Below are positions 1-64,000 of a DNA stretch of 64,000 nucleotides, piece after piece (the stretch's first letter is position 1; each line of letters begins with the position of its first letter). The notes under the pieces are model-generated. The model did no database searches. It worked only from the letters and a program-made list of their open reading frames with translations, and had not been told where the DNA came from. Location of the stretch: the UHGV virus genome UHGV-1440165. The stretch is one strand, 5' to 3'. Origin of the DNA: a virus. The position numbers and the translations under genes are program-made.

Positions 1-96
1 GTTGACGCAGCCGACGAAGGTGAATACTGGTGTGTTGTTTCCGACGCCGACGGTCATTCTGTGACCTCCACCCGTTGTGAAATGGCTGTGGTCTAA
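1..96 (+). CDS. 3' end of an upstream ORF, truncated by the window edge
   Basis: Open frame running from the window start to TAA at 94-96, immediately before the next gene; no start visible. Confidence 0.3.
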   Translation, partial: VDAADEGEYWCVVSDADGHSVTSTRCEMAVV

Positions 97-98
97 TC

Positions 99-329
99 AT
101 GAAGGGCTTCCAGGACTTTCTTGAAGACTCGGCAGCCCCTGGCACCACTACCGCCGATGTGGGGAAACCCGAAGGCGGTATGGTGAAAGAGCCTGTCAAG
201 AAACCCAAGGATCTCGAGGAAGAACAAGAGAAGACCGACTTCCAAAAGATCTTTGGAAACATCTTCAAAGACCTGGATCTGAAGAATGCACGAAAGTGGA
301 ACTTCAGGACAGGAAAATATGAAGACTAA
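99..329 (+). CDS. Small internal-protein-like (IP-like) virion protein candidate
   Basis: N-terminus MKGFQDFLED resembles the T4 internal-protein capsid-targeting sequence (MKTYQEFIAE type); lysine/glutamate-rich 76 aa; followed by a terminator. Confidence 0.45.
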   Translation: MKGFQDFLEDSAAPGTTTADVGKPEGGMVKEPVKKPKDLEEEQEKTDFQKIFGNIFKDLDLKNARKWNFRTGKYED

Positions 330-350
330 AGAGGCTTCGGCCTCTTTTTT
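330..350 (+). terminator. Rho-independent terminator hairpin
   Basis: agaggc-ttcg-gcctct stem-loop followed by a T run (ctctttttt). Confidence 0.6.
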
Positions 351-417
351 CATTTCCAGCATTCGGTGTATAATGGACCCGTTCCCCATGAGCGGAACCT
401 AACTGAGGATACACCAA

Positions 418-897
418 ATGAAATCTATGGTTAAACGCGATGTGAACATCGCCATCACCCCACATATCGAACTCATCACTCAGATGATCCTTGATGCCGT
501 TGAAGTTGTTGAATTTCGTCGTGGTAAATCAAAAACTGATTTTTTACGGCGTGATGATGCGATCTATCATCGATTTCTGCGCCAGACAGGCCACTCCACA
601 GCCCTGAAACATATTCTTTCAAAACAATTCTTGGAAGAAACTGGACTCGAAGTCATAGCTATGTTCGCGAAAGAGCAGACAATCAAACTCACTTTGAATC
701 GTGAAGAAGTGGGTATGAACAATGCGTTCACCACATTTCAGTTTGAAAAGGGTGATGTGCTTATCGGCAGAAATCCGAAAGTCCTGATCGTATCAGACTC
801 TTTACATGATCCGGCATATCAATCTAAAGTCTGGAGTATCATCCAAAATAACCCAGGTCTGCAAACTAGTTTGACTTTAGTAGTGTTTCTGGGCTAG
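418..897 (+). CDS. Hypothetical protein
   Basis: 159-aa ORF, no recognisable motif. Confidence 0.45.
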   Translation: MKSMVKRDVNIAITPHIELITQMILDAVEVVEFRRGKSKTDFLRRDDAIYHRFLRQTGHSTALKHILSKQFLEETGLEVIAMFAKEQTIKLTLNREEVGMNNAFTTFQFEKGDVLIGRNPKVLIVSDSLHDPAYQSKVWSIIQNNPGLQTSLTLVVFLG

Positions 898-942
898 ATA
901 GTTACAGGGGAGGAAACTCCCCGCTTCAACCAGGAGGCACAT

Positions 943-1140
943 ATGTACAAGTTCAAGATCAACAAAGAACGAAATTCGTTCAAATTAGGTGTCGTCGCTG
1001 GAGTGTGTTTCTTCCTGACGATCGAAAACGTGATCGGGCTGCTCACAATATCACAAATGCAGATCACCCGGTTCCTTCTTGCCATTGTATTCGCCGCTAT
1101 CGGCCTGGCCTGCAGTTATGCGGGTTGTATGAAGAAGTAA
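943..1140 (+). CDS. Small hydrophobic (membrane) protein, hypothetical
   Basis: 65-aa ORF with two hydrophobic stretches (GVVAGVCFFLTI / LLAIVFAAIGLA). Confidence 0.3.
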   Translation: MYKFKINKERNSFKLGVVAGVCFFLTIENVIGLLTISQMQITRFLLAIVFAAIGLACSYAGCMKK

Positions 1141-1168
1141 TTTCACTACACACAGCAATACCCCTGAT

Positions 1169-1672
1169 TTGAGAGACTATATCATGATGCTGTTAATGAG
1201 TGTTCCACAGAACAAGATGACCCCTGCAACAGAGGGCAAGAATCACTTCAACATCTACAGTCGGAGCAACACCGAACTCGGTCGCTTTTTGTCGCATTTC
1301 ACTCACCATCCCACAGCCACTTACGAACATGGTGTGTTTAACTCCATGGAGGGCTACTGGTATTGGCTGAAGTACCGGGACGACAACCTGCGTCTGCTCG
1401 ACGGCTACGAGGCCAAGCAGTATGGCCAGGAGTTGGCGGCCACCCGTGTCATCGTCCTGGACCCGTCTACCGAAGAATTCAAGCGAGACATCCTGTTTGC
1501 GACCAGCATGAAACTCCAGACAATGCCAGACCTGCTGAAAATCAGATTGGCATACAGTCGACTTCCCCTGATCCATGCATACGTTCGGAACGGGAAATAC
1601 AGTTTTCAAAACTCTATGGACTTTATCATAGATCACATTAATCGTCTCCGCATACAAGGAACTTTGAAATGA
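1169..1672 (+). CDS. NADAR/YbiA-like (DUF1768-like) protein, putative ADP-ribose-processing enzyme
   Basis: FNIYSRS...LGRFLSHF...PTATYEHGVF...SMEGYWYWLKY resembles the YbiA/NADAR core (FYS..GxFSNF..PTSEHYFQAxK); true start may be an internal Met. Confidence 0.4.
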   Translation: MRDYIMMLLMSVPQNKMTPATEGKNHFNIYSRSNTELGRFLSHFTHHPTATYEHGVFNSMEGYWYWLKYRDDNLRLLDGYEAKQYGQELAATRVIVLDPSTEEFKRDILFATSMKLQTMPDLLKIRLAYSRLPLIHAYVRNGKYSFQNSMDFIIDHINRLRIQGTLK

Positions 1673-2250
1673 AATTTCTACACACTGTCGTTGGCACTTC
1701 CTATGATTGCACTGCGCACGAGCCGAACCGCTCGCCTGTGTTTGTTCTGAACAAACTGGGTGAAGAGATCTGTGAACTGTCCGATGTGTTTCACGGCATA
1801 GCCTCTTCTGAACCGTTGAATGGCGAAGTTGCTGACGTCATTATCTCTGCCATTGACCTTCTGTACGTCATGGATTTCACAGACCAGCAGCTGCATGGTT
1901 GCATGACCAAAGAAGAGTTGATTGACTCGGTGCAGACGCGTTTGGGGTTGCACAGCAATTGTTCACCTGAATATCTTGAAGAAGATTGGTTCCGACTGAT
2001 TGACCGTGATCCCCAGAAGCATCTGAACCTCATTCACCATTACCATGGTCGGATCATCCGATTGTGTAATCAGCCTTATCGCAGTGAAGATGTTCTGGAA
2101 AGACTTGTCGCCCAACTGATTACACAAGTCGCACGCATGGCATGCGGAGAAGGGGCGCTGCACAGCAATTGCACGATGGCCACCCGTATCAAAGTGGAGC
2201 AAGCATTTAACCACAAAGTTGAAAAATGGCGTATTAAATTTGGTCTATAA
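1669..2250 (+). CDS. MazG-like nucleoside triphosphate pyrophosphohydrolase (putative)
   Basis: LGEEICELSDV ... GEVADVIISAIDLL acidic helix pairs typical of MazG/HisE all-alpha NTP-PPases. Confidence 0.4.
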   Translation: MKFLHTVVGTSYDCTAHEPNRSPVFVLNKLGEEICELSDVFHGIASSEPLNGEVADVIISAIDLLYVMDFTDQQLHGCMTKEELIDSVQTRLGLHSNCSPEYLEEDWFRLIDRDPQKHLNLIHHYHGRIIRLCNQPYRSEDVLERLVAQLITQVARMACGEGALHSNCTMATRIKVEQAFNHKVEKWRIKFGL

Positions 2251-2299
2251 GCCAACCCCATACATAATCTTGTGTGTTTACCATTGACGGGATAGGCCG

Positions 2300-4210
2300 A
2301 TGTCCAACAAAATTGATATTGAACGCAAGTACAAGAAGCTCACTCACGTTGAGCATATCCTACTCCGCCCAGAGCGTCATCTGGGCAGTATTCGTTCGTC
2401 TGTGGGGACGGTCTGGGTGTATGACCCAAACAAAGACAAAGTCATCTTCCGTGACAACTTTGAGTACTCCCCCGCGCTGATCAAACAGTTTGATGAAATC
2501 ATCACCAACTGTGTCGACCACAGCAAGACCCCTGAGGGCAAATCCCTGACGGAAATCACTGTCACGGTTTCCCCTATGAACGGTCAAATCATCGTTGCTG
2601 ACAACGGGGGCATCCCTGTGGTCAAGCATGGTGTCACCAATGAGTGGCTCCCTGAGATGTTGTTTGGCTCGCTCTATGCGGGCAGCAACTTCAACGATGA
2701 AGACGAAGAGTACAACAACCAGAAGTCCGGCGGCCAGAATGGTGAAGGGGCTTCGTTGGTCAACGTGTTCTCAAAGTGGTTCCGCGTTACGACCAACGAC
2801 GGCAAGAAATCTTATGCTCAGACGTTTGAAGACAACATGAGCAAGAAGTCTAATCCGGTCATCAGCAACATGAACAGCCCTGGCACTTCCATCGCATGGA
2901 TCCCTGATTATGCTCGCCTGGGCGTCAAGGGGCTTGACCAGAACAACCTGCTCATGATCTATCGCCGCGCATTCGAAGTCGCTGCATGCAACCCGCGCCT
3001 GAAGATTGTGCTCAACGGCAAGCAAATCCGCATTGACCGCTTTGGCCATTTTGTTGATTACTTCTGTGCTGGCTCCGCTGTCGATGAAACCGGGGACTGG
3101 TCTGTTGCTGTAGCCCCTTCATCCGGTACGTTCATGCATGCTTCATACGTGAACTCAATCGCCACCCACATCGGTGGTCCGCACGTTGATTATGTGGCTG
3201 ATCAGATCGTGGCGGCGATTCGTCCTCAGCTGGTTAAGAAGTTCAAGACTGAGCTGAAGCCAGCGATGATCAAGAACCACATGTCCTTGTTCATCGCTGC
3301 CGACATCAACAACCCGCGCTTTGATAGCCAGACCAAGGAGCGCATGACGACTCCTGTCAGCCAGTTCGGTACATCCTACAAGCCCAGCGATAAGCTGATC
3401 CGCAAGGCGCTGGAGTTCGTTACAGCTGGCCTGAGCAAAGAACTGGCGGCTCTGCGTAATGACCAGGATGATGCCGAGTTTGAAAAGGCCAAGAAGGATA
3501 TCAGCAAGCGCGATTACCGTGAGATTGAGAAGTATTACCCGGCGACTGCCCGTGGCGATCGTAGCGGATGCTCCCTGCTGCTGACTGAGGGTGATAGTGC
3601 CTCCAACCCTATTCTGAACGCCCGTGACACTAAGAAGATCGGGTTGTTCCCACTTCGTGGTAAGTTCATCAACTGCCTGAACGCCCCGCGCTCAAAGGTG
3701 ATGGCGAACGAAGAGTTCAAGAACCTGTGCACAATCCACGGCGGCGCAGTACCCGGTCAGCCGCTTGACATCAGCCGCTATCCACAGACTGTTGTGGCTA
3801 CCGATGCGGACGATGACGGCATTCACATCCGTGGTCTACTGATCACCTTGTATTGCACCTACTGGCCGGAGTACGTCCGTCAGGGCAGGCTCAAGCTCCT
3901 GCGCACCCCTTACATGCGTGTGTGGTGTGGTAAGGTGATGCATGAGTTCATGAACAACGCTGAGTATGAGGAATTCCTGAAGACACCTGATGCCAAGAAG
4001 ATCACGAAGAAGAAATATCTGAAAGGTCTGGGCGGTAACAGCACTGAAGACTTCAAACGTATTCTAAACAACCTGGATGCGTATACTACGACGGTCACGC
4101 TGGACGACGGCTACAAACAGTCACTGAAGAATGGCTTCGGTGATGAGGCCGCCGATTACCGCAAAACCTGGTTTAGCGATGTTTGCCTGTTTGAAACCGA
4201 GGATGAATAA
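2300..4210 (+). CDS. 39: DNA topoisomerase II large subunit (GyrB-like ATPase/TOPRIM; T4 gp39 plus gp60-equivalent in one ORF)
   Basis: 636 aa; GHKL ATPase region (DNGGGIPV), TOPRIM region (LLLTEGDSA ... ATDADDDG); length consistent with a fused gp39+gp60. Confidence 0.9.
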   Translation: MSNKIDIERKYKKLTHVEHILLRPERHLGSIRSSVGTVWVYDPNKDKVIFRDNFEYSPALIKQFDEIITNCVDHSKTPEGKSLTEITVTVSPMNGQIIVADNGGIPVVKHGVTNEWLPEMLFGSLYAGSNFNDEDEEYNNQKSGGQNGEGASLVNVFSKWFRVTTNDGKKSYAQTFEDNMSKKSNPVISNMNSPGTSIAWIPDYARLGVKGLDQNNLLMIYRRAFEVAACNPRLKIVLNGKQIRIDRFGHFVDYFCAGSAVDETGDWSVAVAPSSGTFMHASYVNSIATHIGGPHVDYVADQIVAAIRPQLVKKFKTELKPAMIKNHMSLFIAADINNPRFDSQTKERMTTPVSQFGTSYKPSDKLIRKALEFVTAGLSKELAALRNDQDDAEFEKAKKDISKRDYREIEKYYPATARGDRSGCSLLLTEGDSASNPILNARDTKKIGLFPLRGKFINCLNAPRSKVMANEEFKNLCTIHGGAVPGQPLDISRYPQTVVATDADDDGIHIRGLLITLYCTYWPEYVRQGRLKLLRTPYMRVWCGKVMHEFMNNAEYEEFLKTPDAKKITKKKYLKGLGGNSTEDFKRILNNLDAYTTTVTLDDGYKQSLKNGFGDEAADYRKTWFSDVCLFETEDE

Positions 4211-4211
4211 G

Positions 4212-4658
4212 ATGGAATACCCGCTAACTCACCAGATACAACCAACAGCCGACACGTGTATGTCAACGTGTCTGGCGATGTTGCTTGATCGCCCGGTTGC
4301 CCAGGTTGCCGAAACTTGGCATGAAAGTTTCGCAAATTGGGAAACCACTATCGGTGATGTTCTTTGTATGGAGGGGGTTCCGTTCTTGTACGGGAAGGGA
4401 ATCAACCAAACCGCCACCATATATCATGATTATGTCTATCTTCTTTGCGTGCCAAGTCCGGCAACACCAGGAATATTGCATCAGATCATTATGGATACCC
4501 GAGGCGACAAAGTTGTCATACACGACCCACTGAAGGGTACTGGTAAAAGATACTACACCCTGGATGAAGACGACAAATCTCCTCTGGCGGTGAAACTTGA
4601 AACTTGGGTGGTGGACTACATTGTCGACCCGTATGAAGTAGGAGGTTATCGTGGGTAA
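4212..4658 (+). CDS. Hypothetical protein with C39/papain-like cysteine peptidase motif
   Basis: Q-x6-CMSTCLAML matches the C39 active-site signature (Q..C...CLxM); downstream His/Asp candidates (VVIHDP); GGAGG-like SD 9 nt upstream of ATG 4212. Confidence 0.35.
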   Translation: MEYPLTHQIQPTADTCMSTCLAMLLDRPVAQVAETWHESFANWETTIGDVLCMEGVPFLYGKGINQTATIYHDYVYLLCVPSPATPGILHQIIMDTRGDKVVIHDPLKGTGKRYYTLDEDDKSPLAVKLETWVVDYIVDPYEVGGYRG

Positions 4659-5991
4659 GATGGTTGCCAAGAGCATTACTGTAACGGACTTTGTCAACAC
4701 GGACCACAAGGAGTTCTCGGTGGTCAACAGCATCCGTCAAATCCCTCAGCTGATTGACAGCCTCAAGCCAAGCCAGCGCAAGATCCTCTTCGCGGCTCTT
4801 GAGTACAACAAGGAGGAGATTGTTGACCGCCTTGGTATGTTCGCCGCCGCCCGCACGAACTACAAGTCTGGTGGCGAGAACATGAGCGGCACTATCGTGA
4901 ACATGGCTCAGGGCTTCCCAGGTACGAACAACATCCCGTACTTCGACCGCGATGGCCAGTTTGGTTCTATCATGGGGCGCGAAGCGTCGTCGGCTCGTTA
5001 TATTTCGGTTGCTGTATCTGATGTTATCCGCAAGATCTTCCGTAAGGAGGATGAGGGTATCTTGGAATACAACTACCTTGGTGAAGAGAAACTGGAACCG
5101 AAGTTCTTCCTGCCCATCCTTCCCATGTTCCTGGTGAATGGCATTAACGGTATCGGCTCCGGTTATGCCACCGACACCCCGTGCCATTGTGTTAAGTCCG
5201 TGCTGAACGCCCTGAGAGCACTTCTCCGTGGCGATAACCCGACGGACTTAAAACCGTACTGGAACGGCTACAAAGGAGAGACAGGCTATACTGAGGAAGG
5301 AAGAGCATACAGTCGCGGCATCTTCCGTCGCGTCAATGCCACGACCCTGCATATCACCGAAGTCCCAGTGGGCTGGTTCGCCAAGACCTATGAGACCAAG
5401 GTGTTGCTGCCTCTGTATAAGGCTGGTATCCTCACTGAGTACGCCAACGACACGACTGAAGACGGCTGGGACATCACCGTTGTGTTCAAGCGGGGCGAGC
5501 TGTCTAAGCTGGATGACGATCAGGTTGAGCAGATGTTCAAGTTGTACTCTGCTAACAAGCCTGTTTGGACAGCCTGGGATGAAGACGGTGTTATCCATCG
5601 CTATTCGGGTTGGCAGGATATGCTGCTGCCGTTCTTCAACTATCGCCTTTCCCGCTATGAAGACCGCCGCCAGTACATGCTGAAGGATATGGCCGACAGG
5701 ATCAGCAAGCTGGGTGACCGGGCAGTGTTCATTGAATGGGCGACGCGTGTTGATCTCCGCCAAAAGATTGATGTGCTGAAGTCTCTGTTCATGCAGGATT
5801 ACCCAGACTTCGGTGGTGACCTTGACGAGTTGTTCAAGATGCCGCTGTCATCAATCACCCTGGATGCTCGTGAGCGGCTGCTCAAGCAGATAGAGAACCT
5901 TGAAGCACAGCACAAGGAATTAAGTAAGAAAGAGGACATTGACCTCTACAACGAAGACCTTGATGACCTTGAAAAGGCTCTTGGTCTGTAA
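4651..5991 (+). CDS. 52: DNA topoisomerase II medium subunit (GyrA-like; T4 gp52)
   Basis: SVVNSIRQIPQLIDSLKPSQRKILFAALE and GyrA-like breakage-reunion region; ORF-track start 4651 is GTG, ATG at 4660 is the likelier start. Confidence 0.9.
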   Translation: MGKMVAKSITVTDFVNTDHKEFSVVNSIRQIPQLIDSLKPSQRKILFAALEYNKEEIVDRLGMFAAARTNYKSGGENMSGTIVNMAQGFPGTNNIPYFDRDGQFGSIMGREASSARYISVAVSDVIRKIFRKEDEGILEYNYLGEEKLEPKFFLPILPMFLVNGINGIGSGYATDTPCHCVKSVLNALRALLRGDNPTDLKPYWNGYKGETGYTEEGRAYSRGIFRRVNATTLHITEVPVGWFAKTYETKVLLPLYKAGILTEYANDTTEDGWDITVVFKRGELSKLDDDQVEQMFKLYSANKPVWTAWDEDGVIHRYSGWQDMLLPFFNYRLSRYEDRRQYMLKDMADRISKLGDRAVFIEWATRVDLRQKIDVLKSLFMQDYPDFGGDLDELFKMPLSSITLDARERLLKQIENLEAQHKELSKKEDIDLYNEDLDDLEKALGL

Positions 5992-5995
5992 CACC

Positions 5996-6013
5996 GGAGG
6001 GGTTCGCCCCTCC
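5996..6013 (+). terminator. GC-rich hairpin after gp52 (weak terminator candidate)
   Basis: ggagggg-ttcg-cccctcc stem-loop; no clear T run. Confidence 0.3.
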
Positions 6014-6033
6014 TCACCTGCGAGGATTGTGCT

Positions 6034-6324
6034 ATGTTCTATCTCCGTACTGCAGCGCCTATCTTGTTCCTTGTGTTCCTCTTTGATTTCCTGGTTCCTC
6101 GCTTCATCAAAGAAGAGGTTGCCTTCGGCCTCTATGGTGAGACAGAAGACCCAGAGGTTGATGAATACTTCCCGATGTGTGCACTGAAAGACGTCGTTGA
6201 GGGTGAGCCGGGGGTTGTAATGGTCGGCACCATGCGTTCTTTCAACTTGTTTGGCTTCGCACTCTTCCCGAAACTGATCGGTGAACTGCGCCCATACGAT
6301 CCCGAAGCCACTGTAGAGGGTTAA
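6034..6324 (+). CDS. Hypothetical small membrane protein
   Basis: 96-aa ORF with hydrophobic N-terminus (AAPILFLVFLFDFLV). Confidence 0.35.
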   Translation: MFYLRTAAPILFLVFLFDFLVPRFIKEEVAFGLYGETEDPEVDEYFPMCALKDVVEGEPGVVMVGTMRSFNLFGFALFPKLIGELRPYDPEATVEG

Positions 6325-6326
6325 TC

Positions 6327-6641
6327 ATGTCACAGCTTCTGAGTCCTAAACTTCTGTCCATGGGTGACTCCCTGTATTTTCATTGTCCTGGGTGCGATAT
6401 GCTTCACCCATACCGCGTGAAGGGATCCCCAGAACAAGGTCCGGTGTGGTCGTGGAACCACAATGTTGTTGAGCCTACGTTCACACCGAGTCTGCTGGTG
6501 AATGCATCTGATCCAGCATCACGTTGCCATCTATTCCTGACCGACGGCAAAATACAATTCCTCGGCGACTGTTTCCACGATCTGAAGAACCAGACAGTGG
6601 ATATGGTCGACATCCCTGAACCTGAAATTTGGATTGAATAG
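6327..6641 (+). CDS. Hypothetical small Cys/His-rich (zinc-binding?) protein
   Basis: HCPGCDMLHP ... SRCHLF ... GDCFHDL cysteine/histidine pattern; 104 aa. Confidence 0.45.
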   Translation: MSQLLSPKLLSMGDSLYFHCPGCDMLHPYRVKGSPEQGPVWSWNHNVVEPTFTPSLLVNASDPASRCHLFLTDGKIQFLGDCFHDLKNQTVDMVDIPEPEIWIE

Positions 6642-6644
6642 ATT

Positions 6645-7055
6645 ATGAAATTACTGGGTTATTTCCGCGAACTCCCAACAGGCTCTGAAGGCAAGTTGTT
6701 CTCACAGGTGAAGGGGAATGACATCGGTGATACGATGGTTCCCTTGTACACCCGTGACCTTCCTGCTGAAGGTGCCTGGGAGCGTCGTGTTGTCGCTGCT
6801 GCCAACAAATATGGTGATGTGATCGTCGTTGCCGACCGCCACCACAGCCGATTCATGAACAGTCAGCTCAAGATCCTGAAAGAGGCTGGCGTCATTAAAT
6901 CCACCCATACCCGCGAACAGGGCTTCATAGACAACCAGGGCAACTTCCTCACTCGTGAAGAGGCTTGCGTCGTAGCCCGTGAAGCCGGACAGATCAACCA
7001 GGTGCGCCTGAAGACAACCCCATTTCACGAACTCTTTTCCGAAGACCTCTATTGA
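6645..7055 (+). CDS. Hypothetical protein
   Basis: 136-aa ORF coupled to the upstream gene. Confidence 0.45.
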   Translation: MKLLGYFRELPTGSEGKLFSQVKGNDIGDTMVPLYTRDLPAEGAWERRVVAAANKYGDVIVVADRHHSRFMNSQLKILKEAGVIKSTHTREQGFIDNQGNFLTREEACVVAREAGQINQVRLKTTPFHELFSEDLY

Positions 7056-7062
7056 AGAAAAA

Positions 7063-7080
7063 GGCGGTATTATTACCGCC
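7063..7080 (+). terminator. Hairpin, candidate terminator
   Basis: ggcggta-ttat-taccgcc stem-loop just after the 6645-7055 stop. Confidence 0.4.
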
Positions 7081-7105
7081 TCGACCCCTTGTTTGGTAAC
7101 AACAA

Positions 7106-7348
7106 ATGAACCCAGAATTTGAAAATCTGTTCGAGCGCTGCTTTGAACCAGGTTCTGTATCCGGTTACATGGACCGCCTTTGCACTGACATTGTAACACG
7201 CCTTGCTGCCAAGGGTATCGTTGTCAACACCATTATTCGCAATGGGAACAACTTTATCTTGCAGATAACCGATTATCGCCACCGCACAGGCATCTTTCAA
7301 GTGTCGTGTGTTGACAACAGCATCATTGAATGGAGACGTTACGCATGA
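7106..7348 (+). CDS. Hypothetical protein
   Basis: 80-aa ORF. Confidence 0.35.
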   Translation: MNPEFENLFERCFEPGSVSGYMDRLCTDIVTRLAAKGIVVNTIIRNGNNFILQITDYRHRTGIFQVSCVDNSIIEWRRYA

Positions 7349-7944
7349 CCACATATGTAATCAACGGCGGCGATTTACTGAAAGCCGCCTGTAGCTTCAA
7401 CCTGATCAACATCTTTGCCCACGGTGCCAACTGCTGGTCTACCATGGGTGCGGGTATCGCCCTACACATCGCCCACAACTTTCCAGCCCTGCGCGAAGCC
7501 GATGCCAACGATCCTCGCGGTCCAGAGCAACGCCTGGGTGGTATGTCCTATGCTTTCGACCACAGCAAAGGTGTCTGGGGCGCGAACCTCTACACTCAGT
7601 TCTATCCAGGTCCGAACGCCCGCATGCCATCTGTCATCAGTTCTGTTCAGATGTTATTCGAGCAGGTGCATGAGATTGTTGAGGCGACCGATGACGAAAC
7701 CGTCTATGTCGGTCTGCCCGCTATCGGCTGTGGCATCGGTGGTCTGAAGCTATTCAGCGTTGTCTGTCAGATCAACAAGGTGGCAGTATCCGTGTTTGAA
7801 GAAACGCGCCGCCGGGTTGTGCCTGTGTTCTACATCCGGGAGGAAGACGGGTTCGATGATGATCTGATGGATCTGTCAGATCTGATTGAAGATGGTATCA
7901 TGATTGTCGAAGATGAGCAAGAAATCATCGACGAGGAGGCGTGA
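7330..7944 (+). CDS. Macro-domain-like protein (putative ADP-ribose binding/hydrolase)
   Basis: INIFAHGANCWSTMGAGIALHIAHNF resembles the macro-domain NAAN...GGG..AI core; acidic C-terminal tail. Confidence 0.45.
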   Translation: METLRMTTYVINGGDLLKAACSFNLINIFAHGANCWSTMGAGIALHIAHNFPALREADANDPRGPEQRLGGMSYAFDHSKGVWGANLYTQFYPGPNARMPSVISSVQMLFEQVHEIVEATDDETVYVGLPAIGCGIGGLKLFSVVCQINKVAVSVFEETRRRVVPVFYIREEDGFDDDLMDLSDLIEDGIMIVEDEQEIIDEEA

Positions 7945-8336
7945 TGCGCAAACCCGTTACCGAGGAGATGCTGGCGAAAGCCGCTCTCCGCCCCAAAGAG
8001 AAGTTTGCATTCTTCCCAGTACGCTTGCATGACGGAAGCTGGATCTGGCTCCAGCCGTATGTTCGTGCTCCTATCGGCCTGTATGCAAACTGCGAGTCCG
8101 ACATTTTCGAATATGCAGCCTTTGCGAGAGGGGAAATCCCTGCTGTAGAAAGGAAGTATACTCTAAAGCAGTATCGAGTTGGCGGTGATTGGGCTGATGA
8201 TGGGGAATACTTTCCACATCGAAACTTCAGAACCTTCGACAACTCATACCAATCCGTGGATTATGCTTCTGAGTTCGGAAGGACTTCACTGCAGATCCTC
8301 TTAGAAAAGGCAGGAGAAATCGATGTACAAGTCTAA
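7941..8336 (+). CDS. Hypothetical protein
   Basis: 131-aa ORF. Confidence 0.4.
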   Translation: MMRKPVTEEMLAKAALRPKEKFAFFPVRLHDGSWIWLQPYVRAPIGLYANCESDIFEYAAFARGEIPAVERKYTLKQYRVGGDWADDGEYFPHRNFRTFDNSYQSVDYASEFGRTSLQILLEKAGEIDVQV

Positions 8337-8955
8337 CTTCCTTGCAGTGGCCGACAGTGAAACCCTGGGGCGCTGGGATGATGCTGTCATGCTGTCATGG
8401 GCGCATACCATCGCAGATCTGACCAAGCGTTATACTCTCCAACAGCTGGTCGAAGAGCGCACGACGTTCATTAAGCTAGACAGCAGAGAACAACTTGAAC
8501 TCGGTCGAGTAAAAGACCAAGGGACGGTTGAATGGTGGTTTGGCACGGGCAAACGCAATCCGTGTGATGCCGCTCGTGCTGTTAGTTTGTTCCCGAGAGA
8601 AGGTGATATCTCTGTCTTCCAGCTGGCTGACGAAATCCGCAAGGGTTGTCATCGTCTTGGGGTGGACCCGCGCTCGGTTGACTGGTGTGATCGTAACTTG
8701 TTCGACCTGCGCAAGGCTCAACACATCATTGAGGTGACGTGCAAGCAGGACTCCAACGAGCCATGGGATTACCACCACACCTTCGACATCGTGAGCTGGC
8801 TGAAGGGCGTTGGGCAGCAGGACCGCTATGCTGGCATCAAGGCATGGGAACTGGAAGGCATGGTCTATCATGATCCTCGTTATGACGCCGCGCTTGACTG
8901 GCTGCGTATTCAGAAGACCATGGAAGATCTGATGGGGCTGGAGGTGAAAGAATGA
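8323..8955 (+). CDS. dexA: DEDDh 3'-5' exonuclease (T4 DexA-like exonuclease A)
   Basis: Exo motif I AVADSETLG, VEWWFGTGKRNP and H-x4-D (HDPRYD) resemble T4 DexA (IIDFETMG ... MEWW). Confidence 0.65.
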   Translation: MYKSNFLAVADSETLGRWDDAVMLSWAHTIADLTKRYTLQQLVEERTTFIKLDSREQLELGRVKDQGTVEWWFGTGKRNPCDAARAVSLFPREGDISVFQLADEIRKGCHRLGVDPRSVDWCDRNLFDLRKAQHIIEVTCKQDSNEPWDYHHTFDIVSWLKGVGQQDRYAGIKAWELEGMVYHDPRYDAALDWLRIQKTMEDLMGLEVKE

Positions 8956-9254
8956 TATTCTTCACAGTTATTGGCGCTATCGTAACAGCTGGGGTGTTCG
9001 CAGCCATATTGGGCTACCTGTACTTCATGTTCCTTCATCCGTTATTTCAGGCGTTCAGTCTCACGAATTGGTACTTGACCTGCCTAAAGGCCGACGGCGG
9101 CGTGAACATGGCCTCTCTTCCTTACTGGCGGCTGGTGGCGCATTACTACACGGTCGGTGGCTGGCCTGGGGAAAGGACATGGAACTCTATCGGTGAGTGG
9201 TATGGAATAGGTCGATGGCGTATATTCCCAGATGATGAAGACAAAGCCCCGTGA
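8952..9254 (+). CDS. Membrane protein, hypothetical
   Basis: Two hydrophobic helices at the N-terminus; 100 aa. Confidence 0.45.
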   Translation: MIFFTVIGAIVTAGVFAAILGYLYFMFLHPLFQAFSLTNWYLTCLKADGGVNMASLPYWRLVAHYYTVGGWPGERTWNSIGEWYGIGRWRIFPDDEDKAP

Positions 9255-9263
9255 GGGGCTTTT
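9245..9263 (+). terminator. Rho-independent terminator
   Basis: agcccc-gtga-ggggct hairpin followed by TTTT. Confidence 0.6.
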
Positions 9264-9317
9264 CTATATCCGGGATAGAGTATCATTGGTTCACCAACGA
9301 ATCCTCGGGAAACTGCT

Positions 9318-9530
9318 ATGACAATCGCAAGAAGTTACAGAAAGAACTTCAACATCGAAGGGATTGAGTTCTATCACCATTATGCTCAGGACGCCCATGG
9401 CACTGTATGTAACACATACATGCTTGACGGTCGTCCTGTGAGTTCAGACGAGTTCCATCGTGTTCTGCGTGAGTCTACAGAAGAATCCCTTCCGTACATC
9501 ATCAACGCCAACGGATTGATTAAACCATGA
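9318..9530 (+). CDS. Hypothetical protein (first gene of coupled operon)
   Basis: 70-aa ORF, stop overlaps next start. Confidence 0.4.
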   Translation: MTIARSYRKNFNIEGIEFYHHYAQDAHGTVCNTYMLDGRPVSSDEFHRVLRESTEESLPYIINANGLIKP

Positions 9531-9823
9531 CAGACAAAGAGATCATTCAGGTGTGCATCAGGCTGAAGACTTTGAAGCCTCTCTTGCAAGCGCTGCGGTT
9601 CAATGCCATTAAGTTTGAGAAACTGCCTCGCACTGCCGCAACGTACTTTGCCATGAAGTCGGTCGGCGGTGCTATCTTCTTCGAGCACGACATTTACTTC
9701 TACACAAAACTGGATGGCAAAGATTTAGATGATATGGTATTTGCCAACGACTCCGGCGACACCATGAAAACGAAAGTTGAAAATGAGCTTCGCCGTATCA
9801 ATGACGGCCTGAGAGGGATGTAA
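9527..9823 (+). CDS. Hypothetical protein
   Basis: 98-aa ORF, translationally coupled. Confidence 0.4.
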   Translation: MTDKEIIQVCIRLKTLKPLLQALRFNAIKFEKLPRTAATYFAMKSVGGAIFFEHDIYFYTKLDGKDLDDMVFANDSGDTMKTKVENELRRINDGLRGM

Positions 9824-10518
9824 TGATCAACGTATCAATAAACGACCGTGATTTCGTTCGCGACGTCCTGACAAACAACAAAGACCCTCTTGCGTACAAT
9901 GGCAAGAAGGTCACCCTGTTTTGGTCCGGCGGCGTGGACAGCACATACATGCTCTTCTGGCTGCTGGCCCATGGGTACGAAGTACACACGATCTATTGCG
10001 AACTGGAGAACAACTTCTTCAAGGTGAAGCGCGAGAACTGGGCACGCAATAAGATCAGGGAATGGGTGACCGCCAATTCACCGAGGTTGAACAATCATTG
10101 GCATCACAGGAAAGAGCCGATCAGCAGAATAAAAATCCCTTCAGGCGATTTCAGGGCATGCCTGGCGCAAGCCCCTTTGTGGTTGGTGAACACGCAATTT
10201 GTAGGCGGAGAGTTCAGCAGAGAGTTGCCAAGAACTTATGTGATGGCATACGTCAACGGTGACGACGCTCTCCACTGGATCCCGGCCTTCAACAAGATCG
10301 TGGAGGGCTATAACATGTTGGCCAAAGACGGGCATGAGATCACCGTTCTCTTCCCTCTCGCCAGCATGAAGAAGACATGGTTCTACGAAGCCCTGTCGCC
10401 AATCTACGGGCTGATGACCTGGTGTGAATATCATGTCCTGAAGAAGAACTGCAAATGTCCCGCCTGCGTTCGTCATCGTCATGAGCTGTCTGTATTCGAG
10501 CAACAGATCTCTAAGTGA
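9823..10518 (+). CDS. queC: QueC-like PP-loop ATPase (7-cyano-7-deazaguanine synthase family)
   Basis: PP-loop SGGVDST, 231 aa, C-terminal Cys cluster CKCPAC (QueC zinc site is C-x-C-x2-C); resembles E. coli QueC N-terminus (VFSGGQDST). Confidence 0.6.
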   Translation: MINVSINDRDFVRDVLTNNKDPLAYNGKKVTLFWSGGVDSTYMLFWLLAHGYEVHTIYCELENNFFKVKRENWARNKIREWVTANSPRLNNHWHHRKEPISRIKIPSGDFRACLAQAPLWLVNTQFVGGEFSRELPRTYVMAYVNGDDALHWIPAFNKIVEGYNMLAKDGHEITVLFPLASMKKTWFYEALSPIYGLMTWCEYHVLKKNCKCPACVRHRHELSVFEQQISK

Positions 10519-10525
10519 GGGTAGC

Positions 10526-10867
10526 ATGAAACCGTCTGTTGTGGTGAATGACATCACTGTGTTGATAAACCTTGTCAAGGATGTGTTCCCACAACAGGTG
10601 GATGCTGAGTATGTGGGGAAGAACGGGAAGTGCTATCAGGTTGCTCTGCTGTTGAAGCACGTGTACCCTGAAGCGGAGATCCATTACAGTCAGATTGAAG
10701 GTCATGTGTATACTCTGATTGATGGGCATTACTACGACATCGACGGCATCCACTTCAGTGTCCCACCAGACACTTGTTTGCTGGAACACAACAGAGGCCA
10801 CAAACCGCATCGCTGGCATAAGGGGTTTGTGAACGTACCGATTTTAGAATGGCTGAGGAAACCATAA
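10526..10867 (+). CDS. Hypothetical His-rich protein
   Basis: ATG 10526 with SD GAGGG upstream; HxxH-rich C-terminus (HNRGHKPHRWH). Confidence 0.4.
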   Translation: MKPSVVVNDITVLINLVKDVFPQQVDAEYVGKNGKCYQVALLLKHVYPEAEIHYSQIEGHVYTLIDGHYYDIDGIHFSVPPDTCLLEHNRGHKPHRWHKGFVNVPILEWLRKP

Positions 10868-11316
10868 TGCACCTGTCACAAATCGAACGGGATGAGATCA
10901 TCACTGCCCTCGAAAAAGAATGGAAATACATGTTCCAGGCCGGGTTCGCTACGCCATTGGTCTCCCGGCTACAGGAAGCGACAGCATATCATTCCAATTC
11001 TCCTTATTACGGAACCCCGAATTCTCTAGAGACCCGCATGAGAATAGAAAGGGAATTGTCTACAATCCTGGAACAATGGTGTGATGAAACTGCGTCCAAG
11101 TACGTACATGTTGCTCACAAATTGTTGGATAAAGATTTGTTCTGGTTAACGGTGGAGGAAGGTGAAGACCGCAACTCGATAGAAATCAAACTTTCACCAA
11201 CCATATTAGAACTATACAACGGAGTGAGTCCGATTAATGTGTTCAATTGGACTAGCTGGTCGGATGCCATGTTGAAGAACGCTTATGACGACCTAGTGAA
11301 GAAAGAGAGGATATAA
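10849..11316 (+). CDS. Hypothetical protein
   Basis: 155-aa ORF in the coupled operon. Confidence 0.45.
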
Positions 11317-11876
11317 TGGCAGGAATTGTAAAGTACCTGGGCGACCCTCACCTTGGGCACAAGAAAATCTTCAAGCCCCGTGGATTCGATACCCAAGAGG
11401 CGCACGATGCTGCAGTCATCGATACGATCTTTCAGGGGCTGAAGTCCCGGGATGTACTGGAACTCGCAGGTGACATCTGCTTCATCGGGGCTGAGGGGTT
11501 CATCCGTCTGATGCGCGAGGGTGCCAAGCGGAATATCGACGAGTTTAAGCGCCGCCCGGTTCCCGATGATTGGCGTCCGAACTTTATCATCAGGGTGGCA
11601 CAGGGCAACCATGACAGCTTCAAGATGTTGTTGCAGCTGTATCAAGAGGGATGGATTAGCTCCTTCGGTGCCATGTACGAGCGTGACACTTCGGTTGGTC
11701 GTGTGTTGACGACGCACGTCCCTTATCAATTAGACCGCTGGGCGTATAATATCCATGGACATCTTCATGACAAACTCCGTGAAGAACGTGAATACCTGAA
11801 CTGCAGCTGGGAACAATTCAAGCGTCCCGTGACGCTGGCCGAGCTGCTCTATACCAATCTGGGGATTGAATTATGA
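11316..11876 (+). CDS. Calcineurin-like metallophosphoesterase
   Basis: Motifs GDPHLGH, QGNHD, HGHLHD. Confidence 0.6.
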
Positions 11877-12259
11877 CACAAAAAGTTCTTTTGAAGGTCT
11901 ATGTTGGAAAGGGTGAGAAGATCACCTTCGACAAGGCCGAATCCTACAAGCAAACGCCAAAGTTGCTGAAGGATATTGTCTTCAACTGTGATCGTTATGG
12001 CGACCGCTACCCGAACAAACAGGTTCGGATCGAAGACATGATGAAATTTAACGTCGGTTTTAGCAGTTCCCCTTCTTCTGGCTGCGTGTATTGCTTTGAA
12101 GAAGATCTCGAAGAGGCCAAGAAAATCTTGGTGGATGTCATCAACAAGCGCGTCCAGGGCATGCTTAACCGTTTTAAATTCGATGTTGAAGAGCATAACC
12201 GACAGACAGCAAACGCTGAAGGTGTGCAACGGATCAAGCTGGAGTGGGAGATTTTATGA
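11873..12259 (+). CDS. Hypothetical protein
   Basis: 128-aa ORF, coupled. Confidence 0.45.
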
Positions 12260-12627
12260 TCATTGCAGTGGATTTTGATGGGACTTGTGTAACCCACGAG
12301 TACCCAAAGATCGGGCGGGACATCGGTGCTGATGCCTGCCTGAAGAGGCTCTTTGCCAAAGGGCATCAGCTGATTTTGTTCACGATGCGTTCTGGTGCGG
12401 AATTGGAGCAAGCGAAAACATGGTTCCATGTCCGTGGCATCCCTCTGTATGGAGTTAATACAAACCCATCGCAGAAGACTTGGACGGAGTCTCCAAAGGC
12501 ATATGCCCAGGTTTACATCGATGACGCCGCTCTTGGCTGTCCTCTGATATGGGATGAAGTTTCCAATCGCCCCTACGTGAACTGGCCAGAGGTGGAACGC
12601 ATGTTGAAGAAGAGAGATATATTATGA
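12256..12627 (+). CDS. HAD-superfamily phosphatase-like protein
   Basis: HAD motif I DFDGT, motif IV YIDDAALG; ATG 12256 overlaps upstream stop (ATGA). Confidence 0.55.
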   Translation: MIIAVDFDGTCVTHEYPKIGRDIGADACLKRLFAKGHQLILFTMRSGAELEQAKTWFHVRGIPLYGVNTNPSQKTWTESPKAYAQVYIDDAALGCPLIWDEVSNRPYVNWPEVERMLKKRDIL

Positions 12628-12962
12628 AAAAGCCGCGCATCACAGGACATCAACTCTTTGTTCTTTGCGGGATAGAGAACTTTGAGAAAGGTCATCGCCG
12701 TTATGGTGAATGGTACTTGCATCCCAAGTCCTGGGCCAATGACAAGGGAAACACCGTCTGGACTTTCCAGGTATGTGCGAACGCTGGTGGGTTCACCTCC
12801 GTCAAAGGCGACCCATGGGATACCCGCACTGGGGCTTCCCTGTTGGCCAAGGGTCTGATCGAACCAGCTGGCTCGATGGTCCATGACGGTTCGTATGCGA
12901 ACTGGCCGAACACTGAGGTGACGTTCTACCGTCTGACCGAACTCGGCAAGTCTTACCTCTGA
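12624..12962 (+). CDS. Hypothetical protein (last gene of operon)
   Basis: 112-aa ORF followed by a terminator. Confidence 0.45.
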   Translation: MKKPRITGHQLFVLCGIENFEKGHRRYGEWYLHPKSWANDKGNTVWTFQVCANAGGFTSVKGDPWDTRTGASLLAKGLIEPAGSMVHDGSYANWPNTEVTFYRLTELGKSYL

Positions 12963-12986
12963 ATAAAGAATTAGCGGTTATTGAAG

Positions 12987-13010
12987 AAGGGGGAGTATAT
13001 ACTTCCCCTT
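12987..13010 (+). terminator. Terminator hairpin
   Basis: aaggggg-agtatatact-tcccctt stem-loop followed by T-rich sequence. Confidence 0.5.
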
Positions 13011-13032
13011 AGTTTATTAAGAGGAACAGGAA

Positions 13033-13380
13033 ATGACCCCATTAAAAGATATGTACGAGCGCCTTGCTGAACTGCAGGCGAAGGAAAAGCGCTTCTCTGA
13101 GGAAGAGGCAGAGTTATCCGAGCTGAATGCTCTGATCGCCACTCGTGAGAAGTATCTTCAACGTTACATCAACCACCCACCTCACATTGTTGAGCGTGTG
13201 AACGTTGAACTGGAAACCCTGTCCCCAATCACGTATGATAAATTGGGTATGGATAAAGTCCACACGGCTATCTCTGGTGTTGTGAACTCTATGGTGGCGT
13301 TGGGGCAGGTATTTGGTCGCGCCGACCATGACGACCTGTTGTTCTACATAGAACGAAACGTGAGGTTGGACCGCCCATGA
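13033..13380 (+). CDS. Hypothetical protein
   Basis: 115-aa ORF. Confidence 0.45.
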   Translation: MTPLKDMYERLAELQAKEKRFSEEEAELSELNALIATREKYLQRYINHPPHIVERVNVELETLSPITYDKLGMDKVHTAISGVVNSMVALGQVFGRADHDDLLFYIERNVRLDRP

Positions 13381-13877
13381 TTAAGCCTCGTATGATGTTT
13401 GCGCATATGCGCTCGGCTCATGCATACGCTCTGTCCAGCTATGCTCAGCGCCTGAAGGTTGGCTGTGTTATCGTTGACCCAAATATTGACCAACCTGTTG
13501 CCATCGGCTGGAATGGAACCGCCCCCGGCGCTCCCAATGTATGTGAGCAGGAAATAGACGGTCAGCTGGTAAGTCTTGAAAGTGTTATCCATGCTGAAGA
13601 GAACGCTCTGGATAATATCCAAAAGGCTCGCATCGGGCTTGTGATGTTCGTGACGCACAGCCCCTGCCCAAGATGTACGAAAAAGATAATCGAAAGTGGC
13701 AATATCGACAAGGTGTTCTACAACGTTCCGTACCGCATTACAGACGGTATTGTTGAGATGATGAACGCTGGGATTGAAGTTTACCGTATGGTCGACCAAT
13801 ACGCCGTCGCCAGACATTGTTTTGACGCTGAAGGCAAATTAATATCCGTTCCGGTTTTATTGAACCCTGACAAGTAA
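13377..13877 (+). CDS. cd: dCMP deaminase (T4 cd-like)
   Basis: Zinc-binding HAEENA and PCPRCTKK motifs of the cytidine/dCMP deaminase family. Confidence 0.8.
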   Translation: MIKPRMMFAHMRSAHAYALSSYAQRLKVGCVIVDPNIDQPVAIGWNGTAPGAPNVCEQEIDGQLVSLESVIHAEENALDNIQKARIGLVMFVTHSPCPRCTKKIIESGNIDKVFYNVPYRITDGIVEMMNAGIEVYRMVDQYAVARHCFDAEGKLISVPVLLNPDK

Positions 13878-13887
13878 GGAATTTATC

Positions 13888-14295
13888 ATGCGTTATGTAG
13901 ATCGTATGCTCGGCAAAGACGAGCACGTTATTGCCTTCACCCGCCCGACCTGGTGGAGCGGCTTCTGGATGTATGTGCTGGTTGTGCTGCTGTTTGTGCC
14001 AACCTTCGGTGTCAGTCTGTTGTTCCTGATTCCGACTGTGCTGAACGTGTTGACCACTGAATTCGCTGTGACCAACAAGCGTGTAATCGTCAAGCGCGGG
14101 TTCATCCGTCGTGATGCCGACGAACTGCGGATTGGTAAGGTTGAAACAGTGAAGGTCGATCAGTCCATCACAGGCCGCATCCTGGGCTTCTCGACCATCA
14201 GTGTGATCGGTACGGGTGGCACTCGCCTACTGGCCACGGGTTGTGCTGGCGGTAATGCCTTCCGCCAGAAGATCTATGACCACCTGGACGACTGA
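13888..14295 (+). CDS. Membrane-anchored protein, bacterial PH-domain (YdbT/DUF304-like) candidate
   Basis: N-terminal two TM helices then a beta-rich domain; motif-level call only. Confidence 0.4.
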   Translation: MRYVDRMLGKDEHVIAFTRPTWWSGFWMYVLVVLLFVPTFGVSLLFLIPTVLNVLTTEFAVTNKRVIVKRGFIRRDADELRIGKVETVKVDQSITGRILGFSTISVIGTGGTRLLATGCAGGNAFRQKIYDHLDD

Positions 14296-14297
14296 TT

Positions 14298-14510
14298 ATG
14301 ATTACTTCAGGTTACACCATTGACCTGTATTGTGAATGCTCTGACTGCAAGTCATGCAGCTGGGCTTGGGAAGAGCATCACCCCAAGTGTGGGTTCAAAC
14401 AATACGCTGGTGAGACTTGGGGTGAGTGTGTCAGACAGGCACGGGCTGATGGTTGGCAAATCGGGCGTGACAGGCATACCTGTTACGCCCCTGGGCACAA
14501 AAGAAGTTAG
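14298..14510 (+). CDS. Small Cys-rich protein, hypothetical
   Basis: 70 aa with CECSDCKSC ... HPKC ... HTC. Confidence 0.35.
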   Translation: MITSGYTIDLYCECSDCKSCSWAWEEHHPKCGFKQYAGETWGECVRQARADGWQIGRDRHTCYAPGHKRS

Positions 14511-15121
14511 GGCAGCAACAGTCCATCATCCCGCTCCGTTGGGGCGGGTCTTACTTCCTTCATCATCTGTTCTTTCAAGAATCTGACACGTTCGGCTCTA
14601 CGACGGTCTTCCATCTCCATATCCCGTTTCTTCTTCGACTTCAACTCGAACTGTTTCCTCACATCAGGATCTTCACCGGGTACGAGGTGCTCTTCAGTCC
14701 AGATAATGAACTTCCAGTTCTTCTTCGCACACAGCTCGCGGGTGGCCTCCCACTTGGCAGAGTTGACCAGCCAGGTTCGCATCGCATTGTTGAAGGTTGA
14801 TTCCTTCATAGATGGCGTCTTCTTCGGCTGCTTGATCTGATCCTTGGGCTTGATCTCAATGAGGGTGACCTGCAGTTCTTCCTGCCCTTCGCGGTGTGTC
14901 CACACTTTGAGGTCCATGAAGTAACGATGGGTGCGCCCGTCTACTGGCGACACATAGGGGATTACAGTCTCCTCGTTTTCCCAGAAAATGACAGCAGGAT
15001 TAGTGTCGCAAAATTTAAAGGCGACAAGTTCCAAAGAAGAACGAAATACAATTTTATTCAGATTACCTTTGTACTTTTTAGGATTGACAGGAACATATTT
15101 TCCTTGAAGATACTGTGCCAT
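14507..15121 (-). CDS. PD-(D/E)xK-like nuclease candidate
   Basis: D...ExK pattern (FMDLKVW ... TLIEIKP); ATG 15121 with GGAGG SD; ORF-track N-terminus is a TTG extension. Confidence 0.35.
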   Translation of the reverse strand: MAQYLQGKYVPVNPKKYKGNLNKIVFRSSLELVAFKFCDTNPAVIFWENEETVIPYVSPVDGRTHRYFMDLKVWTHREGQEELQVTLIEIKPKDQIKQPKKTPSMKESTFNNAMRTWLVNSAKWEATRELCAKKNWKFIIWTEEHLVPGEDPDVRKQFELKSKKKRDMEMEDRRRAERVRFLKEQMMKEVRPAPTERDDGLLLP

Positions 15122-15855
15122 TATGCTTTCCTCCAACCTTTATGCTGTATATAACGCCCTTTACTCACGTGTCGCATAGAACCTTCATTTAATCCATTCT
15201 CTTTACAAAATTTTGCCAGATTCACGATTGCCACGACATAACCTTCAGGATTGATGAATTTAAACTCTCTGGAGTTTGCTTTGGCTATTGATTCCCTGCC
15301 TTCCTTTGACATGTCTCCAGGACCTTTGAAATTCCACCTTCCTTCTTCTATGGCTTTCCTCTGCCCTGCTTTAACTCTGGATTTCAGATCTTCATCCAAC
15401 TTGACACCAAATCTTGGGTTATTTTCCCCTGAACGATCTTTCCCAAACCAAAAATTCCTAGAACCATTTAATGCCCTTGAACGATAAATCCTTTCCAGTT
15501 CTTCTTTTGGTTTGGAGAGCAATGTGTTCAATGCCTTGATGGACGCATGTTTTCTAGCCTCTGGGTTTGAATTAATGTGGTCGAATGATCCATATCCACC
15601 CAGCGTTAAATTGTATGTGTCTTCCCTTTTGATAAATTCTTTGGTCACTATTCTGGCTTCTTCCAGGTACATTTGTTCCTGGGTTTCACACTCCAACAAG
15701 ATGTCCTTTCTGAAGTTATCGACACCGTGTTTCCTGATTGCTCTCATTATCATATTGCCGGATCCCATATAACCATCATCCGGTTCACCTTTGTGAGCAC
15801 CAACATATATCTTGCCGTTTAGAAGATTCGTTATTTGGTAGACAAAGTATCTCAT
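15121..15855 (-). CDS. GIY-YIG homing endonuclease (Seg-like)
   Basis: N-terminal GIY-YIG module FVYQITNLLNGKIYVGAH ... R ... E; 244 aa; free-standing between unrelated genes. Confidence 0.8.
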   Translation of the reverse strand: MRYFVYQITNLLNGKIYVGAHKGEPDDGYMGSGNMIMRAIRKHGVDNFRKDILLECETQEQMYLEEARIVTKEFIKREDTYNLTLGGYGSFDHINSNPEARKHASIKALNTLLSKPKEELERIYRSRALNGSRNFWFGKDRSGENNPRFGVKLDEDLKSRVKAGQRKAIEEGRWNFKGPGDMSKEGRESIAKANSREFKFINPEGYVVAIVNLAKFCKENGLNEGSMRHVSKGRYIQHKGWRKA

Positions 15856-15905
15856 AATCTAGTCCTAAATAGCCATAACACTCTATCTATTTAAGGGCTG
15901 AGACC

Positions 15906-16874
15906 ATGGCCGACTTCAAGAAGACAATCGATAAGATCAAGGTTCTGAACACGAAGGGGTTGTCCCAGGCTCAGAAGCAATTGGCTTATCCCCTGGACAT
16001 CACGGGCGGCAAAACGCTTGGGCATTATGTGTTGTTCAACATCAACCGCATTTCCGGATCATCTTATGGTGACACGGCGACACAGACTATTGAGAACCCG
16101 ATCAAGAACCCGATCGGGAACACGCCTGTCGTCTACGGTGCCAAGTCCGGCTCCATCACCAAGTATGCCTGGGCGCGTCACGTTCGTTCCAACGAGTCCA
16201 TCGTCCTGTGTATGCCAGAGTCTATCACAACCAACTATGGTGTGGGCTGGAACGGTAGCGAACTCGGCCTGGCAGGTATGGGAGCGCAATTCCTGTCCCG
16301 CGCCGCCCAGGATATGACTCAGTTCAAGCTGGGTGATGCCCTGAACGTCGGGAAGGAGATGGGGCGCTTCGCTGCGACAAAGGCAGTTCAGTCTGCATCT
16401 GAGGCCATACCATTCCTCCCCACCATCAACGCCCACGACACGCTGGAGTTGTTCACTGGCACGATGACGAACCCGTATGTCGAGATGATCTTCCAGGGTG
16501 TGCGCAACCGTGAGATCCCATTCACATTCAAGTTCACGCCGCGCTCTCAGAAGGAAGCGAAGATGGTCCGTGAGATCATCCGGTTGTTCAAGTTGCACAT
16601 GTATCCAGAGTACAAGTACAACAAGAACTCCAGCGCATTCTACTTGCACCCGTCGACGTTCGATATCACCTTCATGGTGCAGGGTGAACGTAACAAGTGG
16701 CTGCATCGCATTTCCACTTGCGTTCTGTCTAACATGTTCGTGAACGAAACGCCGGATAGCTCTTATGCGGTTCACAAAGATGATGGCATCGTGTCCACAC
16801 AGGTTGACATGACCTTCATCGAACTCGAGCCTCTCCACAAAGGGCGCTTTGACACCGAAGGCGATAGCTTCTAA
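15906..16874 (+). CDS. Baseplate/tail-associated structural protein (gp48/gp54-like?)
   Basis: 322 aa; first gene of a + strand structural block ending with gp27- and gp29-like genes. Confidence 0.4.
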   Translation: MADFKKTIDKIKVLNTKGLSQAQKQLAYPLDITGGKTLGHYVLFNINRISGSSYGDTATQTIENPIKNPIGNTPVVYGAKSGSITKYAWARHVRSNESIVLCMPESITTNYGVGWNGSELGLAGMGAQFLSRAAQDMTQFKLGDALNVGKEMGRFAATKAVQSASEAIPFLPTINAHDTLELFTGTMTNPYVEMIFQGVRNREIPFTFKFTPRSQKEAKMVREIIRLFKLHMYPEYKYNKNSSAFYLHPSTFDITFMVQGERNKWLHRISTCVLSNMFVNETPDSSYAVHKDDGIVSTQVDMTFIELEPLHKGRFDTEGDSF

Positions 16875-16885
16875 GGGAGGATGGC

Positions 16886-17440
16886 ATGAAATACTTTGAG
16901 AAATTCCCCCTCGTCTGGCATCAGCTGGTTGATGTACAGGAGGATGACACTGTCCTGTTGCAGAACCTAACGCGACGGGTGATGATCTTACAGAAAATTA
17001 AGGACATCGAAGGGCTTCTCCTGCCTTATACGATCTTTGAGGGGGAAACCCCAAGATCCTTTGCCGAACGCGTCTACGGATCCTTCGAGCTGTTTTGGAT
17101 CCCTTGCCTTATCAATGGCATTATGGACATCAATAAGGACTGGCCGAAACCTGAGCAGCGGATCGTTGAAGAACTGATGGCCGACTATGGCATCGATGGG
17201 ATGTGGGACACTGCCTACTATGTCGACCAGTTCAACAACGTGACCGATGCTCGGGCGATAAAATTCGCATATGGCCTCGATCTGGATGAGCCGTCCATCA
17301 TTGCTAACTATGGTCTGACAGCAGTTTCATATCATGATGATGCAATCAGCAAGAACGAAGCCAAGAGGTCCATCAAAGTTCTGGATCCGGACTATGTGTC
17401 CAGCTTTGTGAATCAGCTTGAGCAGGAGTTGGCGAAATGA
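16886..17440 (+). CDS. Baseplate hub-associated protein (gp51/gp28-like?)
   Basis: 184-aa ORF coupled to the gp27-like gene. Confidence 0.3.
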   Translation: MKYFEKFPLVWHQLVDVQEDDTVLLQNLTRRVMILQKIKDIEGLLLPYTIFEGETPRSFAERVYGSFELFWIPCLINGIMDINKDWPKPEQRIVEELMADYGIDGMWDTAYYVDQFNNVTDARAIKFAYGLDLDEPSIIANYGLTAVSYHDDAISKNEAKRSIKVLDPDYVSSFVNQLEQELAK

Positions 17441-18825
17441 TCGAAAACAGAGAGACCCAAGACGGTATCGTAACGCCGTCGACAACATTTGACCTGAAGT
17501 ACATGGCGATCCTCCCTCACACCCCTCAGGGCGGTACACCAACGCCATATGACCTGACGGCGTTGTTTGAGGAGTTCAACGTCTTCCAGGATCTGGGTCT
17601 TGAGGGGCAGGCTTCCCCGTCTCTGACAGCCAACATCCTGATCAAAGAAGGTTGGGACATCCTGGACACAATGCCTATCCTGGGTGGTGAAGAGGTTGTG
17701 GTGTCGTTCAAGAGTCCGGCGGCCTCCGATTACACCACTCTCTCCCTGCGTGTCAGCCGGGTAGGGCGCGTGGCCGATGAATCCAACAGTTCGTCCAAGA
17801 AGGCATTCTGGCTTCACCTCGTGACGTCTGATGCCTACAAGGACAGTATGATCCGTTGCTCTCTTGGACTGAGTGGTTCATACTCTGAGATGGCACTGAC
17901 GATATTCAATCAGCTGGAGTCTCGTACGAAGTTTGAAGACATCGACCCAACGTATGGCATCCAAGAGCGGTTCGCCACCCCTCTTTGGCCTGTACTGCGG
18001 TCCATCGACTACATGGCAAGCCGTTCTTATGACGAGTTGTTCATGCCGTTCGTGTTCTATGAGGACTTCAATGGCTACCACTTCAAAAGCCTGACGACAT
18101 TGTTCAATCAGGGTAGCCAGTCACTGACAGCCGAAGAGAAGCAGGAGCTGGCTCAGCAGAACAAATTGTTCCGTGATCCTCAGGACGCGCCGCTCATGCA
18201 GGACAACAACTTCAACTCTGAGCGCTTCATGCGCACGATCATCAAGGCAGAGAAGAAGCTGGCACGTGACCAGTACATGGCCAACTACCGTGACATCCTG
18301 GCAGTGAACGAACGTGTTTACGACTTTGAGACCAAGACTGTAACGCCGACCCAGCGCATCTACACCGAGTGGTTCGCAGAGACTGCTCACCTGGATCCGT
18401 TCCCAATGTTCTCCGATGAATTTGATCGCCAGAACGTCCGTTACATCGAAGCGCAGCCGGACGGCGCGGAGCAGATCGATTATGCGCGCCGGGTGATTAA
18501 CTTCAGTCTTGGCAGCACTGCGATGCGTCTGCTGTTGGTGGGTGATAACCGCCTGAACGTTGGTCGTGTGTTCTATATCGAAGATCAGTCCAACCGTCCT
18601 AAGAAGAATGAAAACCTGGCAGAGTTAAGTAAGTTATCGACAGGTCATTATATCGTGACGAAGGTTCGTCACAAGATATCAAGGCTGACCAAGGACTATC
18701 AGTGTATCGCTGAAATCGCCAAAGACAGTATGCTGGAGCAGGTGTTGCCACCACAAACCAATCAGACCACCGCTTCCACCACTACTCCGACGCCGATTGA
18801 AAAAGGGCAGTCTCAGAAAGTTTAA
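17437..18825 (+). CDS. 27: Baseplate hub protein (gp27-like)
   Basis: 462 aa; FMPFVFYEDFNGY motif and Ser/Thr-rich C-terminus as in T4 gp27; precedes a gp29-like gene. Confidence 0.5.
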   Translation: MIENRETQDGIVTPSTTFDLKYMAILPHTPQGGTPTPYDLTALFEEFNVFQDLGLEGQASPSLTANILIKEGWDILDTMPILGGEEVVVSFKSPAASDYTTLSLRVSRVGRVADESNSSSKKAFWLHLVTSDAYKDSMIRCSLGLSGSYSEMALTIFNQLESRTKFEDIDPTYGIQERFATPLWPVLRSIDYMASRSYDELFMPFVFYEDFNGYHFKSLTTLFNQGSQSLTAEEKQELAQQNKLFRDPQDAPLMQDNNFNSERFMRTIIKAEKKLARDQYMANYRDILAVNERVYDFETKTVTPTQRIYTEWFAETAHLDPFPMFSDEFDRQNVRYIEAQPDGAEQIDYARRVINFSLGSTAMRLLLVGDNRLNVGRVFYIEDQSNRPKKNENLAELSKLSTGHYIVTKVRHKISRLTKDYQCIAEIAKDSMLEQVLPPQTNQTTASTTTPTPIEKGQSQKV

Positions 18826-18836
18826 TGAGGTGAATC

Positions 18837-20783
18837 ATGGCAGATCCGGCACAGAACACACAAGCCGACGTCGTCAAAGTTCTAGACAAGATCAAAGCGG
18901 AGATGATGCAACGCAAACAACTCCGCGCCCAGAACGAGACGAACAAACAATTGGAGAGGATGAATCGTAACCTCTCCAAGCTGGAGTCGGCCTCCAAACA
19001 GGACAAGAAAGCGGCTGAGAAGCCGTTTGAGATCCGCTTCCCGACTGTCGCTGAGATTGTGTCGGGCTTCGCTCGCATGTCCCCTATCTTCACCAGGGAC
19101 TTCGGCGCGTGGATGAAGGACACCACCGACATCGGGGCTGAAGGCAACCGTGAACTGGAAAACATCGCTGGCAAGATCGATCGCCTGGGTGACATCACGC
19201 GCATGCCGACAGACGACACGTCCCTGGAATATCTGAACCTGATTTCAGATCAGCTCAAGTCTGCAAACGATGATACGCTGAAGCGCATGGATGAACAGGG
19301 GCAGTCTCTCACTCGCACCAGTTCGTTCTTGAATATGATCGATGGCGTGTTGATCGAAATCCGTGATGACGCTGCCGACCTCAAAAAGAACTCTGACGAG
19401 AGCCTGACTCGCCTGTCCAGCATTGAAAACAAGATCGGGCGCGTTGGCGGTCACATCGTTGGAGCGCTTCAGCGCATCTTTGATAGCGATGAAAAGGCAC
19501 GTGAAAAAGAAGAGATGCGTCAGGGTGAGACCAGTAAAGAAACAGGAGGCCACCCACAGGCGGGTTCCGTCATTCCAAAGGATGATGATCAGAAAGACAA
19601 TTCTTCCGGCGGCGGAGCACTGGCGGCGATTGCTGGGTTGCTCGGCCTGAATGCTATCAAAGGTCTGCTGACCAAGCCGATGGGCATGTTCCTGCGCTTC
19701 TTCAAAGGGTTTGGCAAAATGGAGTTCGGTATCAGCAAACTCCTTGGACCTCTGGGTAAGGTCACCAGGTTCCTCAAAGTTGGACCACTGGCGCTCCTAT
19801 CATCCGCTATTGACTTCGGTAAAGGGTTCATCAATGCCAAAGAGATCCTTGGCAAGTCTGAGGTAACGATTGTCGACAGAGTCCGAGCGGGTTCTGTAGA
19901 AATCATGGGAGGGTTCGGAGACCTGGTAGACTGGGTGGCGGGTATCTTCGGATTCAACACGACGTTCGGAAAAGACTTCCGTAACATCTGGCTGAAGATC
20001 ACAGAGGCTCCAACCAAATGGGCACAGTCTATCGTTGACTGGTTCTCTAATGGTCTGTTCTCGGGAATTACCAAGGATACATCCTTAACCGATATCCCTG
20101 GCAAACTGGCTGACAACCTGCAGACCGAGCTGAAGAAATTGGTTGATTGGATCTCTGGGGGCATCAGTTCTTTCGTTGATGAAGGTATTGGTGTCGCCAA
20201 CAAAGTGATCGACGATATCAAGAAAGGATTCGCCGAGAACGTGAAGAAGCCGTTCTTCAACATGTTGAACGCTATCACGAATGCCATGTTTGACATCGTG
20301 GACAAGTTCGTCAGTATCATCCCTGATTCACTGGGTGGCAAGGCGGCACAGCAGAAGATGGACGAGGCTCGCAAGTCAATGCAGATCGGCGTGGACGAAA
20401 CTCCTCCGGCAAACGCGCCTGTTGAATCTCAACCGCAGACACCGCCTCAGCCGAATATTGATCCACAGACGCTGACTCCGATGCCAACTGGGGTGTCTTC
20501 AGATTACAAGAATGTGACTGACGAACGCGCCTCTCAGCTGAAGGAAGCGTATGGTTCTATCGGCGGGGGTTCACTGGGCGCGGCCATGCCAACACAAGGC
20601 AGAGCGCTATCCAACATTGAGCAGGTTCAGGGTGGATATGCTCCGCCTCCGGCAAGCGTTGTCATGCCTGTGCAGCAGAACGTCGATGCGTCCAAGAAGG
20701 TCAACACGACGAACAACTTCAACAGCAGTACTCTGGAGCCGACCAACAAGACAGACAATGGTCGAATCCTCTGGGATTGGTGA
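18837..20783 (+). CDS. 29: Baseplate hub / tail length tape-measure-like protein (gp29-like)
   Basis: 648 aa; N-terminal coiled coil, Gly-rich hydrophobic segments (SSGGGALAAIAGLLGL), Pro/Gln-rich C-terminus. Confidence 0.5.
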   Translation: MADPAQNTQADVVKVLDKIKAEMMQRKQLRAQNETNKQLERMNRNLSKLESASKQDKKAAEKPFEIRFPTVAEIVSGFARMSPIFTRDFGAWMKDTTDIGAEGNRELENIAGKIDRLGDITRMPTDDTSLEYLNLISDQLKSANDDTLKRMDEQGQSLTRTSSFLNMIDGVLIEIRDDAADLKKNSDESLTRLSSIENKIGRVGGHIVGALQRIFDSDEKAREKEEMRQGETSKETGGHPQAGSVIPKDDDQKDNSSGGGALAAIAGLLGLNAIKGLLTKPMGMFLRFFKGFGKMEFGISKLLGPLGKVTRFLKVGPLALLSSAIDFGKGFINAKEILGKSEVTIVDRVRAGSVEIMGGFGDLVDWVAGIFGFNTTFGKDFRNIWLKITEAPTKWAQSIVDWFSNGLFSGITKDTSLTDIPGKLADNLQTELKKLVDWISGGISSFVDEGIGVANKVIDDIKKGFAENVKKPFFNMLNAITNAMFDIVDKFVSIIPDSLGGKAAQQKMDEARKSMQIGVDETPPANAPVESQPQTPPQPNIDPQTLTPMPTGVSSDYKNVTDERASQLKEAYGSIGGGSLGAAMPTQGRALSNIEQVQGGYAPPPASVVMPVQQNVDASKKVNTTNNFNSSTLEPTNKTDNGRILWDW

Positions 20784-21443
20784 TTAGATTCCGTGGGCTT
20801 GGATTAGCTCACGGAGTCTCACTTTCGAGTACGTCGTATCCTCATCCGGCACCACAGCATTCGTCTTCCTGAGCAAGAACGCCTCAGAGTTCCAGTAGAT
20901 GTCCTCCCGCAGTTGTGTGTCATACAGGTGGATGAACCCCACGATCTTATTCAGGCCAACCAGGAACCACATCGGGAACCGCTTGGTGATGATGTCTGTC
21001 AGTAGCGCCGGGTGCCCCTGGCCTGTACCCTTCACATAATCAATGAACGACAGGTTGCGCTCTTTGATAGCCGGGATCATCTCCCGCTCGAACTCCTCAA
21101 GGAAGTTGTACGTGAAGTTGTCGTACAGCTTGCGGTATTCATCATAATTCGATTGCGCCTGACGGGTAAGCAACGTCGTCACCCAGGTCTTTGGAGACTT
21201 GATGAAGTTGGCAATGATGTAGTTCTCCACCACTTCACCCTGGGATGTTTCGAACCGACGAGCGAGGCGAGCAAACTGTTTGCACACGGCTTCCTTCGCC
21301 AAGAAGGTTTCGAACTTGTAGTTCATCGGCCCATACAAACTGTAGTCGAAGTCCTTAGTGGTGAAGTGCAGCTTAATCGCCATGAAGACACAATACACGT
21401 TGAACGCCCGTTCATATTCCATCTTCTGCCACTCTGTCAGCAT
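20784..21443 (-). CDS. 59: Helicase loader (T4 gp59-like)
   Basis: 219 aa; N-terminal AFNVYCVFMAIKLHFTTKDFD resembles gp59 (KSVYKLYLMIKQHMNGKYD). Confidence 0.6.
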   Translation of the reverse strand: MLTEWQKMEYERAFNVYCVFMAIKLHFTTKDFDYSLYGPMNYKFETFLAKEAVCKQFARLARRFETSQGEVVENYIIANFIKSPKTWVTTLLTRQAQSNYDEYRKLYDNFTYNFLEEFEREMIPAIKERNLSFIDYVKGTGQGHPALLTDIITKRFPMWFLVGLNKIVGFIHLYDTQLREDIYWNSEAFLLRKTNAVVPDEDTTYSKVRLRELIQAHGI

Positions 21444-21604
21444 TCGCGTTTCCTCAGGTTATTGGCGGCGCGGCGTTTTTGGTTTCGTGCCCTGCAGTAT
21501 TCTTCAAATTCTGCACGCAGACCTTTCAACTGAATGAACGCGTATGCATCGGCCAACATACGAACCAGTTTGCGAGGATTGTAAGATTTATCTTTGATCA
21601 GCAT
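21437..21604 (-). CDS. Small basic protein, hypothetical (below ORF-track cutoff)
   Basis: 55-aa ORF MLIKDKSYNPRKLVRML...; ATG overlaps upstream stop and its TGA overlaps the gp59 start. Confidence 0.25.
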   Translation of the reverse strand: MLIKDKSYNPRKLVRMLADAYAFIQLKGLRAEFEEYCRARNQKRRAANNLRKREC

Positions 21605-21939
21605 TTGCGCTTCCTCTTATTTCGCCCAGCTTCTACATCATTTAATTTTAGCCAGTTGGTCTCCTTGATATCAGAAGACCCCCAGCCCTGAGATTCATGG
21701 TGTTTGATGTATTTCATCAACTCTGACATGAGGTTCAGTTCGTGAATAAACCGCAACACCAGCATGAACCGCTTGAAGGAAACAGGAATCTGGCGATATC
21801 CCATCACCCAATGGTTCACCACGTTAGAGCATGACAACGCCCTTGTCAGTGCGCTCTGGTTCATCCCCATCATCTTCAGGAATTTCAATAGGAACAAAGA
21901 GTCGTTATTTTCCTTGACTTTCCGGAGTTCTGAAATCAT
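21598..21939 (-). CDS. Hypothetical protein with HTH-like segment
   Basis: MNQSALTRALSCSNVVNHWVMGY resembles an XRE-type helix-turn-helix; start may be internal (about 21873). Confidence 0.35.
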   Translation of the reverse strand: MISELRKVKENNDSLFLLKFLKMMGMNQSALTRALSCSNVVNHWVMGYRQIPVSFKRFMLVLRFIHELNLMSELMKYIKHHESQGWGSSDIKETNWLKLNDVEAGRNKRKRKC

Positions 21940-22162
21940 GATATCGTTCCGCTAATGTCTTGTAATGTTTGTCAGGATTATACTCCTGTTTGGAATAGTG
22001 AAGAGTAAGGGAAGCACTCAGACCGATGATCATCACGGCAATGAGCACCTTGTGGTTCTTGATGTCAGGAATAGCTATCCACACCAGCACCATCACAAGC
22101 GAGCTGACAATCAAGGACAGCAGGAAAGTTAATGACAACACCAATGCGAATAGCTCGTCCAT
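21905..22162 (-). CDS. Small membrane protein
   Basis: Two predicted TM helices; 85 aa. Confidence 0.35.
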   Translation of the reverse strand: MDELFALVLSLTFLLSLIVSSLVMVLVWIAIPDIKNHKVLIAVMIIGLSASLTLHYSKQEYNPDKHYKTLAERYHDFRTPESQGK

Positions 22163-22166
22163 CAGA

Positions 22167-22424
22167 TCACCCTTGTGTGCGATGTGTTAGCAAGAGACTT
22201 CTGCGATCGATTTTCTTAGAAGACTCTACCATGTCAGCCAAGCGCTGTCGAAGGACTTCTTCGCCAGGGATTGGACCAGCTTTCAAGAATTCACGGGCTT
22301 CCGGGAACTCAGTTTCGGGCAGTGTATCCAGGATCTGCTTCAGGAAACAGATTGCCTGCATACGATGGCCATCGAACTGGAGGGCAAGATCCCTCCATTT
22401 CAGTTCAGTGCTGTCTTTGCTCAT
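22167..22424 (-). CDS. Hypothetical protein
   Basis: 85-aa ORF coupled (ATGA) to the ligase stop. Confidence 0.4.
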   Translation of the reverse strand: MSKDSTELKWRDLALQFDGHRMQAICFLKQILDTLPETEFPEAREFLKAGPIPGEEVLRQRLADMVESSKKIDRRSLLLTHRTQG

Positions 22425-23848
22425 GTTGCAGACTCCAACAGGAACGCGATGTTTTCGATGTATGCTTTCTGAATCGCGTAGACTTCATCCAGCGTGTTGG
22501 CCACTTTCTTGTCGATGCGGATTTCGGCAAGGCGTGGCAGGAACAGGGACTTCAGTGCATCATCTGTCTTATCCTGTACGCCATTAGAGAGCACTGCGGC
22601 GATCTTACCAATGTAGTCGCCCTGGTTCTCCCACATACGGAGTCTCAGCTCATCTGAGATCCCTGAGACGCCAACGACGAGCAAGCCATCGGAAGTCTTA
22701 CACAGCAGGGAGCCAAAGGTCTTGGCGTGTTTGCCTTTCTTGTCGGCATCATTGAAGCCCACGATTTCAAGGTCACACTCAACCTCCATCTTCAGCTTCA
22801 GACCTTCGGAGGAAGTCCCATCTTCCCACGGCATGTCAGCAGCCTTACAGATCGTGCCTTCTTCTTTACGAGCCAGCGCGTCTTTGAAGTGATCGACAGC
22901 TTCGGCAAACGAGTGAACAACACGGGTTTCCTGGACCTGAACCAGGCCGTCTTCTTCATCAAACAGCTGCTGGATGATATCGAAGCGGCGCTCATACGGA
23001 GTGTCCACGCGCTGGGCATTGAACCATTGTTCGTAAGGAACAACGTCCCACACCCGGTAGATCACCTGGTAACGATCTTCTAGAGGCTCACCCGTCTGGA
23101 TCACGCTGTTGAGTTTGCCGTTGCCAACAGCGCGAGGCAGGATTGTATTGGCCTTGAGGTCGATGACCAACAGCTCACCATGGAAGACGCTTTCACCAAT
23201 CCCTGCGTCGTAGATGATGTCCTTGAACACCAGTGACAGATTGTCGACCGAACCGCCTGCGATAAGCGAACCGGAGCGAGAGCGGATTTCAGGCGCTTTG
23301 TTGTAACGACAGATGATGTTGGCGAACATGCCGTCTGACTTCAGCTGGCTGTAGACGCCGCGCTTGAAGTCCATCTTCTTGAGCAGTTCAATCGTCATGT
23401 TGTCGTAACGATGATACGGAAGGATGTTGATCAGGCGACCTGTGCCCCCGGCGGCGTTAAATGCGGCGTTGATACCCTTCTCGGCAATACCCGCCTTGAT
23501 ATCACGGTCCAGGATCATCTGGATGAGTTCGTGATACTGTGGGTCCATCTTCAGGGCAACCGACGCCAGCAGGGAGTCGGCCTTTTGGCCACCGACAAGG
23601 CGCTGTGCCATCTGGTCGAGGACGTCATAGACTTCGCTGATGTCATCAGTCTTTTCACGCACGAGCATGCGAGGGTACGCGCTGAGTTTCAGTTCAGTGC
23701 GATAGAAAGACGTCATTGGGTCATAGACGTATTGCAGGAAGTCTGCCATGTCTGGACAATTCTTGAACGCTTCGGTCAACACAGCTTTCTTCGCATTGCT
23801 GCCTTTGGCTTCTCGAAGTCGGTGAACTGTTGCAAGGATAGGGATCAT
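22421..23848 (-). CDS. 30: ATP-dependent DNA ligase (T4 gp30-like)
   Basis: 475 aa; adenylation motif KSDG (YSQLKSDGMF) and nucleotidyltransferase/OB architecture. Confidence 0.85.
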   Translation of the reverse strand: MIPILATVHRLREAKGSNAKKAVLTEAFKNCPDMADFLQYVYDPMTSFYRTELKLSAYPRMLVREKTDDISEVYDVLDQMAQRLVGGQKADSLLASVALKMDPQYHELIQMILDRDIKAGIAEKGINAAFNAAGGTGRLINILPYHRYDNMTIELLKKMDFKRGVYSQLKSDGMFANIICRYNKAPEIRSRSGSLIAGGSVDNLSLVFKDIIYDAGIGESVFHGELLVIDLKANTILPRAVGNGKLNSVIQTGEPLEDRYQVIYRVWDVVPYEQWFNAQRVDTPYERRFDIIQQLFDEEDGLVQVQETRVVHSFAEAVDHFKDALARKEEGTICKAADMPWEDGTSSEGLKLKMEVECDLEIVGFNDADKKGKHAKTFGSLLCKTSDGLLVVGVSGISDELRLRMWENQGDYIGKIAAVLSNGVQDKTDDALKSLFLPRLAEIRIDKKVANTLDEVYAIQKAYIENIAFLLESAT

Positions 23849-23903
23849 GTAATGTCTCCAGGGTTATATGTGCTGCTATTATAACCCTGGGGACTTCAAT
23901 AGA

Positions 23904-24089
23904 TTATTGGCGGCGGGATCTTGCCTGGCTGACAATGATGTCGATGTTCGATTGTGGTTTCTTTTTCTTTTTCTTACGAGGCATCAGAGAGTGATATGCG
24001 ACGTAGAGGAACAAGAACATAATCAGACCACAACCGGTGAGTGCGCAACCGACCAGACCCGCAGTCAAAACCATTTCAAAAGTCGTCAT
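23904..24089 (-). CDS. Small single-pass membrane protein (tandem paralog 3)
   Basis: MTTFEMVLTAGLVGCALTGCG... TM helix plus poly-Lys tail; SD GAGGAAG; internal Met of the 127-aa ORF-track read-through. Confidence 0.4.
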   Translation of the reverse strand: MTTFEMVLTAGLVGCALTGCGLIMFLFLYVAYHSLMPRKKKKKKPQSNIDIIVSQARSRRQ

Positions 24090-24253
24090 TTGCGTCTTCC
24101 TCGAGCTTTGTTCACTATGTGGTCGATACTTTCCTTCCGAAACTTCGATTTCAGAACACCGATAGCCCCAGATGCGTGGAGTGCTATAGCAATCGCCACT
24201 AATATGGCCGGAGAAGCCCCGACCAGACCCGCCAAAAAGTGTTCCAGCGTCAT
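24086..24253 (-). CDS. Small single-pass membrane protein (tandem paralog 2)
   Basis: 55-aa ORF MTLEHFLAGLVGASPAILVAIAIAL...; near-identical RBS/start region to the 24089 start; ATGA coupling. Confidence 0.4.
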   Translation of the reverse strand: MTLEHFLAGLVGASPAILVAIAIALHASGAIGVLKSKFRKESIDHIVNKARGRRK

Positions 24254-24429
24254 CTGCGTCTCCTCCGAGCGTTCTCCACAATCGCATAGATGTCCCAGCC
24301 AGTACGGCGGTTTTTGCGCTTAATGCGCCACTCGTGGAACTTTGCGTCCAGGTTGTGGGAATTCAGCATTACCATCACGATACACACAGCTGTGGTGATC
24401 AATGAGAACAACTTCATATATTCCATCAT
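24250..24429 (-). CDS. Small single-pass membrane protein (tandem paralog 1)
   Basis: 59-aa ORF MMEYMKLFSLITTAVCIVMVM... with Arg-rich tail; SD GGAGGGG; overlaps both neighbours. Confidence 0.4.
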   Translation of the reverse strand: MMEYMKLFSLITTAVCIVMVMLNSHNLDAKFHEWRIKRKNRRTGWDIYAIVENARRRRR

Positions 24430-24989
24430 AACCCCTCCGCCCAGACAAACCCATACTTGTTCAGCAGATCCACGTTCTGTCCACGGGCGCGAGCCACGAT
24501 GGTTTCAATGGCTTCTTCTACCTCGAGTGGCGGGCACCCGGCGTCCACGTATGTGTTGAATAAGTGTTCTAATTCCTTTATGAACCCGGATTGTTCGTCT
24601 TTACCAAAGAACCAAACCCTGGCATCAGTTTCCTTGCCATCTTGGTCGATGGAGGCCATGTACATATACAAATGCGTTTTTCTTTGGGTGATACCCCTTA
24701 CTTCAGGCCAGTGCAATCCGTTCATGACATAATTGAAAAACTCTACGGGAGTGATGTCATCTGATACATAATAAAGCCGGAAGTCTGTGTCCGTTTCACC
24801 ATGCTTGGAAATCCTTCCGCTCAATAATTTAGAGATATTCACCCTTCGGCGAGTCCCATAAAATGTCTTGGATTTGAATTTACTGATGCCATCGGAAATG
24901 AAGCGACGCCCGAATACAATGACGGACATAACCCAAATAACACCCAAGATTATGGTGCTGAGGTCAACGTTGAACATAAGATCCCCCAA
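24426..24989 (-). CDS. Membrane-anchored protein, hypothetical
   Basis: N-terminal TM helix (LSTIILGVIWVMSVIVFG) then a soluble domain; 187 aa. Confidence 0.45.
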   Translation of the reverse strand: MGDLMFNVDLSTIILGVIWVMSVIVFGRRFISDGISKFKSKTFYGTRRRVNISKLLSGRISKHGETDTDFRLYYVSDDITPVEFFNYVMNGLHWPEVRGITQRKTHLYMYMASIDQDGKETDARVWFFGKDEQSGFIKELEHLFNTYVDAGCPPLEVEEAIETIVARARGQNVDLLNKYGFVWAEGL

Positions 24990-25019
24990 AATGATTGAGG
25001 GGCTTTCGCCCCTCTGGTG

Positions 25020-25631
25020 TTACTTGGCAGCCAGGCTGGCGAGGTAGTTGTCGGCTTCGATAGACGACGGGCTGTTGGCCGAGTAGCTCGAGTCGGCGAT
25101 TTCGGTTTCGCGCAGGATGGCATCGATATCGATAGTGGTCATGCCAGCAGCATAATCGATGTCTTCAGGGAGTACCAGACCCATATTGCTGGTTTCTTTC
25201 TGAACACGGACCAGCTCGAGGTTGGACTTCACTTCGTCCAGTTTGTCACCCAGCTGGATGATCGCTTCGTTCAGCTTGCCGCTGCTCGCTTCGATGTCCT
25301 TCACCTGAGCCAACAGGGCTTCGCCAATACGGCGGCGATGCAGAACGATCAGGGCTTCTGAACGTGCGGGCTTGCCACCACGGGCGATAGCGTCTTTCAG
25401 AATCTGCTCACGCTTGGTGGCCTCACCCAGGTTCTCTTCGGCGGTCTTCTTCAGCTTGACGCCGTTGCGGACGTTGGCGACACGGGCTTCTTCCAGGCGA
25501 CGGATTTCATCAGACAGCTTACGAGCAGCCAGGTTCAGGCGCTTTTCGGTGTCGGTCAGTTTATCCAGACCTGCAGTGACGTTGGCTTCAACAGTGGTGA
25601 AGATGCGTTTCAGTAAGTTTTTCAGTGACAT
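25020..25631 (-). CDS. PspA/IM30-like coiled-coil protein (candidate)
   Basis: IFTTVEANVTAGLDKLTDTEKRL resembles the PspA N-terminus ([26 protein letters not shown]); helical coiled-coil composition; about 200 aa. Confidence 0.45.
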   Translation of the reverse strand: MSLKNLLKRIFTTVEANVTAGLDKLTDTEKRLNLAARKLSDEIRRLEEARVANVRNGVKLKKTAEENLGEATKREQILKDAIARGGKPARSEALIVLHRRRIGEALLAQVKDIEASSGKLNEAIIQLGDKLDEVKSNLELVRVQKETSNMGLVLPEDIDYAAGMTTIDIDAILRETEIADSSYSANSPSSIEADNYLASLAAK

Positions 25632-25690
25632 TAGTGTAGTCCTCGTTTGTGTAAGTTCCCATGTATTATATGGGCGAATCGTTTATTGAA

Positions 25691-26038
25691 TTATTTGTTA
25701 TGAAATCCCAGAGTCTTGCGGACTTCTTCCCGGCATTTGGTGTCGAGCTGAACCGCCGCGCGATTAATCCGACGCCTGTAGTGTCGGGTAAGAGCTTTAT
25801 ACACAGCCTTGGATTCATGGTATGGCAGACAGTTGGAACAGAACCCGATATCGACCCTGTAGCCTGCGTTGCTGTTAACCGTGTAAGCATATACTCTGAC
25901 ACCGTTATAGATCACAGCGTCGATCCCGACCAGCCGCTCTCCGTTCCATTCAACGTCATCAGCGTCGATCGCATCAATCAGACAACGGATTTCGGCGCTC
26001 AGAGGCTTGCCCAACAACCAGTTGAAATACTTGCGCAT
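25691..26038 (-). CDS. Hypothetical protein
   Basis: 115-aa ORF. Confidence 0.4.
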   Translation of the reverse strand: MRKYFNWLLGKPLSAEIRCLIDAIDADDVEWNGERLVGIDAVIYNGVRVYAYTVNSNAGYRVDIGFCSNCLPYHESKAVYKALTRHYRRRINRAAVQLDTKCREEVRKTLGFHNK

Positions 26039-26039
26039 G

Positions 26040-26255
26040 TCACTTCCTCATCAGTGAAAGCAGGTTGACCGTAGCAGGGCGCGCATCAGGGGCGTAGAAG
26101 ACGTCCTGAGAGTGCCTCTTACAGCACGGGCAATCCTTCGTGGCGATTACACAGGGAGCCTTGTCCACGGCAAACCCGGCGGCTTCGGCTTCCTTCACGG
26201 TGGTGAATGGCAGGTAAGCACTTGTGCCCTGCCCTCCGCATGAACATTCCATCAA
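26040..26255 (-). CDS. Small Cys-rich protein, hypothetical
   Basis: 71 aa with CSCGG ... CPCCK. Confidence 0.35.
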   Translation of the reverse strand: MMECSCGGQGTSAYLPFTTVKEAEAAGFAVDKAPCVIATKDCPCCKRHSQDVFYAPDARPATVNLLSLMRK

Positions 26256-26364
26256 CGTTTCCTCTTAAAGGGGATGATCAGAGCTATGATGACAAGCATA
26301 GCTGTAATCACCCCGCATGCTATCAGACCAAAGGCGAACGACTTCAGAACAAACTCAATCAAAT

Positions 26365-27558
26365 TCATAACTTCCTCAATTTGGCTCGGGTGACCTGAGT
26401 TTGTTTAACACCGTTGTACTCGGTCAGTTCTTTGACACGACCTCTGATGATCATATCGCCCTGTAAGAACTCAGTATCCATATAAGAGGTCTTCCAGGTA
26501 ATTGTATTGCCTTCTGCTGTTTTGAAAGTAAACAGGTAGCTGTCACCGTATTCATTGGAGAAGAGGAAGGTGCGCTTGTCGAACCTGACTTGCACTTCCA
26601 GCATCTCCCCGACTTCGCCCACCCATTTGTTCTCTGTCTTGCGGTCGGCGCGAGGGCGATGGATGTAATCGTAATACTTCTTGGCACCCCAGCGGACTGT
26701 GTTATCGTCCTTGATCAGGTGGTAGCCCGGTTCGCACATGCGTTTCAGGCGAACGTTGAACTCGTTGGATTCAGACAGCGCTGCGATGAAGAGCTTCATG
26801 TGGTACATTTCTGACTCGGCATCTTCACGATATTCACGAGCCTTGATCAGAAAAATCTCGGCGTCAGAACCAGCCTTTGGTCTCTGGCCAGCACGGAGGT
26901 AGCCCAGAACCTCACCAAACAGATCTGATTTGATGTCCACGCCAGCCAGCAGCACCTGGAAGCATGCGCGCAGGTAACTGTGGGTGTCGGTGAAGCGTTC
27001 GTTCTGGACGCGATAGATCCCATCCGGGTCGTCTTCATCCGGCATGAAGAACTCGGTGATACCCAGATAGTAAGACATAATCGCGTCAAGAGACTTCTGA
27101 TGTGGTACGTAATGATGCATACAGGTACTGCCGATCAGCATCTGGGTGTGGCTCTGCTCATTCTCGATCACATATGTGTTCTTGCGACGGATGAGCAGAT
27201 TACAGTGCTGACACCAAGAGACGTTCTCTCCCTCGAAGCGACGGATGAAGTCGGCATTGATGTTGTCGGACAGTTTGTTCAGGATGACCTTTGGGTACTC
27301 GTGATTGAACTGCCCAATGATCTTCCAGCCACCATAAGAAACCGGGCGGTCGATACCTTCGCCTTCGAGGGTGACGGGTTTCCACCAATGAGTAAGGATC
27401 TCACCAGTGAAGTCACGGGTATGGGTTTTGAAGGGTTCACCATAAGTCACAGTCGGGAACGGGATACCCAATCTTTCGGCAGTGCGCTCGAGCTTCTTCA
27501 GTCGCTCAACCACCAGTTCTTCATTGTCGATCGGAATGTTGAATGTCTTGGCGTCCAT
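26365..27558 (-). CDS. Hypothetical protein with Cys/His cluster and OB-fold-like C-terminus
   Basis: 397 aa; WCQHCN...STCMHH cluster; C-terminal beta-rich segment ends RGRVKELTEYNGVKQTQVTRAKL. Confidence 0.5.
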   Translation of the reverse strand: MDAKTFNIPIDNEELVVERLKKLERTAERLGIPFPTVTYGEPFKTHTRDFTGEILTHWWKPVTLEGEGIDRPVSYGGWKIIGQFNHEYPKVILNKLSDNINADFIRRFEGENVSWCQHCNLLIRRKNTYVIENEQSHTQMLIGSTCMHHYVPHQKSLDAIMSYYLGITEFFMPDEDDPDGIYRVQNERFTDTHSYLRACFQVLLAGVDIKSDLFGEVLGYLRAGQRPKAGSDAEIFLIKAREYREDAESEMYHMKLFIAALSESNEFNVRLKRMCEPGYHLIKDDNTVRWGAKKYYDYIHRPRADRKTENKWVGEVGEMLEVQVRFDKRTFLFSNEYGDSYLFTFKTAEGNTITWKTSYMDTEFLQGDMIIRGRVKELTEYNGVKQTQVTRAKLRKL

Positions 27559-27647
27559 GTTTGAGCCTCATGATTTAGTAACAACTCTTCAATAGAGATT
27601 AAATAATAAGCGCTTTATTCTTGAAAGTAAAGTTATTGAAATTAAAA

Positions 27648-27668
27648 AGCCCAGTACTTGACTGGGCT
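27648..27668 (-). terminator. Rho-independent terminator (minus strand)
   Basis: agcccagt-acttg-actgggct hairpin; T run on the minus strand. Confidence 0.55.
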
Positions 27669-27686
27669 TCTTGGTGTTCAATCGGC

Positions 27687-28007
27687 TTATTCTTCAGCCG
27701 AATCAACGTTCGGGTCACGATCCGGCTTGGCGTTCGGGAACAGGGATTCGTACAGATCCTGATACTTCTCGCTCGTTTCGATCGTTTTCTGGTAGGTGCC
27801 ATTGGCACGGTCAGATACAACCTTACGCAGGTCGCTCGCCTTGATGCCCGTTTCCTTCGCCAGCTCGGCCAGGGTCTCAGTGATGAAGGTCTGTTCTGAC
27901 TTGATGCGGACTTGAGCAGCGCGGCAGTTTTCAATCGCACCCATCAGCTTGCGACGGGATTCAGGATCAGATGGCAGTGCATAAAAACCGATTTGTTCTA
28001 CAGACAT
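27687..28007 (-). CDS. Hypothetical protein
   Basis: 106-aa ORF with SD AAGAGGAA upstream. Confidence 0.45.
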   Translation of the reverse strand: MSVEQIGFYALPSDPESRRKLMGAIENCRAAQVRIKSEQTFITETLAELAKETGIKASDLRKVVSDRANGTYQKTIETSEKYQDLYESLFPNAKPDRDPNVDSAEE

Positions 28008-28023
28008 GTGTTATTCCTCTTGA

Positions 28024-28380
28024 TTAGGCTCTGGTGCCTTGTGGGATCAGATTAGCCCCACGACGGCGTAAAAAGAAGTTTACGATGGAGTGATACTGGA
28101 ACTTCGGGATGATCTCAACACCGTCTTCCGTCGTATACCATTCCACTGTGTTGGTGCGCACTGGAAGGGGGAATGAAGGCAAGTCCAGCTGTACGAGTTC
28201 ACCCTCTTGGCAGATCATGCCAATACCATATTCCTCCCAGATTTTACGATTGTCAAAGAACTCCAGAGTCTGCTCTGGGCTCAGTTCAATCGTTTGTTCG
28301 GTGTGGCACACCTGTTTGGCGGCCTGCACCAGGCCAGCCATAAAATCATTGTGTAACATGATGTGCTCCTGGTTTAACAT
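28024..28380 (-). CDS. Hypothetical protein
   Basis: 118-aa ORF. Confidence 0.45.
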   Translation of the reverse strand: MLNQEHIMLHNDFMAGLVQAAKQVCHTEQTIELSPEQTLEFFDNRKIWEEYGIGMICQEGELVQLDLPSFPLPVRTNTVEWYTTEDGVEIIPKFQYHSIVNFFLRRRGANLIPQGTRA

Positions 28381-28424
28381 TCAGATCATAGAATTATACC
28401 CTATGACCTGCTTTATTGAATTAC

Positions 28425-29849
28425 CTAGAATTTCCAATTATTGACTGTTTGGGCTTTCTGCTCATCGCTGGCGATAGCCCCGGACTTGTTGAGGTCATGT
28501 TTGATGTGCACGTTCTCAACATACTTCGCCTCAGATTCAGTCAGGTCTTTCTTCACCTCGTTCCAGTCAAGATCAAACAGGATCTGCTTGTCCTGGTCCA
28601 TGCCGAACAGGAATGACTTGAGCTTTTGCTTGTTGGCATAACGGTTCTTAAGGATTGATGCTCGGGCTTTCTTAACAGCAGCCAGTTCATCCGGAGCATA
28701 GAATGCCATGATGAAGTCGGCCACCTTAGGGATACCGATAGCATCTGCCAGGTCACTGATCCCACCATCCGTGCTATTCTGGTTCTCACGGTTGAACTGC
28801 ATACCAGTCCAAACAGGAACATCAAACTCGAAGCCCAGGGCGCGGAACTCACGAGCCACGGACGTGTAATAGACGTTCGTGTTCTGCATCAGATGAGCTG
28901 GCAGGCGCGAGGAAGCGGCTTCACCAAGGTAGTCGATAACGATGACATCAGGAGCACGGCCTGTTGCCTGGATGTACTCAAGGATGTCACGACGGAACAA
29001 CCCTGTATGACCTGTGCCGGACGGATACTCCTTGATGACAATATCACCCTTGGGTGCACCATCCTGCTTGTGACGGAGCTTCTCTATCGTGGCGATGTAC
29101 TCGTGTCTTGGGAGCTTCTCTAAGGACTCAAAGTCCCGGCGCATAATACGGGCATCAAGGCGGTGACGCCAGACGTTCTCGGCCACTTCCAGGGTGAATA
29201 CAAAGACGTTCAACCCCTGCTCCGAGTACCCTGCAGCCAGGTCAATCAGCGTTGTGGTCTTACCTGCGTTGATCGCACCTGTTACGATGTTCAGGGTCTT
29301 CTTACCAACGCCGCCACGGGTCGCCTTGTTGAAGATCTCAACCGCGAACGGGATCTTGGCTTCGTTGGAGTTCATGTGGTCATACTGCTCTGCCGCCATC
29401 TCCCAATAGATGTGGCCGAGGTATGAGTCGAACCGGATCGCCAGTGCTTCCTGCAACAAGGTCGGGATGTTGTTCATCTCATCCTTGCGCTTTTCGTCCC
29501 CATAGATGTTGACGGCGGTCTTGATCGCGTTGTGTACAGCCTTTTGCCGCGCCCAGGTCTCCGTTTCCTTCACCAACCACTCTTCATTGAAGGTGTTGTC
29601 GTTGATGTTCTCCAGGGCAGACACCGCCTGGTCAAACACATATTCGTTCAGCTTTGTCCGTTCAAGAATGATGGACAGCGCTTCGATAGACGGGCGGGCA
29701 TTGTACTCTGCGGCATAACTGTCAATCAGGCCAAAGATGACCTTTTCGCCTTCGTTGTCAAAATAATCGGCTTTCAGATACGGCAGGATCTTTCTTTGAT
29801 AATCTTCATTGTAAATCAACTGTGAAAGCACGACAGATTCGAGTAACAT
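28425..29849 (-). CDS. 41: Replicative DNA helicase (DnaB-like; T4 gp41)
   Basis: 474 aa; Walker A GAINAGKTT; N-terminus resembles gp41. Confidence 0.9.
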   Translation of the reverse strand: MLLESVVLSQLIYNEDYQRKILPYLKADYFDNEGEKVIFGLIDSYAAEYNARPSIEALSIILERTKLNEYVFDQAVSALENINDNTFNEEWLVKETETWARQKAVHNAIKTAVNIYGDEKRKDEMNNIPTLLQEALAIRFDSYLGHIYWEMAAEQYDHMNSNEAKIPFAVEIFNKATRGGVGKKTLNIVTGAINAGKTTTLIDLAAGYSEQGLNVFVFTLEVAENVWRHRLDARIMRRDFESLEKLPRHEYIATIEKLRHKQDGAPKGDIVIKEYPSGTGHTGLFRRDILEYIQATGRAPDVIVIDYLGEAASSRLPAHLMQNTNVYYTSVAREFRALGFEFDVPVWTGMQFNRENQNSTDGGISDLADAIGIPKVADFIMAFYAPDELAAVKKARASILKNRYANKQKLKSFLFGMDQDKQILFDLDWNEVKKDLTESEAKYVENVHIKHDLNKSGAIASDEQKAQTVNNWKF

Positions 29850-29889
29850 ATTGCGTTCCTAAATTATCTGGTTTGACAGAGACCAAACA

Positions 29890-30372
29890 CTAACCTTGAT
29901 AAAATTCTCCGAACAATTCTTTGTAGGCTTTGTCTGCCATTTCCTTTGCTTCTTCGAATTCATCGTAATGCCCAAACGACCTGTATTTCCCATCAACTCT
30001 GATTTGCACACACCATCTACCCTTGTATCGAAATACACCCCTCGCGCCTGTGGTGTTGTGGCTATACAAATCTGTGTTGACGGCGTTCTGGCTTTTATTG
30101 GATTCTCTAAGGTTCAACCAGCGGTTGTCGTCTCTTATACGATTTTTGTGGTCGACCAATTTCTTTGGCCATGAACCAGTTTTATAGAGAAATGCCAACC
30201 TGTGTTCTAAATGCTTCTTCTCGCCGATTCTTATAGCCCTGTATCCGTCAGGTTTTAAAGACCCAGCTCTTGTTCCGGCTTTGGCAGTACCACCACGATC
30301 CGTCAACCATGTAAACCACCCAGTGTCTTCGTCGTAATGCAGAATTTCTTTAAGAGACTGTTGTGTTAACAT
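29890..30372 (-). CDS. HNH homing endonuclease with AP2-like DNA-binding domain
   Basis: YDEDTGWFTW N-terminal motif, HKNRIRDDNRWLNL HNH core, AP2-like GVFRYKGRWCVQIRVDGKYRSFGHYDEFEEA. Confidence 0.7.
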   Translation of the reverse strand: MLTQQSLKEILHYDEDTGWFTWLTDRGGTAKAGTRAGSLKPDGYRAIRIGEKKHLEHRLAFLYKTGSWPKKLVDHKNRIRDDNRWLNLRESNKSQNAVNTDLYSHNTTGARGVFRYKGRWCVQIRVDGKYRSFGHYDEFEEAKEMADKAYKELFGEFYQG

Positions 30373-30384
30373 AGGACTCCTCGG

Positions 30385-30714
30385 TCATCCCACCAAAAAT
30401 TTATTGTATTCCTGAGCATTACGCTGCATGAGGTCTACAAGGATATCCCCTGTCACCTCAGTGAACAAGTCATTTTCTTTCAAATTCACAAACACCAGAC
30501 GCAATGGTTTCTTCAATATATCGGTCACGAAAGACAGGCGGGGTTCGCCGTCCACTTCGTTGATGGCCACCTTGCCGAACCGGAATTGAACGCCACGGAA
30601 TTTGCCAGAAGTGATCTTGACGATCGCCAGCTGATCAGCACCAGGGTCGATGATTGCGTAGTTATTGGGGGAGTTGCCTCCCCCTCCGTTGTCACTCGGT
30701 TGTTTTGATAACAT
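30385..30714 (-). CDS. Hypothetical protein
   Basis: 109-aa ORF, Gly-rich N-terminus; overlaps the uvsX start. Confidence 0.4.
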   Translation of the reverse strand: MLSKQPSDNGGGGNSPNNYAIIDPGADQLAIVKITSGKFRGVQFRFGKVAINEVDGEPRLSFVTDILKKPLRLVFVNLKENDLFTEVTGDILVDLMQRNAQEYNKFLVG

Positions 30715-31783
30715 CGTCGAATTTCTCCAACATGTCAGCTGGCATCACCGGACCAGTGGAAATACCGTACATGGAGTGAATGTCGTCGCAGAATTGTGGG
30801 TTCTCGAGCAGAGGATACCAGAAGTCATCACCCAGCTGGGATTTACGCAGCTTGGTTTCCTTCTCTTGATTGAAACCACCTTTGGCAGTGCGCTGATACC
30901 AAGAACCGCTCACCAACTCAACATAACCGAGGGCACGGGCGATCTCAAGTAAACCTGACCACTTGTCAATACCGCCCTCATACAGCACGGTTACAGGGAA
31001 CTTGGCTTTCTCTTTGACATGACGACCTTTCATGATGTTGATCACGAACTGCCAACCACGGATCTCTTTGTCGCCATCTTCTTTAACCTGGCGACGAGTG
31101 ATGAACCAGATCAGATCGCAAGACAAGAAGCCCTGTTTGCCGCCCTTCAGATTAGGCTCGGCATATTCATTACCGATCTCATCATAGTAGGAGTTGATCC
31201 AAACCATGAGCAGGTTCTTCATGTTAAGCTGGACTGTAACAGTACGCCAAAAGCTGTTGAGGGCGCGGGCGCGGGTCATATCCTGCTTGTCTTCGCCTTT
31301 TATCGCATCGTTAACTTCCTTGGTGGAAGGTAACTGGCTGATGGAGTCGATGAAGAAGATAATGTGCTCACCACGCTGAGCATCATTCAACATCTGCATG
31401 AATACGATCTGCATGTTCTCCACCGATACAATCGGCACGTGAACAACACGGTTCATGTCAATGCCTATGGCATCCCAATACTTCTGATTGGCACCGAACT
31501 CAGAATCACCAAACACGCAAATCGCGTCTTCGTGCTTGTCTAGATATGCCTTCACGTCCACCAGACCGAACATGGTCTTAAATGTACGAGAATCCCCAAC
31601 CAGCTGCTTAGAACCCGAGTGGATACCACCATCAGGGCGGCCTGTCCAAGCAATGTTTAGCAGAGGGATACCAGTGGATGCAATTACTTGTTTGTCCAGC
31701 AGCGTTGTCTTGCTCAGAACTTCCGCTTCAGGGGAATGTTTCTTCGCAGTCTTCAGCATGCGTTCCATTAATGAACTGGCCAT
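30692..31783 (-). CDS. uvsX: RecA-like recombinase UvsX
   Basis: 363 aa; PLLNIAWTGRPDGG...GSKQLVGDSRTFKT...FIDSISQLPSTKE matches T4 UvsX. Confidence 0.9.
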   Translation of the reverse strand: MASSLMERMLKTAKKHSPEAEVLSKTTLLDKQVIASTGIPLLNIAWTGRPDGGIHSGSKQLVGDSRTFKTMFGLVDVKAYLDKHEDAICVFGDSEFGANQKYWDAIGIDMNRVVHVPIVSVENMQIVFMQMLNDAQRGEHIIFFIDSISQLPSTKEVNDAIKGEDKQDMTRARALNSFWRTVTVQLNMKNLLMVWINSYYDEIGNEYAEPNLKGGKQGFLSCDLIWFITRRQVKEDGDKEIRGWQFVINIMKGRHVKEKAKFPVTVLYEGGIDKWSGLLEIARALGYVELVSGSWYQRTAKGGFNQEKETKLRKSQLGDDFWYPLLENPQFCDDIHSMYGISTGPVMPADMLEKFDDVIKTTE

Positions 31784-32310
31784 TTCACTTCCTCTTTATT
31801 GTTGATCGTCGTTAATAATTCTACACCCATAACCTTCTGGGACAAAATGTTGACCGCCTCTTGGATACTCTTCAGAGACATCATCTCAACAGGCGACGCC
31901 GCATCATTATGTCGGTCGGTTAGGTACATATTGCGCAGATTGTTGTAGTTCGTGCGGTTGATGCACGCAGCGTTCAGCGCAATATTCAGGATATACATCA
32001 TCTGTTCAATGGTTACATCCTTCGGCATGGCGTGGATGTAATAGATCGAGCCTTCGAAGTAGACGTCCACCAGTTCATCTGGTATCTCGACGCCACCACT
32101 GGCATACTCTTCGATCATCCTGAACAGAGACTCTGGTTGCTCGCTGGCGATCTTATGCGTAACAGTCGCCGAAAGACCGTCGCCCGGTTTAACAGGCCTG
32201 GTGTATTCAGTGAGGAATACATTATGGCCGCTGCCGATGATGTGCTCGGCGAATTTGGAGGACGCCTCAGCAGCGTTCTCCGCATGGTAAGAAACGACGA
32301 CTGTAAACAT
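31768..32310 (-). CDS. Hypothetical protein
   Basis: 180-aa ORF coupled to uvsX. Confidence 0.45.
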   Translation of the reverse strand: MFTVVVSYHAENAAEASSKFAEHIIGSGHNVFLTEYTRPVKPGDGLSATVTHKIASEQPESLFRMIEEYASGGVEIPDELVDVYFEGSIYYIHAMPKDVTIEQMMYILNIALNAACINRTNYNNLRNMYLTDRHNDAASPVEMMSLKSIQEAVNILSQKVMGVELLTTINNKEEVKWPVH

Positions 32311-32852
32311 TAGAACTCCAGGGTCAGAGGGGTTTCTGCGGACTTGTCGTAATCCGCGCCGCCAGCAGCGCGCAGACGATTGCGATCGTTCTTGCGTTTG
32401 TGTGCCAGCATGTACGTCTCAATGTCGATCTCCATATAAGAACACGCAGCGTTCAGGAAGAACATGAGAGTCTCAACGCAAGGATCGTTCATGAACTGCC
32501 CAAGGCGGTATGTAACATCGCGATGCCCGGCAACGTATGGTTTGAATCCTTCAATTAGGATTTCAAATTCTTCTTCGATCTCGCCTTTGGTCCGATCCAA
32601 TAGCACGAAGCACAGCATGAAGTGAACCACGTCCACCAGTTCATAAACTGCGTTCGCATGATGAAACCCGATGTCATTGCCATAGACCTTCCAGTCACGG
32701 GTAGTTTCGTCAAGGAACTCTGCCCACTCACGATAGATGGAGTTGATGACTGCGTTCTGACTCCATACGTTCTTCCACTCTTCCCCAAAGTAGGCCACGT
32801 TGGTGGCCTTTTGGAGTTCGAGCAGGCTTTTGATATGCCCTGCTGTGATCAT
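32310..32852 (-). CDS. MazG-like all-alpha NTP pyrophosphatase (gp56 dCTPase-like candidate)
   Basis: Acidic helix motifs EWAEFLDE ... ELVDVVHF; position next to the dNMP-kinase-like and TS-family genes. Confidence 0.4.
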   Translation of the reverse strand: MITAGHIKSLLELQKATNVAYFGEEWKNVWSQNAVINSIYREWAEFLDETTRDWKVYGNDIGFHHANAVYELVDVVHFMLCFVLLDRTKGEIEEEFEILIEGFKPYVAGHRDVTYRLGQFMNDPCVETLMFFLNAACSYMEIDIETYMLAHKRKNDRNRLRAAGGADYDKSAETPLTLEF

Positions 32853-33418
32853 TTACGTTCTCCGTAGAATTTAACGAACGGTGCCCAACCATCAAATGGA
32901 TTGAGGAATTCGTAGTCCACTTTCATCTGGTCAATGAAAGCCTCTATATCGTCCTCTATGATACCAGCGCGGTCGGCCTTTGAAATGCGGGTGATAGGGC
33001 ATTTCGTACTCAGCGCCCATTCATATTCCTGAGGGGTGCGCAGATCGCTCACGATATAATGGACGTCAGGGTTCTGCTCTACCAGAGGAAGCTGGAAGCG
33101 CTTGAAGAATGCCAGGAACAGATCAGGCTGTACGTAACGCAAGCCCGTATCGCTGCCTAGATGAAGCCAGATCTGCCGTGGGGTTAAGCCCTTGGGGTTA
33201 TCAGGGTGGACGTAAGGAACGTCCTTCACGGCATCCTCCACCTCCGCTGGAAGCCATGGATAGATGAAGTTGGCAACCCGGCGCAGTTCGTCTGAGAACG
33301 AAAGGCGCTGGATATCCATATCGCCCTGTAGATGGTGATAGCTGATGAGGGACTCCAAACAGAAGTCCTTACCGGAGCGCTTGCGCCCCGTAAAGAATTC
33401 AAGGTTAGGATACATCAT
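32849..33418 (-). CDS. Deoxynucleoside monophosphate kinase-like P-loop protein (T4 gp1-like)
   Basis: P-loop GRKRSGKD resembles T4 gp1 GVKRSGKD. Confidence 0.5.
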   Translation of the reverse strand: MMYPNLEFFTGRKRSGKDFCLESLISYHHLQGDMDIQRLSFSDELRRVANFIYPWLPAEVEDAVKDVPYVHPDNPKGLTPRQIWLHLGSDTGLRYVQPDLFLAFFKRFQLPLVEQNPDVHYIVSDLRTPQEYEWALSTKCPITRISKADRAGIIEDDIEAFIDQMKVDYEFLNPFDGWAPFVKFYGERK

Positions 33419-34464
33419 TCTTTATCACCCAGGAACTTAGGATCAACAATCTTGCGGTCAACCGGGGAATGGGTGAGCGCGACGTTCAGGGACTGGTCAC
33501 TGACGTTATCCAGATTGATGAGCTTACCACTCAGCTTGCACCACAGGCAGTATGCCATATCCAGAATTAACCCGGCATCGGCTCCGTGTTCGTGTAGAGT
33601 TTTCATAACGTCTAACCATGATGAACCTTTGGAAATCACTTCAACGATATCGGCGAACATGACTCGGATACGTGTTTGATTCCCAGGGACACCAAACAAA
33701 ATAGGGGAGAAGTAAGAACCCGTGTGGAATACACTGGTGGCAGGAGTAATTTTACCCAGCTGCTTCTGGCTGACTTCATTGTTGTAATAATGAAGGTTGT
33801 TAGAGAAGAGGCGGTACAGCCCAACTTCCACATTCAGCACCCTAGCGACGATCTCTTGGAGGATGGAGAATTCAATGAAATTGATTGAACTCATGCCCCA
33901 CAGAACATCCTGAGATCGGTTGATGACTGTTAGGTTCAGGCGACCATCCACGATAGAGAACAAAAGGGCTAGGTTACACACCATATCCTTGGTCTTTGGT
34001 TCCCCGCTTTCGTTGGACCAGATCAGACCAGAGTCCGAGTCAAGAGCAGGGTCATAGATGGTGAGGTATGCTTGGCGACTGTTTGGATTTTCTTTCAAGC
34101 GGCGAATCACACTGTCAATCTGACCATAGGCGTACAGGCGCGGTCCATAAGCAGCTCGCCATGTAGTGCCGTTATCAGAGAAGTTGACAGCGCGAGGTAA
34201 TACACGGGAAAGGAACTCAACGTCATTGCGCCCAGCAAGCACCCAGAAAGTCTCACCAATGGCAGCAACAGCAGAAGAGTTGCGCCCTTCCACGGATAAC
34301 CAACGGTCGCGTGGGTTCTGCACGGTGATCGTCACACCGTCAAGGAAGCGGGTGCCGTCAGTGTTGATCTCCGCGTTACCAGGATCAGATTCAATCCCGT
34401 GCTCACGGATAGCCAAGACAGCCTGTTTCAGCATGTCATTGTTGTTTATTGCTTTGATTTCCAT
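33415..34464 (-). CDS. Thymidylate synthase family enzyme (ThyA / pyrimidine hydroxymethylase) with C-terminal extension
   Basis: TS-fold motifs: ETFWVLAGRND, candidate nucleophile in MVCNL, RSQDVLWGMSSIN aligns to TS RSCDVFLGLPFN with Asn at the specificity position; 349 aa. Confidence 0.7.
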   Translation of the reverse strand: MEIKAINNNDMLKQAVLAIREHGIESDPGNAEINTDGTRFLDGVTITVQNPRDRWLSVEGRNSSAVAAIGETFWVLAGRNDVEFLSRVLPRAVNFSDNGTTWRAAYGPRLYAYGQIDSVIRRLKENPNSRQAYLTIYDPALDSDSGLIWSNESGEPKTKDMVCNLALLFSIVDGRLNLTVINRSQDVLWGMSSINFIEFSILQEIVARVLNVEVGLYRLFSNNLHYYNNEVSQKQLGKITPATSVFHTGSYFSPILFGVPGNQTRIRVMFADIVEVISKGSSWLDVMKTLHEHGADAGLILDMAYCLWCKLSGKLINLDNVSDQSLNVALTHSPVDRKIVDPKFLGDKE

Positions 34465-35126
34465 TAATCGATACTCCCAAAATCACGACAGAGGAATGCC
34501 ATCACAGCCTGGTCTACTGTTAGACCGTGAGACTTCATCATACCTGCAGCCACCGTAGGGAACAAGCCCTTATGGCGCTGGCGGTGGTCTTGAACGCGCT
34601 CCCACTTCTCGACCACCAGGCTTTCATTGAAGTCCGCGCCGCCGTTGCGTGATTTAACACGGGCGATGCAGGTTTCAAGAGGCGTGTCCATGAAGAGCAC
34701 AACCAGTTCGCGCGGTGGGCGCGTCAGGCGAGGGATCCAGGAACTCAGCAGAGTTGAAGGAATGATGCCTTCGAAGATCACATCGTATCCCAGATACTCT
34801 GGCTGATCAGCGATGCTCAGGGCGAAGAGCATTTGTTCAGTATCCTTCAGGGAATCAACTCCCTTGGACTTCGACTTGTCATATTTGCCGATGCAGACCA
34901 CATTGAAAGAAGGGCAGACGGTCAGCATAATCTTTCCGTTGTGGGTCACGACATATGCCTGAGGATCCCTCTCCGCCAGCTGGGAAGGCACGGTAGATTT
35001 ACCGCTACCATTCGAGCCTTTGACGTAATAGAGTTGCCCTCGTGCTGGGTATATGCCCTTGACGACAGGCGGCTTAAAGAATGTGTGGACGGGGCGCTTC
35101 AACAGCCCCTTCAGGGAATAGGACAT
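34464..35126 (-). CDS. P-loop kinase (nucleotide or polynucleotide kinase-like)
   Basis: Walker A GSNGSGKST; ATG 35126 with GGAG SD; ORF-track start is a TTG extension. Confidence 0.5.
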   Translation of the reverse strand: MSYSLKGLLKRPVHTFFKPPVVKGIYPARGQLYYVKGSNGSGKSTVPSQLAERDPQAYVVTHNGKIMLTVCPSFNVVCIGKYDKSKSKGVDSLKDTEQMLFALSIADQPEYLGYDVIFEGIIPSTLLSSWIPRLTRPPRELVVLFMDTPLETCIARVKSRNGGADFNESLVVEKWERVQDHRQRHKGLFPTVAAGMMKSHGLTVDQAVMAFLCRDFGSID

Positions 35127-35201
35127 AGACTGCTCCAATAAACAAAAGGAGCTGCTATTATAGCAGCCCCTTCATCTATTGAACAGCTTCTGAACTTAAA
35201 T

Positions 35202-36116
35202 TTAAGCAGCAGCTTTCGCTTCGGCCAGCGCCTGTGGCAGCCATTCATTGATCGCCTTAACCAGAGACTCAGCATCGGTCTCTTTGATTTTCTGGCGCTT
35301 GGTGAAGGACTTGCCGTTCACGTACAGGCTGAAGCCCCAGCCGCCGGAAACGATAGGCGCGACATCAACGTATGTGTTGGTGCGGGCATGCAGGTTATCC
35401 GGGTTGGCCAGTTCGGTGACCGGGAACTGGAACCAGCGCATGTCTGGGTTCACGTAGCTCAGGAAGACGCCTGGGACAACGCCTGCTTCAATAGCAGCCA
35501 GAATCGGACCGTGGGTAGATGCGCGAGCCGCTTCAACCATTTCTTCACGTTTGGTGTGGCGACGTTTACGCTCTTCAAGAGCGGCCTGCGGAGTGAGGGT
35601 CTTACCCTTCGCCGCTTCTTTCAGCATTGAGGAAGCCAGGGAACCCACTTTGGCGTCGGACGGTTGATCACCTTCAGCCAGAGCAGCATTCACCGCATCT
35701 TTGACGGCATCGGTTGGTTCCGCCGGATCAGCTGGCTCCTGTGCCGCGCCGTCAACGGTTTCAGCCGCTTCTTCACCACCTTCACTACCTGCCACGCCGC
35801 CAGCGTCGGCATTGGTGTTGTCGGCAGATACCGGGACGTCTTTGGTCACGTCTTCGGCGTCTTTCAGGGCTTGCTCGGAATCAGCCTGCTCTTTAGCACG
35901 AGCCAGCGCTTCGGCTTGCTCTTCCTGCTCTTCTTCGCTCAGGCTGGCGATAACTTCGAAGCCGTTGGCGGACTGAAGAACACCTTCCACCATACGGCGC
36001 AGGGTGACGTTGCCGATGATCAGGCCAGCTTCTTTGATTTCAGCCTGGATGGCAGAGACGTCTTTACCTTCAAGATCAAATTTAGAACCAGATTCTACAT
36101 GAAGAATATATGACAT
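35202..36116 (-). CDS. Hypothetical protein with long acidic low-complexity linker
   Basis: ATG 36116 (MSYILHVESG...) with AAAGGG SD; Glu/Asp/Ala-rich central region; upstream part of the ORF-track N-terminus lies upstream of a predicted promoter. Confidence 0.45.
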   Translation of the reverse strand: MSYILHVESGSKFDLEGKDVSAIQAEIKEAGLIIGNVTLRRMVEGVLQSANGFEVIASLSEEEQEEQAEALARAKEQADSEQALKDAEDVTKDVPVSADNTNADAGGVAGSEGGEEAAETVDGAAQEPADPAEPTDAVKDAVNAALAEGDQPSDAKVGSLASSMLKEAAKGKTLTPQAALEERKRRHTKREEMVEAARASTHGPILAAIEAGVVPGVFLSYVNPDMRWFQFPVTELANPDNLHARTNTYVDVAPIVSGGWGFSLYVNGKSFTKRQKIKETDAESLVKAINEWLPQALAEAKAAA

Positions 36117-36186
36117 AATAAAAACCCTTTCGTTATTAAGACCGTCTTCGCGGCATATTGCTGTTCTGACTGTGTAGTGAGAACAT

Positions 36187-36214
36187 AATATACTGCATTT
36201 TTCATAGATGTAAA
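36187..36214 (-). promoter_or_regulatory. Sigma70-like promoter candidate (minus strand)
   Basis: TTTACA-N16-TATATT read on the minus strand, upstream of the 36116 start. Confidence 0.3.
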
Positions 36215-36235
36215 CCACTTTTTATTGAAAAGAAG

Positions 36236-36253
36236 TTAACACCATCGTGTTAA
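36236..36253. promoter_or_regulatory. Inverted repeat (candidate operator)
   Basis: TTAACAC-CATC-GTGTTAA, 7-bp perfect arms, next to the promoter candidate. Confidence 0.3.
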
Positions 36254-36322
36254 ACAGCGCCCAGCCAAGCGGGGCGCGAACTTGCGTGAATAATAACTTT
36301 CAACGTCGATATTGAAAACAAA

Positions 36323-37075
36323 TTATTCTTTGGTCAGATAGAAGTTCGGAACTTCAGGACATGCCTCTGGGAGATAGTACCCCACGACACCCTGCTTCAC
36401 TTTCTTCTCAATGTCATCACGGATTTTGCGAACAACTTCTTCCTTCTGCTCGTTGGCCATAACTTCCTCCATGGCACTGTACAGAGAATCAACGATGACG
36501 CTGACATAGTTGTGGATGGCGCGACAAGTGTTCTGGTCATAAACCATATCCGGATCGATCTTGAGATCAACCTGATCGCGTCCGACCAGCAAATGCCCGC
36601 CAGACACGTTAACAGTGTGTTTGAACACATCACTAGATTTCATGACCACGCCATCGGCCTGTGCCAGGTAGAACTCAGTTTTAGAGAAATTCTCCAGAAC
36701 TTCGGCCGGGAAATCGATTTGGATGTCACTACGGTGGCGGCCAAGGTAGTACAGGCAATGTGATAACTTGGAACACGCTTCTTGCGCCATCTTCATGTGC
36801 GCTTTGGCATGTTCATAACCAGCCAGGACGTCGCGGACAAAGTCTGCAACTTCTTGGTTTCCGTATTTGACTTCGTCTTCGAAGTCCATAGCAGTAGGAC
36901 TGTCCGGCTCAATACCCAGCATGTCGAACAGGTTGCGTTCGCGAACAGATTTACCCTGGCGGTCGAAGCCGAGTTTACAACCGACTTCAAACCCGGTTGG
37001 TTCGAAGGTGGTCAGTTTCACATCAAGGCGAGCTGGTGTAAAGTCCAGCCCGAACAGACGATATAGTTGTGACAT
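36323..37075 (-). CDS. Hypothetical protein
   Basis: 250-aa ORF with GAGG SD. Confidence 0.5.
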   Translation of the reverse strand: MSQLYRLFGLDFTPARLDVKLTTFEPTGFEVGCKLGFDRQGKSVRERNLFDMLGIEPDSPTAMDFEDEVKYGNQEVADFVRDVLAGYEHAKAHMKMAQEACSKLSHCLYYLGRHRSDIQIDFPAEVLENFSKTEFYLAQADGVVMKSSDVFKHTVNVSGGHLLVGRDQVDLKIDPDMVYDQNTCRAIHNYVSVIVDSLYSAMEEVMANEQKEEVVRKIRDDIEKKVKQGVVGYYLPEACPEVPNFYLTKE

Positions 37076-37139
37076 GTTATAGCCTCATGGTTGAAGGAAT
37101 TACCCGTTCGCGAATTATCACTCGGAACGGGTTATAGAA

Positions 37140-37841
37140 CTATTTCTTGTGTACTCGGCGGGCATCTTTCCAGACAGACATCTGGCTCTGTTTCTGGAAG
37201 CGAGCGGTGCGCATGAAGAGCACGATTTCCCAGTATTGTGGCTCAATCTCATAAAGCTGAGAGCGGAACTGATCGGCGCGGTACAGCTTCACACAGTGAT
37301 TGTACAGCGGGTGGTTGGCGAAGCGCTTCAGGGCATCCCAGGTGAGTTTCAGACGCGTCTTTGAGCGGTATGCCCGTTCGTTGCGCAACTTGATCAGATC
37401 CTCGAACACCAACAGCCTGAGCTTCGGTGGCAGGTAGTGCATGTTGAGTCCCCAGAGATAGGTCACACCCCTCTCCCCGAAGTTAATGCCGTCGCCCTTC
37501 GCAAAGTTGAAGAAGAACACCAGTGGATACATGTCCCAGTACGGCAGTTCATTCTTCGTCAGCGCATCGTATTTGAAATAGAACATACGCCCGATCATGT
37601 ACCGCACACCCTGTACCGGGCGCTTGTGATCAGCGAACGCCTGCTTCATGTGGTTTGGCGACAGGTTTGCATCCTTGGACACACGTTCCATGAACCACAC
37701 GTGCGAACGGCGGATGTTGCGCTTCGCCTCTGGACCGAAGTGTTGACGGTACTTGCGGATGTAACGCTTCACCAACTCGGGGGCGTCCATCTCGGCCGGG
37801 AACAGCAACGGATCTTCTTCGCCAGCTGTGTTCTTTGCCAT
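37140..37841 (-). CDS. Hypothetical protein (possibly head completion / DNA end-protector gp2/gp4-like)
   Basis: 233-aa basic protein; sits divergent from a baseplate gene, as gene 4 does in T4; AGGAG SD. Confidence 0.4.
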   Translation of the reverse strand: MAKNTAGEEDPLLFPAEMDAPELVKRYIRKYRQHFGPEAKRNIRRSHVWFMERVSKDANLSPNHMKQAFADHKRPVQGVRYMIGRMFYFKYDALTKNELPYWDMYPLVFFFNFAKGDGINFGERGVTYLWGLNMHYLPPKLRLLVFEDLIKLRNERAYRSKTRLKLTWDALKRFANHPLYNHCVKLYRADQFRSQLYEIEPQYWEIVLFMRTARFQKQSQMSVWKDARRVHKK

Positions 37842-37852
37842 TTGTCAACTCC

Positions 37853-37860
37853 TATAAATA
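37853..37860 (+). promoter_or_regulatory. T4-type late promoter candidate (TATAAATA)
   Basis: Exact TATAAATA about 35 nt upstream of the 37895 structural gene ATG. Confidence 0.45.
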
Positions 37861-37894
37861 ACAACAGTTATCATATTTAAGTGGAGTCCTCATC

Positions 37895-38842
37895 GTGGAA
37901 GACTATCGCAATTTCATCACCCAATTGTTGCAGCGCGGGATATCGCGGAAGAACCGTTTCCGCGTCACCATCCCCCTGCCACCGGGCGTGTTCGATTCAA
38001 ACGCCACCCTGAGCAATGACGGGGATGCTTACAAATCAAGTTCATCATCGTTTGGCGACTTGTTTAAGGAGTCAGCCCGTATTGTAAACGCTTTCTTTGG
38101 AGGGACAAACCAGACGGCGCGTTCCCTTCAGATGATGTGTATGGTCGCAGGTCTGCCGGGGGTCGGCGTCGACACCACCCCAATGAACAACAACGGCAAC
38201 CACATCAAGATGCCAAACAACAAGTCCAACGTCGATCTGGATCTAACATTCCTCATTGCCAACGACTACTATGAGAAGTCGGTCATGGACAAATGGAAGA
38301 ATCTGATCTTTGATCCGTACACAACTAAGATGGGTTATTACGAAGACTTCGTGACTGACATCTGTATCGAGCAGATGGATACAGAAGACCAGGTTGTGCA
38401 CCGGGTGTACATCGTGGAGGCGCATCCGATCAACTTCAGCACGATTGACCTTGACAAGGGTGCAACAGATCAGTTCAACCAATACAACATCACATTCTCT
38501 TACAACAAAGTGTTATCGGAGACTGAGTATGAAACACGCAGCCTTGCCAGCGATTTTCTTCCTCTTGGGATTACTGACGCTCTTGCCAGTGGAGATTGGG
38601 AAACTGCGGCCTCAAAAGCCGGGCAACTTTATCGCAAGGTGAAGGAAGGCAACTTCACAGGGGAAGCGCTCCTGGCGTACAAGCAGCTGGATCAACTGGT
38701 AAACAATCTGGCTGGCATCAGCCTGCAGGACTTCGAGCGCATCTCTATCGGCATCTCTCGTGACATCATGGGGAATGATAACCTGACTGCAGCTGAAAAG
38801 ACCAGCCTGCTGGGTATCCTCCAGGACGTCATGGGCAAATAA
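37895..38842 (+). CDS. Baseplate/tail structural protein candidate (gp53/gp54/gp48-like?)
   Basis: 315 aa; N-terminus RKNRFRVTIPLPPG resembles the tail-tube-family start; late-promoter motif upstream. Confidence 0.4.
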   Translation: MEDYRNFITQLLQRGISRKNRFRVTIPLPPGVFDSNATLSNDGDAYKSSSSSFGDLFKESARIVNAFFGGTNQTARSLQMMCMVAGLPGVGVDTTPMNNNGNHIKMPNNKSNVDLDLTFLIANDYYEKSVMDKWKNLIFDPYTTKMGYYEDFVTDICIEQMDTEDQVVHRVYIVEAHPINFSTIDLDKGATDQFNQYNITFSYNKVLSETEYETRSLASDFLPLGITDALASGDWETAASKAGQLYRKVKEGNFTGEALLAYKQLDQLVNNLAGISLQDFERISIGISRDIMGNDNLTAAEKTSLLGILQDVMGK

Positions 38843-38844
38843 AA

Positions 38845-38863
38845 AGCCCCTCACGGGGCTTTG
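38845..38863. terminator. Bidirectional terminator between convergent genes
   Basis: agcccc-tcac-ggggct hairpin flanked by an A run upstream and T-rich sequence downstream. Confidence 0.55.
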
Positions 38864-39255
38864 TCTTCTGAATACTTCTTGTATTCTTGTCTAGTTCCGT
38901 ACTCCACTATGCGATACAACAGAATCACAACAGCATGGGACACCGCCAAGAAGGTGTAACCTGCCCAAGCAAGCAGAATGAAAATGATGATCGCCTTCAC
39001 AGTTCTTGCAACCCATTTGTACGGCTTCCCCAACTCTGTCATCTTCAACAACGCGCTCGGGTCGGTCTTGGCATGGGAAGAAACGCAGAGATAGAGAAAA
39101 GACAGAACTATCAGCAGAATAATATTCAGACAAGTAACTGCTACTGCGACTGTCGGGAAAGGCGTTATTCCCAATGGTGCGATAGCGGATAGAAGAGATG
39201 AGACCAACAATAAGAAGATCAGTTGTCGAAGAACAGACAAGAACAAAGTTTTCAT
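38851..39255 (-). CDS. Polytopic membrane protein, hypothetical
   Basis: 134 aa with 3-4 hydrophobic helices. Confidence 0.45.
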   Translation of the reverse strand: MKTLFLSVLRQLIFLLLVSSLLSAIAPLGITPFPTVAVAVTCLNIILLIVLSFLYLCVSSHAKTDPSALLKMTELGKPYKWVARTVKAIIIFILLAWAGYTFLAVSHAVVILLYRIVEYGTRQEYKKYSEDKAP

Positions 39256-39275
39256 GGTATAGATGCCTCAGAGAA

Positions 39276-39293
39276 AGCCCTCCGAAGAGGGCT
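39276..39293 (-). terminator. Terminator hairpin downstream of gp32
   Basis: agccctc-cgaa-gagggct stem-loop. Confidence 0.5.
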
Positions 39294-39300
39294 TTGTGGT

Positions 39301-40344
39301 TTAGTTGTTTTTCAGGAACTGCTCGAATTCTTCAATTGAACCAGTTTCTTTCGGGTTCGGTTGAGCACCCGGATTGTTCACAGCGGCCTGGGACGGCTGA
39401 GCCTGCTGTTGGTTCAGGCTGTCTTGAGCAGTTGGCTGCTGATTGACAGACTGTTGAGCCGGAGCCTGGTTGGTAGGGGCATGGGCCATAGTGGCCGCAC
39501 CACCTTCAACCAGAGGCTGGCCGTCAGGGATTGCCAGCACTTTGCGCAGACGTTTTTCCAGATCTTCGTAGCTCTTGAAGTTCGCCGGATTGAAGAACTC
39601 AAACAGGCTGTGTTCACGAGACCAAACGTCTTCCATGTAGGCTTCGTCTTCGCTCAGTGGAGCCGGAGCAGCCCAGCTGACGTTGGAGAAGTTGGCCACC
39701 AGACCTTCCCAGTTCCCGAACTTCTTCTGCTCGCCGAAGAGCTTGAGGTTCAGGTTCGCACCTTCCCACAGATCGAACGGGTCGAATTTAGGGTCGGTTG
39801 GGAACTTAGGATTCTGCGCCTGGTCCAGGATTTTCTTGATGGCGTTACCAAACTCCAGCAGGAAGACCTTGCCGTTGTTTTCCGGTACGTTGACATCTTC
39901 GATCACCAGGATGTTGGCGTAGTATTTGGTGTCCGGCAGACGTTTCTTCAGCACGTCCTTCAGCTTTTCGTCGTTCGTTTCTTTCTGTTGCGCCCACAGC
40001 GGACGGTCATGGTCACGCACCGGATCGTCGTTGCCGAACGTCTGAGGTGAGTTCTCAATGTACCAACCACCAGCGCCCTGGAACTGGTGCTTCATGATCA
40101 TGGCGCAAGGGGTCAGGATCTGATCTTTATCGATCGTACCTTCTTCCTGTGCCTTGAGGTCTACCAGCGGAACTGGCAGGAAGCGGATGGTGTTCTGAGA
40201 GATACCATCTTTGTTCCACGTCCATTTCCAGATGCGAGGATCCTTCTGGAAACCAGACTTCTGACCTTGCTGAGCCAGACGCGCTTGCATCGCGTCGGTC
40301 TGCTGGCCACGGGACTGTTTCAGACGATCGAATAAATTACCCAT
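39301..40344 (-). CDS. 32: Single-stranded DNA-binding protein (T4 gp32-like)
   Basis: IRFLPVP, WYIENS and DLWEGANLNLKL match gp32 (IRFLPSK, WYIETCSS, CPWEGANFVLKV); Gln/Pro-rich acidic C-terminus. Confidence 0.85.
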   Translation of the reverse strand: MGNLFDRLKQSRGQQTDAMQARLAQQGQKSGFQKDPRIWKWTWNKDGISQNTIRFLPVPLVDLKAQEEGTIDKDQILTPCAMIMKHQFQGAGGWYIENSPQTFGNDDPVRDHDRPLWAQQKETNDEKLKDVLKKRLPDTKYYANILVIEDVNVPENNGKVFLLEFGNAIKKILDQAQNPKFPTDPKFDPFDLWEGANLNLKLFGEQKKFGNWEGLVANFSNVSWAAPAPLSEDEAYMEDVWSREHSLFEFFNPANFKSYEDLEKRLRKVLAIPDGQPLVEGGAATMAHAPTNQAPAQQSVNQQPTAQDSLNQQQAQPSQAAVNNPGAQPNPKETGSIEEFEQFLKNN

Positions 40345-40441
40345 TTCTTAATTCCTCTGTTTCCGCCCCTCGGGGCTATTCTGTTGCATGTATTTTCAGT
40401 TTGTTTCAAGCGGGGTAATTATACCCCGATACTACATTGAA

Positions 40442-40681
40442 TTAACCCTTAAGCACTTGATTCGCTGGGTCAATTTCAATAATGTCATACACGTCTGAGA
40501 ACGTCTTTTTGCCCTCATCGTGCGTATGGTACTCAACCACATATGAGCGACCATCAGGGGTGACATAACGAATACGATCCGTGTTGTCGGCGTTTTCGTT
40601 CAGACTACCCACGCGCCAGCGCATTGAGCCTGGCAGGAACTCTTGGACTTTCATTGCACTGTAAATTGATTCTTTGCTCAT
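40442..40681 (-). CDS. Hypothetical protein
   Basis: 79-aa ORF. Confidence 0.4.
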   Translation of the reverse strand: MSKESIYSAMKVQEFLPGSMRWRVGSLNENADNTDRIRYVTPDGRSYVVEYHTHDEGKKTFSDVYDIIEIDPANQVLKG

Positions 40682-40688
40682 AATATGC

Positions 40689-40934
40689 CTACACTAATTT
40701 CTTCGATTTCAGCACATCTTTTATCAGACGTGCATCGGAGCACTCAGCTGTCAGTCGGGACAGAAGAGGTGCTGTGATCATTTTTCTGACCTTCGTTTCG
40801 TCTATGTCGTTTTCTTCACAGACGGCGACGAGGGTCTCAAGGATTGTTTCCCTGGTACGGGCGGCGCGGAGCAGAACGGCTTCTGAGAAGGAGTCTGCGG
40901 TCAGCACCTGGGCGGGTGATTTATCGTCAGACAT
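40689..40934 (-). CDS. Hypothetical protein
   Basis: Internal Met start MSDDKSPAQ...; ORF-track N-terminus overlaps the upstream zinc-ribbon gene. Confidence 0.35.
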   Translation of the reverse strand: MSDDKSPAQVLTADSFSEAVLLRAARTRETILETLVAVCEENDIDETKVRKMITAPLLSRLTAECSDARLIKDVLKSKKLV

Positions 40935-41172
40935 CGATCGTGTTCTCCTTGCCAGAACCCTTCTTGATCGTGCGCAGAACGTCCTTGAAACCGTCCGGCG
41001 CAGACTGTGGTCCCTTAACCCCAGACACGATCTTAGGAGCACCCACCACCATTTTAATCTCCCCTCCACACTCAGTGCAAGGGTTGGATTCAGGCTTGTG
41101 GCGATCAGCGATAGATTTACGCAATGTCATCTCGTTGCCACAGCCTTTGCATTGATAATCATACAGCGGCAT
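40927..41172 (-). CDS. FmdB-family zinc-ribbon protein
   Basis: MPLYDYQCKGCGNEM ... CTECGG: two CxxC pairs with the characteristic YDYQC start. Confidence 0.5.
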   Translation of the reverse strand: MPLYDYQCKGCGNEMTLRKSIADRHKPESNPCTECGGEIKMVVGAPKIVSGVKGPQSAPDGFKDVLRTIKKGSGKENTIDV

Positions 41173-41473
41173 GGAACACCCCCACAGTTGTCAGCACAAA
41201 ACGAACCATAATGATAACCAGCAGCGCCACTGTAGAAAACACGATGCGTTTGATCATTTTGTCACGGATCTGAATGAACTGATAGGAGAGGATGGCCTCT
41301 GCCTGTTGATCAGCACGCACGTTCGTGTCACGATGAGGCGACAACGTGTAGAAGTTGATCTGGTACACATATGCGTGAACCAGAGTGAAGAATGTCTTCA
41401 CCCAGACCAACACAACCACCAACAACAAGGCGAACGTCAAAAAGTTCGCCAACAACCAGTAATCGACCATCAT
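41159..41473 (-). CDS. Membrane protein, hypothetical
   Basis: 104 aa, hydrophobic helices at both ends. Confidence 0.4.
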   Translation of the reverse strand: MMVDYWLLANFLTFALLLVVVLVWVKTFFTLVHAYVYQINFYTLSPHRDTNVRADQQAEAILSYQFIQIRDKMIKRIVFSTVALLVIIMVRFVLTTVGVFHAAV

Positions 41474-42060
41474 ACACCTCTGTTGAAGTCTGGATTATTC
41501 TCAATGAAGTAAGAGCCGCAAGACATGATTGCAAACGAATCCACGAGGTCATCGATTGGCTTGGGATCCTTAACTTCCAACATGTCCATTATACCGCGCA
41601 TATTAACATTGAACAGCGACTCGAAGTGGGAGATCATGGCGAGTTTATCCGCGTTGCCCTTGTCCGTGAACATCTTTTTCACATGTGTCGGCGTGACGAT
41701 CTGGAAGTCGAAATTGTTCCGGCGCAGGGCTTGCTTCAAAAGAGAAGTGTTCTCTGCGGTCTGACAGATATTGTTGGAGTTCTTTGAGTTCCCCATGGCA
41801 TACCCTTCGAGGGTAATGACATCAGGCTTCTCAGTCAGCAGTACAGCCTCAGCCCATTTGCAAATGTTGTAGAAGCGCTCTTCTGGCGTCTCCCACTTCG
41901 GTTGCTTGAGGATCAGGATGTTCTGGCGAATTTGGCTGCAGTACTTCTCCACGGTGTAATACGCGTAGAAGTTCAGGTGGTCAAAATCAAGAGGGTCTTT
42001 GTCGTCCCAGATACAGATGGACGGGCAACCGTATGAGTAGTCAATTCCGCAATATTTCAT
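41470..42060 (-). CDS. RuvC-like Holliday junction resolvase (candidate)
   Basis: GIDYSYG (Asp), ITLEGYAMG (Glu), IDDLVDSFAI (Asp pair) in RuvC-like spacing. Confidence 0.45.
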   Translation of the reverse strand: MKYCGIDYSYGCPSICIWDDKDPLDFDHLNFYAYYTVEKYCSQIRQNILILKQPKWETPEERFYNICKWAEAVLLTEKPDVITLEGYAMGNSKNSNNICQTAENTSLLKQALRRNNFDFQIVTPTHVKKMFTDKGNADKLAMISHFESLFNVNMRGIMDMLEVKDPKPIDDLVDSFAIMSCGSYFIENNPDFNRGV

Positions 42061-42111
42061 GTAAATAGCCCATAACGAAGTTTCATTGGTGTATGGGCTA
42101 TTTACGCCGGA

Positions 42112-42603
42112 TTAACGGGTGATGATTTTACCTTCAGGCAGGATCAGGCCTGGATGGTCCAGGTTCTTCTGCATCTGCTGGATGCTCTGGAGGATCACGG
42201 TGGTGTCAATATGGCGTTTCACTTTACGCGCTTCCTCGCCATAAGAAATCTGCCCCTGGGGGTCGATGTAATGAGCTGACACAACCCGCAGATCATAGCC
42301 ACATTTCAACATATACTTGGCAATGTTGCTAACTTCCAGCGACAGTGATTCACCATCCACGCCGATGTTAGCCGAATAGATGACCGCGCCGTTTTCTGCC
42401 GCCTCTGGATCGAACATCACCATACCAGCGATCGTCTGGATCAAAGGAACTCCCTCGGTATCGAAAGCTACCTGATCGAACGCGCCGATGAACTCATCCG
42501 GCACTTTACCTTCGGCGTCAGAAACTGTATGTTTCATCAGGTCCAGAACGTGTTGCTGTACTTCCTCAATCGGAGCACGTTCAACGGGTTTTTCGTTTTG
42601 CAT
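42112..42603 (-). CDS. Hypothetical protein
   Basis: Internal Met start MQNEKPVE...; ORF-track N-terminus overlaps the upstream gene. Confidence 0.4.
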   Translation of the reverse strand: MQNEKPVERAPIEEVQQHVLDLMKHTVSDAEGKVPDEFIGAFDQVAFDTEGVPLIQTIAGMVMFDPEAAENGAVIYSANIGVDGESLSLEVSNIAKYMLKCGYDLRVVSAHYIDPQGQISYGEEARKVKRHIDTTVILQSIQQMQKNLDHPGLILPEGKIITR

Positions 42604-43111
42604 TACTTTTCTCCAGTTCATAATCGCGCTCCACAACATATTGGTAGACACGCATCTTAATATAGTCGGCACCGCCTGCTGAAGACAGCACCCTCCATCC
42701 ACTACTGAGGGCATTCATCTTATATTGACCAACACCCTCTTGAAAATAACTTTTAATCTGTTCCAGCTTTCGCCCACGATGATAATAAGAGATGAGTTCG
42801 CCGATGACAATACATTCTGGATAATGTTTGTCCAATGTATTGATGTTGCGGTGGACATACACGGGCAAAACTTCCTCATCATCGATAGGGCTGTACAATG
42901 GGTCGACGATGATTACATTCAGACCATAACGCAGCAGATCTTTGACGCCCAGTCGACAGAACTTATAATCTTCGTGCTTCATCGCCACATATTCGATATT
43001 CTCTTTCTGAGCATAATCCGTCAAGAAAATAAAGAAGTCTGTGTTGGGATCTGGATATTGTATCGACAATTCCTTGCCGATTTCACTAAAACAAAATCCG
43101 CGCATTTTCAT
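42581..43111 (-). CDS. Hypothetical protein
   Basis: 176-aa ORF. Confidence 0.45.
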   Translation of the reverse strand: MKMRGFCFSEIGKELSIQYPDPNTDFFIFLTDYAQKENIEYVAMKHEDYKFCRLGVKDLLRYGLNVIIVDPLYSPIDDEEVLPVYVHRNINTLDKHYPECIVIGELISYYHRGRKLEQIKSYFQEGVGQYKMNALSSGWRVLSSAGGADYIKMRVYQYVVERDYELEKSNAKRKTR

Positions 43112-43118
43112 TCCTCGT

Positions 43119-43126
43119 TATAAATA
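43119..43126 (+). promoter_or_regulatory. T4-type late promoter candidate (TATAAATA)
   Basis: Exact TATAAATA about 30 nt upstream of the 43156 ATG. Confidence 0.4.
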
Positions 43127-43155
43127 TCTGTACAACTATACTGTGGAGACATATT

Positions 43156-43962
43156 ATGAAATTGCCTTCATTGCCCAGAACGGAAAAGACGTTCAAAAGT
43201 GATTTTTGGCCGAGTGTTATCAAATACCGCGCTTTCACTGCCGGGCAACAAACCCTCATGCTGCAGGTGGCAGATCCAAACACTCCGGTAGCCGAACGCG
43301 CCGAGATCATGGAGAGCCTGTTTGCAGATTGTGTTGAAGCTGGAGCACCGTTCAACAAATTACCCATCGGTGTGGTTGAAGAAGTGTTCATCCGCATGCG
43401 CAGTATCGCTATTGGCGAGCTGATGAAGATTCGTTACAAGTGCAATAACCCTATCGAAGAAACAACCGACCTCGGTGATGGCGAATCCAGAAAAGAAATG
43501 GTTCCGTGTGGGCAAGAACTGACTCTGCCGATCCCCCTCTTGAACGTGAAATGCGTGGCAAAGGAAGGGTTCAAAGAGGTCTTCGACCTGCCTGGTGGTT
43601 ATCACCTGAAGATGCGCCAGCCGTCCTTCGCTGATGCCACCGCGCTGTCCGAATCGGCAAGTGTTGAGCAAATGCTGGCCACCTTTATCGACTGCTTGTA
43701 CGATGACGACGGCCAGGTGTGGAGTGTTGAGAACCCTGATGAACCGGGTATCAAGCCGGAAGATGCTATCGAGCGCCGTCGTGTCAAAGAAGCGTTTATC
43801 GAATGGGTGAAAGATAACCTCGAATCAGATGTCATCGAGGATATCACCAAGAACTTCTTCCATAAGATTCCTCGCATCCACTACAAGAACAAGATCAAGT
43901 GTCCAAAATGTGGTAAAGAACACCCGATCGAGTTCAACAGCATTAATGAAATTTTCATCTAA
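43156..43962 (+). CDS. Putative baseplate protein with C-terminal zinc ribbon (gp26/gp53-like?)
   Basis: 268 aa; late-promoter motif upstream; lies just upstream of the gp5-like gene; C-terminal CPKCGKEH. Confidence 0.4.
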   Translation: MKLPSLPRTEKTFKSDFWPSVIKYRAFTAGQQTLMLQVADPNTPVAERAEIMESLFADCVEAGAPFNKLPIGVVEEVFIRMRSIAIGELMKIRYKCNNPIEETTDLGDGESRKEMVPCGQELTLPIPLLNVKCVAKEGFKEVFDLPGGYHLKMRQPSFADATALSESASVEQMLATFIDCLYDDDGQVWSVENPDEPGIKPEDAIERRRVKEAFIEWVKDNLESDVIEDITKNFFHKIPRIHYKNKIKCPKCGKEHPIEFNSINEIFI

Positions 43963-44117
43963 TGTTTGAAACTGATTTGCTATCCTACTTCGTGATGTGT
44001 GATGAATTGAAGTTACACGGCTATAACATATTCGAAATCAACGAGTCGATGCCATGGCACCTTGACTTGTTAACCGAAGCCCTCCGGGTCAGGTTATCTA
44101 AGAAGAACCCCGCATAA
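43962..44117 (+). CDS. Small ORF (51 aa), hypothetical
   Basis: ATG overlaps the upstream TAA (TAATG); its TAA stop lies in the loop of the 44108-44128 terminator. Confidence 0.3.
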   Translation: MFETDLLSYFVMCDELKLHGYNIFEINESMPWHLDLLTEALRVRLSKKNPA

Positions 44118-44128
44118 GCGGGGTTTTT
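44108..44128 (+). terminator. Rho-independent terminator
   Basis: ccccgc-ataa-gcgggg hairpin followed by TTTTT. Confidence 0.65.
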
Positions 44129-44177
44129 ATTGGCTTAACTGTAAAACAGGTTAATGCCGCTCCTCTTTACCCGAAAT

Positions 44178-44186
44178 TGTTATAAT
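44178..44186 (+). promoter_or_regulatory. Extended -10 promoter candidate (TGTTATAAT)
   Basis: TGn immediately upstream of TATAAT; no good -35; about 280 nt upstream of gp5. Confidence 0.3.
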
Positions 44187-44468
44187 AGGCGTGTTCCTGA
44201 GTTAACAATTGGCGGTCTCTGGTTTTGAATCAGATTGTCAATTAAAAACCATTTTTCAAGGGATGTTCTGAGGTGTACAGTTATTGCCTCGCTCTTATGC
44301 CTCCATGGCATTGGAATGGTGCTGCCTGCATAAGGCGGTCTGATGAGCGAAGCGAATAGGATCGAATAAGACAATAACGGAACGGAAGCAGAGCTTCCTA
44401 TAGTATATAAGGCAAAATCCGTTGCGCATAAATACCTTCAAATCCTTGTTTGACAACTGGAACACAAC

Positions 44469-46079
44469 ATGTTAGACAAAATGAAATGGTTTTATGGCAC
44501 GGTTGAAGACGTCAACGATCCGGACCAAAACGGGCGCGTGGCCGTCCGCATCTATGGCGTACACACAGACGATCCAGTCCTCCTGCCTACCGATAAACTC
44601 CCATGGGCGAAGGTGTTAATGCCTGCATCGAATGCCTCCTCGGCTGGTTTAGGCTGGTCACCGACTGGTATTATCGTTGGCACTGAGGTCATGGGGTTCG
44701 CCCTGGACGATGCGTATCAGAATCTGCGTATCACTTGGACATGGCCGGGGGCTTCTCCTACCGATGGGGCAGACACAAACCCGCTGGCTCTGGGGCAGGT
44801 TGTGCAATCTGTCGAACGTCAGGCGTACAATGCTGTGACGGACGTGCCTGTGAAGGAAGAAGACACACCGCCACCGGACCCCCAGCCTCCTGTTGGTGGA
44901 TATGATCCTGAAAAATGGATGACTATCGCTCGTGGTGAATTGGGTGTCAAAGAGTACGCTGGCAAGTTCAATAACAACCCACGAATCGTTGAGTACCACA
45001 AGACCACCTCCCTCGGCGCATCTGAAGATGAGGTGTCATGGTGTGCGGCGTTCGTCGGTTGGGTTATGCTCAAGGCCGGATTTACGTCTACGCGCTCTGC
45101 TCTTGCCCGATCATACCTGACATGGGGTAGTCCACTGTCAGGACCACAATATGGCGCTATCGTAGTGTTCCGGCGCGGGAACAACCCTACGTTCGGTCAC
45201 GTGGCGTTTGTACAGAAGTTCGATGCCAACTATGTGTGGTGTCTTGGTGGCAACCAGTCTGACTCCGTGAAGGTGAGCCGTTTCAGCCGATCTTCAGTTC
45301 TGGGCTACCGCTGGCCGGGTCCGACTAACACTACCGCAGCAGCCCCAGCACAACAGAACGGGAAGTGGTCTGAACCTATCCCAGACCGTACTCCAAAAGA
45401 GCAGACGACTCCGCCTCCTTCCGGGCGTGTGCAGGATATTGACAACACTGGCGAGACTATGGTTCCGGCAGCGGGTGGTTCCAAATATCCGTACAACAAT
45501 GTCATGGCTTCACGTGCGGGGCACATCATGGAAGTGGACGACACTCCTGGTGGTGAACGTCTCCACTGGATGCACATGTCAGGCTCGTACAAGCAGATGC
45601 TGCCGGACGGGGATGTTGTCAACAAGTCGGTCAAAGACCACTATGACCTGACTATGTTCAACAAACGCTATTATGTTGGCGGCGATCACAACCTGACTAT
45701 CAAAGGGACTGAGGTGCAGCGCAAGAACGGTGAAGTCTATCACCTGCACTCCAGCAATTACTCAAATGTGGTTGCAGGCACGGCGCTATTAAAGTTCAGC
45801 GATCTGGTCGAAATGCAGGCACAGAAGATCTTGCGTATCATCTGTGAGACTCTTGAAGTTGGCGGTGTTCTGAAAGTTCCTAAGCTGCTGGTCACAGAGA
45901 TCATCGCCGATAAACTGACGGTGGCACAGACAATCAACGGCAACATCATATATGCTGAAGGTGCTGGTCGTGCTTCTTCTCTGTCGGGTGCAACCCCGGC
46001 CAGCCCTACGGGTCCGGGTGAGATAGATATCAAGGCAGAGCTAAAAGACAATGGTGGTAATTTCTCCTCAGGGGAATAA
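44469..46079 (+). CDS. 5: Baseplate central spike (gp5-like) with CHAP/NlpC-P60-type peptidase domain
   Basis: N-terminus WFYGTVEDVNDPDQNGRVAVRIYGVHT matches the gp5 OB domain; middle has a Cys/His pair (SWCAAFVGW ... FGHVAFV); C-terminal beta-helix-like repeats. Confidence 0.75.
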   Translation: MLDKMKWFYGTVEDVNDPDQNGRVAVRIYGVHTDDPVLLPTDKLPWAKVLMPASNASSAGLGWSPTGIIVGTEVMGFALDDAYQNLRITWTWPGASPTDGADTNPLALGQVVQSVERQAYNAVTDVPVKEEDTPPPDPQPPVGGYDPEKWMTIARGELGVKEYAGKFNNNPRIVEYHKTTSLGASEDEVSWCAAFVGWVMLKAGFTSTRSALARSYLTWGSPLSGPQYGAIVVFRRGNNPTFGHVAFVQKFDANYVWCLGGNQSDSVKVSRFSRSSVLGYRWPGPTNTTAAAPAQQNGKWSEPIPDRTPKEQTTPPPSGRVQDIDNTGETMVPAAGGSKYPYNNVMASRAGHIMEVDDTPGGERLHWMHMSGSYKQMLPDGDVVNKSVKDHYDLTMFNKRYYVGGDHNLTIKGTEVQRKNGEVYHLHSSNYSNVVAGTALLKFSDLVEMQAQKILRIICETLEVGGVLKVPKLLVTEIIADKLTVAQTINGNIIYAEGAGRASSLSGATPASPTGPGEIDIKAELKDNGGNFSSGE

Positions 46080-46096
46080 CCTGGTATAGTTTAGCG

Positions 46097-46121
46097 GCAG
46101 AGAGGCAGCACGTCTCTCTGC
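46097..46121 (+). terminator. Hairpin after gp5 (terminator candidate)
   Basis: 8-bp stem gcagagag / ctctctgc with a 9-nt loop; weak T tract. Confidence 0.4.
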
Positions 46122-46151
46122 TCCTTCTAGGCATCCTCAGGGGGTGTGTAA

Positions 46152-46532
46152 ATGAAAGAGTACAAAGATGTCGATCTGAAGTTTGGGATGCACCCGGTCA
46201 CCAAGGACGTCACCATGAAGTCTGGGGTGTATGCTGTGCTTCAATCCGTGAGGAATATCACGATGTCCGCTGTTGGTGACTGGCCGACATATCCTGGTAT
46301 CGGTGCAGGGCTTTACGGTCTTCTGGGTGAGAACACGAACCCGACGATTCAGGTGGACGTGGCGAAGAAAGTAGAGGACGCCATTGCCCTGTATGAGCCT
46401 CGAGCAGAGGTGGATGATGTGAGCGTGTCCCTGTCAGATGATTATCATTCTCTGGGCGTGACCATCAGATTCTATGTGGTCAACAACCCAGAGCCGATAA
46501 CAGACACAGTCTGGTTGAAGCGGACGAACTGA
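46152..46532 (+). CDS. 25: Baseplate wedge protein (gp25/GPW-like)
   Basis: 126 aa; GPW/gp25-family pattern (AVGDWPTYPGIGAGLYGLLGE). Confidence 0.6.
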   Translation: MKEYKDVDLKFGMHPVTKDVTMKSGVYAVLQSVRNITMSAVGDWPTYPGIGAGLYGLLGENTNPTIQVDVAKKVEDAIALYEPRAEVDDVSVSLSDDYHSLGVTIRFYVVNNPEPITDTVWLKRTN

Positions 46533-46922
46533 TTAACTGGCGTTGGGTGGTGTGAACATAGGCTTCAGGACGATAGTCATTTTGAAACCCACCAACAACG
46601 CAAATCTGTACTTCACGCCATCCTCCCGGAATTCGTGTGCGACTGGTTCTAAGAACAGGTCATATTTCTGAAGATCGACTGGCTTGTCAATCATGAACCT
46701 CATCATCATTGACGATTCTCTTGGCTTGAAATTCTCCGTGCGATTGAAATCAAATGCCCAGTATTCACTGTCATCAATCGCACATGAGACTCCCTTCCCA
46801 ACTTTCTTCCCACCCTCGTACACTGGGATTGTTTCCCCGGCGGCCAAGAGTTGGTGCAGAACACGGAAAGTGTTCAATTCTGATCTTGGAAGAATAAACT
46901 TCGCGTCAAGAGGATAGTTCAT
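46533..46922 (-). CDS. Hypothetical protein
   Basis: Internal Met start MNYPLDAKF...; ORF-track N-terminus is Arg/Pro-rich and overlaps the upstream gene. Confidence 0.4.
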   Translation of the reverse strand: MNYPLDAKFILPRSELNTFRVLHQLLAAGETIPVYEGGKKVGKGVSCAIDDSEYWAFDFNRTENFKPRESSMMMRFMIDKPVDLQKYDLFLEPVAHEFREDGVKYRFALLVGFKMTIVLKPMFTPPNAS

Positions 46923-46927
46923 GATGG

Positions 46928-47389
46928 TTACTCCGCGAGGGTGATCACAACCATATTTAAGACAGTGTCGACAGCGCGGCCTGTTTCCTCTTCGTGGAGG
47001 GTTTCGGCGCGGAGGTGAACGTCGGTGATGAAATTGTCTATGTGCATTGACGTCAGGTACGGGCGGTGCTGACATACAGGTCGATTAATCAGAACGTATT
47101 CGCGCAGAATGCCAAAATCTTTCTGCGAGCACCCGGTGGTATCGATGCGCAGGAAGCGCTCATTGTGACTCGTCTTTAGTTCAGTCACTTTGCCGAGGTA
47201 GACCAGAGGTCCATTGAGACCGATACGGAACATGACATCAACCACAGACTTGAAGATTTCGCGTTCAATCAGTGCGGTGGGTGACCAGCAGATCTCTTCT
47301 TTGTCGTCGGCGTACAGGGTGTCGATCACCAGAGGGAGCTGAATGTAACCGAAGTTGTGCAGTGGGTTGGTGAGTACTTTGTTTGTCAT
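46928..47389 (-). CDS. Hypothetical protein
   Basis: 153 aa; leader AAGGAACTATATC before ATG. Confidence 0.45.
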   Translation of the reverse strand: MTNKVLTNPLHNFGYIQLPLVIDTLYADDKEEICWSPTALIEREIFKSVVDVMFRIGLNGPLVYLGKVTELKTSHNERFLRIDTTGCSQKDFGILREYVLINRPVCQHRPYLTSMHIDNFITDVHLRAETLHEEETGRAVDTVLNMVVITLAE

Positions 47390-47400
47390 GATATAGTTCC

Positions 47401-47634
47401 TTATTTCACATATTCAAGGGCTTTGGACAGGCCAAAGCGAAGACGTTCACGAGCAACCTTCAATTCCTCTCGGTCTTCCCCTTTGTTGTCGTGGTTCATG
47501 ATAATTTGGTAGTTAACCGCCGCACGAAGGGCACGGAGTTCCCCCACCCAGTAGGCTTTGTCGGCAGCACAGCCTTTCTTGGCAACTTTGGCGTGATAAG
47601 TCATTGAGGCATTGTAGACTTCGGAGTCTGTCAT
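47401..47634 (-). CDS. Hypothetical protein
   Basis: ATG 47634 with leader AGGAACTACACC; ORF-track start is a TTG extension. Confidence 0.4.
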   Translation of the reverse strand: MTDSEVYNASMTYHAKVAKKGCAADKAYWVGELRALRAAVNYQIIMNHDNKGEDREELKVARERLRFGLSKALEYVK

Positions 47635-47712
47635 GGTGTAGTTCCTGCTGTTCAATTTGTGGCGAATGCCAATGAATTACTGGGAAGTATAGGGGAGGGT
47701 GTTTCAAAAGTA

Positions 47713-47733
47713 AAGCCCCTCATTGAGGGGCTT
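47713..47733 (-). terminator. Terminator hairpin
   Basis: aagcccctc-att-gaggggctt stem-loop. Confidence 0.55.
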
Positions 47734-47740
47734 TGGCAGA

Positions 47741-47965
47741 TCAGCGTTTGAGGCTGGCGGCGAGTCCACTAACGTCGGTCACGGTCTGGTCAGCGAGGAC
47801 GATAACAGGCATCGACATGCGCTGCTTACCCGTCAACTTCTGAAGTTCTTCCAGCTGATAATCCTTGTCCAGCTTCAGAATCTTGTGGTCCAGCCCTTTC
47901 ATCTTGCACAGATTTTCAGCTGTAACACACTGCGCGCAACCTTGTTTAGAGTAGATCGTAATCAT
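47741..47965 (-). CDS. nrdC: Glutaredoxin/thioredoxin-like redoxin (NrdC/NrdH-like)
   Basis: 74 aa; N-terminal MITIYSKQGCAQCV (CxxC); adjacent to nrdB. Confidence 0.65.
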   Translation of the reverse strand: MITIYSKQGCAQCVTAENLCKMKGLDHKILKLDKDYQLEELQKLTGKQRMSMPVIVLADQTVTDVSGLAASLKR

Positions 47966-47974
47966 TTCTCACCT

Positions 47975-49078
47975 TTAAGCGAATTTGAGACCGTCGGATA
48001 CTGAACCAGTCAGTACACCCATCAGATAATCAGGAGCTTCCGCTTCCTGCAACGCGTACTGCATTGTCTTATTATTTAGCCACTCGTTGATCCATGGCAC
48101 TGGGCATTCCTTACGTGGTTCCCCAGGATATGGGTGTCCGATAGCGCCCATGCGGTGGGTGAGCAACCAGTCTACCATATGGTGTAGGATCTTCGCGTTC
48201 AGGCCAAGCATGGAGCCGTCCTGGAACAGATAGTCAGCCCATTGCTTCTCCTGATTACCCACGTCCAAGAACATCTGGGTCATCTCACCACGCAGTTCCT
48301 CACGGATGATTTCGAAGTCAGGGTCCATACCAGGCAGGCGGTTCAGCAGAGTCTGGGTAAGGATCAAGTGGTCTTGCTCATCACGGGCGATCTGGCGGAT
48401 GATTTTAGCGTTGCCTTCCATCTTCTTCTGGAACTGCGTGAACGCCCAAGAGCATGCAAAGGACACGTAGAAGCGGATGCCTTCCAGTGTGTTGGCAGCA
48501 AACAGAGCACGCCAGAATGCGCGTTTGGCATTCATAATGTCTTCACGAGTAAAGGCGCGACCAGCCATACGCATACCACTGTAACGAACCATATCGTCAT
48601 AGTGAGTACTAATCTGATGAGCGCAGTCCACGATCTCTGCAACGTCTAACACGTGGTCAAACACGATACCAGGATCGTTCACAGTGTTTCGCAGGATGTG
48701 GGTGTACGACAGGGAGTGAATGGCTTCTTGACGTGTCCACTCAAGGACGGCGAACTGCATTTCAGGGGTAGACGCCCATGGACCAAACGCCTCGAACGGA
48801 GCCGCGCCCTGGATAGAATCCAGCATGGTCTGGCGCTTCAGGTTGCTTTCATAGATGCGCTTTTCAGCAGGTGTGAGTGTTGCATAGTCGGCCTTGTCCT
48901 TAGTGATGTCTACTTCTTCCGGACGCCAGAACTGGCTGAGGCCTTTCTCATACCACTTCTGTACGAATGGCCAAGCTACGATGTCATAGCGCTGAATGCT
49001 CACCGGATCGCCGAAGAACGGCAGGCCAGTGTTGTCAGAGCTTGGGTCGAATACGGAGAATTGTTTCTGTTCGCTCAT
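47975..49078 (-). CDS. nrdB: Ribonucleotide reductase small subunit NrdB (class Ia)
   Basis: 367 aa; ferritin-like di-iron pattern; adjacent to nrdA. Confidence 0.85.
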   Translation of the reverse strand: MSEQKQFSVFDPSSDNTGLPFFGDPVSIQRYDIVAWPFVQKWYEKGLSQFWRPEEVDITKDKADYATLTPAEKRIYESNLKRQTMLDSIQGAAPFEAFGPWASTPEMQFAVLEWTRQEAIHSLSYTHILRNTVNDPGIVFDHVLDVAEIVDCAHQISTHYDDMVRYSGMRMAGRAFTREDIMNAKRAFWRALFAANTLEGIRFYVSFACSWAFTQFQKKMEGNAKIIRQIARDEQDHLILTQTLLNRLPGMDPDFEIIREELRGEMTQMFLDVGNQEKQWADYLFQDGSMLGLNAKILHHMVDWLLTHRMGAIGHPYPGEPRKECPVPWINEWLNNKTMQYALQEAEAPDYLMGVLTGSVSDGLKFA

Positions 49079-49148
49079 GTTTCTTTCCTGATGAATAAGG
49101 GGTGATCTCTCACCCCTGATGATATAACGGTAGCAGGTTTAGACCAAC

Positions 49149-51428
49149 TCAGACAACACAGGTGTCACAAACTTCTTCAGCCTGTTTCAGCTCTTCGTCT
49201 TCCTTGGCGTCCTTGTTCGTGTTGTAATACAGAGTCTTGCCGCCCCACATATAGAAGGACAGGATATCCTGCATCATCTTGGCACGAGGAATTTTGCCAC
49301 CCGGGAACTTCTCTGGGTCATACCAGGTGTTGGTGCTGATGGCCTGGTCAACCCAGCGCTGAATAACAGCAGCGGTCTTCAGGTACTCGATGCATTCCAG
49401 GTCCCACTTCAGGTCATACAGCGGTCCAAGGGTCTCTACATCCGGAACAACCTGCTTGTAAGTGCCGTCCTTGCTACCCTTAATGCTTACCAAGCCCTTC
49501 GGCGGCTCAATGCCGTTCGTTGCGTTGAGGACTTGTGAGGAGCTTTCGGTAGGGGCTACTGCCAGCAGGGTGGCGTTGCGGATACCATAGGTCTTCAGAT
49601 CATCCTTCAGTTCTTCCCAATCCAGACCGTATGCCATGCCTTCCGGCTTCTTACCATTCGGCAGGATATCAAGTGGAAGCGGCTGAAGATCGGCAGTCAC
49701 CTGACCCATACCATGAATGGTCGCACGTTTGCATGCACCGAACTTCATCGCCAGACGGTTGGATGCCTTGACCAGATAGTAGTGTAGGTGCGCCATCCAC
49801 GCATCCAACATCTCGAGACCAGCTGGTGAGCCGTACCCCGTGAAGTTCTTGGCCAGGAAGTGAGCCACGTTCACGATACCAACACCCAGAGGGCGATAGT
49901 CTTCAACAGCTTTACGAGCCTGGATTGCCGGATAGTCTTGATATTCCAACAGCATGTCCAGCGCAGACACCAACACGAACGCCACGTCTTCCATCTCAGT
50001 CGGGTCTTCGAACGCCGTCAGGTTAAAGGAAGCCAGGGTACACAGAGCCACGCGCCCGTTTTCATCGTTGTACTGCTCAAACTCACGGGTCGGCAGGGCG
50101 ATTTCAAGACACAGGTTGGAGCTGTAGATGGTGTCGAGGTTGAATGGGCTGTATTCATTCATGTGATCGACAAATGCGATATAGATGCGGCCTGTGTCTG
50201 AACGCTGGTCTAACAGCATCTGGAACACTTCTTCAGCCTGCAGCTTCTTAGAACGCACCAGACCAGCATCGGCGGCCTTGATCATGTTCTCATACAGAGT
50301 ACGGAACTTGTCAACGTCGGCGAAGTATGCTTCGTACATTTCGCGGTTGTCTTTCGGGTCGAACAGATACAGAGGCTGCTTGGCAACCAGGCGCTCAAAC
50401 ATTACACGATTGATCTGAATACCGTAGTCGATACGACGTTCGCGGTTCTCTTCAGTACCACGGTTGTTCTTCAGAACAACGACGTCATCGAACTGGTAAT
50501 GCCACAGAGGGATATAAGCTGTTGCTGCACCACCACGAATGCCGCCCTGAGAGCACGACTTCAGCGCCCCAGTGAGGTACTTGATGAACGGGATCAGGCC
50601 TGTGTGAACCATCTCTCCGCCGCGAATAGGACTGCCAATCCCACGGATAGCCCCGATGTCGAAGCCGATACCCGCACGTTTGGACACATAGTCAACGATG
50701 GTCTTGGCTGTTGCGTTGATAGAATCCAGGGTGTCACCAGTTTTGATCAACACACAGGAACTGAACTGACGGGTTGGCGTACGAACGCCTGCCATGATCG
50801 GGGTTGGAAGACTGAACTTGCCTGTGCTGGCATATTCATAGAACTTCTTCACCATATCCAGGCGGCTGTCTTTGTCCCAGTTGGAGAACAACGCCATGGC
50901 GATGCCCATGTACATGACCTGTGGGGTTTCATAGAAGATCTTGCTGTCCTTCTTGGAACGGTCACGCAGCAGATACTTCTCTGTCAGCTGGCCCATGGCC
51001 GCCCAGGTGAAGTTCTTGTCACGTTTGTGGTTGATAACATCGTTCAGCTCGTTGAACTCTTCGGTAGTGTAGAGATCAAGGAACTCACGATCATACACGC
51101 GCTGTTTGATGTTCTTGGCGAAGATATCCAGCAGGTGAGGCGGCTTGTACTGGCCATAGGCGCTCTTACGCAGATCATATGACTTCAGACGAGCAGCCAC
51201 ATACTGGTAATTGGGTTTGTCTACGGAGATCAGTGAAGCCGCAGCCTGGATGAGGATATCCTGAATGCGATCTGTTCTCATGTTATCGGTGAACTGGATC
51301 TTCGATGCAGCAATCACCTCTGACATTGATACCCCAGGCAGACCATCACACGCACGGTCTACGACAGTGTGGAGTCTTTCAATATCAAAGGGGACAGAAG
51401 ATCCGTCCCGCTTAATGACGTTAATCAT
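49149..51428 (-). CDS. nrdA: Ribonucleotide reductase large subunit NrdA (class Ia)
   Basis: 759 aa; N-terminal ATP-cone (VIKRDGSSVPFDIERL), catalytic barrel, C-terminal Cys pair (CDTCVV). Confidence 0.9.
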   Translation of the reverse strand: MINVIKRDGSSVPFDIERLHTVVDRACDGLPGVSMSEVIAASKIQFTDNMRTDRIQDILIQAAASLISVDKPNYQYVAARLKSYDLRKSAYGQYKPPHLLDIFAKNIKQRVYDREFLDLYTTEEFNELNDVINHKRDKNFTWAAMGQLTEKYLLRDRSKKDSKIFYETPQVMYMGIAMALFSNWDKDSRLDMVKKFYEYASTGKFSLPTPIMAGVRTPTRQFSSCVLIKTGDTLDSINATAKTIVDYVSKRAGIGFDIGAIRGIGSPIRGGEMVHTGLIPFIKYLTGALKSCSQGGIRGGAATAYIPLWHYQFDDVVVLKNNRGTEENRERRIDYGIQINRVMFERLVAKQPLYLFDPKDNREMYEAYFADVDKFRTLYENMIKAADAGLVRSKKLQAEEVFQMLLDQRSDTGRIYIAFVDHMNEYSPFNLDTIYSSNLCLEIALPTREFEQYNDENGRVALCTLASFNLTAFEDPTEMEDVAFVLVSALDMLLEYQDYPAIQARKAVEDYRPLGVGIVNVAHFLAKNFTGYGSPAGLEMLDAWMAHLHYYLVKASNRLAMKFGACKRATIHGMGQVTADLQPLPLDILPNGKKPEGMAYGLDWEELKDDLKTYGIRNATLLAVAPTESSSQVLNATNGIEPPKGLVSIKGSKDGTYKQVVPDVETLGPLYDLKWDLECIEYLKTAAVIQRWVDQAISTNTWYDPEKFPGGKIPRAKMMQDILSFYMWGGKTLYYNTNKDAKEDEELKQAEEVCDTCVV

Positions 51429-51513
51429 AGCGATCCTCGGTTTGTGTTATAAGCAGGTTTTATTATACGCCGCCCTCGTAGATTGAAGGCGGCGGGGAGT
51501 GTTGATGAGTTAC

Positions 51514-52389
51514 TTAAATGTCGTACAGATCGTTGACTTCCAGCATCAGGCGGGTGAAGTCGCCGCGCCCGTTGCGATCAGACTTGTCGAACTCGATGAT
51601 GCTGAACGGCTGAACCCATTCAGGATATTCATCACCGACGCCAACACCATCGATCTTCAGGGTTCCGGCCTCCAGCTTGGTGTTGAAGTCACGGAAGGAC
51701 TGAACGTACTTCTCAAGAGCACTGTCACGCAGGCGCTTGTTGGGCTGTTTGATGTCACCGTTGACAAAGATGTAAGTCGAATCGGAAGCACGGGTCAGCA
51801 GGTTCTTCAGCTGCTCCATATCGCATTCCTGGGCTTCTTCAATGATCAGGAAGGTGTCATCAAAGGTCATACCCTTGATGGTCTCCAGATCCTGGATCTC
51901 AATGATCCGCTTCTCCCACAGATAGTTGAAGAACCCGTCGCTGCCCGTATCTGTCTTCAGCACCTTCTTCAGAGTCTGAATCAGGGGCATCAGATATGGC
52001 ATCAGCTTTTCGTATGTATCACCGGGGCGGAAGCCTGCAGTCTGGCCTGTTGGCAGCGGAGAGCGCGTGATGACGATCTTGCTGACGACTTTATCGATCA
52101 GGAGCTTGGCGGCGGCTGAGGCACCACAGTATGATTTACCTGTACCAGCAGGACCGATTGCGATGGTGAGGTTTTCTTCAAGAGCAGATTGATAAGCGAG
52201 GTTCTGATTCTCTGAGAGGCCATTGAACGGAGCGATTCTGAAGTCACCTTTGGAGAACTTCATCCAGTCATCTTCTTTCTGGACAGTTTCTTTCCGACGT
52301 GCTGACTTGGTTTTGCCCGCTGGCTTCATACTTACAACTTTGGTGGCAGATTGCATGGGAACCTTCCTATATCTAAGGGGTGTCATCAC
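51514..52389 (-). CDS. phoH: PhoH-like P-loop ATPase
   Basis: Walker A GPAGTGKS, Walker B FLIIEEAQ. Confidence 0.8.
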   Translation of the reverse strand: MMTPLRYRKVPMQSATKVVSMKPAGKTKSARRKETVQKEDDWMKFSKGDFRIAPFNGLSENQNLAYQSALEENLTIAIGPAGTGKSYCGASAAAKLLIDKVVSKIVITRSPLPTGQTAGFRPGDTYEKLMPYLMPLIQTLKKVLKTDTGSDGFFNYLWEKRIIEIQDLETIKGMTFDDTFLIIEEAQECDMEQLKNLLTRASDSTYIFVNGDIKQPNKRLRDSALEKYVQSFRDFNTKLEAGTLKIDGVGVGDEYPEWVQPFSIIEFDKSDRNGRGDFTRLMLEVNDLYDI

Positions 52390-52435
52390 CTTTAATTAAG
52401 GCGACACACCCAGCATACCCGAGGCTTGGATAAAG

Positions 52436-52454
52436 AAAAAGGCCGTTTCCGGCC
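52436..52454 (-). terminator. Rho-independent terminator (minus strand)
   Basis: ggccg-tttc-cggcc hairpin with a T run on the minus strand, just downstream of the endolysin stop. Confidence 0.6.
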
Positions 52455-52460
52455 TTTGAG

Positions 52461-53255
52461 TTAACTGAAGCTTTTGTATGCCGCTGCGAGCTTCGTGTCG
52501 TACTGGTTCTTGGCGTATGCTGGGCCATTGTAGCGCCGCGCAAACTCCGCCCAGTTCTTGTCTTTCAGAGCCTGCCAGAGCTTGGCATCGGCCTTGATGA
52601 ACTTCACGAATGCCAACAGATGAGCGCGTTCGCCTGTCAGGAAGTCATTGAACATCTCCTTGGCGTTGGCATACCCACAGACCTGGCAGTTGAAGCCCAT
52701 GATCTGGAAGAGGCCGTAAGAGGCGCTCTCGTACGCACAATCCTCATCGATGTTGATGGCCGCATGGAGTCGATCCAGTTCTGCGTCGCCGCCCGTGTAC
52801 CCGCCCGCAGCCGGACTGACCAATGTTGGATACATCTGACCCATGGCATTCGCCCGAGCCTGACCGAACTTCGCCATCAGTTTTTTGTACATGATGTGAC
52901 GTTCGAACAACGTTTTTATCTTGCCTGACTTGGTGAAGCCCGTGCCACGGGATTCGACCTGGTTGACCGCCTTCACAGAAGCGAGGTCGACACCCAGCTG
53001 ATTGGCCGCCTCGATAAGGTCGGCCTCAGTCAGGTGATCCTGATGCGCTTCCCCGGCGTTGCGAATGGCATAGGAGGTCTTTGGACCCACGATACCATCA
53101 ATGACAAGCCCCGCACCCGCCTGAACAGTCTTCACAGCGTTCTCTGTTGCCTTACCAAAGATGCCGTCAGCGACGAGAGTGAAGCCGATTTTGTTGAGGC
53201 TATCCTGAAGTGCCTTCACTTCAGTGCCACGGTTGCCAAGTTTTAGAATGGCCAT
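52461..53255 (-). CDS. Endolysin: peptidoglycan-binding domain plus N-acetylmuramidase-like catalytic domain
   Basis: PG_binding_1-like N-terminus (GTEVKALQDSLNKIGF...DGIFGKATENAVKTVQ); ATG 53255 with GGAGG SD. Confidence 0.7.
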   Translation of the reverse strand: MAILKLGNRGTEVKALQDSLNKIGFTLVADGIFGKATENAVKTVQAGAGLVIDGIVGPKTSYAIRNAGEAHQDHLTEADLIEAANQLGVDLASVKAVNQVESRGTGFTKSGKIKTLFERHIMYKKLMAKFGQARANAMGQMYPTLVSPAAGGYTGGDAELDRLHAAINIDEDCAYESASYGLFQIMGFNCQVCGYANAKEMFNDFLTGERAHLLAFVKFIKADAKLWQALKDKNWAEFARRYNGPAYAKNQYDTKLAAAYKSFS

Positions 53256-53314
53256 AAGAAAATACCTCCGCAATGAATGCGAAGGTATTTAAAGTGAAAG
53301 TGAACTACTTGAGA

Positions 53315-53593
53315 TTACATTCCAGATAAGAAGTGCGATATTTTCTCGACCATATGGCGAAGTCGGATATATGCTTCTGCTGCCGAAGGTTCGGATCTCA
53401 ACTCTAGAGGGATCCCGACGATATGAGCCGACCAGCGTTTGGTGGTTTGATGGTATGTTAACAGAACCCCAGAACGCCCCATCTTGATGTCTCGCCCTTC
53501 GACATTCATCAATACAAGCCAGTCATCGTGTCCTAACGATACTTTCAAATCCCATTTAGCCTGCCTGATCAATTCAATGTTAGCCATTTTCAT
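53315..53593 (-). CDS. Hypothetical protein
   Basis: 92-aa ORF. Confidence 0.4.
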   Translation of the reverse strand: MKMANIELIRQAKWDLKVSLGHDDWLVLMNVEGRDIKMGRSGVLLTYHQTTKRWSAHIVGIPLELRSEPSAAEAYIRLRHMVEKISHFLSGM

Positions 53594-53778
53594 CTTGCTA
53601 CCACCACAGGCATGACTTCGTTGAAGGACGTACGAACTTCAGTGTCGTACCCGTATTTTTCCAGGACTGCTAACATCGCCTGCTCGAGTTCCTCTTGGAA
53701 CTGAGGGAAGACTTTGTTCGGAATGCGGTCGGCAACCCAGAGAGCGCCTGAAGAGGCTTGAATGACCACACGGCTCAT
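53590..53778 (-). CDS. Hypothetical protein
   Basis: 62-aa ORF, coupled. Confidence 0.35.
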   Translation of the reverse strand: MSRVVIQASSGALWVADRIPNKVFPQFQEELEQAMLAVLEKYGYDTEVRTSFNEVMPVVVAR

Positions 53779-53975
53779 GCTACTTCCTCCCTCTGGAGTT
53801 TAGCGACAGCAGAGGCGATGTCCATCACTACTTCCTGGGCGTCCTTACAGAAGCCTACTGCCAGCCCGAGGGAGAAATCGAACGCGCTCGGGGAGCTTGA
53901 GTTCACCATGTTCGGGTTCCGGTTGAACAAAGTGAACGCGATATTGTTGATGCACATTTCGTATGCGGTCATCAT
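53775..53975 (-). CDS. Hypothetical protein
   Basis: 66-aa ORF, coupled. Confidence 0.35.
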   Translation of the reverse strand: MMTAYEMCINNIAFTLFNRNPNMVNSSSPSAFDFSLGLAVGFCKDAQEVVMDIASAVAKLQREEVA

Positions 53976-54025
53976 GACCTCCTACCAAAAATCTGAATAA
54001 GGAGGGGAGTTTCCTCCCCTTTCGA

Positions 54026-54514
54026 TTAAGCCAGTTTGCTTACCAGGGTCTGAACGTCTTTGGCGGTCAGTTTACCCATTTTGACGTACTGAGCTTTTGC
54101 TTCGCCACCAGCAGCTTTCACGATGTCGGTGTTGTCGTAGCCCTTCTTAGGGAAGACCATCACAGAGAAGGAACCGTTGTTCAGCGGGTTCAGCTGGATG
54201 CGACCTTTGCCGACTACGATGGTGCCGTAAGTTTCGGTGTTCGCTTCGACAACGTGGATGTCGTGGCCCAGGTCTTTCAGCATGCCAACTTTGTCGGCAG
54301 TCTTAGAAACCACAGCTTTGTCAACCACAACCTGCTCTACCAGGGTGAAGCCGTTAGTCGCTTTCACTTTACCGTTCAGCAGGTTCATGAAGGAAGTCTT
54401 GCCACCAGTGAAGCCAGCTGCCTGAGCGATGCGGAACATTTCAACTTTAGCAACTTCGGTGTTCAGTTCGAAAGAGATGGTGCCGTTGGTGATCAGAGTT
54501 TTGGTAGTAGCCAT
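54026..54514 (-). CDS. Hypothetical protein (possibly abundant virion or nucleoid protein)
   Basis: ATG 54514 (MATTKTL...) with AGGAATTACATC leader; 162 aa, Gly/Lys/Thr-rich. Confidence 0.5.
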   Translation of the reverse strand: MATTKTLITNGTISFELNTEVAKVEMFRIAQAAGFTGGKTSFMNLLNGKVKATNGFTLVEQVVVDKAVVSKTADKVGMLKDLGHDIHVVEANTETYGTIVVGKGRIQLNPLNNGSFSVMVFPKKGYDNTDIVKAAGGEAKAQYVKMGKLTAKDVQTLVSKLA

Positions 54515-54660
54515 GATGTAATTCCTCATAATGTAGTTGGTTCGTTTCACTTTTCATTCGGCGGTGTGTTGCCGCCCTATGTGAACTATAATAGGGCACC
54601 ATTATTGAAGAGTAAAGTCTTTTTCAATAATTTTTTAAAATATTTTTGAAGTATTTTAAA

Positions 54661-54681
54661 AGGCCTCATTCGACGAGGCCT
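54661..54681 (-). terminator. Terminator hairpin
   Basis: aggcctc-attcgac-gaggcct stem-loop. Confidence 0.5.
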
Positions 54682-54710
54682 GGAGGGAAGGTGATGTGAA
54701 GTAAAAAGTT

Positions 54711-54917
54711 TTAGCTCGGACGAAATCTTACAAACTCGCGAGCCAATTCGGCCTGCTCAGCACTGATGGGAACCCCATGAAAGTCTACCTGACCATTCTT
54801 CCAGCCGTGGATGAAACTCGGGGATTCATCGCCAGACAGGGCATACCCCTTGCGGGACATCTCATACCCGCGCTGGATCTCACTGTCGTCCAGCTTGTTC
54901 AGTTCTTCTAGAGTCAT
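54711..54917 (-). CDS. Hypothetical protein
   Basis: 68-aa ORF coupled to the primase stop. Confidence 0.4.
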   Translation of the reverse strand: MTLEELNKLDDSEIQRGYEMSRKGYALSGDESPSFIHGWKNGQVDFHGVPISAEQAELAREFVRFRPS

Positions 54918-55975
54918 CGTACTTTCCTCAGTTCGGCAAATTGTAATGATGCGGCCATACCCTGGTAGACGTTCTGAGCAATCAGCTTCAGGAGGTCTCG
55001 TATGGCCATGTTACCCTTCGAAGGCATAACCATATCGTTGATGTCCTTCCACGGAATGTTCGGTGGGAAGAGGACGACCTTGACACCTTTATCTATCATC
55101 TTCTGAATACCGTCGCACACTTGAGGGTTTCGGTACTGGTTGTCAGGGATATAGATGTCTCCCTTCACGCTCAGCAAATCCGCATCAGCTGATGCAAGAC
55201 AGTTGGGTAGGAACAGACTGTCAATCGGACCTTCCACGACCAGCTTGGTCTTGTGAATGTTCACCCGGTCTTCACCATACACCTTCGTGTCTTCATCGCG
55301 GGGCTTGACAGTAGAATACCGGAGCACACCATCACGCACTTCAAATGCACGCCCCTGAACGACCTTCATGCGACCATCCTGAGTCCAGAATGGGATTACC
55401 AGGCGCTCGTCATCGGGGATTTTCAGCTGCTTCTCAGGGTTCGTTTCGAACTGGAGTAGATCCTGGCGGAAGTGCTGGGTGTAATACAGGAGGGGCAACG
55501 TGCTCTCCGGCATTCCCCTGCCCTGTACGTACTGTCGAGCCTTATGGTCAGGCGGTAGCAGATCAAGTCTGAGCATATTGCCGAGGAGGCTCTCGTCGCG
55601 TTTAGCCTCCATTGAACCGATACGGGCTGTCTGTGTCAGCTTTGGCAAAGGCTTCAGCGCCGGGAGCGGCTTGGAAGATGAATCACCCAGCAGACGGAAC
55701 TTCTCCATGTTGTACTCGGTGGACAAGCGTTCATCAAACTTCTTCAGCCAGAACTCAAACGCCCAGCCGTTCATCTGGTTGCAGTTGTGGCACTTGAACC
55801 GGAAGCAGTCATGGTCCCGGTCGAAAAAGAAGTACCCACGACGCTTGTTGGCAGACTTCGTGGAGTCACCACACAGGGGGCAGCGGAAGTTCGCAACCGA
55901 TCCCACGCGCTCCCACTTGAACTTGTCAAGGCGCGGTGACACGTTGTTGATAAATTGCTCGTCAAGAAATTTCAT
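54914..55975 (-). CDS. 61: DNA primase (T4 gp61-like)
   Basis: Zinc ribbon RCPLCGDS...CHNC and TOPRIM VVEGPIDSLF as in gp61; ATG 55975 overlaps the upstream stop (TAATG). Confidence 0.85.
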   Translation of the reverse strand: MKFLDEQFINNVSPRLDKFKWERVGSVANFRCPLCGDSTKSANKRRGYFFFDRDHDCFRFKCHNCNQMNGWAFEFWLKKFDERLSTEYNMEKFRLLGDSSSKPLPALKPLPKLTQTARIGSMEAKRDESLLGNMLRLDLLPPDHKARQYVQGRGMPESTLPLLYYTQHFRQDLLQFETNPEKQLKIPDDERLVIPFWTQDGRMKVVQGRAFEVRDGVLRYSTVKPRDEDTKVYGEDRVNIHKTKLVVEGPIDSLFLPNCLASADADLLSVKGDIYIPDNQYRNPQVCDGIQKMIDKGVKVVLFPPNIPWKDINDMVMPSKGNMAIRDLLKLIAQNVYQGMAASLQFAELRKVR

Positions 55976-56586
55976 TAGATCTTCGGCCTCTGGAACACTT
56001 CGGTCACAGTATAGTCTACACCACGACTTTGAGCTATACACAGTTGTCGCCAAGCCCCATACAGGATATTCTGCTCCCCGGCAGTGTTGCGCTCAAAGTG
56101 GGCGAAGCCGTCAAGGAGTTCCATGTAGCTGCGCATATGCCGGGTAACGGTTCTTCCTCTCTTGATCTGTTCATCAAGATACTTCTGATAATGCTCTGGT
56201 GATGACAATGAAGAGTACTGCATGTCTGGCACATGAACTGGCATCAGGGACTTGCGGGGTGTGAAGTAGAACAACCCCCACTTTGGTGGCAGGTCTTCAA
56301 CCCTGATCACGTCCTGAGGGCAGACATAAAAGCGGTATGCGCCCATTCCTGTTGTGGGGTCCATCCGATGGGGCTTCTTCTTGTCAGTGAGGAAGTCGGC
56401 GCGGGACACCTTCACTTCCATCAGGACAGAGCACCCACCTGAACGAAACCCGATGGCATCAGGTGATTCTTTGTTGTCAAACGAATTTGGCTCGATGAAG
56501 ACAGCGCCGCAGTTCATGCGACCGCGCAGGTAGTTGGCCGCGATCTCACATCCTTCACGATGTGTCGGGGTAAAGATTTTGCTCAT
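55975..56586 (-). CDS. PD-(D/E)xK nuclease-fold protein (candidate)
   Basis: DAIGF ... VLMEVKV (D...ExK) pattern; ATG 56586 with AAGGAAAGGA SD. Confidence 0.4.
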   Translation of the reverse strand: MSKIFTPTHREGCEIAANYLRGRMNCGAVFIEPNSFDNKESPDAIGFRSGGCSVLMEVKVSRADFLTDKKKPHRMDPTTGMGAYRFYVCPQDVIRVEDLPPKWGLFYFTPRKSLMPVHVPDMQYSSLSSPEHYQKYLDEQIKRGRTVTRHMRSYMELLDGFAHFERNTAGEQNILYGAWRQLCIAQSRGVDYTVTEVFQRPKI

Positions 56587-56643
56587 TGTCCTTTCCTTTC
56601 GGTGAATAATGAGCAAAATTATATGCCTTTATTTTGTATTGAC

Positions 56644-56997
56644 TTACGACAGCTGCTTCAGTTTGTAGATCGTCTGATAACACAGCGTCTTGATTTCATC
56701 AAGCGTGTTCTGAAGGTGGGAGTCACACTGCCTGTAGATGCCATCGACGTCTATCACCACGCTGTTGACATAGGAGATAGGGTCTGGGTTATAGAGCTTG
56801 ATGTTCTCAAACGACGGAACGTACTGGCCACCCGCACCGATGTATGCTTCGGTAAACGTGTCCAGCAAGTCCTCCAGTTCCCCGTAGAACTCCCCGAGAG
56901 CTTTGTGCTTGGCGTAGGACGTTGTAACGAAGTGCAGGGCATGAGAGTGGGCTATAGCAAGCAGTCCACGGTTGATGAAAATACTCGCGTTAACCAT
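56644..56997 (-). CDS. Hypothetical protein
   Basis: 117-aa ORF. Confidence 0.45.
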   Translation of the reverse strand: MVNASIFINRGLLAIAHSHALHFVTTSYAKHKALGEFYGELEDLLDTFTEAYIGAGGQYVPSFENIKLYNPDPISYVNSVVIDVDGIYRQCDSHLQNTLDEIKTLCYQTIYKLKQLS

Positions 56998-57086
56998 GAT
57001 TTGTTTCCTGTATTGTGAACCATCTAGTATTTAGTGTTAATGGGTCCATGAGGTACTATATAGAATAATATAACTGGAGAACGAAA

Positions 57087-57692
57087 ATGAAAACTTTTCA
57101 AGACTTTCTGACCGAAGCCGCGCCGCCGATGTTTGTTCATATCAAGGCAGACAAGATCGGCAAATCCACCGAAGACAATATCGGTACTTTCTTGCGAGTT
57201 AGTGTTAGTGGCGACAAAGCCACCTTTGAAACCCCTGACGGTCGCAAGATAATCCTGACGGGTGCTAAAGACATCATCTCGGCATCTGGCCTGAAAGATG
57301 GGCAGTTTGCCAGTGCCCAGATGATTGACAAGGTTGATACTGACACCGCTGTCAAGTACAACAAATCAGGCAAATATATTGACTTGTTGGATGTCAAATC
57401 AGGTATGGGTAATTCCTTTATCTCCATTGACGGTAACAAGCAATGGAAAGAAATGACCGAAGGTGGTTGGTATGCGTATAAAGGCGGTCGCCCCGGCTTG
57501 GCTCGTTATAAGATCGCTATGGTTATGGGACCTCATGCGGGTATGCCATCTCCTGGGGAAGATATTGAATACGAGTTACCGAATGGCGGCAAAGAACGCG
57601 GAACCGTCATGAAACTGAATGGTGCATCCAAGCTGATGGATGTCAAAAACGAAAAAGGTAAGAAAGTACAAGTCAGTATGTATGTGAAATAA
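57087..57692 (+). CDS. IP-like internal head protein candidate
   Basis: N-terminus MKTFQDFLTEAAPP matches the T4 IP capsid-targeting consensus and the 99-329 N-terminus; Lys/Gly-rich 201 aa. Confidence 0.5.
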   Translation: MKTFQDFLTEAAPPMFVHIKADKIGKSTEDNIGTFLRVSVSGDKATFETPDGRKIILTGAKDIISASGLKDGQFASAQMIDKVDTDTAVKYNKSGKYIDLLDVKSGMGNSFISIDGNKQWKEMTEGGWYAYKGGRPGLARYKIAMVMGPHAGMPSPGEDIEYELPNGGKERGTVMKLNGASKLMDVKNEKGKKVQVSMYVK

Positions 57693-57697
57693 CAAAA

Positions 57698-57722
57698 CCC
57701 CGCGAAAAGCGGGGTTTATTTT
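57698..57722. terminator. Bidirectional rho-independent terminator
   Basis: ccccgc-gaaaa-gcgggg hairpin flanked by A and T runs. Confidence 0.65.
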
Positions 57723-57752
57723 ACGACTCACCCGGTTGCAAAGTTCACCCTT

Positions 57753-58322
57753 CTACACAGGCTTGACGCCGAGGAACTTGGCGATATCAGCAGCCAGGTT
57801 TTTACCCTTGCTGATGTCGTGTTCTTTACCGCCGACAGTAACGATTACATATGGATCGTCTTCACCGCCGAAGTTCACAGACACAGCCTTACCATGGCCA
57901 GGGATGCCAGAGTATTCGAACTCAGTACGACCACTCTTGCGAGACTTGCCAACACCCAGTGCTTTACCGATCATCTTGTCCATGTTCGCCAGTTCCTGAG
58001 CATAGGCTTCAGTCACCTGGCCTTTGTCAGCAGACTTGCCAAAGAAGAATTCGAAACCGTCATGGACAGCAACGACTTCCTGACCTTGGGAGATACCGTG
58101 AGTCTGGTCTGGGGTCAGTTTCACCTTGATGGTGTTGCCGTTGGTTAACTCCAGGTTGTAGACATCCGCCTGATTGTCAGGAGTGATCTGGGTCACGGTA
58201 GCACCGGAGCACCACTGAGTGCCATCGGCCTGTTTGGTGATGGATACGCTTTTGCCTTGGACACCAGCATGGGTCTGAGGCTGTGCAGCTTGCTCTTTAA
58301 AATATTCGATAAAAGGTTTCAT
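57753..58322 (-). CDS. IP-like internal head protein candidate
   Basis: ATG 58322 gives MKPFIEYFKEQAAQP (capsid-targeting-like) with GAGGAGA SD; Gly/Lys-rich. Confidence 0.45.
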   Translation of the reverse strand: MKPFIEYFKEQAAQPQTHAGVQGKSVSITKQADGTQWCSGATVTQITPDNQADVYNLELTNGNTIKVKLTPDQTHGISQGQEVVAVHDGFEFFFGKSADKGQVTEAYAQELANMDKMIGKALGVGKSRKSGRTEFEYSGIPGHGKAVSVNFGGEDDPYVIVTVGGKEHDISKGKNLAADIAKFLGVKPV

Positions 58323-58394
58323 TGGATCTCTCCTCGGGGATTTAGATGTAATTAGCCCCCGGAGGGGCTTTATTCTGTTCAAGACCAGCTAGTT

Positions 58395-60398
58395 TCACCA
58401 AACATTCAGAAATAGTGCATGACCCATACCGCCGTTTGACTGAAGAGACCATTTTCCTGTTTCTCTTCCCAGGCGTTCTATGTTGTTGAGTTGGTTTATC
58501 GACAATTCAGAAGAGTCGAATAATACCACATCACGTTTTTTGGGTTCTCTCAAATAAGGTCCGAGATCAATATCAATCATCCGGTTTATAAATTCTACTA
58601 CTTCGGCTTGTTTCTTTGGTAATGTGATATCCGGCCTGTTTGTCACTTTCTCCAAGCGTCTATTTTCTGCGCTTATCATGGACAGCATAATTTGTGTAAC
58701 TTTGCCGTCAGACAAGTTGTAATCGTTCCAAATCACTTCACCTTTATCCGTGATGGTTATATCATTCAAGAAAACCTGGTTTGGGTTGTATGTCTGACTT
58801 TTCAACTGTTGGAGGTTTCTGGAAAGATATTCCATTTTTGATGAGATTTCATCGATCATGGATTGAACAATATCTTTCTTCAAAGTAAGTTCATAGGTCT
58901 TCGGATTGTTCAGGGTACGCCCTTTCTGGGAGACAATTGGGGTGAATGCAACTTTGCCTTTGTCATGATAATAGGTTACGTTGGTTATCATAGAAGTACC
59001 GGCATATTTTCCGGTTTCAGGGAAATTGATTCCAGACCAAGTGATGGACATGCCGTTCTCTGTTTCCCCGAACACTGATGCGTTTTTCGGGATTCGCAGA
59101 TCTTTAGAACTGATTGCATTTGGATTCGGTTCTGCTGCTTTCGCCTGAGGAGCCAACTGATCGATAGCACCCTGTACCACTCCAGTCAATTTGGATGGTT
59201 TGGTGATGTCGATGTCACGGATTACGATAGGCTGGCCGATGGTTTGCCCACCAGGTCCCAATTCTGTAACTGCCTTGACTGTCAAGACAATCGGATCACT
59301 CCCTTTGATGATGCCACGGTTGATTGTGGCCACCACTGCAGATTTACCGCCGAATGTCAAGCTACCAGAGGCCATTGTCATAGAGGATACGCCGCGAAGA
59401 TCATTCACTTTGTAGAATGCGTTCACCAGAGCACGCCAGCGGTCTGTTGTGAGTTCGGCTGCCGTGGTTTGAGCAGGAGCCACAGCCCCAACGCCAAATT
59501 CAACATAAGCCACAATCTTACCACCAGACTTCAGTTCCCAACCCATGCCCTGGCGGTCAGAAGCCGCCATGATTTTGCGATCCACTTCCCCACGACCAAC
59601 ATACTCTTTGTCGAACACAGTTACCTGGGCGATGGTTTGGGTGCGGGCAATCTTCGCCATTGCGCCATCTTTGACCATGATGGCCAGGTCGTTGGAACTC
59701 AGAGTCACATCGTTGGCACCGACCACCTTCACAACAGAACTGAAGATGCCGTTGGATTTTGCCATGACGGAAATGTTCCAGTCTGGATTGTTGGGCGAAG
59801 CCCCCACATCCGGAGTATTGTTCTGAACCGGAACGTCGCCGACCTTGTCTGGATCATCCCAGGTGATGCCCTGCATCTTCGGACCGTCGAATACCTGAGC
59901 CGGATCTTTGCCCTTGCGGACCAGCCACACATAACCACGGTCAGGGACAGGCGCGTAAGTCAGGTCCATGACGTTCAGTTTCTGTTTCAAACCAGACTGA
60001 CGGATGATCTTTGGAATCAGGGTCATACCGCGATCCAGGGCTTTCTTGGAGAAGTTCACAGCATAGCCATCGATAGTCTTGCCAAGAGGAGTCGCCATGA
60101 ATTGTTTGGTCGCTTCGATCATGGAGGCGATGACGCGCATTGGGTTCTTGAAGCGAGCAATAGCGTCAGGGTAGACGGAGCCGCGCTTCTGGCCTATGAA
60201 GACCTGGCGGACATTCTTGCCCAACCCCTGTGGGGTATAGAACTGGATGCGGTATTCTTTTTCATCTTCGTCGATGAAGGTGAAGAACACATCGCCTGCG
60301 TTCTTCTTGCCCATGGTCAGCTCATACGGAGCGGAGTTGAACGCTTCGTCCAACTGATCTCTTTCCTGCATGAACTGGAGGAAACTTGGCTTTGACAT
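58395..60398 (-). CDS. Large hypothetical protein, possibly virion-packaged
   Basis: 667 aa; N-terminus MSKPSFLQFMQERDQLDE has L-x-E sites reminiscent of prohead-protease targeting; no catalytic motif identified. Confidence 0.5.
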   Translation of the reverse strand: MSKPSFLQFMQERDQLDEAFNSAPYELTMGKKNAGDVFFTFIDEDEKEYRIQFYTPQGLGKNVRQVFIGQKRGSVYPDAIARFKNPMRVIASMIEATKQFMATPLGKTIDGYAVNFSKKALDRGMTLIPKIIRQSGLKQKLNVMDLTYAPVPDRGYVWLVRKGKDPAQVFDGPKMQGITWDDPDKVGDVPVQNNTPDVGASPNNPDWNISVMAKSNGIFSSVVKVVGANDVTLSSNDLAIMVKDGAMAKIARTQTIAQVTVFDKEYVGRGEVDRKIMAASDRQGMGWELKSGGKIVAYVEFGVGAVAPAQTTAAELTTDRWRALVNAFYKVNDLRGVSSMTMASGSLTFGGKSAVVATINRGIIKGSDPIVLTVKAVTELGPGGQTIGQPIVIRDIDITKPSKLTGVVQGAIDQLAPQAKAAEPNPNAISSKDLRIPKNASVFGETENGMSITWSGINFPETGKYAGTSMITNVTYYHDKGKVAFTPIVSQKGRTLNNPKTYELTLKKDIVQSMIDEISSKMEYLSRNLQQLKSQTYNPNQVFLNDITITDKGEVIWNDYNLSDGKVTQIMLSMISAENRRLEKVTNRPDITLPKKQAEVVEFINRMIDIDLGPYLREPKKRDVVLFDSSELSINQLNNIERLGRETGKWSLQSNGGMGHALFLNVW

Positions 60399-60443
60399 TT
60401 TATATCTCCTGATGGGAATATGGCGGTTTCCCTTAATTAGCGA

Positions 60444-60671
60444 TCAGCCGCGCAATTGATACTGCATGATTCGTGAAAAGCTATCGCTTGTCAGGACGCA
60501 TCCTTCAACGATTTCCACAGAAAGATCCTGATCCACCCGATAACGCTTGCCATTCAAATCAAAGTAAACATAGAAATAACCGCGACGTTCCACCATATCC
60601 AGATTACTGATGCTTGAAACTTCTGGCAATTTGGTGATGATCGACTGAACGATATAAGACAACACATTCAT
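60444..60671 (-). CDS. Hypothetical protein
   Basis: ATG 60671 with leader CCGAAGGAACTATATC; ORF-track start is a TTG extension. Confidence 0.4.
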   Translation of the reverse strand: MNVLSYIVQSIITKLPEVSSISNLDMVERRGYFYVYFDLNGKRYRVDQDLSVEIVEGCVLTSDSFSRIMQYQLRG

Positions 60672-60693
60672 GATATAGTTCCTTCGGTTCAAA

Positions 60694-60927
60694 TTAAAGA
60701 GAGGCTTCAGATTTCACAACAGCTACCAGGGCGGCAATTTTCTTGCTGCTGGTAATCTTTTTACGGCTACCCTGGTTGCCCGCTTTCGGGGTGTTCAGCT
60801 GTACTACTGGGGTGTCAGTCTCGGCACCGTAAACGTGGTAAAAACCTTCACCTTCAACAGTAAATGTAGCGTGGGAAGCAAAGCGGCTAACTGCTGGTAC
60901 AAAGTAAAAACCGGTTACTGTAGTCAT
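60694..60927 (-). CDS. Hypothetical protein
   Basis: ATG 60927 with leader CGAAGGAACTACACC. Confidence 0.4.
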   Translation of the reverse strand: MTTVTGFYFVPAVSRFASHATFTVEGEGFYHVYGAETDTPVVQLNTPKAGNQGSRKKITSSKKIAALVAVVKSEASL

Positions 60928-61003
60928 GGTGTAGTTCCTTCGTTTCAAGTTGGTGTCGTACTGCTTATGTATTGAAGTATAGGGAAGGTTATTGAAGAAG
61001 TAA

Positions 61004-61024
61004 AGGGGCAAAAGCCCCTTTTAT
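61004..61024. terminator. Bidirectional terminator hairpin
   Basis: aggggc-aaaa-gcccct stem-loop followed by TTTTA. Confidence 0.55.
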
Positions 61025-61034
61025 TGAATTATTT

Positions 61035-61673
61035 TTACGGTGTTGGGTTCACAACAGGAATATGGAATCTGATTCCAGCGATGATGTCCTTCAGCTGAGG
61101 TTTCCAGCCAGCCACCAAGCGAGGGAGAGCGACAGAACCGGGCTGAACTAAAATGATGTCGCTGCCTGTGATGTTGTGCTGAGGGAATTGGGCAAGATAT
61201 TGCTCCATTGTGACGCCCGGATCAATCAGAACAGGACCAACATCAGATGATGCATAAGTCGCACCCAGACCGTCAACACCCCATGCCAAGATACCCCAGT
61301 CAGGGATGTTGGCTTCAGATGTGATGGTGAACCCAAACACGGTGTTCAGCGAGGTGAAGGAGTAGACGTCGTGAGTGATGTCATACACCAGATACCCCTT
61401 GGCCAGCATATCGGCAAAGATCGCGTCTGTGTCTCCCGCCGCTGGAGTCGGTACGGTAAACAACAGCTCACCAGCCGGAGGAACAGGATACGTGCCGAGG
61501 GCATAGAGGCACCATGCGTCAATGCACTTCTTAATGAATGTCTCTGACGCCACATAATCGGCAAGGCGAACCGTGCCTGAGTACTCGGATACGATGATGC
61601 CTTCCTTCGCGCCCTGTAGAGCAATGAAGACCAAGATATGTTCATATCCGGTCTGGGATGGAGTGATGTTCAT
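61035..61673 (-). CDS. Hypothetical protein
   Basis: 212-aa ORF. Confidence 0.5.
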   Translation of the reverse strand: MNITPSQTGYEHILVFIALQGAKEGIIVSEYSGTVRLADYVASETFIKKCIDAWCLYALGTYPVPPAGELLFTVPTPAAGDTDAIFADMLAKGYLVYDITHDVYSFTSLNTVFGFTITSEANIPDWGILAWGVDGLGATYASSDVGPVLIDPGVTMEQYLAQFPQHNITGSDIILVQPGSVALPRLVAGWKPQLKDIIAGIRFHIPVVNPTP

Positions 61674-62287
61674 TATCTTGTCCTCTTCAGTTTCTCTATT
61701 GTGCGCTTGTTCATGGCGATCACCTGAGGGTCCACCTCAGAGATTGAGCGCCCTTTGAAGGACACACATTTCTGAAGATATTTAGCTTTCTTCACGACGT
61801 CAGCAGCATATGCATTGGACGCAGAATTACGGGCGAAGCCAGCATTGTACGAGGAGAGGGATTTGCGGACATTCTGTTTGTGATAGGTCAACCAGAACTG
61901 CATCTCATCGAGGGCGGCCTGAGCAGCATATTCCTGATCAGTCAGCAGCTTGACAGCAACATTGGCATAACACTTGCGATTCTTACAACCTTCGCGATCA
62001 CCAACAGTCTTCACCTTATTCTGAAAGGCTCCCATGTTGGCCGCCTTGAGGCCGTATCGCATTGACACTACATCTTCACCAGCGCGGCTCTCTCGCCAGG
62101 ATATGGCAGCCAGGGTGTAACCAAGATCTTGTGTCTTGCCTATGTGATAGGCAGTTGCCAGCGTATTAAGTTGTTGCTCAGAGAAATCATAAACACATTG
62201 ACTTGTATTTTGGGAAGCGTGCACATTCCCGCTGGCAATGGTAAAGGTCACGGATAAGGCCATGGCCTTCAACGTTGTCATCGTCAT
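61673..62287 (-). CDS. Secreted lytic transglycosylase-like (SLT domain) protein
   Basis: Signal-peptide-like N-terminus; SLT-type motifs ISWRESRAG, MGAFQ, SYNAGF. Confidence 0.5.
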   Translation of the reverse strand: MTMTTLKAMALSVTFTIASGNVHASQNTSQCVYDFSEQQLNTLATAYHIGKTQDLGYTLAAISWRESRAGEDVVSMRYGLKAANMGAFQNKVKTVGDREGCKNRKCYANVAVKLLTDQEYAAQAALDEMQFWLTYHKQNVRKSLSSYNAGFARNSASNAYAADVVKKAKYLQKCVSFKGRSISEVDPQVIAMNKRTIEKLKRTR

Positions 62288-62356
62288 GATGGCGTTCCTT
62301 ATGTGGTTTGTCGACTTGCAGCTCGATTGAGCCTCCTGACAGGGGTTAAAAGATAA

Positions 62357-62380
62357 AGGGCACGTGATATTTAGTGCCCT
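62357..62380 (-). terminator. Hairpin, terminator candidate
   Basis: agggcac ... gtgccct stem-loop downstream of the 62387 gene. Confidence 0.4.
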
Positions 62381-62386
62381 TCAGCC

Positions 62387-62671
62387 TCATTCGTAGATGA
62401 GGTGGTAGGATTCCTCGATACACTCCAGCCAGCCATAGACGAACTCCATCGGGTCATCCCAGGCCGTATTGGTCGCGACGGTGAAGTTGCCGTCCAGGAT
62501 CTGCATATCGTGGTACTTGTTGAAAGCGAGCACAGCGTCAACCACAATCAGGCCGCCTTGCTCAAGATAACGATTCGGATTGACCGTCACCTGATAATGC
62601 GGGTTCCGGCGGTTCCATATCTCCACAGCAATGTCACAGGATTCCTGAATTTCATCTTTGTTTTCTGACAT
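62387..62671 (-). CDS. Hypothetical protein
   Basis: 94-aa acidic ORF. Confidence 0.45.
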   Translation of the reverse strand: MSENKDEIQESCDIAVEIWNRRNPHYQVTVNPNRYLEQGGLIVVDAVLAFNKYHDMQILDGNFTVATNTAWDDPMEFVYGWLECIEESYHLIYE

Positions 62672-62981
62672 ATGTTTGTCTCAGGTGTTCAGTAAAGGAT
62701 TTACCCAGCTTGCGGAATAGTTTAATACGCCCGATGACTTTGACGTAAACATCTCCGTGACAGGGGTGCGGCTTACACCAGCACCCCAGGATCTTCCCAT
62801 CAAGCTCAAGGAGTTCATCCTCGGTGATATCCCCTTCAATCAGGCGCACATACAGATCGTCCTCAAACAACTCTATGCAGTTGCCCCGCCCGTGGTCTTT
62901 GACCTCGAATGGGTTCCCCCATTTACCGGGACGACCGATGTAGATGTCGTATGGCTCCTTCTTGAAGTGGACGACTTTCAT
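62652..62981 (-). CDS. DUF4326-like protein
   Basis: YDIYIGRPGKWGNPF ... GKILGCWCKPHPCHG matches the DUF4326 signature as recalled. Confidence 0.5.
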   Translation of the reverse strand: MKVVHFKKEPYDIYIGRPGKWGNPFEVKDHGRGNCIELFEDDLYVRLIEGDITEDELLELDGKILGCWCKPHPCHGDVYVKVIGRIKLFRKLGKSFTEHLRQTYVRKQR

Positions 62982-63142
62982 TTCAGGATTTGACCTGCAA
63001 GTAGATAACAGAACCAGACAGAGAACCCGAGATACCCCAGTGCTTTCAGGTAGTTTTTCCTTTCGGTTTCACGAGAAAATGCAATGATGTCAATGATGCA
63101 TGCAAAGATCAGAATAGCCAGTTTAATTTGTTCGTAGTTCAT
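62978..63142 (-). CDS. Small membrane protein (54 aa, below ORF-track cutoff)
   Basis: MNYEQIKLAILIFACIIDIIAF...; start sits 2 nt after the gp46-like stop and its stop overlaps the DUF4326 start. Confidence 0.3.
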   Translation of the reverse strand: MNYEQIKLAILIFACIIDIIAFSRETERKNYLKALGYLGFSVWFCYLLAGQILK

Positions 63143-63144
63143 GA

Positions 63145-64000
63145 TCAATCCTTCTTGATAACTTCGGTCAGGCCGTTGCGCAGGCCATAGCGAATATTGT
63201 GTTGGAAGTATTCCTGGAACTCCTGCTCACGCTGGCTGATGACAAACAGGTTGTTTCCGCCGAACTTATGCTTCAGCATCTCAACCGATTCCTGCACCCC
63301 GCGCTCACTCATGTTCTCAAGGATTTCGTCCAGGACAAACAGATTACATTGCACCGATGCCTTGAGGTTAGCCACGTCACGCAGAGCTAGTGTCACCGCC
63401 AGGTTCAGGCGGCTCCGCTGGCCAGTAGACAGGGAGAAGATGCTCTGCCCCTTGCGGCCTGCTGCACTCATGGTGATCTCAAAGGTATCGTCAACAACGA
63501 TGTCCAGGAACATATTGAGGGCTTCAAGATACTCGTTGATCTTGCTATTGAGGAATGGCAAGTACAGGGCGATGATGCGCGCCTTGGTCTGATCATCCTT
63601 CAGGAAGAACAACAGGTGCTGTAAGTCCTGGAGTTCCTGGTCAGCATCCTCGCCGCGCTGGTATAGATCTTCCAGTTCACCCTCAATCGAGGAGATGGCA
63701 TTCTCCAGGTCGGCGGTAGGCGTCGGCTGTACGGCCAGTTTACGCTCCAGGTCGGCAATGGACGCCACGAGAGGAGCACGACGGGCTTTCATCTCGGCGA
63801 TCTTATCATCGACGGCTTTAATCCCGCTGACGGCATTCTCTCGCGTTTGTTGTAGTGACGCAGTGATATCATCGAAGCGCACATTCAGTGCCTTGCGGAT
63901 ATCAAGGATCTTCTGCTGGCATTCACGATTCAGAGAGTTGCACTCAATCGTGGCTGCATCATGGAATCCCTGAATGTCACGGCGCAGTTGCTTGATGTTA
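63145..64000 (-). CDS. 46: SbcC/Rad50-like recombination ATPase (T4 gp46-like), C-terminal part; N-terminus beyond window
   Basis: ABC signature LSTGQRSRL and Walker B LFVLDEIL with coiled-coil region; Walker A expected upstream of the window edge. Confidence 0.6.
   Translation of the reverse strand, partial: NIKQLRRDIQGFHDAATIECNSLNRECQQKILDIRKALNVRFDDITASLQQTRENAVSGIKAVDDKIAEMKARRAPLVASIADLERKLAVQPTPTADLENAISSIEGELEDLYQRGEDADQELQDLQHLLFFLKDDQTKARIIALYLPFLNSKINEYLEALNMFLDIVVDDTFEITMSAAGRKGQSIFSLSTGQRSRLNLAVTLALRDVANLKASVQCNLFVLDEILENMSERGVQESVEMLKHKFGGNNLFVISQREQEFQEYFQHNIRYGLRNGLTEVIKKD

Follow-up and report, generated by a model that had tools for sequence, protein, structure and literature searches.

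N-terminal leaders resembling the T4 capsid-targeting sequence mark candidate injected head proteins in an Agtrevirus-like phage

The DNA analysed here (the window) is a stretch of 64,000 nucleotides from the virus genome UHGV-1440165. Megablast searches with both ends of the window matched 250-280 Ackermannviridae records, and the best matches, at 88-95% identity, were to the Agtrevirus phages Ag3, MK-13, Gloob, ChubbyThor and FEC14 and to pSal-SNUABM-02. Judged by sequence, the source of the window is thus an Agtrevirus-like, ViI-like phage of the Ackermannviridae. Ag3 is collinear with the window from the Hoc-like Ig-domain gene through the gp46-like recombination nuclease gene, and the head-morphogenesis genes, including those for the prohead protease and the scaffold, are located outside it. 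Four ORFs had been singled out in a first-pass annotation for their N-termini, and all four are present (Table 1). Two of them, encoding proteins of 189 and 667 aa, are on the minus strand, and strand was missing from that annotation.

Table 1. Leader-bearing genes and associated features in the window; slashes in peptides mark predicted cleavage positions.
Feature	Coordinates	Strand	Description
76-aa ORF	99..329	+	MKGFQDFLED/SAAPG...; leader in codons 1-10 (99-128); PHROG 4805
Dps/ferritin-like DUF5856 gene	56644..56997	-	One boundary of the variable slot; no leader
CTAAATA	57028..57034	-	37 nt 5' of the Dps-like gene
Upstream signals of the 201-aa gene	57056..57079	+	CTATATA (57056-57062) and GGAG Shine-Dalgarno sequence (57076-57079); putative promoter role
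201-aa accessory cassette gene	57087..57692	+	MKTFQDFLTE/AAPPMF...; leader 57087-57116
GC-rich hairpin between A and T runs	57694..57723		aaaaccccgcgaaaagcggggtttatttt; separates the convergent 201-aa and 189-aa genes; found by sequence inspection
189-aa ORF	57753..58322	-	MKPFIEYFKE/QAAQP...; leader 58293-58322; PHROG 4048
CTAATTA late-promoter-like motif	58349..58355	-	33 nt 5' of the 189-aa start; preceded by a terminator hairpin
667-aa mosaic protein gene	58395..60398	-	MSKPSFLQFMQE/RDQLDE/AF...; leader motif at residues 3-12 (60363-60392)
Ip9-like C-terminal domain of the 667-aa protein	58407..58589	-	Residues 604-664; PHROG 7673
CTAATTA late-promoter-like motif	60434..60440	-	42 nt 5' of the 667-aa start

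The 76-aa gene starts 2 nt past the stop codon of the Hoc-like Ig-domain gene. The 189-aa ORF starts at an ATG within a longer ORF that begins with TTG and extends to 58382; this ATG has a GAGGAG Shine-Dalgarno sequence, and every homologue is annotated from that ATG. The 201-aa gene is inverted relative to the minus-strand cluster that surrounds it. The CTATATA upstream of it corresponds to the late-type motif CTAAWTA with one mismatch, and the hairpin beyond its 3' end is probably a bidirectional intrinsic terminator for the 201-aa and 189-aa genes. No convincing repeats were found flanking the 201-aa cassette.

The strict pattern ^MK.[FY].[DE][FY][LIVMF].[DE] was found at 3 of 2312 candidate starts, those of the 76-, 201- and 189-aa ORFs, where ~0.0004 were expected. 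The core motif MK-x-[FY]-x-[DE]-[FY]-[LIVMF]-x-[DE] occurred three times in the six frames, each time at a start Met, against 0.023 expected, and it was absent from all 200 codon shuffles; expected motif counts were taken from the window's own six-frame composition. A position matrix derived from related leaders gave the four ORFs 22-29 bits and the next candidate 5, a test that is partly circular. Non-circular scoring with T-even leaders only placed the 201-aa ORF first among 2306 starts (z ~6.4), the 76-aa ORF fourth and the 189-aa ORF eighth. The strict-pattern, six-frame, shuffle and matrix scores rule out a chance origin of the leader motif. The motif that had been noted on these three ORFs as resembling the N-termini of T4 internal proteins (IPs) is therefore real, and the comparison with T-even leaders agrees. 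The N-terminus of the 667-aa protein had been described as loosely similar (LQFMQE); it is indeed similar, but "loosely" understates the relationship, as the same motif is present with an offset of two residues. Three further starts, at 38330 (MGYYEDFVTD), 22421 (MADFLQYVYD) and 49149 (MVKKFYEYAST), were considered as leaders and rejected, since they are internal starts of longer genes and have no Shine-Dalgarno sequence.

We compared the window leaders with those of T-even internal proteins. The former read MKTFQDFLTE/AAPP, MKGFQDFLED/SAAP, MKPFIEYFKE/QAAQ and (MS)KPSFLQFMQE/R in the 201-, 76-, 189- and 667-aa proteins; the latter, from T4 and RB32 records, read MKTYQEFIAE/A in IPII and IPIII, MKTFKEF...ITE/A in IPI, MKTYQEFISE/AA in RB32 Ip9 and MKTFKEFINE/AAAP in RB32 Ip7. 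Residues 1-10 of IPIII are enough for packaging in T4, and amber-suppression mapping of IPIII assigned targeting to residues 4 and 7, which are aromatic in T4, and processing to residues 8 and 10 (PMC9026906). The gp21 protease cleaves after L/I-x-E, and Asp10 in the T4 leader blocks processing while targeting is kept (PMC9026906). The targeting positions of the window proteins are occupied by F4 and F/Y7 in the 76-, 201- and 189-aa proteins and by F6 and F9 in the 667-aa protein, and these aromatic residues are invariant in homologues. At the processing positions, the L-T-E of the 201-aa protein fits the gp21 site. The 189-aa protein has F-K-E, with Phe rather than Leu or Ile at P3, and L/V-x-E is found in its distant relatives. 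In the 667-aa protein, the leader ends in M-Q-E and is followed by an L-D-E/A at residues 16-18, part of a QLDE/AF invariant at residues 15-20 that forms a second L-x-E/A site. The 76-aa protein has L-E-D at residues 8-10 and thus carries Asp10, which does not match the gp21 site. The leader is common to protein bodies that are not homologous. Selection on it appears to act at the peptide level, because the paralogue leaders use different synonymous codons (AAG/AAA, TTC/TTT, CAG/CAA, CTT/CTG, GAA/GAG).

The leader is also retained within each family. The 76-aa protein, whose predicted mature part is low-complexity (~7.5 kDa, pI 6.2), has homologues with 76-97% identity at 18 of 18 recovered loci in several genera, and all 18 have ..LED at residues 8-10. 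The 189-aa protein consists of two modules with a junction, QVTE/AYAQ, at about residue 104. In 20 related loci its family always starts MK[PTSK]F..[YF][FL].E/QA, and homologues at 37-65% identity retain the leader as MK.F..[FY][LFV].E/[QA]A (for example, MKTFKQFLTE and MKTFKDFVAE). Homologues of the 667-aa protein start M[SA]..[SN]FL.F[ML].E, with F6, L7, F9 and E12 invariant, in 117 of the 120 clusters listed, and the other 3 start upstream of the leader. The first-pass annotation had called these proteins diversified. This holds for the 201-aa cassette and for the C-terminal half of the 667-aa protein, but the 76-aa and 189-aa families are conserved core genes, and these two proteins may have core or structural roles instead.

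The machinery that such a leader would require is encoded in the family. MK-13, a close relative, has a gp21-type protease (Peptidase_S77, E=2e-30) and a gp22-type scaffold (T4_CASP, E=5e-44), and a scan of its whole genome found the leader on gp055, gp120, gp121, gp122, gp123 and gp207. Related motifs are present in its scaffold, with the N-terminus MKPELQKLFE, and in gp184 ("head scaffolding protein"), with ..TFADFLASRMDE. A PDB search with the MK-13 major capsid protein returned T4-family capsids only and no Ackermannviridae structure in which a cleavage site could be read. The motif CTAAWTA has only seven occurrences in the window and is located 33-42 nt 5' of the 667-aa, 189-aa, Dps-like and a baseplate gene; in MK-13 it is found upstream of the portal, sheath, tube and scaffold genes. 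Enrichment did not single out exact CTAAATA as a late-promoter motif (5 observed versus 3.2 expected in the window), and only its position relative to structural genes is suggestive. CTAAWTA may be the late promoter of the leader-bearing and structural genes; no late promoter of the family has been defined experimentally (PMC3184105). The leader-bearing genes are probably late genes.

The 201-aa gene lies in a slot, bounded by the 189-aa and Dps-like genes, whose content varies among relatives. The slot may be empty (a gap of 63-98 nt) or hold a single gene, encoding 79-80 aa, 142-160 aa or, inverted as in the window, 201 aa; MK-13 has a 160-aa and a 201-aa gene together. The leader starts every ORF found there, in the 79-80-, 142-160- and 201-aa forms. 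In the 160-aa form, a further domain is joined to the 79-aa body, and this body has a homologue in the C-terminal barrel of the 201-aa protein (E=7e-5). The AlphaFold2 model of the 201-aa protein (pLDDT 77) shows a short N-terminal helix followed by SH3/Tudor-like barrels. No Pfam or PHROG family was found for this protein, which formed 5 clusters among 5.8 billion proteins. Its gene was present in 15 phage records of the ~280 that searches with neighbouring DNA counted for the family, and these belong to Agtrevirus, Kuttervirus and Taipeivirus. Klebsiella phage FKP10 has it in this slot, and CRW-SP2 has it on the far side of the Dps gene. A 201-aa homologue is also carried by phage S117, for which tailocins have been produced by deleting the portal or capsid (PMC11721090).

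The 667-aa protein is a mosaic. Residues 1-190 hardly vary between homologues, residues 205-420 differ or are exchanged for other sequence, residues 425-590 are shared across the family, and residues 590-667 are found in roughly half of the homologues; family members range from 541 to 1105 aa in length. The C-terminal module matched PHROG 7673, "internal head protein" (E=2e-8), and tblastn found it in ~150 T-even (Straboviridae) records annotated as Ip9 or internal head protein at the ipI locus (E values of 1e-6 to 1e-3). In pairwise comparison it was 43% identical to RB32 Ip9 over 61 aa (E=6e-13). The Ip9-like module thus links the 667-aa protein, without recourse to the leader, to genuine internal proteins of T-even phages, and it shows that the bodies of such proteins pass from one phage family to another. 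The PHROG match does not denote IPI; T4 IPI and the 667-aa protein have no similarity, and the match is to Ip9. No Pfam domains were found in ten length variants of the large protein, and a PDB sequence search with the 667-aa protein gave no match. Homology to T4 Alt was also considered. Foldseek matched the 667-aa model, which is of low confidence in the N-terminal module, to Alt of two Aeromonas T4-like phages (E ~8e-4), but hhalign against T4 Alt was not significant (E=0.87 and 0.48), and this suggestion was not confirmed. A search for homologues of the Alt N-terminal region returned only five near-identical matches.

A signature of an arms race can be seen in the distribution of these genes: the 201-aa gene is sparse over three genera and in one case lies at a different position, and the large protein is a mosaic.

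Published proteomes place relatives of the leader-bearing proteins in virions. In CsCl-purified Sajous1 virions, gp214 was among the top five proteins with 196 spectra, followed by gp215 with 32, gp216 with 20 and gp217 with 10 (PMC10892097). On the basis of synteny and N-termini, gp214 is the homologue of the 667-aa protein, gp215 is that of the 189-aa protein, gp216 is a 79-aa protein of the variable slot, and all three carry the leader. LIMEstone1 virions, likewise purified on CsCl, contain an unexplained cluster of structural proteins, ORF78, 80, 81, 82 and 85 (PMC3296691), in which ORF80 is a homologue of the 189-aa protein and ORF81/82 are homologues of the 667-aa protein. Sajous1 gp116, also detected in the virion, combines the leader MKTFLEFYRE with an ART-PolyVal ADP-ribosyltransferase domain. 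The Dps-like gene product is virion-associated in relatives and has no leader. The 76-aa homologues, Sajous1 gp82 and LIMEstone1 ORF7, are missing from both published virion protein lists.

These findings lend good support to the reading that the N-termini are T4-IP-like capsid-targeting sequences (CTSs) that mark candidate head-internal, injected proteins. This core of the earlier proposal stands on the mapped positions, the conservation, the machinery, the Ip9 domain and the virion homologues; what has to be amended is that the proteins are diversified only in part, that the 76-aa family has Asp10 and is missing from the virion lists, and that an anti-defence function would follow by analogy with T4 Ip1-3 (PMC12373910). 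Because they carry a T4-type leader, the four proteins, including those whose relatives have been published as tail parts, are probably head-internal and injected. We think it likely that they are loaded as in T4, by CTS targeting and cleavage, and are ejected from the head with the DNA. In such a pathway, the N-terminal CTS of ~10 residues (consensus M-K-x-F-x-[D/E]-[F/Y]-[L/F]-x-E) would bind the gp22-type scaffolding core during prohead assembly, the gp21-type (S77) prohead protease would cleave after the leader Glu, and the mature protein would be retained inside the head with the DNA and would exit with it at infection. We infer each of these steps, namely core targeting, cleavage, location in the head and ejection, by analogy with T4. 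The conserved 76-aa gene would be co-transcribed with the Hoc-like decoration gene, and the 667-aa protein would combine an invariant N-terminal module with exchangeable C-terminal modules, one of them Ip9-like. Upon cleavage, the predicted neo-N-terminal peptides would be AAPPMFVHIK in the 201-aa protein, QAQQPQTHGGIQGK in gp215 and either SKQLDEAFNSAPYELTFGK or AFNSAPYELTFGK in gp214.

The Sajous1 paper, the one publication found to interpret these virion proteins, assigned gp214-217 to a tail "ferrojan horse" operon (PMC10892097), which would make the proteins tail components of an iron/molybdate entry device, with an N-terminal motif unrelated to the head. The presence of homologues in purified virions is compatible with such a device, but virion mass spectrometry cannot separate head contents from the tail. 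The assignment draws further on Phyre2 matches of gp215 to the molybdate-binding BiMOP (63% confidence) and of gp217 to ferritin (PMC10892097), and to these can be added the Dps-like neighbour gene and a Pfam TOBE match in the 189-aa protein, which is sub-threshold (E=0.007; 17 bits versus a cutoff of 22.3). On the other hand, according to the abstract of the Sajous1 paper, this phage showed no dependence on the pathway on the single host tested (PMC10892097), and the "tail completion" label of gp214 has no Pfam or PHROG support. A tail device would also leave unexplained why a T4-type leader starts non-homologous proteins, why one of them ends in an Ip9-like domain and why the leader occurs on an ART protein; we consider this assignment very unlikely. 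A different possibility is that the shared N-terminus is a nucleotide-level element, either for translation initiation or as an mRNA operator, or a relic of recent duplication, and not a protein signal. Translational operators around start codons are known from T4-type phages (RegA), and every bearer is probably a late gene and has a strong Shine-Dalgarno site. However, the paralogues use different codons for the conserved residues, the regions upstream of the bearers differ, the motif persists where the bodies are only 37% identical, and in the 667-aa gene it has moved by two codons. Together these observations make a nucleotide-level origin hardly credible.

The reading that comes closer to ours accepts that the leader targets the prohead core and holds that some of its bearers, the 76-aa protein foremost, serve in assembly or in the core as T4 gp67/gp68 do; they would be degraded or expelled at maturation, or kept uncleaved, rather than injected. 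The MK-13 scaffold and gp184 do have related N-terminal motifs, and the 76-aa family is conserved (76-97%), low-complexity and encoded directly behind the Hoc-like head gene. Its absence from the LIMEstone1 and Sajous1 virion lists could be expected of such a component, as the equally small gp216 was detected, although small Lys-rich proteins are easily overlooked by gel-slice or tryptic mass spectrometry. Similarly, Asp10 blocks processing and not targeting in T4 (PMC9026906), but an alternative cut, F-L-E/D, is possible. Conservation is compatible with an injected role as well, since T4 IPIII is also fairly widespread. We regard a role confined to the core as unlikely for these bearers and prefer loading into the head and ejection with the DNA.

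The function of the injected proteins can be addressed with less assurance. Structure prediction and domain searches of the leader-bearing proteins gave no specific functional clue. The predicted mature forms of the 201-aa and 667-aa proteins are basic (pI 9.3 and 9.2), like the T4 IPs. T4 Ip1, Ip2 and Ip3 are inhibitors of GmrSD type IV restriction enzymes, each with a target of its own (PMC12373910), and the DNA of ViI is hypermodified with 5-NeOmdU (PMC5889632). By analogy, we tentatively suggest that the variable members, that is, the 201-aa cassette and the C-terminal modules of the 667-aa protein, might be injected counter-defence proteins. A broader proposal, which we advance as a speculation somewhat less probable still, is that the Ackermannviridae and the T-even phages share one "address label" and swap the injected modules behind it. 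The slot and the C-termini of the 667-aa type would then be a hypervariable arsenal of head-delivered inhibitors against, for example, type IV restriction of 5-NeOmdU DNA, and the "ferrojan horse" operon would be an internal-protein locus.

The T4-type internal-protein/CTS system is known from T-even phages, and we found no report of it for the Ackermannviridae: the searchable literature yielded no paper linking the family to a capsid-targeting sequence, and the words "internal", "injected" and "anti-defense" are all missing from a 2024 review of the Ackermannviridae. Phages of this family (ViI, CBA120, Ag3, LIMEstone and the Klebsiella Taipeivirus phages) are widely used in biocontrol and therapy. 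If the leader works as in T4, it would provide a sequence rule for listing the injected proteins of ~280 sequenced phages, and with it a small set of candidate counter-defence genes by which differences in host range could be explained. Abundant virion proteins, including the Sajous1 top-five protein, would move from the tail to the head interior, and the leader would be at hand as a tag to package foreign proteins, something already achieved with T4.

Several known systems can be compared with the one described here. P1 DarA/DarB/Hdf, the ejection proteins of phiKZ and SPN3US, and polyvalent proteins share its proposed logic of head loading during assembly, delivery with the DNA, frequent cleavage after Glu by a gp21-like protease, and modular large proteins with exchangeable effector domains. 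However, they have no sequence relationship to the window proteins, and their targeting signals are unlike the ten-residue leader of the T4 type. T4 Alt, a large (682 aa), basic protein packaged in the head, has a short N-terminal propeptide that ends in Glu (MELITE/) and a C-terminal effector domain behind a non-catalytic region, and so resembles the layout proposed for the 667-aa protein. Alt is an ADP-ribosyltransferase, whereas the 667-aa protein has no ART domain; the closer parallel to Alt is Sajous1 gp116, a leader-tagged ART of the virion.

The hyperplastic ipI locus of T-even phages (RB32, RB15, K3 and VR phages) resembles the variable slot in holding alternative leader-bearing genes that substitute for each other or are missing; the RB32 array used for comparison is Ip5/Ip9/Ip7. 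The window cassette differs in being inverted, with its own promoter-like region and terminator, and the RB32 locus has annotated 43-bp repeats, whereas no flanking direct repeats were found at the cassette. T-even Ip9 is a free-standing protein of 90 aa with its own leader, while here the Ip9-like module forms the C-terminal end of a large mosaic protein.

The closest comparison is with the CTS of T4 IPI, IPII and IPIII (PMC9026906, PMC3012670; Mullaney & Black). The phages differ in family, the window phage belonging to the Ackermannviridae, and in DNA chemistry, thymidine hypermodification as opposed to glucosyl-hmC. The T4 leader has Glu-Phe-Ile where the window leaders have Asp/Glu-Phe/Tyr-Leu/Phe, and in the window one leader is offset by two residues, one has Asp10, and two bearers are conserved core genes. 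The likeness extends over the whole leader, which has ten residues counted from the Met, aromatic residues at positions 4 and 7, an aliphatic residue at 8 and Glu10, followed by Ala or Gln. It also includes mutually unrelated bodies, probable late expression, a protease and scaffold of the gp21/gp22 type in the family, and homologues in virions. In size and charge, the predicted mature form of the 201-aa protein (20.7 kDa, pI 9.3) resembles T4 IPIII* (20.4 kDa, pI 9.65).

Sequences related to the leader, the putative N-terminal capsid-targeting sequence of about ten residues, were found at the N-termini of two products of the close relative MK-13, the small head-gene product gp184 and the scaffold gp182. 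The best match to the T4 leader within the MK-13 genome is that of gp207. In LIMEstone1, the homologue of the 667-aa large protein is divided into two ORFs, only the first of which carries the leader, and both pieces were found in the virion (PMC3296691); they apparently correspond to ORF82 and ORF81 of that study.

Features that bear on the leader and on virion content.
Feature	Location	Strand	Description
MK-13 gp184	93620-93925, outside window		small product, annotated 'head scaffolding protein'; motif MEIEEVATFADFLASRMDE
MK-13 gp182	94647-95519, outside window		gp22-like scaffold; MKPELQKLFE|G
MK-13 gp207	NC_049455.1 60512-60709, outside window		65 aa; MKTFGDFIAE
Sajous1 gp116	MW021757 71641-72090 (L050, Sajous1 stretch: 642-1091), outside window		149 aa; MKTFLEFYRE
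LIMEstone1 leader-bearing part	L012 (LIMEstone1 stretch) 4348-4839		163 aa; apparently ORF82, 18.8 kDa
LIMEstone1 second part	downstream of L012 4348-4839		~41 kDa, lacks a leader; apparently ORF81, 23 peptides
Dps/ferritin-like DUF5856 protein	window 56644-56997	-	no leader
RegB endoribonuclease (annotation in relatives)	window 61673-62287	-	
CTAA[AT]TA	window 15865, 57034, 58355, 60440; also MK-13 upstream regions		

The Dps/ferritin-like protein is present in the virions of three relatives despite having no leader. Homologues of the product annotated as RegB were also detected in virions, as Sajous1 gp211 (31 spectra; PMC10892097) and LIMEstone1 ORF85 (PMC3296691). Its N-terminus resembles a signal peptide, it gives a borderline SLT transglycosylase match of 21.0 bits, where the cutoff is 21.3, and the RegB annotation looks wrong.

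Distant homologues of the 189-aa protein (window 57753-58322, minus strand), 103-104 aa in length, have ..[AG]TE as their very last residues. In a variant of 181 aa, the sequence begins to diverge immediately past this point, approximately residue 104 (QVTE|AYAQ). The boundary between the domains thus falls at a possible second protease site.

The motif CTAA[AT]TA is found at a distance of 33-42 nt ahead of genes for structural and virion proteins and may represent the late promoter of ViI-like phages, comparable to TATAAATA in T4. The Sajous1 virion includes gp116 (10 spectra; PMC10892097). This protein has an ADP-ribosyltransferase domain of the ART-PolyVal type (Pfam E=9e-11) and appears to be a counterpart of T4 Alt that carries the leader; the MK-13 genome has no counterpart of gp116. 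The location of MK-13 gp207 amid tRNA genes is similar to that of T4 ipI, which adjoins the T4 tRNA cluster.

Follow-up and report, generated by a model that had tools for sequence, protein, structure and literature searches.

A gene at positions 1184..1672 of the + strand, encoding 162 aa plus a stop codon, almost certainly belongs to the NADAR superfamily (YbiA fold), and within it falls into the phage gp30.3/AdfN type. By analogy with the AdfN protein of phage T4, we give some preference to the reading that its product is an orphan ADP-ribosylglycohydrolase, made early in infection, which would act on guanine-ADP-ribose in phage DNA and thus serve as an anti-DarT1-type factor. The evidence was drawn from the window, meaning the whole 64,000-nucleotide stretch of the virus genome UHGV-1440165, and from comparisons of the gene, its neighbours and its predicted product with phage records, metagenomic proteins and known NADAR structures.

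The gene and its surroundings

The first 6 kb of the window were matched by 284 phage records, with 94% identity to Salmonella phage pSal-SNUABM-02 and approximately 90% to the Agtrevirus Ag3, and the window is assigned to an Ackermannviridae (ViI-like) phage. The mechanically delimited open reading frame (1169..1672, +) opens with a TTG at 1169, ends with a TGA (1670-1672) and would give 167 aa; the peptide quoted in the preliminary description of this DNA was found inside it (...HFNIYSRSNTELGRFLSHFTHHPTATYEHGVFNSMEGYWYWLKYRDD...). The ATG at 1184 is more likely to be the start codon, because a Shine-Dalgarno-like GAGAG run was seen on inspection of the sequence at 1171-1175, 8 nt 5′ of this ATG, because the orthologue in Shigella phage Ag3 is annotated as a 162 aa protein with the N-terminus MMLLMSVPQ, and because close homologues all begin at the equivalent position. 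The TTG at 1169 was rejected as a start on account of the homologues and the Ag3 annotation, and the upstream extension of the mechanical frame (1169..1183, +) is probably an untranslated leader that holds the ribosome-binding-like run.

The reading frame is a genuine gene and not a chance ORF, because it is conserved in 555 phage records, because the ratio of substitution rates relative to Ag3 is low (omega of approximately 0.06, from dN = 0.038 and dS = 0.65), and because an antisense ORF of 154 aa at 1193..1657 is open in the window alone, is broken in two relatives and was dismissed as spurious. The protein was matched by tblastn in all of these 555 records, with at least 80% protein coverage in 421 and at least 60% identity in 233 of them. 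The gene is under strong purifying selection.

The genes of the block are read from the same strand and are either separated by gaps of 43-49 nt or overlap. At its 5′ side, a consensus scan detected a terminator-like hairpin with a T run (328-347, +), and a consensus match alone indicated a sigma-70-like promoter, TTTTCA-16-TATAAT (347-374, +). These elements precede a histone/HU-like gene, so named by its PHROG (418-897, +), and a gene for a 65-aa predicted membrane protein (943-1140, +; phrog_4835, unknown function, 4.1e-27). In Ag3 the orthologous product carries a membrane-protein annotation, with 1-2 TM segments. The upstream neighbour had previously been called IP-like, a name that the PHROG match and the Ag3 annotation replace with that of a predicted membrane protein.

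On the 3′ side, the stop codon of the NADAR-like gene is overlapped by the ATG of a MazG-like gene (1669..2250, +, 193 aa), and this 4 nt ATGA overlap suggests translational coupling of the two genes. The MazG-like protein matched phrog_1247, 'MazG-like pyrophosphatase' (2.7e-35), and the motifs LGEEICEL and GEVADVI are visible in it, while neither Pfam nor a PDB sequence search returned a match; the earlier naming of this neighbour as MazG-like is therefore backed by the PHROG name and the motifs, with Pfam and the PDB sequences silent. The genes for the large subunit (2300-4210, +) and the medium subunit (4651-5991, +) of topoisomerase II follow, and between them lies a gene on the + strand for a 175-aa protein of unknown function. 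A transcription unit starting from 328-374 and covering the HU-like, membrane protein, NADAR-like, MazG-like and topoisomerase II genes is possible.

The local gene order was identical in Ag3 (Agtrevirus) and FrontPhageNews (Kuttervirus), and the MazG-like neighbour is also listed beside the homologue in Taipeivirus-type Klebsiella phages. With a gene order that is conserved in Ackermannviridae, the locus is not obviously variable, and the proposal that it is an accessory block gave way to that of a conserved syntenic DNA-metabolism block, probably early, rather than a variable accessory island. The annotation of the approximately 60 kb of Ag3 orthologous to the window lists no gene for an ADP-ribosyltransferase, a Macro protein or another NAD-related function, and an HMM scan of the 580 six-frame ORFs of the window returned no second NADAR paralogue.

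NADAR homology and the active site

Searches with single models and single sequences did not reveal the relationship. The Pfam NADAR model PF08719 gave no match to the protein at E ≤ 1, nor to any of 26 relatives at E ≤ 10. Phage_30_3 (PF08010) did not match it either, its gathering score not being reached, and this model was matched by only two of the 26 relatives, at E 0.013. No match was found in NCBIfam or PADLOC; these blanks are uninformative, because T4 AdfN, a validated member used as the positive control, was likewise missed by both. A PDB search with the protein by itself matched 4g6d ORF067 and the light chain of a Fab, and one with the 26-sequence profile matched 4g6d, Rrp17 and a thioredoxin; all of these had E > 0.3 and were discarded as chance. 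The protein and T4 AdfN were not linked by phmmer, and when hhalign compared a shallow profile with the T4 sequence alone, the match stood at only 54.5%; it became convincing once both families had been enlarged.

Among 1.84 billion cluster representatives (clusters at 50% identity), 1,845 relatives were found. An 80-sequence alignment (A3) was made from single-domain relatives, and a 40-sequence alignment (A4) represented the T4 gp30.3 family. When compared by hhalign, A3 and A4 matched at 97.6% (E 3.1e-12) over 141 aligned columns, and A3 matched E. coli YbiA at 93.6% (E 2e-7), the YbiA sequence used being identical to 2b3w. The A3 HMM, run against the whole PDB, detected the PnNADAR structure 8bau at E 1.5e-4. 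Reciprocal HMM cross-matches between the A3 and gp30.3 families scored 20-33 bits, and, of all 580 six-frame ORFs in the window, the gp30.3 family HMM selected only the NADAR-like one (E 9.5e-4). Matches to phrog_652 were found for the NADAR-like protein (1.4e-52), for T4 gp30.3 (9.2e-51) and, weakly, for YbiA (1.1e-7).

A confident AlphaFold2 model (pLDDT 91.3, pTM 0.86), based on 26 homologues, matched NADAR structures only in the fold search; Foldseek returned the same three NADAR structures and no other credible match, and in BFVD the named matches outside the protein's own family were mostly viral NADAR proteins. The predicted structure is that of the NADAR (YbiA) fold. The likeness of the FNIYSRS..EGYWYW motif to NADAR, on which the preliminary description drew, is real and is seen only by profiles and structure, not by the Pfam NADAR model. 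The NADAR/YbiA-like identity proposed there was borne out by the fold, by the profile-profile homology to gp30.3/AdfN and YbiA, by the 8bau match and by the PHROG common with T4 AdfN. The lack of a significant NADAR profile match, named there as grounds for rejection, was indeed encountered with PF08719 and PF08010, and was overturned by the profile-profile and structural tests.

In characterised NADARs the catalytic Glu is E88 of the E. coli C7 NADAR, E43 of PnNADAR and E36 of T4 AdfN (PMC11543638, PMC11825919), and seven residues later it is followed by a catalytic Lys, being K95, K50 and K43, respectively (PMC11543638, PMC11125620, PMC11825919). The third catalytic position, that of the last strand, is occupied by Glu in YbiA-type, Asp in DarT1-linked and His in phage gp30.3 NADARs (PMC11543638, PMC11125620). 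On the + strand of the present gene, the Glu corresponds to E56 (GAG, 1349..1351; hhalign and 8bau HMM alignment), the Lys, which contacts phosphate and adenine, to K63 (AAG, 1370..1372; hhalign), and the His, H123 in T4 AdfN, to H131 (CAT, 1574..1576; hhalign), located at the start of the C-terminal β-hairpin and right before a strand at 132-135 of the model. The Glu-Lys-His catalytic positions are thus present as E56, K63 and H131, and H131 marks the protein as a phage gp30.3-type NADAR. A further Lys, K78 (AAG, 1415..1417, +) in an AK..G motif, was aligned by the 8bau HMM with K75 of PnNADAR and K115 of the C7 NADAR; the chain numbering of 8bau runs two ahead of that used in the paper. K115 of the C7 NADAR is dispensable in vitro and needed to counter DarT1 in vivo (PMC11543638).

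E56, H131 and K110 were invariant in A3 (80 of 80 members), K78 was Lys in 79 of the 80, and the His equivalent to H123 was invariant across the gp30.3 family too. The catalytic Glu and His, the absence of which had been put forward as an argument against a NADAR, are accordingly both there and invariant. Lys at position 63 was found in 7 of the 80 A3 members and was confined to the Ackermannviridae branch. At the position of the phosphate-binding R79 of PnNADAR the protein has Q82, where 60 of the 80 members have R or K. Like gp30.3, the protein lacks the D..WG motif that canonical NADARs have.

The 1,845 clusters (50% identity) form a clade carrying the HxNIYS, EGYWYW and HYY motifs. The Pfam models fail to detect this large clade, which the protein is taken to represent. 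Domains recognised in the longer relatives (n = 47) were Macro (n = 9), DUF4326 (n = 7), SLOG (YAcAr, YpsA and DprA-like) or DUF488 in several, and a calcineurin-like phosphoesterase domain (n = 1). Macro, DUF4326 and SLOG are the partners described by Iyer et al. for phage NADAR domains (PMC9503650). The polyvalent protein P0123 (1,415 aa) harbours a canonical PF08719 NADAR, the homologous domain and DUF4326, and its homologous segment was matched by PF08010 at E 4.4e-6 and 27 bits, the cutoff being 36. In the jumbo phage Ea35-70 the homologue gene is located directly 3′ of a Macro-domain gene, and the C-terminal half of its product gave a weak SLOG (YAcAr) match (E 1.4e-4, under the Pfam cutoff). 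Nudix and SLOG-like genes were found near the homologues of phiPMW and a Cobetia phage, and genes of the RNA-repair type (Thg1, PTH2, nucleotidyltransferase) near homologues in metagenomic phages; two metagenomic homologues were on phage-like contigs with small genes that mostly carried no annotation. The partner domains tie the family to ADP-ribose chemistry, with which both a nucleic-acid adduct and a soluble derivative as substrate are compatible.

Proposed function and alternatives

The prediction of phage NADARs dates from 2012 and a renewed survey of them from 2022, and T4 gp30.3 was reported as active in 2024 and as an anti-DarTG1 factor in 2025. T4 AdfN strips ADP-ribose from DarT1-modified DNA and rescues the phage from DarTG1, and its full function is seen only in a T-even background (PMC11825919). 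The NADARs tested in the cited work, which were DarT1-linked, sigma70-linked, YbiA-type or T4 gp30.3, and in vivo those of Bas32 and Bas60, either remove ADP-ribose from guanine or neutralise DarT1 (PMC11125620, PMC11825919), and thymine adducts were cleaved by none of the NADARs tested on them in the cited work (PMC11125620, PMC11825919, PMC11833690, PMC12945103). In RNA, NADARs are reported to be the sole family of hydrolases that reverses guanosine ADP-ribosylation (PMC11833690), and cytidine ADP-ribosylation is also reversed by some of them (PMC12945103). Most phage NADARs were argued by Iyer et al. (Aravind group) to act on soluble ADP-ribose derivatives (PMC9503650). A literature search for NADAR or DarTG in Ackermannviridae or Kuttervirus found nothing specific, nor any paper describing the Ackermannviridae NADAR-like protein. 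In nearly all of the records consulted the orthologues are labelled hypothetical, with one GenBank record reading 'putative N-glycosidase', and PHROG 652 is labelled 'unknown function'.

The activity proposed here follows from the homology of the protein to T4 AdfN, which has the same activity. Most likely made early in infection alongside the replication genes, the protein would hydrolyse the N-glycosidic bond between ADP-ribose and the exocyclic amine (N2) of guanine in phage DNA, and cytosine-linked ADP-ribose may possibly be cleaved as well. Damage by ADP-ribosyltransferase toxins that target guanine, of the DarT1 type or otherwise, would in this way be undone and phage replication could proceed. 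We infer the activity, substrate, timing and anti-defence role by analogy, and regard the gene as a credible candidate for an anti-defence gene. Since AdfN fully works only in a T-even background, its function may not transfer to the present protein.

Several observations bear against an anti-DarT reading, these being the identity of approximately 20% to T4 AdfN, the variable K63, the presence of Q82, the missing D..WG motif and the lack of a nearby ADP-ribosyltransferase gene. An active NADAR might alternatively process a soluble molecule derived from NAD+ or ADP-ribose, such as a cyclic or linear ADP-ribose immune signal or a by-product of RNA repair, whereby the phage would quench host signalling instead of repairing its DNA. 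This reading draws on the fusions to Macro, DUF4326 (a predicted phosphatase) and SLOG, taken by Iyer et al. as a sign of processing of low-molecular-weight ADP-ribose derivatives (PMC9503650), on the Nudix and SLOG-like genes close to the phiPMW and Cobetia phage homologues, and on the variation across the family of the DNA-facing and phosphate-binding positions (K63, R82). We nevertheless consider it unlikely, as the NADARs for which activity is reported in the cited work have as their target ADP-ribose attached to bases of nucleic acids (PMC11825919, PMC11125620, PMC11833690, PMC12945103), as K78, the C7 equivalent of which is needed only for DarT1 rescue in vivo, is nearly invariant, and as the protein is stand-alone without such fusion partners or neighbours. 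An enzyme that clears ADP-ribose off guanosine or cytidine in RNA, and not off DNA, could protect phage transcripts, tRNA or rRNA from RNA-directed ADP-ribosyltransferase toxins, and would agree with the reversal of guanosine (PMC11833690) and, by some NADARs, cytidine (PMC12945103) ADP-ribosylation and with the Thg1, PTH2 and nucleotidyltransferase genes near metagenomic phage homologues. The sole in vivo role described for a phage member of phrog_652 is, however, on DNA and directed against DarT1 (PMC11825919). The gene is moreover set among genes of DNA replication and nucleotide metabolism, and an RNA substrate is judged quite improbable.

The close association with the MazG-like gene, consisting of the 4-nt ATGA overlap and an adjacency kept in Ackermannviridae, brings up a helper in the nucleotide pool or in base modification, that is, an N-glycosidase on a ribosylamine-type metabolite, comparable to YbiA with its riboflavin intermediates, working with the coupled MazG-like pyrophosphatase in the unusual nucleotide metabolism of these phages. 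ViI-type phages carry hypermodified thymidine, one orthologue bears the N-glycosidase label, and nearly all Ackermannviridae carry the gene in synteny, as they would a core metabolic gene, all of which would suit such a helper. The chance of it is nonetheless slender, given that the adjacency is confined to Ackermannviridae and distant homologues have other neighbours, that the fusion partners elsewhere are ADP-ribose-related and not nucleotide-synthesis enzymes, and that the nearest relative with a known function counters DarT. A protein that has kept the NADAR fold and is catalytically dead or binds a ligand only, for instance to soak up ADP-ribose or to act as a regulator, is barely plausible: Q82 stands in place of the phosphate-binding Arg and the D..WG motif is lost, but E56 and H131 are invariant in 80 diverse members, the protein does have K63, and T4 AdfN, with the same His-type active site, is active (PMC11825919). 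At the level of the whole HxNIYS/EGYWYW/HYY clade, we entertain as a speculative and rather unlikely idea that it may be a functionally distinct NADAR branch, acting not on the guanine-ADP-ribose made by DarT1 but on a different base adduct, on an adduct of hypermodified phage DNA or on an immune signal that is soluble and derived from ADP-ribose, and in Ackermannviridae possibly being paired with the coupled MazG-like pyrophosphatase.

If the protein is active, Ackermannviridae would possess a countermeasure of their own against defences that work by DNA ADP-ribosylation, with a bearing on host range and on the choice of phages for therapy. The hosts of ViI-, CBA120- and Ag3-like phages include Salmonella, E. 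coli O157, Shigella, Klebsiella and Dickeya, and these phages are widely used in biocontrol. Transfer of the annotation from T4 AdfN would offer a provisional label for 555 phage records and 1,845 metagenomic protein clusters, and the natural variation within the clade at two ADP-ribose-contacting positions may be useful for the study of NADAR substrate specificity.

Comparison with known NADAR systems

The antitoxins of the DarG1 type (BC4488) from E. coli C7 and Geobacter lovleyi (8bat) have a catalytic Asp where the NADAR-like protein has His. The present protein also differs from them in having no N-terminal extension, no adjoining DarT1 toxin gene and no PADLOC match, and the gene is not in an operon with DarT1, as the gene of a DarG1 antitoxin would be. 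Relative to E. coli YbiA and the canonical NADARs (PF08719; 2b3w, 8bau), the YbiA-type Glu is replaced by His, and neither the D..WG motif nor a PF08719 match is found. The physiological role of YbiA concerns riboflavin intermediates and swarming, and a role of this kind is unlikely in a lytic phage.

Other orphan phage NADARs that neutralise DarT1 are AdfN-Bas32 of a T5-like phage and AdfN-Bas60 of the Vequintavirinae (PMC11825919). By the description in that paper, a search for conserved domains brought up both, and they group with canonical NADARs of archaea and bacteria and not with gp30.3 (PMC11825919).

The nearest likeness is to T4 gp30.3, or AdfN (anti-DarT factor NADAR; PF08010), with which the NADAR-like protein has phrog_652 in common. 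The two are of similar size (152 aa in T4 and 162 aa here), the match spans almost the full length, both are stand-alone 'orphan' proteins of a large myovirus, and both display the same triplet of Glu, Lys at +7 and His, the last replacing the Glu or Asp of cellular NADARs. Their identity is approximately 20% only. The NADAR-like protein has a signature of its own (HxNIYS, EGYWYW and HAY/HYY), its wider clade does not conserve the catalytic Lys and is often fused to Macro, DUF4326 or SLOG, and Gln is found at the R79-equivalent position. Its gene is placed by the MazG-like and topoisomerase II genes and not near a DNA ligase gene, unlike that of T4. The mechanism is already known from T4, and the gene described here would extend the T4 mechanism and reveals no new one.

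Genes and candidate elements around the NADAR-like gene

The HU-like gene (418..897, + strand; phrog_4164, 1.9e-39) is labelled histone family DNA-binding or histone-like both in the relatives and in phrog_4164. The histone-like name stems from remote clustering only, since the protein retrieved nothing from Pfam at E<=1 and nothing in a PDB sequence search. The 45-nt gap separating this gene from the membrane-protein gene contains a perfect short hairpin, GGGGAG-GAAA-CTCCCC (906..921, + strand), identified by eye. The hairpin lacks a T run and so does not qualify as a classical terminator.

Opposite the NADAR-like gene, the minus strand harbours an ORF of 154 aa (1193..1657). In a comparison with Shigella phage Ag3 and the Kuttervirus FrontPhageNews, this ORF was intact in the window only. 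Its reading frame is broken in both relatives, and it was therefore rejected as a gene: almost certainly, it is a shadow ORF that arose by chance.

The stop codon of the NADAR-like gene overlaps the ATG of the MazG-like gene (1669..2250, + strand) in the sequence ATGA. The MazG-like protein matched phrog_1247 and found no other match, neither in Pfam nor in a PDB sequence search. It contains the motifs LGEEICEL and GEVADVI, which are typical of all-alpha NTP pyrophosphatases. Some GenBank records name this gene "viral tegument-like protein".

An ORF of 175 aa and unknown function (4131..4658, + strand; phrog_4049, 5.1e-52) is located between the genes for the large and medium subunits of topoisomerase II and overlaps both. 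The annotation of its orthologue in Ag3 is shorter, at 148 aa. A Pfam search with the 175-aa protein gave no match; a TADTCMSTC...H pattern in the protein might suggest a Cys/His enzyme.

Comparison with the closest relatives

The first 6 kb of the window (1..6000) was used as query, and the closest relatives were pSal-SNUABM-02 and Yersinia phage CAU_YEP3 (accessions MT857002 and PQ863687). The match to these phages was broken into 4-5 pieces, and HNH homing-endonuclease genes were found inside the matched region of both. The matched spans exceeded the query by approximately 1 kb, which suggests insertions in pSal-SNUABM-02 and CAU_YEP3 that are absent from the window.

T4 AdfN and a putative ADP-ribose-processing gene pair in Ea35-70

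T4 gp30.3/AdfN (6308-6766 of the T4 locus, L001) belongs to PHROG 652 (9.2e-51), whose database label is "unknown function". This label is outdated for the whole family, as the function of its member AdfN has now been shown experimentally.

In the jumbo Erwinia phage Ea35-70 (2495..3852 of locus L006), Pfam identified a Macro-domain gene (E 1e-9) directly followed by the gene of a 293-aa NADAR-like protein. The NADAR-like domain of the latter is N-terminal, and the C-terminal half weakly matches YAcAr SLOG (E 1.4e-4, under the Pfam cutoff). Together, the two genes constitute a putative compact ADP-ribose-processing pair in a jumbo phage.

Follow-up and report, generated by a model that had tools for sequence, protein, structure and literature searches.

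A probable mobile accessory gene for a predicted stand-alone C39-like cysteine peptidase between the topoisomerase II subunit genes of an Ackermannviridae phage

Introduction

Peptidases of the C39 type (PF03412) are known as the N-terminal domains of PCAT/AMS ABC transporters, for example PCAT1, LahT150 and ComA PEP, where they process leader peptides while attached to the transporter, cleaving behind a Gly-Gly (or Gly-Ala / Gly-Ser) motif; contact-delivered antibacterial toxins, which attack GyrB and ParE, have joined their known forms since 2025. Cpe1, associated with the T6SS of E. coli, and StbD-CT, from a CdiA-like protein of Citrobacter rodentium, are free enterobacterial C39 domains which work in the Gram-negative cytoplasm on a specific protein substrate and not on a leader peptide. 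They cleave GyrB between G101 and G102 and ParE between G97 and G98, and provide examples of free C39 peptidases acting on cytoplasmic proteins within the same host groups (PMC12136450; bioRxiv 10.64898/2026.05.07.723447).

With respect to its genomic position, the gene described here can be compared with the free-standing homing-endonuclease genes of the seg/mob type in T4-like phages and with the HNH and GIY-YIG genes of Ackermannviridae. With respect to its product, it belongs to PHROG 4049, a phage protein family without assigned function whose members are identical in kind to the protein studied. No study of this family and no biochemical data on any of its members were found in a literature search.

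The gene was analysed in a stretch of 64,000 nucleotides (referred to as the window) from an Agtrevirus-like Ackermannviridae phage, UHGV virus genome UHGV-1440165.

Results

Position and start of the gene

The features of the locus are collected in Table 1. An earlier sequence-only reading had placed an ORF of 148 aa between both topoisomerase II subunit genes, and this ORF is real at the coordinates given to it, running from the ATG at 4212 to the TAA at 4656-4658. The reported overlap with the stop codon of the gp39-like gene was not found: the large-subunit TAA occupies positions 4208-4210 and is followed by a spacer of one nucleotide (G 4211) and then by the ATG. An overlap exists only for the longest possible ORF in this frame, which begins at ATG 4131, while both the N-termini of homologues and the junction of the empty sites described below support ATG 4212 as the start. 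The same reading let the gene end at the start of the gp52-like gene, which depends on the start codon chosen. The peptidase stop overlaps the medium-subunit gene if this is read from a possible alternative GTG at 4651; ATG 4660, the start used at the empty sites of related phages, begins 1 nt past the stop.

Table 1. Coordinates of the peptidase gene, its predicted catalytic codons and its flanking features in the window
Feature	Position	Strand	Remarks
Topoisomerase II large subunit gene (gp39+60-like, GyrB-type ATPase + Toprim), left flank	2300..4210	+	Pfam, PHROG 543
Left repeat TAAGATGG	4208..4215	+	Large-subunit stop and peptidase ATG; junction compared with ChubbyThor, Phi_10 and IME250
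Stand-alone C39-like (papain-fold, clan CA) cysteine peptidase gene	4212..4658	+	148 aa, pI 4.7, PHROG 4049 member
Gln10 codon, predicted oxyanion-hole residue, six positions ahead of the catalytic Cys	4239..4241	+	Invariant; aligns with LahT150 Q21
Cys16 codon, predicted nucleophile opening helix 16-25, then C20-L-A-M	4257..4259	+	Invariant; helix start in the model; aligns with LahT150 C27
His90 codon, predicted general base, strand 89-95	4479..4481	+	Invariant; aligns with LahT150 H101
Asp105-Pro106 codons, predicted third triad residue, conserved 'v-x-DP-x-x-G' motif	4524..4529	+	Invariant; aligns with LahT150 D117-P118
AGGAGG, putative ribosome-binding site of the medium-subunit gene, within the insert near its 3' end	4640..4645	+	Read from the sequence
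Right repeat TAAGATGG	4656..4663	+	Peptidase stop and medium-subunit ATG 4660
Topoisomerase II medium subunit gene (gp52-like, GyrA-type), right flank	4660..5991	+	PF00521 E 1.3e-64, PHROG 551

Insertion polymorphism at the topoisomerase junction

Comparison of the gp39-gp52 junction among related phages revealed precise empty sites and supported the reading of the gene as an insertion. In approximately 86% of the Ackermannviridae records the two topoisomerase genes abut (…TAAGATGGTTGCC…), and the peptidase gene is present in approximately 39 of about 276 records; empty sites were seen in ChubbyThor, Phi_10, Ds9CZ and IME250. When a 3.7-kb query that covers the region was compared, relatives were missing exactly 12% of it. 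The insert of 448 bp is bounded by an 8-bp direct repeat, TAAGATGG, which occurs in only three copies in the 64 kb window, two of them bounding the insert. The ATG within the left copy is the one that starts the medium-subunit gene at the empty sites. The AGGAGG near the 3' end of the insert is located 5 nt ahead of GTG 4651 and 14 nt ahead of ATG 4660. The peptidase gene also differs from its surroundings in composition, with a GC3 of 0.48 versus 0.67 in both flanks, which puts it among the lowest 6% of the window genes. The peptidase gene is absent from most related phages and is probably a mobile accessory gene.

Other genes use the same position: an HNH gene was found at this junction in CAU_YEP3 and a GIY-YIG gene in pSal-SNUABM-02, and the peptidase gene occupies exactly their intergenic slot. 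It shares with the homing-endonuclease genes the placement between conserved genes, the presence/absence polymorphism among close relatives and, in some carriers, altered first codons of the downstream gene. Its product, however, has no nuclease domain in Pfam, PHROGs or NCBIfam and its predicted fold is papain-like, which sets it apart from homing endonucleases. Without such a domain the gene cannot drive its own homing, and its spread would therefore proceed via general recombination or breaks made by other elements.

Family, conservation and selection

The gene is not unique to this phage and belongs to the large phage family PHROG 4049. The match to this profile covers nearly the full length of the protein (residues 4-142 on profile positions 2-142 of 145, E 2.9e-52, 177 bits). 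The family comprises about 1,000 clusters (998 at 50% identity, E<=1e-3); among the best 150 of the 998 clusters, nearly all members are stand-alone proteins of 118-200 aa. A tblastn search matched 177 phage records. The carriers comprise many unrelated phages and a lambdoid prophage, and members occur as single-gene accessory cassettes in phages, virulent as well as temperate, that infect Enterobacteria, Vibrio and Pseudomonas; the prophage copy of Pseudomonas ceruminis is also a PHROG 4049 member. When bacterial genomes were searched with a degenerate DNA pattern, 17 matches were obtained, which is about the number estimated by chance, and six of these were real family members. Two large multi-hit proteins from the representative search (P0045 and P0126) proved to be WD40-repeat false positives and were discarded.

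The sequence-only reading had described a Q-x6-C-x3-CLAM motif as the hallmark of a C39 active site, with downstream His and Asp candidates. The spacing has to be corrected, as the actual arrangement is Q10-x5-C16-x3-C20-L-A-M (Q8 lies at x7), and Q-x5-C is the canonical papain/C39 spacing. The hallmark itself and the candidate residues were borne out. In the alignment of 135 representatives with pairwise identities of at most 50%, the only invariant columns are Q10, C16, H90, D105 and P106, so that the Cys-His-Asp triad and the oxyanion Gln, whose loss would have spoken against the assignment, are conserved throughout the family. Q-x5-C and H-x(10-22)-DP occur together in 168 of the 174 retrieved proteins; the others are fragments truncated at the N-terminus, two false positives with WD40 repeats and two variants in which the spacing is Q-x4-C. 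The dN/dS of the peptidase gene ranges from 0.08 to 0.17, which corresponds to purifying selection. Because of the invariant columns, the joint occurrence of both motifs and this selection, the motif is not a chance match.

Predicted fold and relationship to C39 peptidases

A confident AF2 model (pLDDT 90.2, pTM 0.87) provided the papain-like fold on which the peptidase assignment had been made conditional: C16 opens helix 16-25, H90 belongs to strand 89-95, and strand 102-104 is followed by D105. This agrees with the arrangement of C39 domains, in which the nucleophile begins a helix and the His and Asp are on neighbouring strands of an antiparallel sheet. The best Foldseek matches were to PCAT1, with a probability of 1.00. 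As structural matches, C39 domains stand clearly above deubiquitinases and also outrank papain folds of the amidase and deamidase types, with OspI- and Cif-type deamidases among the weak matches.

The profile-profile comparison proposed by the earlier reading supported the same relationship. With hhalign, the family aligned to 40 PF03412-type (LahT-type) sequences with 95.1% probability (E 3.3e-8, 98 columns), and all four catalytic residues were paired with those of LahT150 listed in Table 1. Comparison of the family with single Cpe1 and LahT fragments gave 59% and 72% probability, respectively, covering the Cys helix only and thus not discriminating. The homology to C39 is detectable only from profile to profile. 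The window protein had no match to Pfam PF03412, even at E<=10, nor to any NCBIfam peptidase model, and falls under every curated C39 threshold, including the Pfam gathering score; among 27 relatives only two touched PF03412 (best E 0.015). A search of the PDB with the single protein gave no match, and the profile search of PDB sequences returned non-significant matches only (PeiR, E 0.063; 9l5u, E 0.22; LahT150, E 0.74), which were used solely for reading residue alignments. A few database records have been labelled automatically as 'Peptidase C39 domain-containing protein' or 'ABC-type bacteriocin transporter peptidase domain'.

The phage protein thus has, in the model, the fold of C39 domains together with their size of about 140 aa, the oxyanion Gln, Cys, His and Asp in an identical order and at nearly identical distances, and the motifs 'Q-x5-C-x3-[CS]-L-A-M' and 'H-x-[IV]-[IV]-…-DP-x-x-G'. 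Unlike these domains, it is phage-encoded, is neither fused to nor adjoining an ABC transporter and has no double-glycine leader substrate in sight. In addition, the residues H37, S82, N84 and Y115 that are conserved in the phage family do not belong to the conserved columns of the C39 alignment. There is no N-terminal extension ahead of the catalytic Cys, and the predicted nucleophile is residue 16. With Cpe1 and StbD-CT the phage protein shares the triad and a thematic link to type II topoisomerases, but in contrast to them it lacks both a delivery domain (PAAR, Rhs, VgrG or CdiA) and a domain for entry into the cytoplasm, and no immunity gene adjoins it. At 148 aa and with topoisomerase genes as neighbours, it does not have the delivery module and immunity gene that mark the C39 polymorphic toxins.

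The papain fold with these residues also serves deamidases, transglutaminases and acyltransferases as well as amidases that act on peptidoglycan. For this reason 'peptidase' is used here for the likeliest activity.

Neighbourhood in other phages

All-against-all clustering of ORFs in 59 loci from 28 lineages gave no conserved neighbour gene common to more than six lineages, and no ABC transporter was present among the neighbours in the 59 loci. The recurring neighbours (an HslV-like gene, holin, spanin, endolysin, terminase and NinG) reflect lineage-specific synteny only, and an operon partner or substrate gene was accordingly rejected. Outside the Ackermannviridae the gene is found among early genes, and in the Pseudomonas lambdoid prophage in the nin region, between the replication and Nin recombination genes. 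The Ackermannviridae copy is situated in the replication gene block, far from the lysis genes, while the copies of PMBT14 and of Queuovirinae lie 0-2 kb from the lysis cassette.

Many of the carriers are phages with modified DNA (Queuovirinae, phiVC8, Ackermannviridae). DNA modification genes did not turn up as conserved neighbours in the 59 loci of 28 lineages. As to a link with DNA hypermodification, the lambdoid prophage also carries the peptidase gene.

Discussion

The locus is best explained as a horizontally mobile accessory gene whose product is a minimal C39-type (double-glycine) cysteine peptidase, free-standing and cytoplasmic, a reading to which we assign a probability of roughly 0.78. 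In a minority of Ackermannviridae the gene would have entered exactly at the stop-G-start junction TAAGATGG, so that the ATG of the medium-subunit gene and the ribosome-binding site upstream of it presumably came to serve the peptidase gene instead. The insert supplies its own AGGAGG and a second TAAGATGG, and the medium subunit would therefore still be translated. From this arrangement it follows that the gene is probably transcribed together with the topoisomerase genes as part of the block of early/middle replication genes. In the product, Gln10 (oxyanion hole), Cys16 (nucleophile), His90 and Asp105 would form a papain-like active site, and the enzyme would cleave a target protein internally at a specific site, which in analogy to other C39 enzymes probably follows a motif of small residues (Gly-Gly-like). 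As the gene travels alone between unrelated phages without a conserved partner, the target is most likely a protein of the host cell. It may be a host-takeover target or a defence protein, with host GyrB/ParE as one speculative candidate. The reading we infer from the locus as a whole is thus an accessory peptidase which is active in the cytoplasm and cleaves a protein of the host.

Among the alternatives, a role in counter-defence survives best, and we consider it possible though doubtful. Here the peptidase would inactivate an anti-phage protein of the host, or would act as a deconjugase that removes a ubiquitin-like or Gly-Gly-linked modifier from phage proteins. The patchy presence and absence at strain level among near-identical phages is what such a role could produce, as is the mobility of a single gene across unrelated phage families into early and nin regions, which are typical sites of accessory and anti-defence genes. 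This argument from distribution is generic, however; the PADLOC scan was empty and gave no link to a known defence or anti-defence family, no phage cysteine protease of such a type was found in the literature search, and the ranking of C39 domains above deubiquitinases also speaks against it.

A more specific version of the best explanation makes the host topoisomerases the target, and is in our view unlikely. According to it, the peptidase would cut host GyrB and ParE within LHAGGKF, their ATP-lid motif, and thereby shut down the host chromosome, and the phage topoisomerase II, which has LYAGSNF in the motif alignment and thus neither the Gly-Gly nor the Lys at the ATP lid of its large subunit, would take over. 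If so, host DNA topology and segregation might collapse irreversibly while the co-expressed phage enzyme escaped via LYAGSNF, a 'kill-and-replace' scheme that we regard as equally improbable. The location of the gene between the phage topoisomerase II subunit genes, with which it would be co-expressed, and the cleavage sites of Cpe1 and StbD-CT are consistent with this proposal. Host gyrase is also inhibited by phages without a topoisomerase of their own, by Igy of LUZ24 and Gip of CGP3 (PMC10886550). Yet the location is explained more simply by a hot spot of mobile genes, given the HNH and GIY-YIG endonucleases at the same junction, and 86% of Ackermannviridae manage without the peptidase gene. 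LYAGSNF is identical in phages with and without the peptidase and is thus not co-adapted with it, and the matches of PDB sequences to C39 toxins were non-significant (E 0.22). Most family members, moreover, are from phages or prophages in whose fetched flanks no topoisomerase gene was seen, and these phages are presumably without such a gene altogether.

Still less probable is a different chemistry, either that of a cell-wall amidase or isopeptidase in lysis or entry (PeiR, CHAP or NlpC/P60-like) or that of a deamidase, transglutaminase or acyltransferase. The copies of PMBT14 and Queuovirinae near the lysis cassette and the weak Foldseek matches to OspI- and Cif-type deamidases could suggest it. 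Against it stand the position of the nucleophile at residue 16, which leaves no room for a signal peptide, the small and acidic protein without a wall-binding or other Pfam domain, the location of the Ackermannviridae and prophage copies among replication and recombination genes, and the higher rank of C39 domains over such folds.

The classical C39 task without a transporter, maturation of a double-glycine leader peptide of a bacteriocin-like or signalling product of phage or host, is the least credible of the alternatives: although the closest structural and profile matches are the leader-processing domains of PCAT1, LahT150 and ComA, and LahT150 shows activity as a domain cut out of the transporter (PDB title, 6mpz), the canonical leader motif occurred in none of the ORFs of at least 40 aa in the 64-kb window, no conserved small neighbour gene or transporter was present in 28 lineages, and the carrier phages are unrelated and share little else.

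The phage family gives C39 peptidases a third setting besides the transporters and the contact-delivered toxins, with about 1,000 clusters of minimal free-standing C39-like phage proteins in which the catalytic residues are invariant. The family constitutes an annotation gap, as PHROGs lists it with 'unknown function' and Pfam does not recognise it. Natural near-isogenic phages are available with the gene (Ag3 or Gloob) and without it (ChubbyThor or MK-13). The position in the phage topoisomerase II operon and the precedent of Cpe1 and StbD-CT suggest host GyrB/ParE as a candidate substrate. Identification of the target would reveal a new mechanism of host takeover or a new counter-defence, and would permit functional annotation in many phages that are therapeutic candidates (Kuttervirus, Agtrevirus, Seuratvirus and others). 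If cleavage of GyrB/ParE were true, no earlier example would be known of a phage protease that destroys type II topoisomerases of the host, and about 1,000 clusters of unannotated phage proteins could then be regarded as scissors for host topoisomerases, or at least for host proteins.

Insertion between the topoisomerase genes

The window belongs to an Ackermannviridae phage near Agtrevirus and is, over 2300-6000, about 92% identical at the DNA level to Shigella phages Gloob and Ag3. The peptidase gene, of which the window has one copy, encodes an acidic protein of 16.6 kDa and directly follows the topoisomerase II large-subunit gene. The stop codon of that gene (TAA, 4208-4210) and the ATG of the peptidase ORF are separated by one base, and the overlap described in the sequence-only reading is absent unless a non-conserved upstream ATG (4131) is taken as the start. 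At the other end, the TAA of the ORF (4656-4658) overlaps a possible GTG start of the medium-subunit gene (4651) and stands one base ahead of an ATG (4660). This start is ambiguous, the GTG lying 5 nt 3' of an AGGAGG and the ATG being the start at the empty sites of relatives, and its annotation varies between database records. The peptidase gene is co-transcribed and translationally coupled.

Coordinates of the peptidase gene, its surroundings and corresponding features in other genomes
Feature	Location	Strand	Remarks
MazG-like protein gene	window 1669-2250		two genes upstream of the peptidase gene
Topoisomerase II large-subunit gene	window 2300-4210	+	GyrB-type ATPase, Toprim; PHROG 543
Peptidase ORF	window 4212-4658	+	148 codons; directly after large-subunit gene
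Topoisomerase II medium-subunit gene	window, end 5991	+	PF00521, PHROG 551
Downstream accessory gene	window 7330-7944		macro-domain / ADP-ribose-binding protein (annotation of relatives)
Downstream accessory gene	window 8323-8955		DexA-like exonuclease (annotation of relatives)
Upstream HNH gene	ChubbyThor (L060) 284-1114; Ds9CZ (L062) 278-1108; CAU_YEP3 (L081) 660-1490; pSal-SNUABM-02 (L082) 657-1487		corresponds to window ~2250-2300
Junction HNH gene	CAU_YEP3 (L081) 3391-3963		corresponds to window 4211/4660
Junction GIY-YIG gene	pSal-SNUABM-02 (L082) 3381-4079		corresponds to window 4211/4660
Prophage family member	P. ceruminis BML-PP028 contig (L064) 2562-3035		lambdoid nin region

The proposal that the gene is an insertion was supported by comparison of the junction across related phages, which revealed precise empty sites. 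Among Ackermannviridae records, the medium subunit (at least 60% identity) was found in about 276 and the peptidase in only about 39. In ChubbyThor (Agtrevirus), Phi_10 (Kuttervirus) and IME250 (Taipeivirus) the topoisomerase genes abut in the empty junction …GAGGATGAATAAGATGGTTGCCAAGAGC…; they also abut in Ds9CZ (Limestonevirus), with a different junction sequence (…GAGAGTAATATGACC…). The window carries the empty-site sequence in interrupted form, …GAATAAGATGG/AATACCC … CGTGGGTAAGATGG/TTGCCAAGAGC…, the insert of 448 bp being flanked by an 8-bp direct repeat, TAAGATGG, at 4208-4215 and 4656-4663; this 8-mer has only three copies within the 64 kb. As a result, the peptidase gene is read from the ATG and ribosome binding site that belong to the medium-subunit gene at empty sites, and the insert provides that displaced gene with a new AGGAGG (4640-4645) and a new stop-G-ATG junction. 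With a 3.7-kb megablast query, many close relatives were covered for exactly 88% and in two pieces, indicating that they lack just this insert. The GC3 of the peptidase gene is 0.48, against 0.67 in both flanks, and falls in the lowest 6% among the window genes. Other carriers differ in detail: AV101 and 4HA11 have an ATGA overlap at the left junction, and the medium-subunit gene begins with altered codons in CRW-SP2 and the Kuttervirus type (SeF6a, protein 62% identical).

Endonuclease genes fill the same slot in two other relatives: an HNH gene in Yersinia phage CAU_YEP3 and a GIY-YIG gene in Salmonella phage pSal-SNUABM-02. Both again have altered medium-subunit starts (MKTTETLSVTDF…, MKTLSVTEF… versus MVAKSITVTDF…). 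This makes the junction a mobile-gene hot spot. As the peptidase gene has no nuclease domain, recombination is the probable route by which it arrived and still spreads, perhaps using breaks that such endonucleases make.

Further variation was seen nearby. An HNH homing-endonuclease gene lies between the MazG-like and large-subunit genes of ChubbyThor, Ds9CZ, CAU_YEP3 and pSal-SNUABM-02, and is absent from this gap in the window and Ag3. ChubbyThor and Ds9CZ, the two of these carriers with the large subunit translated, share a variant stretch in the N-terminal ATPase region (…KHESGMWLPEMLFSELFAGSNFNDDD…) that looks like a co-conversion tract. In the window, large-subunit residues ~165-200 (…RVTTNDGKKSYAQTFEDN…NMNSP-GTSIA) match Ds9CZ and not the overall closest relative Ag3, a mosaicism that suggests recombination within the gene.

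Fold and relation to C39 peptidases

The protein had no match in Pfam, NCBIfam or PADLOC, and PF03412 was touched by only two of 27 relatives (E 0.015). Sequence searches of the PDB gave non-significant matches only; every one was a papain-fold enzyme, with the Cys helix and the H…DP strand pair as the aligned parts. Sequence methods by themselves thus see almost nothing of the relationship. Structure prediction told more. With 27 family members as input, AlphaFold2 gave a confident model (pLDDT 90.2, pTM 0.87) in which helix 16-25 has C16 at its N-terminus, strand 89-95 contains H90 and D105 directly follows strand 102-104, a predicted papain-like arrangement. The profile comparison against C39 proposed earlier was performed with hhalign: a 135-sequence family profile aligned with 40 LahT-type PF03412 sequences at 95.1% probability (E 3.3e-8, 98 columns), pairing Q10/C16/H90/D105 with Q21/C27/H101/D117 of LahT150. 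Together with the invariant columns described below, these results support the C39-like peptidase reading for fold, homology and catalytic residues. The C39-type Cys motif is indeed present; its spacing, given before as Q-x6-C, is in fact Q10-x5-C16-x3-C20-L-A-M, and Q-x5-C is the canonical papain/C39 spacing. A C39-like fold with an invariant Gln/Cys/His/Asp set is therefore supported, catalytic activity being a prediction. The protein is homologous to C39 peptidases and predicted to work like them, but it falls below the curated sequence threshold of that family and has no association with a transporter. The predicted nucleophile, at residue 16, stands too close to the N-terminus for a signal peptide to fit.

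Family size, conservation and distribution

The protein matches PHROG 4049 ('unknown function') over its full length (E 2.9e-52). Relatives were found by tblastn in 177 phage records, and a profile search of 1.84 billion cluster representatives returned 998 clusters at E<=1e-3, of which 656 reach E<=1e-10; among the best 150 matches, almost every protein is stand-alone and 118-200 aa long. Across 135 aligned representatives, at most 50% identical pairwise, Q10, C16, H90, D105 and P106 were the sole invariant columns, and smaller alignments gave the same residues. Both Q-x5-C and H…DP occur in 168 of 174 retrieved sequences, the others being N-terminally truncated fragments, WD40 false positives and Q-x4-C variants. 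Among Agtrevirus-type orthologues, dN/dS is 0.08-0.17.

The very long profile matches P0045 and P0126 were rejected as WD40-repeat proteins; they score strongly over multiple domains owing to the likeness between the 'SLN-x-x-G-x-x-H…D' strand pair and a WD40 blade, a pitfall when the family is annotated automatically. Metagenomic proteins P0132 and P0156 carry an N-terminal MazG-like domain ahead of the C39-like domain, as true fusions or fused gene calls, and the N-terminus of P0132 resembles the window MazG-like protein (27% identity, pairwise E 5e-6). C-terminal additions include a YunG-like domain (P0088), zinc ribbons (P0078) and, in the Hena1-like group, a conserved tail of ~50 aa ending in …YDLAP.

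Family members beyond Ackermannviridae are present in Queuovirinae (9g, CAjan, Seurat, JenP1/2), Vibrio phages phiVC8, VP2 and VP5, Vequintavirinae (BIS47, Hena1), Pseudomonas phages SM1 and PMBT14, Halocynthia phage JM-2012, a jumbo Erwinia phage and many uncultured viral contigs. It is not limited to virulent phages, as a member lies in a lambdoid prophage of Pseudomonas ceruminis, with replication-initiation/helicase-loader genes on one side and ninB/ninG on the other. Five more real matches came from bacterial or MAG contigs (Halomonas, a Leifsonia MAG, Lachnospiraceae, Pseudobacteroides, Verrucomicrobia).

When all ORFs of 59 loci from 28 lineages were clustered, no neighbour of the peptidase gene was common to more than six lineages; recurrent neighbours (HslV-like gene, holin, spanin, endolysin, terminase, NinG) reflect lineage synteny. 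No ORF with a canonical double-glycine leader was found in the window. The gene is an autonomous single-gene module, for which the substrate probably comes from the host cell. Many carriers are phages with non-canonical DNA (7-deazaguanines in Queuovirinae, 2-aminoadenine in phiVC8, hypermodified thymidine in Ackermannviridae). This pattern may be coincidence, given the lambdoid prophage carrier and the lack of a conserved DNA-modification neighbour in the same 59 loci.

Possible action and targets

The protein would act as a thiol endopeptidase, cutting a cytoplasmic target specifically after a small-residue motif during early or middle infection. Most of the probability lies with other host targets, leader-peptide processing and non-proteolytic papain-fold chemistries, while an anti-defence role, by cleavage of a defence protein or by deconjugation, is a minority option. 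Host GyrB/ParE is an attractive candidate by virtue of the gene's position inside the phage's own type II topoisomerase operon, although we consider it an unlikely target, somewhat behind anti-defence. Free C39 peptidase domains have bacterial precedents in Cpe1, a T6SS effector of E. coli (PMC12136450), and StbD-CT, a CdiA-like toxin of Citrobacter rodentium (bioRxiv 10.64898/2026.05.07.723447), which cut GyrB and ParE within LHAGGKF and whose defining delivery and immunity features are absent from the phage protein. The phage large subunit reads LYAGSNF at the equivalent position. Host gyrase is also a known target of phages that lack their own topoisomerase; LUZ24 inhibits it with Igy and CGP3 with Gip (PMC10886550). 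This evidence is only circumstantial, since the hot spot accounts for the position, carriers and non-carriers share the same LYAGSNF, a topoisomerase gene was not seen next to most family members, and the model is nearer to transporter C39 domains than to StbD-CT.

A few records already bear automatic C39 labels (SeF6a; the UniRef entry for phage KE23). The fold assignment in itself comes as no surprise, databases having partly anticipated it; in the literature, neither experimental nor comparative work on the family was found. The protein is a phage-borne, minimal, free-standing C39-like peptidase, mobile as a single-gene cassette. Its significance lies in a large unannotated family, an insertion polymorphism that is both natural and clean, and a possible connection with cleavage of host topoisomerases that can be tested directly.
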